Virus record (IMG/VR): IMGVR_UViG_3300025600_000040
Location: 1-27,719 of that record
Reading direction: 5' to 3' (one strand)
DNA length: 27,719 nt
DNA from: a virus
Lineage: Duplodnaviria > Caudoviricetes
This document shows, in pieces, positions 1 to 27,719 of the stretch; positions within the stretch are counted from its first letter, which is position 1, and each line of letters starts with the position of its first letter. Both the position numbers and the translations under genes were made by a program. The notes beneath the pieces were generated by a model that saw only the letters and a program-made list of their open reading frames with translations, made no database searches and was not told the DNA's origin.

Positions 1-16
1 CGCCCTGATTATAAAG

Positions 17-289
17 CGGAAGTAATGGTACAGCTGAGGAACCAGTAAAACCGTCGTAAGTCTATGAAATATATAGCGAATCGCGTAACACGACCCCGCT
101 AGACCAAACTTCCACTTACCTTCCGAAATTTCGATAATTTCGCCGATTACTTCCGACACCCAAAAATGACTAGCGGGGTCGTGGTACAAAACCAAATCTC
201 TTGAATGCCAATTAATGCCCAATTCAACACAGATTCAAAGAATCTTGAATTTTGCGTCCCGTGGAGCTAAGGAACTTAGCTTAGGAACC
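17..289. repeat. Putative phage left-end repeat array (candidate transposase binding sites)
   Basis: AGCTNAGGAACY at 32-43, 265-276 and 278-289; 17/18-bp inverted repeat 85-102/170-187 (core CACGACCCCGCTAG perfect); 10-bp inverted repeat 17-26/146-155. Non-coding and beyond the last terminator. Confidence 0.65.
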
Positions 290-325
290 GAGAATGCAAA
301 TATCGGTTCAACTGTTACAGAATAG

Positions 326-354
326 AAACGAGAAAAGCCCCCTTTCGGGAGCTT
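326..354 (-). terminator. Intrinsic terminator closing the leftward operon
   Basis: Minus strand reads AAGCTCCC-GAAA-GGGGGCTT followed by TTCTCGTTT, 45 nt past the last leftward ORF. Confidence 0.75.
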
Positions 355-399
355 AGATAAATCAGATGGATTGAAATTTGTTAGCCTATGTTCTATTTC

Positions 400-552
400 C
401 TATGGATTGTAGTCATACTGCCAGCCGTGAGTTCGCCCACAACGCATACAGCGATATTCCCCATATTTTGATCGTCCATTATCCACCGTTCCCTCTGGTA
501 AAAAATCATGTCCGCGCAGAAAACACCAAAGGATTTGTATTTGGTTCTTCAT
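400..552 (-). CDS. Small Cys/His phage protein (DUF1660-like, putative Zn-binding)
   Basis: Motif WCFLRGHDF...CMRCG. ATG at 552 preferred; the ORF is open to 627. Confidence 0.5.
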   Translation of the reverse strand: MKNQIQILWCFLRGHDFLPEGTVDNGRSKYGEYRCMRCGRTHGWQYDYNP

Positions 553-648
553 ACCTTTTCTTGCCCTAGGGAACATGGTTATTGCATTAGCCCAACAGCC
601 AGATTGATCGCATTGAATGTCGGTCAATCGTAGGTTAGGCTTTTCGTT

Positions 649-1323
649 TTATATCCGTTTGAACTCGATTACCCATACCCACGGGTTTTTGTACCAAGAA
701 TCGTCTCCATACAGCCCTTCCCAAGCCTTGATGAATCCAGACCGGTACGTCTTGGTATTCAGATACTGGAATGAGATATTAAGTTCGTTCTGAGGTATGT
801 GCGTATGCTCGCACAATGCAGCACAAGCAACCCCTTCGGCTTGTGCGTCGGCTTCGCTGATGTCGGCTAAGCGTTTTACCTGAACGGAAACAATCTCCAG
901 ATTGATTCGAGAAGCCCAGCGGGGCATATGGATTGATGGCGTCCATTTCCTTTTTGATGTATTCCACCACTTTTGGACTGGCGGTTTTTCGTTTATTGGC
1001 CACTCTCCTAATGTTTGGCATGTTTCGTCAGCCTTAAACTCCACAAGAGCCCTCCAAACATATGGGGAAACAGCGTTGGGGCCGATATTGATTTCATTTC
1101 CAAAGTGTAAAGATGTTTCCCGCACCCAGATCCGATCACCTGGCTGGCCGTAGGGACACGCAATCCATGCGCCCCCATCTACAGCAATGAAGTAATCCTT
1201 CCACTTGATAGCCCCTCCTAGATCTTCTGGTTGAGGCTTAAGTATCCGCCGTGACTGCGTCTTTGTCCCATCCAGAATGGCGCGAACCATCGGTGCCGAG
1301 AATAGAAGTGGACTCTCTTTCAT
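649..1323 (-). CDS. ASCH/PUA-like conserved phage protein
   Basis: Family motifs FSAPMVRAILDGxKTQSRR, CPYGQPGDRIWVRET, PSIHMPRWASRI, DISEADAQAEG, NPWVWVIEF. Confidence 0.85.
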   Translation of the reverse strand: MKESPLLFSAPMVRAILDGTKTQSRRILKPQPEDLGGAIKWKDYFIAVDGGAWIACPYGQPGDRIWVRETSLHFGNEINIGPNAVSPYVWRALVEFKADETCQTLGEWPINEKPPVQKWWNTSKRKWTPSIHMPRWASRINLEIVSVQVKRLADISEADAQAEGVACAALCEHTHIPQNELNISFQYLNTKTYRSGFIKAWEGLYGDDSWYKNPWVWVIEFKRI

Positions 1324-1430
1324 TATTTATACCCCATGGAGATACTTGCAAGTGCTGAAACTGTGACCGCCATTGCCGTTATAAGCAATAGGGAGTAGGT
1401 GAAAATGGCGAATTTTACCCATTTTTCCAT
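1323..1430 (-). CDS. 35-aa single-TM membrane peptide (not in ORF track)
   Basis: MEKWVKFAIFTYSLLLITAMAVTVSALASISMGYK; GAGGT Shine-Dalgarno upstream; TAATG stop/start overlap with the next gene. Confidence 0.7.
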   Translation of the reverse strand: MEKWVKFAIFTYSLLLITAMAVTVSALASISMGYK

Positions 1431-1461
1431 GATTACCTCGTCGAATGTGGAGTGGAATTAA

Positions 1462-1500
1462 TGCGGATCCGGGAGTCGAACCCGGTGAACCATTTCCGCA
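1462..1500 (-). ncRNA. tRNA-like minihelix (acceptor-like stem plus T arm; no D or anticodon arm)
   Basis: TGCGGAA-ATGGTTCA-CCGGG-TTCGACT-CCCGG-ATCCGCA: canonical 5-bp T stem with TTCGANT loop, stacked on a 6/7-bp closing stem. Confidence 0.5.
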
Positions 1501-1505
1501 AAGCG

Positions 1506-1555
1506 CCCCGCACGGCACACACAACCAGAACCAACCAACCGTGCGGGGACTTTTT
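1506..1555. other. 10-bp perfect hairpin with 23-nt loop; T-run follows on + strand (possible + strand terminator)
   Basis: CCCCGCACGG (1506-1515) pairs with CCGTGCGGGG (1539-1548), followed by ACTTTTT. Confidence 0.55.
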
Positions 1556-1590
1556 ACAGAATATCAGCCAAGCCGTGCAAGGACTTTAGA

Positions 1591-2448
1591 TCAGGCCTCC
1601 GCTCCAACACGCAACCATTGCAATACCTCATCCCGTCTCATTTTCCATAGTCCAGTCCATATACTCTGGTAATATGACGTCGCCGTAATGTCGTCCATTT
1701 CGATGGTCTTTAAGAGTACTGGCTCAATCCTTAAGTATGCAGCCCCTAGAATTGCCTGTGCCTGGAAGGTTGCGAGTTCTTCATTACCTGTGAGCATTGT
1801 TTCAATGAGCGGTTTCACCCACTGGAGCTCAAGCATCATGCCGCCAACCTTTGGGTCATCCCATTTGTCGCCGTTTGTGCCTAAGGAAAGGCATTGAATC
1901 TGGTTAAGATTCCAGCCTAGTTTGGATATGCAACCCGCGATACCAATCATGGAAGGGTTATTTGCAATTAGGCCGCCGTCTCCATAGTGCCCGCCCTCGG
2001 CAATTGGGAAATAGGTTGGTGCAGATGCGCTTGCAACGATCGCATCACGTACTAAGGTTCCTTCGCTTGTATCGAAGATCTTAGGACGGCCTTTCTGGAA
2101 GTCGAATGCAGTAATAAATGTGGGGTAACACAATTTATCCATGCGCATGTCGCCAAAATACCGTCGCGCAGCTTCGCGAAGCGCTGTGCCATCATAGCGA
2201 GGCCGTCCAGGATTCAAGCGCCATGCCCATGGTGCTGGAGAAAAGATGCGTGGGCACTCCTTACGGAATATGAGCATGATTTCATCCCATGACATTCCAT
2301 TTGCCGCCAAAGCAACAAGCAAGGCCCCTACTGAAGTACCCGAATAGGCCTTCGCAGGGATTTTGGTTTCTCGTTCCATGTTTGCGAGAAGAGTTGCAGG
2401 ACCAATACCTAACGCTCCGCCTCCATCAATGCTCAATAACAGGTTCAT
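1591..2448 (-). CDS. Patatin-like phospholipase
   Basis: DGGGALG glycine loop, GTSVG nucleophile motif, ASASAPTYF, DGGLIANNP catalytic Asp, LSLGT. Confidence 0.95.
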   Translation of the reverse strand: MNLLLSIDGGGALGIGPATLLANMERETKIPAKAYSGTSVGALLVALAANGMSWDEIMLIFRKECPRIFSPAPWAWRLNPGRPRYDGTALREAARRYFGDMRMDKLCYPTFITAFDFQKGRPKIFDTSEGTLVRDAIVASASAPTYFPIAEGGHYGDGGLIANNPSMIGIAGCISKLGWNLNQIQCLSLGTNGDKWDDPKVGGMMLELQWVKPLIETMLTGNEELATFQAQAILGAAYLRIEPVLLKTIEMDDITATSYYQSIWTGLWKMRRDEVLQWLRVGAEA

Positions 2449-2855
2449 TTTACCTCCGTTGGGTTCGTAATCGTGATTGAAATTGGTTCCTTGCAGTCGA
2501 TTAGTCGGCTAGTGAACTTGGGCGAAGCCGACTTGGAAATGATTTGCGTTGTTACGTTAAGATTGAAGCCGACCAGGATGCATCCGTCCGTATCTGCATC
2601 GGTATTTCCTCCGTGTAGGCGGATTCCTGCGAAGCCAGGCACGGCAAGGATCAGGGGCATAAGTTTCTTGAATCGCGTGGACCATGACACTACGACCTTG
2701 TACTTGCCTTGAGGGATTGCGGTCTTGCCTGGAATCTTTATGCCTGGCGCACGAACGGTATCTTCAAGCGTGTAACAAAAAAATATAGAGTCGATGAACA
2801 GCCGCCCGATTGTCTTCGCGGGATGGAGTTTGATTCGTTCTAAATGGAGGTTCAC
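2445..2855 (-). CDS. DUF5675 family protein, putative endolysin (L,D-transpeptidase-like His/Cys)
   Basis: TIGRL, CYTLED, TAIPQGKY, GIRLHGGNT..DTDGCILVG motifs. Confidence 0.85.
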   Translation of the reverse strand: MNLHLERIKLHPAKTIGRLFIDSIFFCYTLEDTVRAPGIKIPGKTAIPQGKYKVVVSWSTRFKKLMPLILAVPGFAGIRLHGGNTDADTDGCILVGFNLNVTTQIISKSASPKFTSRLIDCKEPISITITNPTEVK

Positions 2856-3136
2856 GATATTCCCTTGACCATGCCAATGATCTTGTCGAAGTTGAAGTAC
2901 ACGCTGAAATTCAGGACTGCGGCAGCGAGCCCGTAGACCAGTTGGTTGACGCCTGAGGTACGGTATCCCCAGACGGCTGCGCCAATATTCAGTGCGATCA
3001 TTGCTACGGCGAACCAGTTGAATCCCGATGGCAGGTGAAGCGCGTCGCTAGATGCAGCGACCATGCATACGGCGATGGCTTCAATGCCGATTGAAATCAG
3101 CAGGATTCCTACGATGATATGGGTGTTCGTCGTCAT
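2852..3136 (-). CDS. Small 3-TM membrane protein, putative holin
   Basis: 94 aa with three hydrophobic segments; ATG at 3136 overlaps the upstream stop (TAATG); directly upstream of DUF5675. Confidence 0.6.
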   Translation of the reverse strand: MTTNTHIIVGILLISIGIEAIAVCMVAASSDALHLPSGFNWFAVAMIALNIGAAVWGYRTSGVNQLVYGLAAAVLNFSVYFNFDKIIGMVKGIS

Positions 3137-3756
3137 TACATTGCCGAGAAGTTGAGGTTTGCGGTGGTCCACTGCTCGGATCCACTTTCAAGGATCTCTT
3201 TGCGCCGTACCTTGAGGTATTGCTTGGTTCCGCGCACCTGCATGCTGTGGCGGATTAGGTCCATAGCCTCTTTCCAGCGGGCATCTTTGATTTCATAGCC
3301 GAGAAGTCGGACGATCATGCCTTTATTGACGTTGCCCTTCTTATCAAGGTTGAATGCCTGGCGCACGATCATGGCGATCTCATCGCGGGACCCTTCCGAC
3401 CATTCGGTGAGGCATGCGTCGATCTTGGTCTTGGCAAGACTGAGGCGCTCATCAAAGTCAATCAGGTCATTGATTGCGATATCCACCTGCTTGTCGCCCG
3501 AGAAATTCGTAAGGGTCAGATTTCCTTTGCCTTCCCGCTTGGCATTACACTCTTTTTCGAGACCGACCAGGTAGGATTCAATGCGGTCGAGAACGGCCAC
3601 TTTTGCTTTCTGCATCTGTGCTTCGAGCTTGTCGACTATTGCGTGGATGTCTTCCACGGCCTTGTCGCGCTGACGTTCGATGGTTGGGATATACTTCTGT
3701 GGTATGCCTTTTCCGCGTGGGTCGAGCCAGTTGCCTTTTTCGTCTTTCTTAGCCAT
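3136..3756 (-). CDS. DUF3164 family Mu-like phage protein
   Basis: WLDPRG..IP, KGNLTLTNFSG, FDERL..AK.KID.CL.EWSEG, AF..DKKG, W.EAM..I motifs. Confidence 0.88.
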   Translation of the reverse strand: MAKKDEKGNWLDPRGKGIPQKYIPTIERQRDKAVEDIHAIVDKLEAQMQKAKVAVLDRIESYLVGLEKECNAKREGKGNLTLTNFSGDKQVDIAINDLIDFDERLSLAKTKIDACLTEWSEGSRDEIAMIVRQAFNLDKKGNVNKGMIVRLLGYEIKDARWKEAMDLIRHSMQVRGTKQYLKVRRKEILESGSEQWTTANLNFSAM

Positions 3757-4210
3757 GAGAGGCCTCCGTTTGTGGTTTGTTTGTGACTTTGATGGATTGG
3801 ATTGCTTTAAGGATTGGCCCTACCTGCGTGGGGCTGATCCATTCGATGGAAGGGATTGAGAACCGGTTCTTCAAAAACTTCTGGAACGCTGCTTGCTTCT
3901 CGGGGAGCGTGTGCATGTAAGAGATCTCGACAAAGGCCGCTTCGAGCATGCGGATCTGCCTGGGACTGGCAAAGCCGTCGCCTCGGGCACTCAAGTCTTC
4001 GTAGCGCTTCGTCGCCTTCGCTGGTGCGGAGGTCTTGGGGCACATAGAGAGAAGGTCGGCACACAAAGTGCGGCACTGCAAGCCCGTGAGATCCTTACTC
4101 GATGCAGCTCCAAACTTGTCTTTGAGCATGTCGCGGTACTGGTCGTCGCTCATTCCTACGCGATTCACCAAGGCGTGTATTGAGCGGGTGTATGGTGTTG
4201 TCGCGCTCAT
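3749..4210 (-). CDS. gemA: GemA / Mu gp16 (DUF1018) family regulator
   Basis: IH...GMSDDQYRDML...G..SSKDLT and Q.RM.EA motifs; located downstream of MuB. Confidence 0.88.
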   Translation of the reverse strand: MSATTPYTRSIHALVNRVGMSDDQYRDMLKDKFGAASSKDLTGLQCRTLCADLLSMCPKTSAPAKATKRYEDLSARGDGFASPRQIRMLEAAFVEISYMHTLPEKQAAFQKFLKNRFSIPSIEWISPTQVGPILKAIQSIKVTNKPQTEASHG

Positions 4211-5097
4211 GCTGCAACCAGCATTTCAGAAGCTTTCTGCACGATCTCAGGAGTGAGGTCGGACAGGCTGTTTCTGCTGAGAAGATCTGAACACCACATG
4301 AGCAGGAAGGACAAGACTCGGGCATTGCGTCCGCAGGCCTTGCGTAGTGCGGTCAGTGTTGCTTTGTCTACGTCGGGCTGGTCTTGAGCAATGAGTGCAT
4401 CCATGTCAGTATCTGTTAATCCTGATACGCGGCGCGGTATGAACAGGCGTCGGTACAGCTGGGCATAGTGGGTTGGGTCTCCCTTAAGGTTCTTCTCGAG
4501 GCGAGGCATTCCGCAAAGGGCAATGCCTACCTTTGCTTTGTCGTTCACGCGGCGAATTAATTCCAGTGCCCGATAGGGCAACTGCTCGGCCTCGTCAATG
4601 ATCACCAGGCGTCCGGATCCGCGTAGTTTGTTCACCACGCGGTTAAACAAATCGTGAAGGCTGCCACGGGTATCAAGGTTCACTGCATCGCAGATGTCAA
4701 TGAATAGGGCTCGGGCGGTATAGCCGGGATCCGCTTCGATCAGTATCACCGCAGGATGCCTCTTTGCATAGGCCTGCAAGGCTGTTGTTTTACCCACTCC
4801 TGAGTCGCCCGTGAGCATCCCCATGGATCGTTTTTGCAACACCAGGGTGCAATAGGCATGGATTGCCTTGTAGGTGCTTGTCTCGATGGCGTCGCGGTCT
4901 CCGGTGTCCTGCTGCTCCCTCGCATTGGCCAGGTAGTCGGCGACGAGCTTGTCGATTTCGGCGACATCGCCCTCATACTTGCCTTTGAGCCAGTAGTTCA
5001 ATGCCGAGGCGCTGCGACCAATGGATTTGGCAACAGCGGACTGCGTGGTATTGGCTGATTCGATATGGGAGATCAGTTTGATTTGTAGAGTTTCCAT
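4207..5097 (-). CDS. muB: MuB-like AAA+ transposition ATPase with N-terminal HTH
   Basis: N-terminal HTH (TQSAVAKSIGRSASALNYWLKGKY), Walker A GDSGVGKT, Walker B IIDEAE; adjacent to the transposase. Confidence 0.95.
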   Translation of the reverse strand: METLQIKLISHIESANTTQSAVAKSIGRSASALNYWLKGKYEGDVAEIDKLVADYLANAREQQDTGDRDAIETSTYKAIHAYCTLVLQKRSMGMLTGDSGVGKTTALQAYAKRHPAVILIEADPGYTARALFIDICDAVNLDTRGSLHDLFNRVVNKLRGSGRLVIIDEAEQLPYRALELIRRVNDKAKVGIALCGMPRLEKNLKGDPTHYAQLYRRLFIPRRVSGLTDTDMDALIAQDQPDVDKATLTALRKACGRNARVLSFLLMWCSDLLSRNSLSDLTPEIVQKASEMLVAA

Positions 5098-5105
5098 AAT
5101 ATTCC

Positions 5106-7064
5106 TTATGCCTGTTTTGCGAGCGGAAGTTCATCCGGCCACACGATCAGGATTGGTTTGTTGTCTTCTGGTTTTACGAACTGTGAGAGATCTATTTTGC
5201 CGATTTTGGCTTCGGTGGCTAGGGTCTTCGCGTCATGGTCGTGGCGGGTCAATTGTGTCGCTCCTGTACATGGGTTCAGAATATTCGGGATCCCAAGTGC
5301 TGTATTAGTGGCATGCAGGATTTCGCGTGCCTGGTCCTTGGTCGCATCGGGTACCATTTCACGAACCATCTTCTCGGCACGCTTGGTGCGTGCAATGTTC
5401 TCTGCAAGCTGGGTCTTTCCGACCGCATCGCCATGGCTCACCAAGGCCTCCACGGCCTGCCAGAGCATTGCCTCGCCCATGAGAACCCCGTCTGCTCCAT
5501 GCACCCAGGCAATGCGCAAGTCTTCGGGGTCGTAGCGCAAGACCACGTCGCGACCCTGGTTGACTGGCATGAACTCAGCCCAATACCAGCACTGCAGTTC
5601 GCGCAGGTAGAATCCTTGGCGGCGGATCTTTCCGGCTGCGGTGCGGGTGGTAAGCATGCTTGCCGTTTCTTGGGTAACGCGACGCATTTCGGGGCGCTGG
5701 ACTATCAGTTCGTTCCACAGGGCCGAGCGGGAAAGGCCATGGTGATTCTTTCCCTGGCACTTGATCGCTGAGAACGTCTCGGCCATGAACTGATTGGCGA
5801 GTATCTGAAAGTCTTCCCAGGCGATGTACTTGCCGCTCTTGAGTACCTTCTTCAAAATCTCCGGCTTCTCAAGGACATTGCCGCCTTTGTAGCTGCTGAA
5901 TGCCTTGTCGAAGTAGCCTTTGATCGTCAGGAAGTTGCGTTCAATGATCTTGGACTGGGCGCGTTGCACAATGGCGAAATGGATCTTGATGTTCAGGCGG
6001 ACGGCGAGGGATTCAGCACGTTGCGTATCCTCACAAATGCGATGGCCGCGAGTCTGGCCGGAAAAGTCTTTATTGCGGTACTCGCGACCATTGTCGAGGT
6101 ACAGTTCATCGGGAAGGCCGTATTTTTCAATGCCGTTGCGGATGGCACGCAGCGTGTTGTCTGTGCTGGGTGCCGATGTATGCAGGTGCCAGCCCATGGG
6201 CATGCTGGTGCGCATATCCACAAAAAGGGTGATGTAACAGGTCTGCGGAGCCTCTTGCCCGTTGATTTTCACGAACACATCCCAGGTACGGGTATCGCCT
6301 ACCCATACTGAACCTGCAGGCATGGTATAGACTCGCTCGATATGTACCCCGTGGGCGTCGTTGTAGCGCTTTCGCCCCTTCCGGGCATACGCAAGCAATG
6401 CCTCGTCAAGTTCGCGGTTCACGCGGCGCTGGAAGGCGTGTACGCTGGGGAATGATTCACGATCCGTCACCAGTCCATCATCCATGCATTTACCTAGGGC
6501 AATTTCGCGGGCAACCGGCACCGAAGGGGCACTGGGGCGCAGGTATGCCCATTTGAAAGCTTCCCACATGGAGTCACTGACGGTGGAACTCACGATCCGT
6601 GTCGGAGCAAGCAGGCTCAGGCGCCCAAACTCGGTGATCTGGGCACGGGTACGGTAGATGCTTTGCGCGCTCACTGCCATCTCGGGGTTCGAGCGGCTCC
6701 AGCTCTGCGCCCAGGCCTCCAGTTCCATACGCCCTGATACGCCTTCACAGCGTGACAGAATCTGCGACCACTTGTCGGCATGGCGTTTGGCGCGGGAGTT
6801 GGCCTTGGCGTACACGTTGGCGTAAGCGTCGGTATCCTCTTCGATGACCTTCACTTCAGGGATCTCGGGAAGGTTCTCGATCTGGTAACGAACAACGGCA
6901 TCATGCGGAAGGCTTGCGAGGCGTACTTCCATGCTCTTGCCTGTTGCACCAGATACAATGCGGGTTTCCCACATGCGCTTGCCCTTGACCACGGCGCGAG
7001 GCGTGATATCCATGGTCTTGGCGGCATCTTCGGTACTGATCCAAAGGTTCATGATGCCACTCAT
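5106..7064 (-). CDS. muA: MuA-like DDE transposase
   Basis: N-terminal Mu-type DNA-binding domain; catalytic WVGDT, YLDNGREY, SKIIERNF; C-terminal RYDPEDL. Confidence 0.95.
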   Translation of the reverse strand: MSGIMNLWISTEDAAKTMDITPRAVVKGKRMWETRIVSGATGKSMEVRLASLPHDAVVRYQIENLPEIPEVKVIEEDTDAYANVYAKANSRAKRHADKWSQILSRCEGVSGRMELEAWAQSWSRSNPEMAVSAQSIYRTRAQITEFGRLSLLAPTRIVSSTVSDSMWEAFKWAYLRPSAPSVPVAREIALGKCMDDGLVTDRESFPSVHAFQRRVNRELDEALLAYARKGRKRYNDAHGVHIERVYTMPAGSVWVGDTRTWDVFVKINGQEAPQTCYITLFVDMRTSMPMGWHLHTSAPSTDNTLRAIRNGIEKYGLPDELYLDNGREYRNKDFSGQTRGHRICEDTQRAESLAVRLNIKIHFAIVQRAQSKIIERNFLTIKGYFDKAFSSYKGGNVLEKPEILKKVLKSGKYIAWEDFQILANQFMAETFSAIKCQGKNHHGLSRSALWNELIVQRPEMRRVTQETASMLTTRTAAGKIRRQGFYLRELQCWYWAEFMPVNQGRDVVLRYDPEDLRIAWVHGADGVLMGEAMLWQAVEALVSHGDAVGKTQLAENIARTKRAEKMVREMVPDATKDQAREILHATNTALGIPNILNPCTGATQLTRHDHDAKTLATEAKIGKIDLSQFVKPEDNKPILIVWPDELPLAKQA

Positions 7065-7237
7065 GGGGCCAGCTCCTTTGACTTGCCGATTGGCTTGCCG
7101 ATGATGAGGCGTGCGAGCTCATCCCAGCAGTCCTTGGCGTGGCATACTGGAAATCCATTCAATGTCCTGCTCATTGGCGCGTTATAGCAGACACAGCACC
7201 AAAGGCGGGGAGAGTTTGAATACGGAAAGCCCTTCAT
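7061..7237 (-). CDS. 58-aa Cys-rich protein (not in ORF track)
   Basis: MKGFPYSNSPRLWCCVCYNAP...PVCHAKDCW...; ATGA overlaps at both ends. Confidence 0.7.
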   Translation of the reverse strand: MKGFPYSNSPRLWCCVCYNAPMSRTLNGFPVCHAKDCWDELARLIIGKPIGKSKELAP

Positions 7238-7548
7238 TGTTGCGCCTCTGCGGGGATGAAGCGGTCGTCGTCTTGAATGGGTGTTGAACTTGACTTCAAG
7301 GCCTCTAGCATGAGATCCCTTGATATTGTCAGGTGAGTAAGGGATTGAGCGAGGGTGTGCAAGCTTACTTGCGGATAATCTCTTGTTAGAAATTGTAAAG
7401 AATCAGCTAGCCTTTGGAATTCCAGCTTCAGAAGGATGTCAATGCTTCGCTTGCGCATTCCGCGACGTTCGATGCGACGCTCGTAGCGGTTGGTTTTTGA
7501 ATAGTTTTCTTGTGAGTTATGCATGTGGTTGGTCTCCGAGTATTTCAA
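7234..7548 (-). CDS. Hypothetical protein (start uncertain)
   Basis: Fills the gap in the operon; ATGA coupling at its 3' end. Confidence 0.6.
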   Translation of the reverse strand: MKYSETNHMHNSQENYSKTNRYERRIERRGMRKRSIDILLKLEFQRLADSLQFLTRDYPQVSLHTLAQSLTHLTISRDLMLEALKSSSTPIQDDDRFIPAEAQQ

Positions 7549-7549
7549 T

Positions 7550-7879
7550 TCAGGTGGTTACTGAGTGTTCGAACTTGGGGTGAATATTGCCGATGTGCGT
7601 GATCACTAATTGCGCCCACCGCCCGTGCATGGTGTAGTAGCGCAAGGTTGCTTTTGCGGACGGGATGTTGACGCAACCCTTGTATTCGTTGCAATATCCT
7701 GTGGCTTCGCCGACATCGCCAAACAGCACGAAGCCTCTATAGACCTGCGGCAGCTCGCGTAAGGGGCCGAGCGTAACATCGTCGATGTCGGATTCCGTGA
7801 GGATTGAGAACGGTCGCTGTTCTGTTTCTATTGCACAGAACACGCCTTCACTGTTCTGGTATTCAAATGAGCGGATCAT
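7550..7879 (-). CDS. Hypothetical protein
   Basis: ATGA overlap with the upstream gene; GAGG Shine-Dalgarno. Confidence 0.7.
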   Translation of the reverse strand: MIRSFEYQNSEGVFCAIETEQRPFSILTESDIDDVTLGPLRELPQVYRGFVLFGDVGEATGYCNEYKGCVNIPSAKATLRYYTMHGRWAQLVITHIGNIHPKFEHSVTT

Positions 7880-8436
7880 TGTGCATCCTCTACAGTATTA
7901 TTTTGCATGCATCCAAAGGAGATTGCGTGATTTATGATTCTCATCAGGTGAACAGCCTGTGCTATGGCATCTTCAAGTGCATTATGGGGATTATCTGGCT
8001 TGCTGAAAGGGATGGTATGGAATAGCTTGCGCATGGTTCGGTAGCAGCGGTTCTGGCGGAAGTTCCATGGCACAGGGTAACCGAGTATCTGGTAGGCTTC
8101 TGCGAGCAGAACATTATCAAAGTCCGAGCCGTTGCCCCAGATTTCTGTGTCTGCTGGGAACTGTTCGATCCATGCGCGGAAGTCCATGAACACCTGCCCG
8201 ATGCCTTTGCTTTCTTTGCTGAATTCCGCACGTGCCTCGTTGCTTTGTTTCATCCACCATAGGACAGCGTCAGCGTCGATCTTTAGGCCACACTCTACTG
8301 CGCTTTTAAGGTCGATGGTTTGATAGAATTGATTGCATGAGTCACGGGGGCCTTTGAATGCGACTGCGCCAATGGCGGTGATTGCAGCACCTGGCCTGGT
8401 ACCTAGGGTTTCGAGATCGAGCATGATACGGATCAT
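7876..8436 (-). CDS. DEDDh 3'-5' exonuclease (Rv2179c/DUF5051-like)
   Basis: MLDLETLG, IGAV, WGNGSDFDNVLL, CYRT, HNALEDA motifs; GGAGG Shine-Dalgarno before ATG 8436. Confidence 0.92.
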   Translation of the reverse strand: MIRIMLDLETLGTRPGAAITAIGAVAFKGPRDSCNQFYQTIDLKSAVECGLKIDADAVLWWMKQSNEARAEFSKESKGIGQVFMDFRAWIEQFPADTEIWGNGSDFDNVLLAEAYQILGYPVPWNFRQNRCYRTMRKLFHTIPFSKPDNPHNALEDAIAQAVHLMRIINHAISFGCMQNNTVEDAQ

Positions 8437-8597
8437 TGCGCACCCCTCCATTTTGCTTCATCCAATAGCAATTGAAGCGCAATGCGAAATTCTTTTTTCT
8501 TGTCTGGCTTACAATGGTTGAATACGAAAACATTCAATACTGAAGACTGACCATTCGCAATCATACGAGTGGCTTCACTCAAAGTAGGGACTTCCAT
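8433..8597 (-). CDS. 54-aa hypothetical protein (not in ORF track)
   Basis: MEVPTLSEATRMIANG...AKWRGAQ; TAATG and ATGA overlaps; GGAGG upstream. Confidence 0.7.
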   Translation of the reverse strand: MEVPTLSEATRMIANGQSSVLNVFVFNHCKPDKKKEFRIALQLLLDEAKWRGAQ

Positions 8598-9256
8598 TAT
8601 GCCACCTCCTCGAAATACTTGCTGACGATATAGCCCAAGAAGTCCGTCTCTGTAGCGAACTCGACACCCTCTTTTGCGAGGCGACTGCGTTCTTCGCCAA
8701 GTTTTGCTGCCACTGGCTTTTCGAATTCGAACTTGACTTTCGTAGGGAAGAAATCAATTTGGGCAACCAGCGCAGCCTTTTTCGCATTGGCTGCGTCGAT
8801 GATGGCTTGGCCTTCTTCGCTCGGGTTCAGTTTGCGGGAGATATAACGGCCTGTTTTCATCACGCTGGGCAAGATCTCTTCCATTACCCATGCTTCGAAC
8901 TTCTTTGCTTCAGGCTTAGTGGAATGAGTAATCAAGCGAAGTACGTCTCCTTCACTGATCATCTTTACCCAGCGGTGCTGTTTTCCGTCATGGATCTTGA
9001 GTCTTACAACGTTCCGGCAATGACGATCGACGGCTTCTTCTGGCGCTTCGTAGCCAAGAACCTCGGCGATACGCTTGCCGAGTACCTGAATTCCGTTCTC
9101 CGTTTTGGTAAATCCAATCTCATTTGATTCCCAAACACGGTAATAAATGGACTTCTCAATACGGGCTTTATCAATGACAGGGACGGATACCTGAGTCGAG
9201 TATTCCTCGACCCAGGTGTCAGGGTTTGCCACTACAATGTCGGTGTTTTGGCTCAT
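8597..9256 (-). CDS. Bro-N domain protein (antirepressor-like)
   Basis: IAEVLGY..P..AV..HC, ISEGDV.RLI..S.KPEAKKFE.WV.EEILPS..KTG.Y. Confidence 0.9.
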   Translation of the reverse strand: MSQNTDIVVANPDTWVEEYSTQVSVPVIDKARIEKSIYYRVWESNEIGFTKTENGIQVLGKRIAEVLGYEAPEEAVDRHCRNVVRLKIHDGKQHRWVKMISEGDVLRLITHSTKPEAKKFEAWVMEEILPSVMKTGRYISRKLNPSEEGQAIIDAANAKKAALVAQIDFFPTKVKFEFEKPVAAKLGEERSRLAKEGVEFATETDFLGYIVSKYFEEVA

Positions 9257-9258
9257 GA

Positions 9259-9444
9259 TTAGGCGGCCTCCCCGTTAAGAAATCCCAGACTTTTTAGAAT
9301 GGGTTCCAACTGGCGGTTTGGGCGGTAGCCTGTGGCTACTTCCCTTATGTAGCAAGCGTTGTATGGCTTTCCTGCGAGTCTAGAAACCTCACGAGCTACG
9401 GCGATCCATGAGAATTTTGCGACTTGAAACCTTGGATTTATCAT
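9259..9444 (-). CDS. Cro/Ner-like small DNA-binding protein
   Basis: 61 aa, HTH-like; first gene of the early operon, divergent from the repressor; AGGAG Shine-Dalgarno before ATG 9444. Confidence 0.7.
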   Translation of the reverse strand: MINPRFQVAKFSWIAVAREVSRLAGKPYNACYIREVATGYRPNRQLEPILKSLGFLNGEAA

Positions 9445-9505
9445 AAAAAGACTCCTGCGTTTATTATGTTTCATGTAGTGGTGTCTTGTTACTACCACAT
9501 ACACT

Positions 9506-9534
9506 AATTTACAACCGAGTATTAAGATTGTCAA
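9506..9534 (-). promoter_or_regulatory. Sigma70-type early promoter (Pe equivalent)
   Basis: TTGACA-17 nt-TAAATT on the minus strand; imperfect palindrome at about 9474-9500 just downstream may be an operator. Confidence 0.75.
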
Positions 9535-9563
9535 GAGATAATTACAACTCAGGTGAAATTCCT

Positions 9564-10034
9564 TTGTCTGAACGTGTAAAGAAATTTGCGAAAGATCGCT
9601 ATGGAAGCATGAGTGGGCTCGCTAGAGAGATGGGCATTAGTCCCCAGCACTTGCACGCCTACCTTAGTGGAGGGAAAACTTGGGGTGCAGCTTTCACGAA
9701 TAAGCTTGCTTCTGCAGGCTTTGAAACTCAGGACGTTCAAAGTAATTCAACCCCAGTAGTAAGTGCGCTGAAGTTGGATTCTGAAGAAATCCCACCAATT
9801 GACTTGGCGGGTATTGTCGAGCTTACGCGTACTCAGTTTCCACGCCTTGCGCAGCTTCTTGGCGTGCCTCAAGAGCTGATGCAAGATTGGTATGCACGTC
9901 GGTCAGCGCCAAGCCCTACGCAGGTAGCTCGACTGTTTAATCTGACTATTGCTCTTGCCCTTGCTGCGCAATCAGCGAACCATGAAAAGAAGATTGCCGA
10001 GTCCTATGGCGAACAAGCCAGGAAGTCGGCTTGA
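9564..10034 (+). CDS. Phage repressor-like protein with two XRE-type HTH domains
   Basis: HTH1 MSGLAREMGISPQHLHAYLSG; HTH2 FPRLAQLLGVPQELMQDWYARRSAP. TTG at 9564 with AGGTG upstream; ORF is open from 9486. Confidence 0.75.
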   Translation: MSERVKKFAKDRYGSMSGLAREMGISPQHLHAYLSGGKTWGAAFTNKLASAGFETQDVQSNSTPVVSALKLDSEEIPPIDLAGIVELTRTQFPRLAQLLGVPQELMQDWYARRSAPSPTQVARLFNLTIALALAAQSANHEKKIAESYGEQARKSA

Positions 10035-10062
10035 AATTTGTTTGAAGAGTGAATTAACAATA
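9989..10062 (+). repeat. 74-bp direct repeat, copy 1 (repressor 3' end plus spacer)
   Basis: 66/74 identical, ungapped, to 11072-11145. Confidence 0.92.
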
Positions 10063-10077
10063 GACCCGGGAGAGGGA

Positions 10078-10611
10078 GTGAAAATCGAAAAATACATGTG
10101 TGTTATAGGCTTGCTTGTTCTGCTTGTTTCATGTAGTGACTCACCAAAGAAAGAATCCGCAGCGCCTATAACCGAAAATACTGCAACAAGTACTCCAGCA
10201 GAAAGCAATGTGCCACCTCCACAGAACCTTCGTAATTCAATGTCATATCCATCAGGATTGCAAACTCAGAAGGCGAATAAATTGCTTTCTCGATTAGGCA
10301 TTCGTGCGAATACTGAATATGAGTATATCGCGTTTTCTGATTTTAAAACGGCTCATCAGATTGGTGCTGGAGGGCAATTTGAATACCTAAAATGTGCGAT
10401 TCCACATGATACTACGAATCCTGGGAGTATCTATGAAGCTTCATCGCAAATGAAGGATATGGGAACATATTGGGAAGTCTATTACTATAAGGATCTTAAC
10501 CAAACATGGATGACTGAGGTGAAAAATAGCCCTGATCGTTCGACGTCTTCGGTTAGGATTTTGAAGGTGGTAAAAGGAAGGGATCCCGACCTCAATATAT
10601 TGTGGGAATAA
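10078..10611 (+). CDS. Lipoprotein 1, unknown function
   Basis: GTG start after GGAGAGGGA; signal peptide ending LVS-C; S/T/P-rich linker. Confidence 0.85.
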   Translation: MKIEKYMCVIGLLVLLVSCSDSPKKESAAPITENTATSTPAESNVPPPQNLRNSMSYPSGLQTQKANKLLSRLGIRANTEYEYIAFSDFKTAHQIGAGGQFEYLKCAIPHDTTNPGSIYEASSQMKDMGTYWEVYYYKDLNQTWMTEVKNSPDRSTSSVRILKVVKGRDPDLNILWE

Positions 10612-10649
10612 TGCTTCAATTGATTTAAGCAATCAAGATAGGAGAGGGA

Positions 10650-11060
10650 ATGAAAATCGAAAAAATTTTGTTTGGGATAAGCATTGTTGCGATGCTTGTT
10701 TCTTGTGGTGACTCACCAAAAAAAGAGGTAGTGGTGCCACCTGAATATACAGGAACATTTCAGAAAGCGTCTATTGCATGTCCAGGCTTCAATCCTTCCG
10801 CAAGTGAAATCACAATTGGCGCACCGACAGTCGGTGGAATCTACTATGATGGAGAATTCCACTATGCACTAAAAGGTTTTTCCATTGAGATCACTGGACT
10901 GCTGAGCTATGCTCCAACGGCTCATGGCAATCATTGCGAATACTATTTGACGCAAAATGAAGATCGTGTAGTCACGATTAAAGATGCATGCGCTTCACTG
11001 TGTAAGGGTGAAGCGATAAATACAGAAGGCAATAATTTTGAAGCGAAGCTTGCAAAGTGA
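10650..11060 (+). CDS. Lipoprotein 2, unknown function (four Cys in mature part)
   Basis: MKIEK...MLVS-CGDSPKKE; leader paralogous to lipoprotein 1 (10641-10726 vs 10069-10154). Confidence 0.87.
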   Translation: MKIEKILFGISIVAMLVSCGDSPKKEVVVPPEYTGTFQKASIACPGFNPSASEITIGAPTVGGIYYDGEFHYALKGFSIEITGLLSYAPTAHGNHCEYYLTQNEDRVVTIKDACASLCKGEAINTEGNNFEAKLAK

Positions 11061-11071
11061 GAAATGGGAAT

Positions 11072-11145
11072 GAAGACTGCTGAGTCCTATGGCAAACCAG
11101 CCAGGAAGTTGGCTTGAATTTTATTTGAAGTGTGAATTAACAATA
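11072..11145 (+). repeat. 74-bp direct repeat, copy 2
   Basis: 66/74 identical to 9989-10062. Confidence 0.92.
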
Positions 11146-11159
11146 ATCAGGAGATAGAA

Positions 11160-11351
11160 ATGTCAACACCAAGATGCCCTAAATGTGATCATACGTCTTT
11201 TCAAATGACAGAGATTTCACCTGAAAGATCGGCATTCAAATTGATGGCTGTGCATTGTAGTGGATGCGGTACAATCGTGGGAACAATGGACTATTACAAC
11301 ATAGGTACATTGCTCCACAAGATTGCAAAGAAAATAGGGGTCAGTCTCTAG
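11160..11351 (+). CDS. Small Zn-ribbon protein
   Basis: CPKC...CSGC; AGGAG Shine-Dalgarno. Confidence 0.8.
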   Translation: MSTPRCPKCDHTSFQMTEISPERSAFKLMAVHCSGCGTIVGTMDYYNIGTLLHKIAKKIGVSL

Positions 11352-11688
11352 TTCTGCTCTCGCAAAACAAGGGCTTTGCGCCAGGGACAACAGACGAGGT
11401 TGGCTCTTTTCTTGAGGCTCGTTTCAGTTTATTTTCGGCTCGCCATTTTTCCGCTCTTTCAAATACAATGCCATTGGCAATAAGAATTTCAACCGACGGA
11501 TTGTTCTCGGGCATTCCAGAAACAATCGTGGACATTCTAATAATGCGCATGACCTCTTCAAGTGTGTTGAATGCTGCACTGATTGATTTTCCATCAAGAA
11601 GCGCGATGATTTTGAGGACTATGTCGATGTCGGTATCAGTACTTGGGTACGGATCCCGCATCTTCTCCATGCGTGTTTCGTTTTCCAT
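11341..11688 (-). CDS. Hypothetical protein
   Basis: AAGGAGA Shine-Dalgarno; third gene of a leftward mini-operon. Confidence 0.7.
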   Translation of the reverse strand: MENETRMEKMRDPYPSTDTDIDIVLKIIALLDGKSISAAFNTLEEVMRIIRMSTIVSGMPENNPSVEILIANGIVFERAEKWRAENKLKRASRKEPTSSVVPGAKPLFCESRTRD

Positions 11689-11702
11689 TCTTTCTCCTTG
11701 TG

Positions 11703-12179
11703 TTATTGTAACTCAAATGGCGACACGATTACGCGTGGTTCCACATAAACAGGGCGCGTCTTCTTGGTTGTTTTATCTAGGCACATTACCCATGTTCCTT
11801 CCGCAGACGATGGCGAGAATAGCCCGTTCGGATCAGCCTGTGGCATTGTTCCACCCTGTGCGATTTCCTTCGCTGGATTCGTATACTGCGTGGCTGCAGG
11901 GATTCCGTATCCGATAGAGACGCAAAGCAGCTGCCCGACTTTGCCTGTCTGCTCAGAAACCAAGTAGGTGTATGTAGTCAAACCATCCTGGTCTCGCAGT
12001 TCAATAATATCCTTGAGCAGCTTCCGCTCCCGAAAATTCTTAATTGCAGGCATCCCCGTTTGTGCCGTTCCTTCGGCAAGGGTTTTTTCTTGTTGCATCC
12101 TCTGGACTTGATCGGACGATGGCTCTAGGCACGATACTAGCATCATGGATGCAAGCATTAGGACGATGATCTTGTTCAT
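11703..12179 (-). CDS. Phage lipoprotein, unknown function
   Basis: Lipobox LVS-C; motifs SIGYGIPAATQYTNP and PQADPNGLFSPSSAEGTWVMC. Confidence 0.85.
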   Translation of the reverse strand: MNKIIVLMLASMMLVSCLEPSSDQVQRMQQEKTLAEGTAQTGMPAIKNFRERKLLKDIIELRDQDGLTTYTYLVSEQTGKVGQLLCVSIGYGIPAATQYTNPAKEIAQGGTMPQADPNGLFSPSSAEGTWVMCLDKTTKKTRPVYVEPRVIVSPFELQ

Positions 12180-12490
12180 GGTAACTCCTTGATGAATTGA
12201 TTGAGGTCTGTTGGAATTTCTGATTCTGGAATGCTTAAGGCTCTGTGCCGGATGATGGATGCCAGCGCGGCCTTGTGGTCTTTATTGGCTTGGATGTAAT
12301 CAAAGCGCATGTTTTCAAGTTCCTGTACCATGCCGTCACGGAACGCTTTTGATTGCTCGAAGGTTTCTCTGCGGACTTGCTCCCGTTTTGGCGCAAAGTA
12401 ACTGGAAACGGCAAGATCGTTGAATGCCAGAATCCACCCAATGCCAAGTAGCACAAGAATGATGAGCGGAAGGATTAATAGTTGTTTCAT
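12176..12490 (-). CDS. N-terminal TM plus helical protein, coupled to the lipoprotein
   Basis: Hydrophobic residues 4-23, charged helical remainder, GGAG Shine-Dalgarno, ATGA overlap. Confidence 0.85.
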   Translation of the reverse strand: MKQLLILPLIILVLLGIGWILAFNDLAVSSYFAPKREQVRRETFEQSKAFRDGMVQELENMRFDYIQANKDHKAALASIIRHRALSIPESEIPTDLNQFIKELP

Positions 12491-12622
12491 GTTGTCTCCA
12501 AATGAAGTGTGCTTGTTTATACAAAGCTAGACCGGATAGCGTGCAAATCTGTGGTGACTTTTTCCACATGGATTGCCGTGGATCGCATTGTTTTAGCTAT
12601 TTGTGTTTTGTAGCTTGCGGCC

Positions 12623-13423
12623 ATGCACGTTGAAAAACCTACGATCAAGACTCCCATTACCTATTACGGTGGCAAGCAGCGGCTCTGCAAGACCATCACT
12701 GCAATGATCCCCGAACATACACTCTACGCCGAGCCCTTCTTGGGTGGCGCAGCAGTGTTCTTCGCTAAGTCCAAAAGCGAAGTAGAGGTGATCAACGACA
12801 CCAACAAAGAACTGATAAACTTCTACCGTACCGTGCAAATGGATTTTGTTTCTCTGGAAATGGAGATCCGGATCAGTCTGCATAGCCGCGACATGCACCG
12901 TCAAGCCAGCGTGGTATACAATAACCCCGACATGTTCAACCCGATCAAGCGTGCGTGGGCGGTATGGGTACTTGCCCATATGAGTTTCAGTTCGATCTTG
13001 GATGGCTCCTTTGGCTACGACAAGGCAAAAGGAACGACTAGCCGTAAGATCATGAATGCGCGCGACGGATTCACTGAGGCGCTCGCAATACGCCTTCAGG
13101 ATGTGCAAATTGAATGCACGGATGCACTGCGCATCATCACAAGCAGAGATACTGCAGGATCATTCTTCTACGTCGATCCACCATACTTCAATGCCGACTG
13201 CGGTCACTACGACGGCTATTCGAAAGAGGACTTTGAAGTCCTGTTGAAGGTACTTTCAAAAATCACGGGTAAGTTTTTATTGAGCAGCTATCCGTCCGAC
13301 ATCCTGGCTCAATATGTTTCTGAATTTGGATGGAAACAGAAGACAATTGAGTCTGCGGTATCTGTCAATAAAGGTGGCGCAAACGGCAAGCGCAAGACCG
13401 AAGTATTGACCTGGAATTATTGA
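12623..13423 (+). CDS. dam: DNA adenine methyltransferase (Dam/D12 class); specificity unknown
   Basis: YYGGK, EPFLGGAAV, VINDTN, FFYVDPPY motifs. Confidence 0.95.
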   Translation: MHVEKPTIKTPITYYGGKQRLCKTITAMIPEHTLYAEPFLGGAAVFFAKSKSEVEVINDTNKELINFYRTVQMDFVSLEMEIRISLHSRDMHRQASVVYNNPDMFNPIKRAWAVWVLAHMSFSSILDGSFGYDKAKGTTSRKIMNARDGFTEALAIRLQDVQIECTDALRIITSRDTAGSFFYVDPPYFNADCGHYDGYSKEDFEVLLKVLSKITGKFLLSSYPSDILAQYVSEFGWKQKTIESAVSVNKGGANGKRKTEVLTWNY

Positions 13424-13476
13424 CATCTAAAATCGCACCTATTCAAGAATCGCTAAAAATCGTATATTCTCAGTAT

Positions 13477-13788
13477 ATGGGAGTTCGCGAAGTAGCAAAC
13501 GAAATGAGTGTTGATGATCTGCCTGGTCAGCTTCCGGTAATGGCCGAGGTCATTGGCATGGAGCTCACGCTTGCGATCTGGTTGCGGTTTTCTGGGCATG
13601 GCCTACGCTTTCCGAGTAAATTGCCTAGCGCGTTCTGCGCTCGGTATATCCGCAATAATTACAATGGGTCAAATGCTTTCAAGATCGCCAAAGATCTAGG
13701 CATTGGTGATAAGACATTCCGAAATCTGCTTAACAAAAAGGGACACTTCGGGCAGACTGACTTATTCAAAGCAAGTTCCCAGTCATAA
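13477..13788 (+). CDS. mor: Mor/C family transcription activator
   Basis: DDLP...MAEVIG.E....FSG..L.FP plus C-terminal HTH YNGSNAFKIAKDLGI. ATG 13477 preferred; ORF is open from 13420. Confidence 0.85.
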   Translation: MGVREVANEMSVDDLPGQLPVMAEVIGMELTLAIWLRFSGHGLRFPSKLPSAFCARYIRNNYNGSNAFKIAKDLGIGDKTFRNLLNKKGHFGQTDLFKASSQS

Positions 13789-14293
13789 AGTCAAGGATAA
13801 TTTCCTTGGAGATTTCAATATCTTGATCTTGTGCAATAAGGTAAGGTCGTGCGGGGAGTGTCACTCGGCTCCCTTTACGGCCAGCCTCACCGCCAAATTG
13901 GTGGATCCGTGCATAAGGCTTGTTGTCGGGGCCTACGCTCACGCTCTCATTCTCGGCCTCTGCATGGATGCTTCCCATCAGTCCGCCTCGCATGCCAAGG
14001 CCTACCAACACTCTTCGCGCGGCCTGCCGCTTCGCTGCCCTGGCGTTCAGTGTCTTGGTCTTGCGTCGTTTATCGTAGTCCTTGCTGCTCAGTGAACCTT
14101 GAATTGTTGCCGCGCTCAGTGGAGCCCACTTCTCCGGTCGCCCGCCTTCGTCGAAGTTGCGCCGAATGCTATTGGCAAGGACGTTTCCAATTGTAAGCAT
14201 AGCAGGGCGCATGTTACCGGACTTGGCCTTTAAGTCAGCAAGTAGTTTCTTTAGGTGAGAGTCGTCAACGTCAATGAAGAATGTATTTGCCAT
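13766..14293 (-). CDS. Virion morphogenesis protein (Mu gpG family)
   Basis: NF...GRP..W.PLS..T, YARIHQFGG, LPARPYL motifs. Confidence 0.92.
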   Translation of the reverse strand: MANTFFIDVDDSHLKKLLADLKAKSGNMRPAMLTIGNVLANSIRRNFDEGGRPEKWAPLSAATIQGSLSSKDYDKRRKTKTLNARAAKRQAARRVLVGLGMRGGLMGSIHAEAENESVSVGPDNKPYARIHQFGGEAGRKGSRVTLPARPYLIAQDQDIEISKEIILDFMTGNLL

Positions 14294-14294
14294 G

Positions 14295-14323
14295 TTGCAA
14301 CCTGCGCGTAATCAGGGTATATT
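14295..14323 (+). promoter_or_regulatory. Sigma70-type promoter for a small RNA, opposite to the packaging operon
   Basis: TTGCAA (14295-14300)-17 nt-TATATT (14318-14323). Confidence 0.65.
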
Positions 14324-14329
14324 TAGGGT

Positions 14330-14435
14330 AGAGGGAGATCATTAGGCGCACCGGCTGTTTGATTGATCTCTCAGGGTTGTTTATGTGGTGCACATAGCCA
14401 ACCGACCGGGCCCCGTCAAGGGGCCTCCTTTTTTT
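14330..14435 (+). ncRNA. Putative structured small RNA convergent on the MuF-nuclease gene
   Basis: Hairpin 14333-14372, hairpin 14375-14403, loop-loop complementarity GCACC/GGTGC, terminator 14408-14435. Confidence 0.6.
14408..14435 (+). terminator. Intrinsic terminator overlapping the MuF stop codon on the opposite strand
   Basis: GGGCCCC-GTCAA-GGGGCCT-CC-TTTTTTT. Confidence 0.8.
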
Positions 14436-15651
14436 GGTGGAGCAGGAATCCAGTACGCTGCTGATTAAATTCCTTCATATTCATACGGTATGCTGTCCAG
14501 CTGATGAATTCTCCTTTCTGCGCATCGAATACGATGATCACCGGCTTGCTCTCCCCAGCCTCCTGAAACAGCTTAAAGAACCTTGCGCGTATGGCAACCT
14601 TCCCCGTGGCGCTTTCCATGAACAACAGGCGTATTTCATCTGGATTCACCATTGCCGAGATGATTGCATTGAGTTGCGCTTGGCGGTCAACTTTTGCAAC
14701 GTTATTGAAGTGCCGGGCAAGCGACTGTGAATCTACATTGAACGCGTAGGTGAAGTCACCCATTGGAATCATGACCTTCCGGGTAGGGATCTGTTCATCT
14801 AGTTTCTTGTCGATAGCATCCTTGATTTCCTGTTCAGTCGAAAGAATTGCCTTGGCTGGTTTGGGCAGTGGATGAATCGGCAGAGTTGGTTTTTCTGGAT
14901 TATTGAGAAATCCTTGTTGTGGAATTTCTGTCCATACCTTCGCGGCAACAGGAGGGTTCGGCTTTCCGTTCGCTGCATCGCCTGGGTTGTAGTTCCATCC
15001 AGGATCAATGCCTTTCTGGATTTGCGTGACCTCACCCGTCGTGCGGTCGATATGTTCTACTGTTGGGTCTGAGGGTGCCTTGTCGGATATGGGGATCCCG
15101 AGCGCCCTTGCATCATACTTGCTGACGGCTTCTTTACGGCACCTGCAGCGCCAACCGTTCGGCGGGGTATGGGTACTCCACCAAGGATCATCGAGCGGAA
15201 GAATGGTATTGTGCCAGGCGCGGTGCTCGGGACGTTCCAGTCCATCCATCATGCAGATGTAGCGACCGTATGGAAACAACTTGCGGTGCACGGGATCCTG
15301 CATCTGCCGTTCGCGCCCTGCGGCGTGAGCTACAGCGAGGTTGGTGCTGTAGATGATCTCGGAGCGCCAGTTGCGCGTGCCATTATGCTGCCATCCTGTC
15401 TTCGCGACGATGGAGTCAAAGTCCTTGCGGAACTGCTGCAAGGTCTTGCCTTCGGCGATTGCGCCATCCACGGCCTTGCGGAAGTCGCAAAGAATATCTT
15501 CGCGCATCACGCCCGCCACAACGAACGCCTTGGCATGCATCTGGCCCTGCAAGTCCCGCCACGACTCGGTGGGGAGGTTCACCTTCGCGCGGAAATAGTC
15601 CACGGCCTCCTTGAACGGAGTCGTTCCAAGCTGAACAGTGGCCTTGGTCAT
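14416..15651 (-). CDS. MuF (gpF/gp30) minor head protein with C-terminal PBECR2-like nuclease domain
   Basis: MuF motifs AFVVAG, RPEH..WH, PPNGWRCRC, IDPGW.YNPG; Pro-rich linker; C-terminal NPDEI...WTAY...QRTG.LL pattern recalled for PBECR2. Confidence 0.88.
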   Translation of the reverse strand: MTKATVQLGTTPFKEAVDYFRAKVNLPTESWRDLQGQMHAKAFVVAGVMREDILCDFRKAVDGAIAEGKTLQQFRKDFDSIVAKTGWQHNGTRNWRSEIIYSTNLAVAHAAGRERQMQDPVHRKLFPYGRYICMMDGLERPEHRAWHNTILPLDDPWWSTHTPPNGWRCRCRKEAVSKYDARALGIPISDKAPSDPTVEHIDRTTGEVTQIQKGIDPGWNYNPGDAANGKPNPPVAAKVWTEIPQQGFLNNPEKPTLPIHPLPKPAKAILSTEQEIKDAIDKKLDEQIPTRKVMIPMGDFTYAFNVDSQSLARHFNNVAKVDRQAQLNAIISAMVNPDEIRLLFMESATGKVAIRARFFKLFQEAGESKPVIIVFDAQKGEFISWTAYRMNMKEFNQQRTGFLLHQKKEAP

Positions 15652-17093
15652 TTCAGAAGTCCGGACTTCTGCAGAACTTCGTAGCGACCAGCAAGGTCAG
15701 CGACAAGGAACGCCTGCGCCATCGCTGGTGCGATCGCATCCGTGTTGATGTTTCCAAAAGTGCTGAGGAGCTGGTCGCGGACATCCTCAAGGCTCGTCGC
15801 TTTTTCAACCAGAGTCTTGAGCGGGGCGAATAATTCAGTCCTTGCGGCGGCCTCTGCCAGCTGGATGGAGAGCGCATCGATTCCGGTAGGCTGTGGAGCA
15901 TCACCTGCGGCAAGATTGACGGGTGCTAAAGGTGTTGCGGTTTGTGGAGTACTCATCACCATGTGCGTCGGTGAAAATCCGTAGGTATCGATAAAGTACT
16001 GTGGCGTGAAGCGGGCTCCGCTTTGTGTGAGTTTCAGGTCACGTTCGGTGAGGTTTACTTTCAAATCCTGTGGCGCGACAAGGCTCCACCAAGTACGGTC
16101 ACTGGTGCCGAAGTTCAAATCCCACATCCAACCAACCAGCGTATTCATAACCCCTTGAATGAGCGTTGAATCATCCTTGGCAATGTCCTGGCTTACCTTG
16201 TAATGGGTCTCGGTGGCAGCAAGGCTTCCAGAGCTTCCAATGTCTGCGGAAAGCGTCTGTCCTAGGATTGCAATGCTTATCTGCTTGTCAGCCCAGCGGG
16301 TCAGCCCTTCGTAAATATCAGCACTCGAACCTTTGCCTGCCGCTTCCTTCAGTTCCACGGATCCGTCGTTGGGGATCACGCCGCACGCATCCTGAATCAA
16401 TCCATGCAGGGATTCCAGAAACTCTTCACGGTCGGCGGGTGGTGTGTTGCGAGGGTATTTTCCGATTGCGAACACGCCCGCATACTTTTCGACGAAGCGC
16501 ATCCAGAACTTGACCCCTCCACGTTTGAACGTGACAGGCCAGAAGCATTTGCTGAGGTAGCCTTCTCCGTAGGGGTTATCAAAGGTTGGGTCGTTCTGCA
16601 CTACCAGAAAACGGTAGTCAGGTACCGGGACACCCTGCGGGTTCGCTTGCGTGATCATGAGCAGCTGGCCGTCCGATGCACGGAACGCAAAATTATCCTG
16701 CGGCTTGCCGACGATCTTGCTTGGCCAGATTCGGCTACCGTTTGTTTCCCAACAGACTTCCAGAACGGCATAACCCAGGGCGGTGGCCTTCATTGCCTCC
16801 GTGATCATTCCACGGATGTCAATTTTCCATAGTACGTCTTCAATTTCCTTGCGTGGACCATCGGCGGCTTCGGAAAGAGCCCATGGGCAGTTGCGCACGG
16901 CACCGATACGTTTTTGGGATTCCCCGTACAGGTGGGCGTCGGTGCGCAGGTTCCTGTAAATTTCGGATATTTTCCCCATGCGGCGAAGAACCGAATCGGG
17001 ATTAGGAAGATTTCCAATGGCATTGAAACTGATGGCTGCACGGGTGAGTATTTCGTCTCCGGTGAGCTGTGTCGTGTCTTTTTTCTTCTTCAT
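15648..17093 (-). CDS. Portal protein (Mu gp29, DUF935)
   Basis: GYAVLEVCW, NPYGEG, W.RF.EKY, GKYP, ISIAILGQTL motifs; GAGG before ATG 17093. Confidence 0.93.
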   Translation of the reverse strand: MKKKKDTTQLTGDEILTRAAISFNAIGNLPNPDSVLRRMGKISEIYRNLRTDAHLYGESQKRIGAVRNCPWALSEAADGPRKEIEDVLWKIDIRGMITEAMKATALGYAVLEVCWETNGSRIWPSKIVGKPQDNFAFRASDGQLLMITQANPQGVPVPDYRFLVVQNDPTFDNPYGEGYLSKCFWPVTFKRGGVKFWMRFVEKYAGVFAIGKYPRNTPPADREEFLESLHGLIQDACGVIPNDGSVELKEAAGKGSSADIYEGLTRWADKQISIAILGQTLSADIGSSGSLAATETHYKVSQDIAKDDSTLIQGVMNTLVGWMWDLNFGTSDRTWWSLVAPQDLKVNLTERDLKLTQSGARFTPQYFIDTYGFSPTHMVMSTPQTATPLAPVNLAAGDAPQPTGIDALSIQLAEAAARTELFAPLKTLVEKATSLEDVRDQLLSTFGNINTDAIAPAMAQAFLVADLAGRYEVLQKSGLLK

Positions 17094-17124
17094 GGTGGCC
17101 TCGGGGGCTACGATGCCCACAGTA

Positions 17125-17225
17125 TCATTCAAATTGATTCAAAAACGATTTGTTGGGTCTGGGTGGTACATTGATCGGGATGATTGTATTCGGTGTTCTA
17201 CGGGGCTCGTAGCGGGTTGTTTCCG
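17125..17225. other. Candidate strong gyrase site (SGS)-like intergenic element
   Basis: One of only two sizeable gaps in the packaging operon; TTCAA repeated at 11-bp spacing; position plausibly near genome centre. Inference only. Confidence 0.3.
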
Positions 17226-18722
17226 TCATTGCCGATTGCGGCCGTTTCCGGAAGGATTCATGTAATTGTCCATGGCGTCGTTTTTGAGAAGGGCCCGCAT
17301 GTTCTTGCGCATGGAGCGGGTCGTGATGGGCGGGATTCCTGCAGGCGTAGTGCGTGCGGCATTGATGGCGAGGGCGAGCGCCCAGAAATGGTCGGCATGG
17401 CCTATGTTGACTTCGTTGTCGGTGTCTTTCTTGTCTTTCTTGTCGTTCTCTTCGGCGTCCACGTCAAAACGGATGTTGCCAGATCCGGTCACCATCTTCT
17501 TGATGCTGTTGAGGCTTCGGCGCAGCACATCATCTTCGGGAATGAAAATCGAGACGGTGTCGAATTCCTTGTAGAGGTTGTTGGCCATGACGGCTTTGAT
17601 GGAATTATTGAACGTAATCGCTTCGACCTTGTAGGTTCCGAAATAGTTCTGAGCATCTTCTGCCAGGTTCATGCCTAGGCCTGTGGCATCGATGCATGCC
17701 CGGACTAGCGTTGGTAGTTTGAGGTATGCAGCAAGAATCGTATACTGGTCCTCAAATTTCATTTTCTCCATGACGCGGATTTCGCGCAACACAAGCTGGC
17801 TAGCCATCTCCTGCAGCACAATGATTACGGAGAGATGTTTCTTGCGGGCAATATCGTATCCGAGGTATAGAGGCCCAGGGATAGATGACGGATCGGCAAG
17901 GATTCCTTTGCGCTCAGTACGAAGGATCATGGGGAGCGGAACAAACGGATCCTTGCTGTCCTGTGGCTGACAAAAGAATTCTTCGAGCGCATCTTCGGGG
18001 GTTTCGCAGGAATCGATCAGTTCTTGGATCCATGCGTCCTGCTCTTCCTTCGTCGTTGGACAGCCTTTGATCCTGTCGTATAGTCCTTGATCGACAGCCT
18101 GGCGAATGGTCACTTCGTGAAGCGATGCCTTGAACTTGCTTTTTCCGCTGCGGATTTTTTCGACGAAGGTATTGAAGAGCGTGTACTTGCCATTGTGGGT
18201 CGAGATCACGATCAGCTTGTAGCCCCAGACAAGAGCAGCTGGAAGCGCGGCTTTCCACATGGCGCGTGCTTGGGGATGATGTGCGAATTCGTCAAGGATG
18301 ATGTCGCCACCCTTGCCACGGAACCGTTTGGGGTTCGAGCTGAGAACGGTGATGCGGCTACCGTTTGCAAAGCGGATGGTTAGGTTGAGGATCCCTTTCT
18401 GCTCGTCGGCAAATTCGATTTCATCGCCACCCTCTTCCATCGAGATTTCAGTGGCGCTCGCATTGAAGAACGTAACCCAGTATTTGCATTCATCAATGAA
18501 GTCCTCGCCACCCTCTTCATCGGCACCGGAGTACCAGACGCGGTGGTTCTTTTTTTCGATGCACCGGTCAACGGATTTGAACGCGCTGGAGAATGTCTTT
18601 CCAATACGGCGCGAGGCGCTGAAGAACAGAATCTGTGCAGGGTCGTTTATAAAATCGCGCTGGTAGGGCAGCAGGAAATCGGCAAGGTCCGCAGCCTGTC
18701 TTTTGGGATTGATCGCAACCAT
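17226..18722 (-). CDS. Terminase large subunit (Mu gp28-like)
   Basis: LLPYQ, SRRIGKT, IILDEFA, ISTHNG, nuclease GYDIAR, IDATGLG, HADHFWALALA. Confidence 0.95.
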   Translation of the reverse strand: MVAINPKRQAADLADFLLPYQRDFINDPAQILFFSASRRIGKTFSSAFKSVDRCIEKKNHRVWYSGADEEGGEDFIDECKYWVTFFNASATEISMEEGGDEIEFADEQKGILNLTIRFANGSRITVLSSNPKRFRGKGGDIILDEFAHHPQARAMWKAALPAALVWGYKLIVISTHNGKYTLFNTFVEKIRSGKSKFKASLHEVTIRQAVDQGLYDRIKGCPTTKEEQDAWIQELIDSCETPEDALEEFFCQPQDSKDPFVPLPMILRTERKGILADPSSIPGPLYLGYDIARKKHLSVIIVLQEMASQLVLREIRVMEKMKFEDQYTILAAYLKLPTLVRACIDATGLGMNLAEDAQNYFGTYKVEAITFNNSIKAVMANNLYKEFDTVSIFIPEDDVLRRSLNSIKKMVTGSGNIRFDVDAEENDKKDKKDTDNEVNIGHADHFWALALAINAARTTPAGIPPITTRSMRKNMRALLKNDAMDNYMNPSGNGRNRQ

Positions 18723-19126
18723 TAGACGAGACCCATGCGTTGCTTGATGCGCGTATGCATATCACCATCGGCTTTCTTCTTGGGCTTTTCTAATTCTTTG
18801 CTCTTCTCGTAATCATCGCTGCGCTGTATGGCGACGACCAGCTGGCGCATGGCATTGATCTGGTGTGCGTCGATAATGCCCCTCTCAATATTTTCCTTCA
18901 GGAACTTGGATGCCGTATGTGCAAGCGAATAAAGGTTCTCGTTCAGTTTCGTTTTATCAAATCCGGTAAGGTCCCTAGCTTCATCCCATTTCTCGGCCTT
19001 GCGCCAATCGAGAAGCGTGCGTTCACTGATCCCCGCCTTGATCGCGGTAGCCTTGCAGGAAAGCCCGGAGACGACGTAGAGTTCCCGTGCCACAAGCTTC
19101 TTGGTGTCATCGGCTTGGCGGCTCAT
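18722..19126 (-). CDS. HTH protein, putative terminase small subunit (DUF1804-like)
   Basis: ARELYV..G.S....A.KAGISERTL.DW....KWD; directly upstream of the large terminase. Confidence 0.8.
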   Translation of the reverse strand: MSRQADDTKKLVARELYVVSGLSCKATAIKAGISERTLLDWRKAEKWDEARDLTGFDKTKLNENLYSLAHTASKFLKENIERGIIDAHQINAMRQLVVAIQRSDDYEKSKELEKPKKKADGDMHTRIKQRMGLV

Positions 19127-19383
19127 TCGTCATCCCTTAACTTACGGGACTGGCAACAGGCGCTAACGAGTTTGATCTGCGCCATGGAGCGAGCTTCGGA
19201 TAGTTCTAACGTTTTTTCCCACTTTTGCATTACATCATTTTGGCTCTTGGCCATTTGTACGATTAGCGATGCCTGGGTGGCTGCAGCGCGTTTTTCTGAG
19301 TTGATGTACAGGAACACCAGCATGATGGATGTAATGACTGTGATGCCATAACGTTCGACGTATTTGAGTACGATTTGATTCAT
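19123..19383 (-). CDS. TM plus coiled-coil protein (position of Mu gp25; holin-like role possible)
   Basis: Single hydrophobic segment then helical region; ATGA overlap with next gene; start may be 19389. Confidence 0.65.
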   Translation of the reverse strand: MNQIVLKYVERYGITVITSIMLVFLYINSEKRAAATQASLIVQMAKSQNDVMQKWEKTLELSEARSMAQIKLVSACCQSRKLRDDE

Positions 19384-19403
19384 GCACATAACATGCAATC
19401 TTA

Positions 19404-19484
19404 TGCCGTCCATTCCGACCCGCATATATCCACACAATATTCCGCGCCTTATTCTATATGTATTTCAGGGAATAATGGACGGCA
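19404..19484. promoter_or_regulatory. Divergent late control region with 11-bp inverted repeat
   Basis: TGCCGTCCATT (19404-19414) and AATGGACGGCA (19474-19484). Confidence 0.55.
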
Positions 19485-19540
19485 ATTTGTACGGAATTTG
19501 TGCCAGTGCCCAGAAGGGTTGTTCCGGGTAAGTTTGTTGC

Positions 19541-20821
19541 ATGAATAAAATCAAATCAAATCCGTTTATCTGGTTCCAGTTTGCTGTTATGCTGCTGGCT
19601 GTATTCATCTCTTTTGCTTCGGGGCATACCGATGCCTGCGTAATCGCTGGAGGTGTTGTCGCTTCGGCTCCTCCCTTGTCTATGCAGCCCACGAACCCAT
19701 GGTTTGATGCTCTCAAGCCTGGAACGTTTCTTGACCTGCACAGTAAAAACATCAAGATCGAGCTTGGTGACATGCAGAAGCTTGCTGACAATATCAATGA
19801 GCAGGTGAAAACATGGAAACCGCCTATTGTGACTGGACACCCCGAGGTGGCTTCGCCTCGATATGGATCTATCAAAGGGGCTCGCATTGAAAACGGGATC
19901 TTACAGCTTTGCGCCGCTGATCTTTCGCCAACCTTTGTCGATAGCATCCGACGTGGTGAATATACTGATCGTTCTCTCTCTTTCTTTTATCCAGATATGA
20001 CCATGCGGCATATTGGATTCCTTGGTGCGCATAAACCTGCAGTAACAGGCCTTGGCCCTGTGTCGTTCGGAGAAGGTGAGTTTGCTGAAGTTGACGCTGG
20101 CAAAGATTCGTCGGCTATCGTATTCGCCGAAGGCCCTGCAGATATTTCGAGTCTTGCCATGGCACAGGATAATTTAGCGTCCCGGTTGCGCTGGAAATTT
20201 GAAAACGTCCGCGACCTCTTTCGCAAGGTACGGGACCATATGATCGACAAGGAAGGGTTGGACAAAGCCAATGCGATGCTTCCGCAGAATATGATTGACG
20301 ATGTGGATCTAGGCAATGTGCCTTCGGTATCCTTTTCTTCTCCTGCTCCCCAGTCCGCTGCTCCGGCTGCGGTGACGGCTCCGGTTGACCCCGCCCGCAC
20401 CGAGCTGGAGCAGCAACTGGAAGCGGCGCAAGAAGGTCGCCGAGTCGCTGAAGAGGCGTTATTGAAACAAAAGACTGACCAGCGCCATGCTGAATTTGCT
20501 GAACTATGCTCATCTCATGTAAAGGCTGGCCGCTTGACACCCGCGATGCGAGTGCCTCTTGAAGCTCTGTTTAAGGCTGCGGACTCCGTAAATGGTGCTA
20601 TTTCATTCGGCGAAGGCGAGCCTAAGGACACGCTTAAAGTCATGGAGTCTCTACTGCAGTCCATGCCGAAGGTGATTAATCTGGGTGCAGATGATCCACC
20701 ACAGCCAATCCCTGCCAGCAATGCGAGAGTTGTCTCGCAAAAGATTACCGCACGCGCTGATTCTGAAAACATCAGCACGAGCGCCGCTTACACGCAACTC
20801 AAGCAAGAAGGGGCTATCTAA
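19541..20821 (+). CDS. Prohead protease/scaffold (Mu gpI-like)
   Basis: PIVTGHP, Y..RS.SF, RHIGFLGA..PAV.GL motifs; helical C-terminal scaffold with GRLTPA. Confidence 0.88.
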   Translation: MNKIKSNPFIWFQFAVMLLAVFISFASGHTDACVIAGGVVASAPPLSMQPTNPWFDALKPGTFLDLHSKNIKIELGDMQKLADNINEQVKTWKPPIVTGHPEVASPRYGSIKGARIENGILQLCAADLSPTFVDSIRRGEYTDRSLSFFYPDMTMRHIGFLGAHKPAVTGLGPVSFGEGEFAEVDAGKDSSAIVFAEGPADISSLAMAQDNLASRLRWKFENVRDLFRKVRDHMIDKEGLDKANAMLPQNMIDDVDLGNVPSVSFSSPAPQSAAPAAVTAPVDPARTELEQQLEAAQEGRRVAEEALLKQKTDQRHAEFAELCSSHVKAGRLTPAMRVPLEALFKAADSVNGAISFGEGEPKDTLKVMESLLQSMPKVINLGADDPPQPIPASNARVVSQKITARADSENISTSAAYTQLKQEGAI

Positions 20822-21207
20822 TGAATCCTGGACTTATCAAAGGTTATATGGCACAGGGTGCCATTCCTCCGAAGCGCATTGTGGCCTTCGGTGCCGCAGA
20901 TGAAACCGTTAAGGTTGCTGGTTCCGCGAGCGACAAGATCCTCGGCGTAAGCGACCGCATGCCCACGCGCTCCGATACTATTTGCGATGTCATTCTTGAT
21001 GATATTGGCGAAGTCGAGCTTGGCGGCCCTGTTACCCGTGGCGATCGCCTGACCTTCAAGATTCCTGCCGATGGCGAGTTAGCAACTGGTCTTGCCATCA
21101 AAGGCACTTCCTCCACCGACACTGTCGGTACTGCATTGCATAGCGGAGTGTCGGGTGACATTATCCCTTTTCTAATCGAACGTATCCCAGCCGTTACCCC
21201 GGCCTAA
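20821..21207 (+). CDS. Capsid decoration/cement protein (DUF2190-like)
   Basis: ILGVS, VELGG.VTRGD.LT, VG.AL..G..GDII; lies between scaffold and capsid genes. Confidence 0.8.
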   Translation: MNPGLIKGYMAQGAIPPKRIVAFGAADETVKVAGSASDKILGVSDRMPTRSDTICDVILDDIGEVELGGPVTRGDRLTFKIPADGELATGLAIKGTSSTDTVGTALHSGVSGDIIPFLIERIPAVTPA

Positions 21208-21219
21208 TAGGAGCTCACT

Positions 21220-22164
21220 ATGGAATGGAAAGATCTTCCCTTTATTTTTACGACCACTCCCGCTATGGCTGGCTACGCAATGGCGTACAAGCTCCCTGGC
21301 TTGGTTGCCGATGAAATCATGCCTCGCATCGACAATGTTGATGGCCGTGATTCCTTCAAGCTACTCCTCCGCAATCCAGGCGATGCGTTTCAGATCATTA
21401 ATGACCGTGTAGGTCGTCGTTCTATTCCGAGCGAAGTTGAGTTTACTGGCAAGGAAACCACAGACAGCTGCGACATTCATTCGCTGACCGGCTTTGTTTC
21501 GAAGACCGACATTATCAATAGCGACCAGTCCAAGTACGAAAGCTTGGTCAACCGCGAGTCGAATTCGGTACTTGAGCTGATTAACCTCCAGCGTGAGATT
21601 CGTGTCATCGAGATGGTGCAAAATCCTGACAATTATGCAAACGTCCGTATTTTGGAGCTTGGCGAGAAATTAACCGACCCAGACGCAAAGCCCATCGAAA
21701 TGATCAGCGAACTCATGCTTGAGTGCCTGATGACTCCGAACCAGCTACGCTTTGGATCCAAGATCTGGAACATGCTGCGCCGTCATCCCAACACGATCAA
21801 GGAAGTCTACGGTGTAGCAAGCACCAAGGGTGCCGCTAGCCGAGAGGATCTTGCAAGTCATCTGGAAATCGAGAAGATCATCGTTGGTATGACCCGCGCC
21901 AATGCGGCCAAGAAGGGCCAGAAAGCCAACATCATCTCCGCATGGGGTGATACCATTTCCGGTGCTTACGTGAATGCGCAGGCCACTAAGACCGAAGGAA
22001 CCGTTACCTGGGGATTCACTGCCCAGAATGGTCCACGCCTAGTTTCGCTGATTCTCGCCGAAAAGACGGGTGGCCGTGGTGGTATGGATGTCATGGTCAC
22101 TGAAGCGCTCAAGGAAGTCGTGGCCGCCAAGGATTGCGGATTCTTGATGACCGGGGTCATCTGA
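21220..22164 (+). CDS. Major capsid protein
   Basis: 314 aa; A.AY...LVADEIMP, PN, L.RHP, TWGFTAQ, terminal G.L..GVI; AGGAG Shine-Dalgarno; expected position. Confidence 0.88.
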   Translation: MEWKDLPFIFTTTPAMAGYAMAYKLPGLVADEIMPRIDNVDGRDSFKLLLRNPGDAFQIINDRVGRRSIPSEVEFTGKETTDSCDIHSLTGFVSKTDIINSDQSKYESLVNRESNSVLELINLQREIRVIEMVQNPDNYANVRILELGEKLTDPDAKPIEMISELMLECLMTPNQLRFGSKIWNMLRRHPNTIKEVYGVASTKGAASREDLASHLEIEKIIVGMTRANAAKKGQKANIISAWGDTISGAYVNAQATKTEGTVTWGFTAQNGPRLVSLILAEKTGGRGGMDVMVTEALKEVVAAKDCGFLMTGVI

Positions 22165-22604
22165 TGGACTATTGCACCGTACAGGACGTACTCAACCAGG
22201 TACCGCGCGAGCGGGCGGTTGAGCTCACAAATGACTCAGAGAGTCGCCTTGATGGTGCAAGTGTTGTCGATGAGCGTATCGCAGAATGCATTCGGGCCGC
22301 GCAGTCCATCGTAGATGGGGTGTTGCGTTCCGTTGTGCCTCTTCCGCTTCCCAAGGTTGACGAGGTTCTGCGTACCGTAACCCGAGATCTGGCAATCTTC
22401 GAGCTGTACAAACGGCGCGTAGTCCTTGACATGCCGGAAGGCCTGTCGGAGCTGCGGAAGAATGCCATGTCGCTATTGACTCGGATTGCGAATGGCGAAA
22501 TTCGCCTGGACCTGCCCACTGGCGTTGAACCTGCATTCAAGCCCCGGATAATTGCGCCTCAACGTGTATTCACGGACGAGCTGCTTGCGGGGTATGGCAC
22601 ATGA
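22164..22604 (+). CDS. Head-tail adaptor (Mu gp36, DUF1320)
   Basis: YCT..D, A...VDG.L, LPL, DLA...LY.RR, L..IA.G...L; TGATG overlap. Confidence 0.9.
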   Translation: MDYCTVQDVLNQVPRERAVELTNDSESRLDGASVVDERIAECIRAAQSIVDGVLRSVVPLPLPKVDEVLRTVTRDLAIFELYKRRVVLDMPEGLSELRKNAMSLLTRIANGEIRLDLPTGVEPAFKPRIIAPQRVFTDELLAGYGT

Positions 22605-23122
22605 CTGCTCAAGTAATTTATGCAGCCATGCTCGCAGCAATCGCGGAGCATATGCCGCAGTTGCGCAAAGGAAGCATTGACGATGTACCTGATGCTATCG
22701 TGAAGCCTTCTGTTACGATCCATATTCTTGAGGGCAAGCCCGAATGGAATGGGAACGGAACGGTCGCGCAGGTGAAGTGCAGTCCTCAGCTATCCATTGT
22801 TGTGATGAACATGAAGAGCGCCGAGGATCGGAAATGTGAGGCGCTTGCCATTGAAAATGTGCTGATGGGCATTCTTCACGGCTTGGAGCCTGATGGTTGC
22901 GATGAACTGGATTATGCAGGCTGGAAGGATACGACAAGCCAGTCGCATCTTGAGAGCCGTCTGACCGTTATTCAAGTCACCTTCAATACGGCATACGAGA
23001 TCAATACCAACGAAGTGAATCCAAGAATGCTTGACGCGATCTGGACCAGCTATACCGAACCTGAAACAGGAAAGACCCTGCTCGGTTCCACAGAGAATTT
23101 TGAACACGGAGAAACCCCATGA
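22601..23122 (+). CDS. Neck/tail-completion protein (Mu gp37-like)
   Basis: Position between gp36 and sheath, size, ATGA overlaps. Confidence 0.65.
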   Translation: MTAQVIYAAMLAAIAEHMPQLRKGSIDDVPDAIVKPSVTIHILEGKPEWNGNGTVAQVKCSPQLSIVVMNMKSAEDRKCEALAIENVLMGILHGLEPDGCDELDYAGWKDTTSQSHLESRLTVIQVTFNTAYEINTNEVNPRMLDAIWTSYTEPETGKTLLGSTENFEHGETP

Positions 23123-24522
23123 AGCTTTCGACCAATATTCCCGAGACGATGATTCCGGGATCTTACTCGGAATTCAACTACTACGCAGGCCCCAACGGTC
23201 TACCCGTCAATGTCCAGAAGGTGTTGCTGGTGGGTGCGGGTACTGGGGTTCTTCCTGTCAACTCGCCAATGGAAGTTTATTCCGAAGCGGATGCAACAAC
23301 CCTCACCGGTGCCGGATCCGTTCTGCATTCCATGTACCTTGCCGCCAAGGAGGCATGGAAGTATGCCCAGATCACTTTGGTGCGCCATGCTGAGCCTGTG
23401 GGCTCTGCGGCTCATTATACTGTAACCCTGTCAGGTTCTGCGACTAAGAGCGGTGTTGCTCGCCTTCGCATTGGATCGACGTTTGTTTCTGCTGCCGTCG
23501 CAATTGGTGCGACTCCCACGGAAGTTGCCGCTGCTCTTGTGCTTGCGGTGAATGCCAAGACCTTTTTGCCTGTTACCGCGACCTCGTCCGGTGCTGTTTT
23601 GACTCTCACCGCAAAGAATATCGGTGCATATATTTCTGATGCCGGTGGCGTGAGCATTGATGGCGTGATGGTAAATACCGACATGACGCTTGATGTGGAG
23701 CTTGCCACTGCTGGTGTCGGTACCGTTGATCTCGAAGATGTGCTGAAGGCGGCATTCCCTGCGCGTTACCACTTGATTGGTGTCTCCGTGAGCGACTCCG
23801 CAAATTTGATTCTGTTGCGGACTCATTTGGAGAATGCAGCAAGCCCGCTGGAACAACGTGGTCAACGTGGAATTGCAGTAAAACAGGGGACTCTTTCCGC
23901 TGTAAAGGCATTGGTAACTTCCCTCAACCATGAACGCCTGAATGTTGGGGCAGTCAAGGAGCTGAGTAATCCAGTATGGGAGATTTCAGCAGGCATGTGC
24001 GCGGTCTTTGCTTCGAATAGCAAGCCCAACAAACCCATGAATGGCCTTCCTATCGTCGGTCTCGATATTCCCGCTGTCGCCGCCCGCTGGAGTGGCGAGG
24101 AAGAGGATGCTCTTCTCATGGCAGGCGTGATCCCATTGGCGGAAACCGACGGTGAACTTTGCCTAGTTCGTGCCGTGACTACGAAGACGAATGTTGACGG
24201 AGTCCGGTTTGAAAAGCTGGTGGATACCGGCGTGATCGCCTCGATGGATTACACCCGAGACTCGCTCAAGGCCATGCAGACAGTCAAGTATAAGAATGCT
24301 GTCATACACGAGTTCCTTGCCGATGCGATCAACGAAGACAACTTTGCCGTTTGCAAAGAACTGGAAAAGGACAACATCCACCGCTATGTGGACGACCACA
24401 AGGACCAGTTCATTACCCAAGAGTCGCCTGATGTCCCCGGCCGTGTTCTGTGCCGTGTGCCCGCAGGTATCGTGCCTGGGCTCAATCAGATTTATAACAC
24501 CATCGACCTCTACCTGAACTAA
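23119..24522 (+). CDS. Contractile tail sheath protein (Mu gpL-like)
   Basis: PG.Y.EFN, G.GS.L..M, LPVTA, LTAKN.G, LL.AGV.PL, RAVTT motifs. Confidence 0.93.
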   Translation: MKLSTNIPETMIPGSYSEFNYYAGPNGLPVNVQKVLLVGAGTGVLPVNSPMEVYSEADATTLTGAGSVLHSMYLAAKEAWKYAQITLVRHAEPVGSAAHYTVTLSGSATKSGVARLRIGSTFVSAAVAIGATPTEVAAALVLAVNAKTFLPVTATSSGAVLTLTAKNIGAYISDAGGVSIDGVMVNTDMTLDVELATAGVGTVDLEDVLKAAFPARYHLIGVSVSDSANLILLRTHLENAASPLEQRGQRGIAVKQGTLSAVKALVTSLNHERLNVGAVKELSNPVWEISAGMCAVFASNSKPNKPMNGLPIVGLDIPAVAARWSGEEEDALLMAGVIPLAETDGELCLVRAVTTKTNVDGVRFEKLVDTGVIASMDYTRDSLKAMQTVKYKNAVIHEFLADAINEDNFAVCKELEKDNIHRYVDDHKDQFITQESPDVPGRVLCRVPAGIVPGLNQIYNTIDLYLN

Positions 24523-24532
24523 GGATTGAACA

Positions 24533-24886
24533 ATGAGCAAAATTTCAAAAGTCACAGTCCTTGTTGACGGCGAGAAAATTGTTGATTTCAACAAGGCCAA
24601 AGAGAACGCCCGCAAGTTGCATGATCGCGTGCCCCTTATGGATGGAGATGACGTTGTCGAAGTGAACCCTGAATTAGGGTGTTCACTCACTTACCTTCCC
24701 TCGAGTGGTGCAGACCGCAACTGGGATGGAGTGAAGAACGCCACGATCATATTTCAGTACAAAGGTGGCTCCAAGGCTACCTACACCGGCTGCTATGTCG
24801 AGGAAGTCGCCGAGCGGGAAACGGATGGCAAGAAGGCCAATGAATTTGAAATCAAGTTCATTGCAAAAGCTCGGAAGGTTAGCTGA
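24533..24886 (+). CDS. Tail tube protein
   Basis: 117 aa, beta-rich, immediately after the sheath gene. Confidence 0.8.
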   Translation: MSKISKVTVLVDGEKIVDFNKAKENARKLHDRVPLMDGDDVVEVNPELGCSLTYLPSSGADRNWDGVKNATIIFQYKGGSKATYTGCYVEEVAERETDGKKANEFEIKFIAKARKVS

Positions 24887-25416
24887 TGGGAGTCCGGGAG
24901 GATATTCTCAGTAGCGAAGACGACTCCTCGGCTCTTGCGATACTACGTGCGGGAATCGAAAACCGCCGTGAGTTTGCATGGCCAGGCAAGTCTGCTACAC
25001 GAGCTGCTGTTCGTTTGCTTTCTGCGAAAGAAGTCACCGCGGCTAAATTCGCGAATCAGCGCGAGTATAAGGCGATGGGCATCGATATCGCGGTGCATAA
25101 TATCGCCGATTACAAGGAACAAGAAGCCGATCATGTTCTGTGGCGTGCCATCATTGATCTTGATGGCAAAAAGGTATTCAGTTCGGTGGATGACTTTCGA
25201 GGTGGCTGTTCCCGTGAGGTGATCGCAGCACTTTCTGAAGAGTACAATGCGCTCTCAGAAGAGTGTGACCCATCTATCGATGCAATGAGCGATGCTGAGT
25301 ATCGGTCGTTGCTCGAACTCGTAAAAAAAAAGCCGGAGCTGATTCATACGAAAGTTTCAAATTTGCGCACGGCTTGGCAGCTGCTGCGTACTTTGGCCGA
25401 CCAGCAAGTGAGCTGA
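24886..25416 (+). CDS. Tail assembly chaperone (G form)
   Basis: Between tube and tape measure genes; slippery A-run at 25323-25331. Confidence 0.82.
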   Translation: MGVREDILSSEDDSSALAILRAGIENRREFAWPGKSATRAAVRLLSAKEVTAAKFANQREYKAMGIDIAVHNIADYKEQEADHVLWRAIIDLDGKKVFSSVDDFRGGCSREVIAALSEEYNALSEECDPSIDAMSDAEYRSLLELVKKKPELIHTKVSNLRTAWQLLRTLADQQVS

Positions 25417-25511
25417 CAGACGGGCAATGGCATATCGCCATGGCTCTGGCGGGCTGCCTGAAAAATGTTTCGGATGATGGATTTGAGGTGATTGATGGCG
25501 ACGACAGTTGA
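25329..25511 (+). CDS. -1 frameshift extension of tail assembly chaperone (G-T form)
   Basis: After A AAA AAG the -1 frame is open for 60 codons (KAGADSYESFKF...YFGRPASELTDGQW...) to TGA at 25509-25511. Confidence 0.75.
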   Translation, partial: KAGADSYESFKFAHGLAAAAYFGRPASELTDGQWHIAMALAGCLKNVSDDGFEVIDGDDS

Positions 25512-27615
25512 CGGAATTGCAATTCGATTGGGCATGGACCCGTCAAGTTTGCAGCAGGGCATCCGCCGCGCCGAAACATCCATTGACTCGTTTGGCTCTC
25601 GTTCACGGGCGGTGATTGGGCGCATGGGTACCGCGATAAAGGGTTCTGCCGATCGCATGCTCACGCCAATGACCGCAGCGCTCACGGGTGGCGGTATGGC
25701 CTTGGCTGTGAACCAGATTAATGGCGTACAGTTTGCCATGGCGCAACTAGGGAATCAGGCACATTGGAGTGATGAAAAAATTGCTTCCGTTACCGGACAA
25801 GTATATGCAAGCGCAAAGAAATCTGGCCAGTCATTAGAAGATCTGATCGCAGGCATGACCAAATTTGTTGATGCGACAGGAGATGGCGAAGCAGCGGTCT
25901 CTTTGCTTGGTGATACCGCCATGACGAGTACGGCGGTTAGTGCTCGGTTTGAAGACATGGGTGCTATTGCCGCGCAACTGGGGCAAAAATTTGGTATTGC
26001 GAAAGAGGATCTTGGCTCATGGTTCGAGATCCTTTCTACTCAGGGAGATAAAGGGGCCTTTACCCTAGCAGATCTCGCAGACAATGGCGAACGTCTATTT
26101 GCTTCAGCAGCATCCGGTGGTACTGTTCAGGGTGGATTAAGGTCTTTCGGTGCGCTGATTCAAATTGCACGAGGCACGGTTGGCTCCTCTGCTGAAGCAA
26201 CAACAGTGATTGAGAATATGTTTAACACCTTCAAGCAGAAGGCCAAGGAAATAAAGAAGTTCACAGGATTCAATGTATTTGATACGAATGGAAATCTTAA
26301 GGATGCTGAAACAATCCTTAAGACGATATATAAATACACTGGAGGTAGTAGCCAAAAACTTTCCAAATTCGGCTTCACAGACGGCGCATTGAAAATGATG
26401 GAGGAGTTCTCCCGCCAGAGAAAGGTTACTGGTGATTATGGGTTCCTTGAAGACTTAAAGAACGTAGCGCCAGAAGCGTCGAAGATGAATAACGTCCATG
26501 AGAAATTTGGGCGAATCATACAGACCAATACGATGCAGATGAAAATTGCCAAAACCAATTTTCAAGAACTGCTCGCAGTGAATTTGGCTGGCCCCATTGA
26601 GAAGGCTGCTAATGCACTAAAGTACCTCAATGACCATCAGAAGATTGCAGAGGCTGGATTCAAAGCTCTTGCGGTGGCAGCAATAGCACTCACAGCCGTA
26701 AAAATTGGATCATGGGGCATTGAGGTGTTCCGGTTCGGTAAAGAGCTGACGAGCCTCGCAAAAGGCAAAGGTGGCGCATCTGCCGGAAAAGGTGTCGAAG
26801 GTGCCCTAGATAGCATCGGAGTGCAGAAGGTCTTTGTTACCAATATGGGATCTGGCGGACTGCCTGGATCAGATTATTACGATGATATCCCTGGCGGCTC
26901 ACGCGGATCAAAAGCACCGGTGGAGACGGCAAAGAAGGCGGAAGGCTGGTTTGCAAAAAAGATGCCCACATTTGCATCGTGGGGTTCAAAATTCTTTGGC
27001 TTCTTTAAAGGAAACTTCCTGTCGATAGCGGGTGTTGCCGCTCCCTTTATAACTGGCATTGGTGGTATAGGTACTGCACTCGCTGCTGGTGCGGTCATGT
27101 TTGCGCCGCTCATAATCGCTTTGGCCGCACTTGGCGCTGCGGCGGCCTTGGCCGTTGGATTCATTGAGCTCTTATCTGCTCGTGCCGACACAATGAGAGG
27201 AATCGAGAAGAGTCAGGCAGCCAATACCGCAACAATTCGCACCAAGTACGGCGCGAAAGCAGAAGGCATTAGCGGGCAGATGGATGATATTGAAAAGCAG
27301 CTTGCAAAAGAAAACTCAGCTTTCTGGACTAATGACGGCAAGGTCGCCGAGCTAAACAAGAGGCGCGGTGAGCTGAGTGCTCAACTGCAAGATGCTGTCA
27401 GGCAGAATAAGGAAGATATGATTTCCGGTAAGCCTAAGATTTTAAAGGATGCGCTCTCTGGTGGCAATGACAAAACGCCGCCTATTTATCAAGGCTTCCA
27501 GATCTTCGTCGATACCGAAAAGAAAACCTCGGTCATCGAACAAACTAGCGGTACCCAGACCAAGGGCAGCGTGAACGCCAGTACGATCCCATGGAGTGGG
27601 AGGTCATACCAGTGA
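25495..27615 (+). CDS. Tail tape measure protein
   Basis: About 706 aa, Ala/Gly-rich and helical; QG..GAF.L.DLA core, V..VFVTN motif, hydrophobic segments. Confidence 0.92.
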   Translation: MATTVDGIAIRLGMDPSSLQQGIRRAETSIDSFGSRSRAVIGRMGTAIKGSADRMLTPMTAALTGGGMALAVNQINGVQFAMAQLGNQAHWSDEKIASVTGQVYASAKKSGQSLEDLIAGMTKFVDATGDGEAAVSLLGDTAMTSTAVSARFEDMGAIAAQLGQKFGIAKEDLGSWFEILSTQGDKGAFTLADLADNGERLFASAASGGTVQGGLRSFGALIQIARGTVGSSAEATTVIENMFNTFKQKAKEIKKFTGFNVFDTNGNLKDAETILKTIYKYTGGSSQKLSKFGFTDGALKMMEEFSRQRKVTGDYGFLEDLKNVAPEASKMNNVHEKFGRIIQTNTMQMKIAKTNFQELLAVNLAGPIEKAANALKYLNDHQKIAEAGFKALAVAAIALTAVKIGSWGIEVFRFGKELTSLAKGKGGASAGKGVEGALDSIGVQKVFVTNMGSGGLPGSDYYDDIPGGSRGSKAPVETAKKAEGWFAKKMPTFASWGSKFFGFFKGNFLSIAGVAAPFITGIGGIGTALAAGAVMFAPLIIALAALGAAAALAVGFIELLSARADTMRGIEKSQAANTATIRTKYGAKAEGISGQMDDIEKQLAKENSAFWTNDGKVAELNKRRGELSAQLQDAVRQNKEDMISGKPKILKDALSGGNDKTPPIYQGFQIFVDTEKKTSVIEQTSGTQTKGSVNASTIPWSGRSYQ

Positions 27616-27719
27616 GCATTTCAAAACTAGGCCCCTGGGAACTTGACCTCGTCAGCGTTGATGGAAGCATCGCGCACGCCCTTGCCGTTACGGAATATCC
27701 CTTCCAAGACGGTGCTGAT
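27612..27719 (+). CDS. DNA circularisation protein (Mu gpN-like), N-terminus, truncated by window
   Basis: GTGA overlap with tape measure stop; ...HALAVTEYPFQDGAD resembles the EYP.xDG motif. Confidence 0.8.
   Translation, partial: MSISKLGPWELDLVSVDGSIAHALAVTEYPFQDGAD

Follow-up and report, generated by a model that had tools for sequence, protein, structure and literature searches.

A predicted patatin-like lipase in the spanin position of a putative lysis cassette of a Mu-like phage

Next to the transposition genes of a Mu-like phage lie three overlapping genes, encoding a small membrane protein, a DUF5675 protein and a patatin-like protein, and their arrangement raises the question of what a lipase would do at this place in the genome. 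The original prediction offered two answers, namely a lysis system with a phospholipase in the spanin position, or a captured CapV-like effector responding to host signals. We analyzed the whole virus record of 27,719 bases (hereafter the window), which is a fragment about 52% complete that stops after the tape measure gene, together with its relatives.

The cassette and its place in the early operon

Gene calls with Pfam and PHROGs identified the window as a Mu-like myophage whose transposition genes are oriented to the left end. Beyond these genes follow a repressor, dam, mor, an inverted G-F-portal-terminase block, head and tail genes, and the tape measure gene. The following features are used below.

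11 to 297, no strand: phage end region, where the relative L369 re-aligns at 76% past the swapped module; the cassette is about 1.3 kb away
1462 to 1548, minus strand: non-coding structured element, a GC-rich hairpin with a G/U-rich loop and then a tRNA T-arm-like hairpin
1591 to 2448, minus strand: predicted patatin-like lipid acyl hydrolase of 285 aa (Pfam PF01734, E 6e-21); ATGA overlap with DUF5675
2445 to 2855, minus strand: DUF5675, predicted endolysin (Pfam PF18925, E 4e-28); GTGA overlap with the membrane protein gene
2852 to 3136, minus strand: 94-aa membrane protein, holin candidate; TAATG overlap with DUF3164
3136 to 3756, minus strand: DUF3164, the last early gene (Pfam, E 4e-49); anchors the lysis slot in 25 of 25 phages
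3749 to 4210, minus strand: GemA (Pfam), overlapping its neighbours as the cassette genes do
4207 to 5097, minus strand: MuB-type transposition ATPase (Pfam, PHROGs), overlapping GemA
5106 to 7064, minus strand: MuA-type transposase (Pfam, PHROGs), the basis of the phage tree

The overlapping membrane protein, DUF5675 and patatin genes are joined to DUF3164–GemA–MuB as originally described, the coordinates, overlaps and families all being correct. There is no gap between DUF3164 and the cassette, MuA ends 9 nt ahead of MuB, and the patatin gene is translationally coupled to the DUF5675 endolysin candidate, with a strong ribosome-binding site. GC3 is 48.6% in the patatin gene and 56.2% in DUF5675, as against 62–68% in DUF3164, gemA, MuB and MuA; the low values are what an exchanged module would show. 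Immediately past the cassette lies the structured element, which is kept in L372 (both parts) and L369 (first hairpin) and has 2 further matches among viral contigs. Its fold z score, calculated for the window copy only, is −3.07, and neither Rfam nor ARAGORN returned a match. The left end of the window is a phage end, because L369 re-aligns over positions 13 to 297 and then carries other genes, and because a contig of run X1 departs into different sequence before position 11. Positions 11 to 7200 were recovered as single contigs in two runs with 0 differences, and either run may be the DNA's own source. The runs containing the window sequence are peat metagenomes. The host is likely a member of the Fibrobacterota; the named members of two lysis-slot protein clusters are Fibrobacter, with host names coming from rumen-type relatives only.

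As had been noted, no recognisable endolysin lies ahead of the terminase, where an 86-aa one-TM ORF stands alone, and a search for a canonical lysis cassette elsewhere recognised no other endolysin among the 45 window ORFs scanned with Pfam and PHROGs. The lysis genes of Mu-like phages are not always ahead of the terminase, since those of KS10 lie on the other side of the repressor. Two ORFs with the look of an i/o-spanin pair, a TM protein (12176–12490) and a lipoprotein (11703–12179), were rejected because the lipoprotein has a full-length, 39.5%-identical homologue in Clostridium phage phi3626, whose host is without an outer membrane; neither ORF was detected in the nine relatives mapped. 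Placement in the early strand had been taken to imply an unusual timing control, but this is not special to the cassette, as lysis genes immediately behind DUF3164 are the rule throughout the group. A sigma-70 scan found no minus-strand promoter within the operon (2 sites versus 5.1 expected), a type of scan that activator-dependent late promoters would escape. An internal Mor-dependent promoter and timing at the level of the holin are both options for delaying the lysis genes.

By hydropathy, hydrophobic segments lie at residues 7, 39 and 63 of the 94-aa membrane protein, the last of them weak. Homologues in L369 and L372 are 56–59% identical, and the C-terminal half is related to a 45–52-aa TM protein that occupies the same slot in 17 more relatives. 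Its small size, at least one TM segment and a gene overlapping DUF5675 all fit a holin. However, no holin family was matched in Pfam or PHROGs, the best Atlas score was 0.77, and the L372 homologue matched Holin_SPP1 at E 0.063, below the cut-off. The holin label is unproven, because in L369 and L372 this 3-TM gene is accompanied by another gene, for a holin-like protein of 76–86 aa, which the window is without. What stands of it is a small protein with two or three TM segments, encoded by a gene overlapping that of the endolysin, as a holin candidate.

The AF2 model of DUF5675, made from 61 sequences, has a pLDDT of 88.9. In a VIA comparison the top 20 rows were all proteins of the L,D-transpeptidase fold (Z 8.9–4.7), with the next, unrelated row at 3.8, and the best matches were Pgp2 (Z 8.9, rmsd 3.0, 111 aligned), Tlde1a (7.8) and Csd6 (7.5). 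Foldseek ranked the same families, without significance (E > 0.07), and identity to the solved structures of this fold is only 10–17%. His81, Gly83, Gly91 and Cys92 are invariant (61/61). The model thus points to a YkuD/C82-like L,D-transpeptidase fold with His81 and Cys92, the fold and His/Cys motif being shared with Tlde1a, Pgp2, Csd6 and YkuD. Consistent with this assignment, a 2026 preprint classed DUF5675 as a C82-like lysin from structure, and the same two features liken it to the C82-like lysin LysPd160 described there (10.64898/2026.04.11.717860). A DUF5675 homologue is present in 167 annotated phage records, in which the crAss-like ones are named L,D-carboxypeptidase/transpeptidase and some lie beside a holin. 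The fold, combined with a location in the slot that amidase, M15 and GH24 enzymes fill in relatives, argues for DUF5675 as a predicted endolysin that would cleave peptidoglycan.

The slot after DUF3164 in collinear relatives

MuA scans gave 27 loci; leaving out the truncated L380, which ends before the slot, and two duplicates (L369, L370 and L371 are identical), and counting the window, we obtained 25 distinct phages. L314, a Mu-like relative with DUF5675 in the same place, surfaced in a DUF5675 scan. Completeness reaches 90% or more in 3 of 26 records, most being fragments, and the gene order of the window is kept in the nine records mapped. DUF3164 is followed by the 3-TM protein or the related 45–52-aa TM protein in 20 of the 25 phages, by another small TM protein in 3, and by none listed in 2. 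In the endolysin slot we found Amidase_2 in 13 phages (11 by Pfam, 2 by near-identity), DUF5675 in 6, M15_4 in 3, GH24 in 1 and an unrecognised candidate in 2, and an amidase, M15, GH24 or DUF5675 endolysin was recognised in 22 of the 24 relatives. Because endolysin families sit in this slot and no lysis PHROG was found behind the tape measure gene among 47 ORFs of five relatives, the gene content indicates that the slot after DUF3164 is the lysis locus of the group, where DUF5675 appears to stand in for known endolysins. The candidate endolysin of L393 and L395 had no Pfam, pairwise or PDB match and carries what we take to be an M15-like motif, leaving this sister pair without a confirmed endolysin.

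The third gene of the slot varies. It is DUF1353 in 19 phages, spanin-like in 5 and a patatin in 1, the window, and none has two of them. In searches of whole records, DUF1353 turned up in 19 of 26 and the spanin-like profile in 6 of 26, never both in one record, the second count being so by construction, as profile A9 was built from the five proteins that it finds. For the exclusion between DUF1353 and spanin-like genes, Fisher's test on 11 collapsed units gave p 0.002, which makes the exclusion look stronger than it is, the class being post hoc. The same kind of search detected a patatin in 0 of 21 and 0 of 5 other records. The third-gene states require at least 4 changes on the MuA tree, where the starred sister pairs are the window (patatin) with L369 (spanin-like), and L393 (DUF1353) with L395 (lipobox and C-terminal TM). 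A single shallow clade holds 15 of the 19 phages with DUF1353.

Three comparisons come close to controlled swaps. L369, the closest relative (79% MuA identity), is 72% identical to the window at the DNA level over positions 2874–7064, diverged over 298–2873, and rejoined over 13–297. In place of DUF5675 and the patatin, its insert encodes a 64-aa ORF, an 86-aa holin-like TM protein, a 158-aa spanin-like protein (N-terminal TM, coil, C-terminal TM) and a GH24 lysozyme. L372 and L373 have 65%-identical M15 enzymes, followed by a spanin-like gene in the former and by DUF1353 in the latter. L393 and L395 have three upstream genes that are 51–70% identical, followed by DUF1353 or by the protein with a lipobox and a C-terminal TM, respectively. 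The gene after DUF5675 also differs among phages, being spanin-like in L391, DUF1353 in L378 and the patatin in the window.

The spanin-like proteins (L369, L372, L377, L391 and L395) are 135–240 aa long; each starts with a hydrophobic anchor, continues with a long polar stretch and ends in a TM segment or a beta-rich part. A u-spanin consists of a lipoprotein signal and a C-terminal TM; L395 alone has this layout, while L369 and L391 have N- and C-terminal TMs with no clear lipobox, and L372 and L377 combine an N-terminal TM with a C-terminus rich in beta structure. No spanin family was matched by L369 and L372 (Pfam and PHROG) or by L377, L391 and L395 (Pfam), so "spanin-like" here denotes hydropathy and topology, in a class set after DUF1353 had been seen to be absent.

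DUF1353 (PF07087) scored above the Pfam cut-off in 15 of 16 slot proteins scanned, with L378 and L314 below it and assigned by Atlas; PHROGs label the family "tail assembly chaperone". A member of the DUF1353 family, TtaP, is a demonstrated phospholipase A2 with H70, D71 and D85 (PMC11525133). The slot proteins of the 19 relatives appear to share this catalytic set, since the His-Asp...Asp residues are kept in 12 of 12 aligned, with the TtaP spacing to within one residue. TtaP differs from patatin in its unrelated fold and is not known to take part in phage lysis. Deleting ttaP in Salmonella caused no envelope defect (PMC11525133). Given the TtaP-type catalytic set of DUF1353 and the patatin of the window, the spanin-like protein therefore has two unrelated predicted lipase folds as its alternatives. 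In three near-complete records with DUF1353, a crude TM/lipobox scan found no other spanin-like gene. At 14 of the 19 DUF1353 loci there is an extra cationic hydrophobic ORF of 35–61 aa, of a kind that the window is without. By analogy with the phiKT disruptin, it could be a disruptin for the outer-membrane step, and DUF1353 may act with it or be secondary.

The patatin, its clade and its neighbourhoods

The window patatin scores 76 bits against PF01734 (cut-off 27.7) and has no signal peptide and no TM segment. Its catalytic dyad, Ser39 (GTSVG) and Asp157 (DGG), is invariant in the clade alignment A1 (32/32). The AF2 model (pLDDT 93.7) matched CapV, CapE and patatin-17 in Foldseek at 22–24% identity and a TM-score of about 0.8, with E 1e-19 for patatin-17. 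Its clade comprises 31 relatives at approximately 35–67% identity; the viral ones were found by profile scans, a single-protein scan having given none. Patatins have a glycine loop of the form GGGxR/K, with a basic residue. In the window this loop reads DGGGALG, with Leu at the basic position, as in 39 of 41 clade sequences (30/32 in A1), and R/K in none. The description of the patatin as intact thus applies to its dyad and fold but not to the basic residue of its glycine loop. Because this Arg is replaced by Leu and the R21A substitution nearly inactivates AbCapV (PMC12480259), the protein is predicted to be a lipid acyl hydrolase whose activity and substrate or head-group preference may differ from those of a PLA2.

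That this protein is a captured CapV-like effector turned on by host cyclic dinucleotides is very improbable. It has the patatin fold and Ser-Asp dyad in common with CBASS CapV/CapE, and its best NCBIfam, PADLOC, PDB-sequence and Foldseek matches are CBASS phospholipases. However, its score against NCBIfam NF041079 is 126.6 bits, versus a cut-off of 200, and seven clade relatives score 115–170, versus 338–370 for 18 high-scoring loci that we label CapV-like; its PADLOC score is 156 versus 352. In a FastTree phylogeny against CapV, the patatin clade is separate from these 18 and from five ankyrin-flanked patatins that we label WO-type. The Arg of the glycine loop is kept in the CapV-like (18/18) and WO-type (5/5) proteins, as opposed to Leu in the window clade, whose members are also about 70 aa shorter than CapV. 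AbCapV contacts cGAMP through F147, K149, D159, E207 and R279 (PMC12480259). Four essential contacts could be mapped by profile alignment, R279 being outside the aligned stretch. In the clade, F147 is replaced by Ile/Val and K149 by Asp, D159 follows an 8-residue loop that is absent, and E207 is Gly/Ala/Ser in 41 of 41 sequences, compared with Glu in 18 of 18 CapV-like ones. Furthermore, no nucleotide cyclase was found in the 45 window ORFs by Pfam or in 11 by PADLOC, the patatin having DUF5675 and phrog_874 as neighbours. Family score, tree position and cGAMP contacts all contradict the effector claim.

Patatin genes elsewhere can have lysis neighbours. Four of the nine non-redundant clade loci adjoin an endolysin, namely GH24 (L002), GH108 (L045), CHAP (L210, weak) and, in L126, an HP1 holin, CHAP and a papain-like peptidase. 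The L046 patatin adjoins a papain-like peptidase, the L125 locus is cut off upstream, and the other three loci (L205, L211 and L051) have no lysis neighbour. At 21 of 88 non-redundant patatin loci, a peptidoglycan hydrolase recognised by Pfam is encoded on the patatin strand between −2000 and +1500 bases; in three cases it is an SLT, which may be a tail enzyme. In a leave-one-out distance control, 15 of 17 endolysin matches at 78 viral patatin loci fell within 2 kb, versus 30% expected, with a p of 1e-6 that is inflated by the non-independence of about nine related prophages. The same control gave 0 matches in 64 genome loci and missed the CHAP of L126. In one group of related prophages (L017, L044, L252 and others), the order is endolysin, lipoprotein, patatin, holin-like, terminase, the patatin here being accompanied by a lipoprotein of spanin-like kind. 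The patatin of L126 lies beside an Rz-like PHROG (E 0.004) and that of L044 beside a protein with a lipobox and a C-terminal TM, so that a patatin need not replace a spanin. Patatins thus recur in lysis cassettes, in some as an addition to spanin-like genes and in others in their place.

The pairing with DUF5675 is another matter. None of 80 viral DUF5675 loci (64 non-redundant) has a patatin within 5 kb, and among 287 patatin loci the pairing occurs in L221/L223 only; a fixed DUF5675–patatin module was rejected on these counts. The original prediction held that merely sporadic linkage would speak against it, and the linkage is literally sporadic. The lysis reading is not thereby refuted, since what the patatin goes with is the lysis slot, and endolysins of several families, and not DUF5675 in particular. 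For both P0002 and P0120, the nearest homologues, the longest contig is given as 68,520 bases, a hint that the pair may occur a second time. The DUF1353 profile, which is group-specific and therefore little informative, matched 1 of the 64 general DUF5675 loci and no patatin locus.

A probable role for the lipase at the outer membrane

From its genes and their order, the cassette is very probably the lysis cassette of this phage. That the patatin lipase performs the outer-membrane step, in place of a spanin-like or DUF1353 protein, seems to us somewhat probable, and synteny in the collinear relatives supports the phospholipase in the spanin position that had been proposed. The analysis establishes the slot, the gene families, the alternation of three third genes and the catalytic residues, and from these we propose the following course of lysis. 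The small TM protein would accumulate in the inner membrane and open it, whereupon the signal-less DUF5675 Cys/His peptidase would escape and cut peptidoglycan stem peptides or cross-links. The patatin, also signal-less, would deacylate inner-membrane lipids and, via the lesions, outer-membrane lipids, and the outer membrane would rupture. Both enzymes would need the inner-membrane lesion, since the cassette has no export signal besides the TM segments of the holin candidate. DUF5675 and the patatin likely arrived jointly by module exchange, displacing an ancestral holin-like, spanin-like and lysozyme block. F. succinogenes S85 is reportedly devoid of lipopolysaccharide, as Vinogradov is said to have found in 2001, and an outer membrane of that kind would be a plausible lipase substrate, which is a rationale and not a result.

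The patatin could instead serve lysis by helping or timing the holin at the inner membrane, so making up for the lost second holin-like gene, with the outer membrane failing unaided. This is unlikely, even though L369 and L372 keep that second gene beside the 3-TM gene, a patatin without an export signal encounters the inner membrane first, hydrolysis of membranes is how activated CapV kills (PMC12480259), and the patatins of L126 and L044 stand alongside spanin-like genes. In L393/L395 and L372/L373, the gene that changes places with DUF1353 is the spanin-like one and not the small TM gene, and an unregulated cytoplasmic lipase would shorten the latent period. We consider it quite unlikely that lysis can do without the patatin, which would then be an accessory gene brought in with DUF5675, its task being lipid salvage or the clearing of membrane debris from virions, or that of a moron. 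Such a role would agree with the three clade loci that have no lysis neighbour, the 0/80 linkage, the altered glycine loop and the ttaP deletion, which had no envelope phenotype (PMC11525133). Against it, the patatin is translationally coupled to the endolysin behind its strong ribosome-binding site, no spanin-like or disruptin-like ORF is left in the window slot, and two unrelated lipase folds have taken this same slot.

The preferred reading, a lipase acting on the outer membrane, has partial precedents. Mycobacteriophage LysB is a lipolytic third lysis component for the outer layer, an alpha/beta-hydrolase esterase that acts on mycolyl-arabinogalactan. The window's third component is likewise lipolytic by prediction, but it has the patatin fold and belongs to a probable Fibrobacterota phage. 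As in the holin-endolysin-spanin systems (lambda S-R-Rz/Rz1, the T1 u-spanin and the phiKT disruptin; PMC9636201, 10.1101/515445), genes for a small membrane protein, a hydrolase and a third factor are coupled. Unlike in those systems, the third factor is a soluble lipase rather than a membrane-fusion protein or cationic peptide, and the cassette lies close to the end of the genome, behind the transposition genes. For phage WO, a putative patatin lytic cassette has been proposed as a hypothesis (PMC9203015). There too the patatin is beside a small holin-like membrane protein, but it occupies the place of the endolysin (GH108 in Undavirus), in a host in which peptidoglycan has not been detected (PMC9203015). 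The window, in contrast, has an endolysin candidate, has no ankyrin gene, and carries its patatin next to transposition genes rather than a tail module; the two patatins belong to separate clades (about 28% identity). A literature search on patatin/phospholipase, phage lysis and spanin, with subscription journals mostly outside its reach, found no report of a lipase–spanin exchange. The new element is a series of swaps inside a single collinear phage group, the precedents being the WO hypothesis and LysB, the latter for another envelope.

The group is a natural swap experiment, in which the same endolysin family is followed by a spanin-like protein, a DUF1353 PLA2 candidate or a patatin, and it suggests a job for two unassigned phage families, DUF5675 and DUF1353. 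It also cautions that a CBASS effector call on a phage patatin may conceal a lysis gene. We tentatively propose, with slightly less than even confidence, that phages have in lipases one more class of outer-membrane disruptor, exchangeable for spanins, that in Mu-like phages of Fibrobacterota without LPS the unrelated folds of patatin and DUF1353 would have repeatedly replaced a unimolecular spanin-like protein at a single slot, and that the Leu-loop patatin would be a dedicated lysis acyl hydrolase for the lipids of non-LPS outer membranes. The lipase swap bears on the approximately 15% of phages of diderm hosts that are without a recognisable spanin (10.1101/515445).

Other membrane-protein genes in the window

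Besides the lysis cassette, the window carries further genes for predicted membrane proteins or lipoproteins:

12176-12490 (-), TM protein, gene overlapping the next
11703-12179 (-), lipoprotein
19123-19383 (-), 86-aa ORF with one TM segment and a coiled-coil, before the small terminase
9949-11060 (+), pair of lipoprotein-like genes following the repressor

The overlapping TM protein and lipoprotein pair was considered as a spanin and rejected; its lipoprotein shares 68% identity with a protein of cyanophage S-SRM01, and homologues are also carried by Clostridium and Vibrio phages. The 86-aa ORF, also present in genome G002, is a candidate second holin-like gene. The region after the repressor is variable among the relatives, and its lipoprotein-like genes are possible superinfection-exclusion morons.

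Elsewhere in the window, the Mu F-like head protein (14416-15651, -) has a PBECR2 nuclease-like domain at its C-terminus and is of the polymorphic-toxin-like MuF kind. In a Mu-like phage of the Fibrobacter group (G013), a reverse transcriptase behind the tail-fibre genes (L401 197-1357) is possibly part of a diversity-generating retroelement.

Lysis-associated genes at other loci

Several genes were found beside phage patatins, in the endolysin position of Mu-like relatives or at DUF1353:

L126 5417-8438 and L046 274-2310, papain-family (C1) peptidase immediately before a patatin of the window's clade
L012 3796-4161, Tlde1-domain gene immediately before a phage patatin
L393 13881-14435 and L395 14033-14620, ~140-aa protein in the endolysin position
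L375 15259-15381, L378 14841-14948 and L379 15331-15516, cationic hydrophobic ORF overlapping the DUF1353 end

In L126, the peptidase and patatin sit within a holin–CHAP–Rz-like cassette. The Tlde1 domain has an L,D-transpeptidase fold, as predicted for DUF5675. The prophage cassettes of L017 and L235, both with a patatin, are near-identical, with GH24 and GH108 catalytic domains exchanged.

The ~140-aa protein, which has an M15-like motif, matched no family or PDB entry and is possibly a new endolysin family. Cationic hydrophobic ORFs of 35-61 aa overlap the end of DUF1353 at 14 of 19 loci (the three listed and 11 others); they are candidate disruptins (outer-membrane-disrupting peptides) or second holins.

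A conserved non-coding element after the lysis genes

Directly after the lysis genes lies a conserved non-coding element, detected in three phages only:

window 1462-1548 (-)
L372 15904-16025 (+)
L369, the closest relative, about 15630-15675 (+)

Its first part is a GC-rich hairpin whose loop is rich in G and U, and next comes a structure resembling an acceptor stem and T arm; the L372 copy has an additional hairpin and resembles a tRNA without a D arm. Rfam and ARAGORN returned no match. The element could act in processing or stability.
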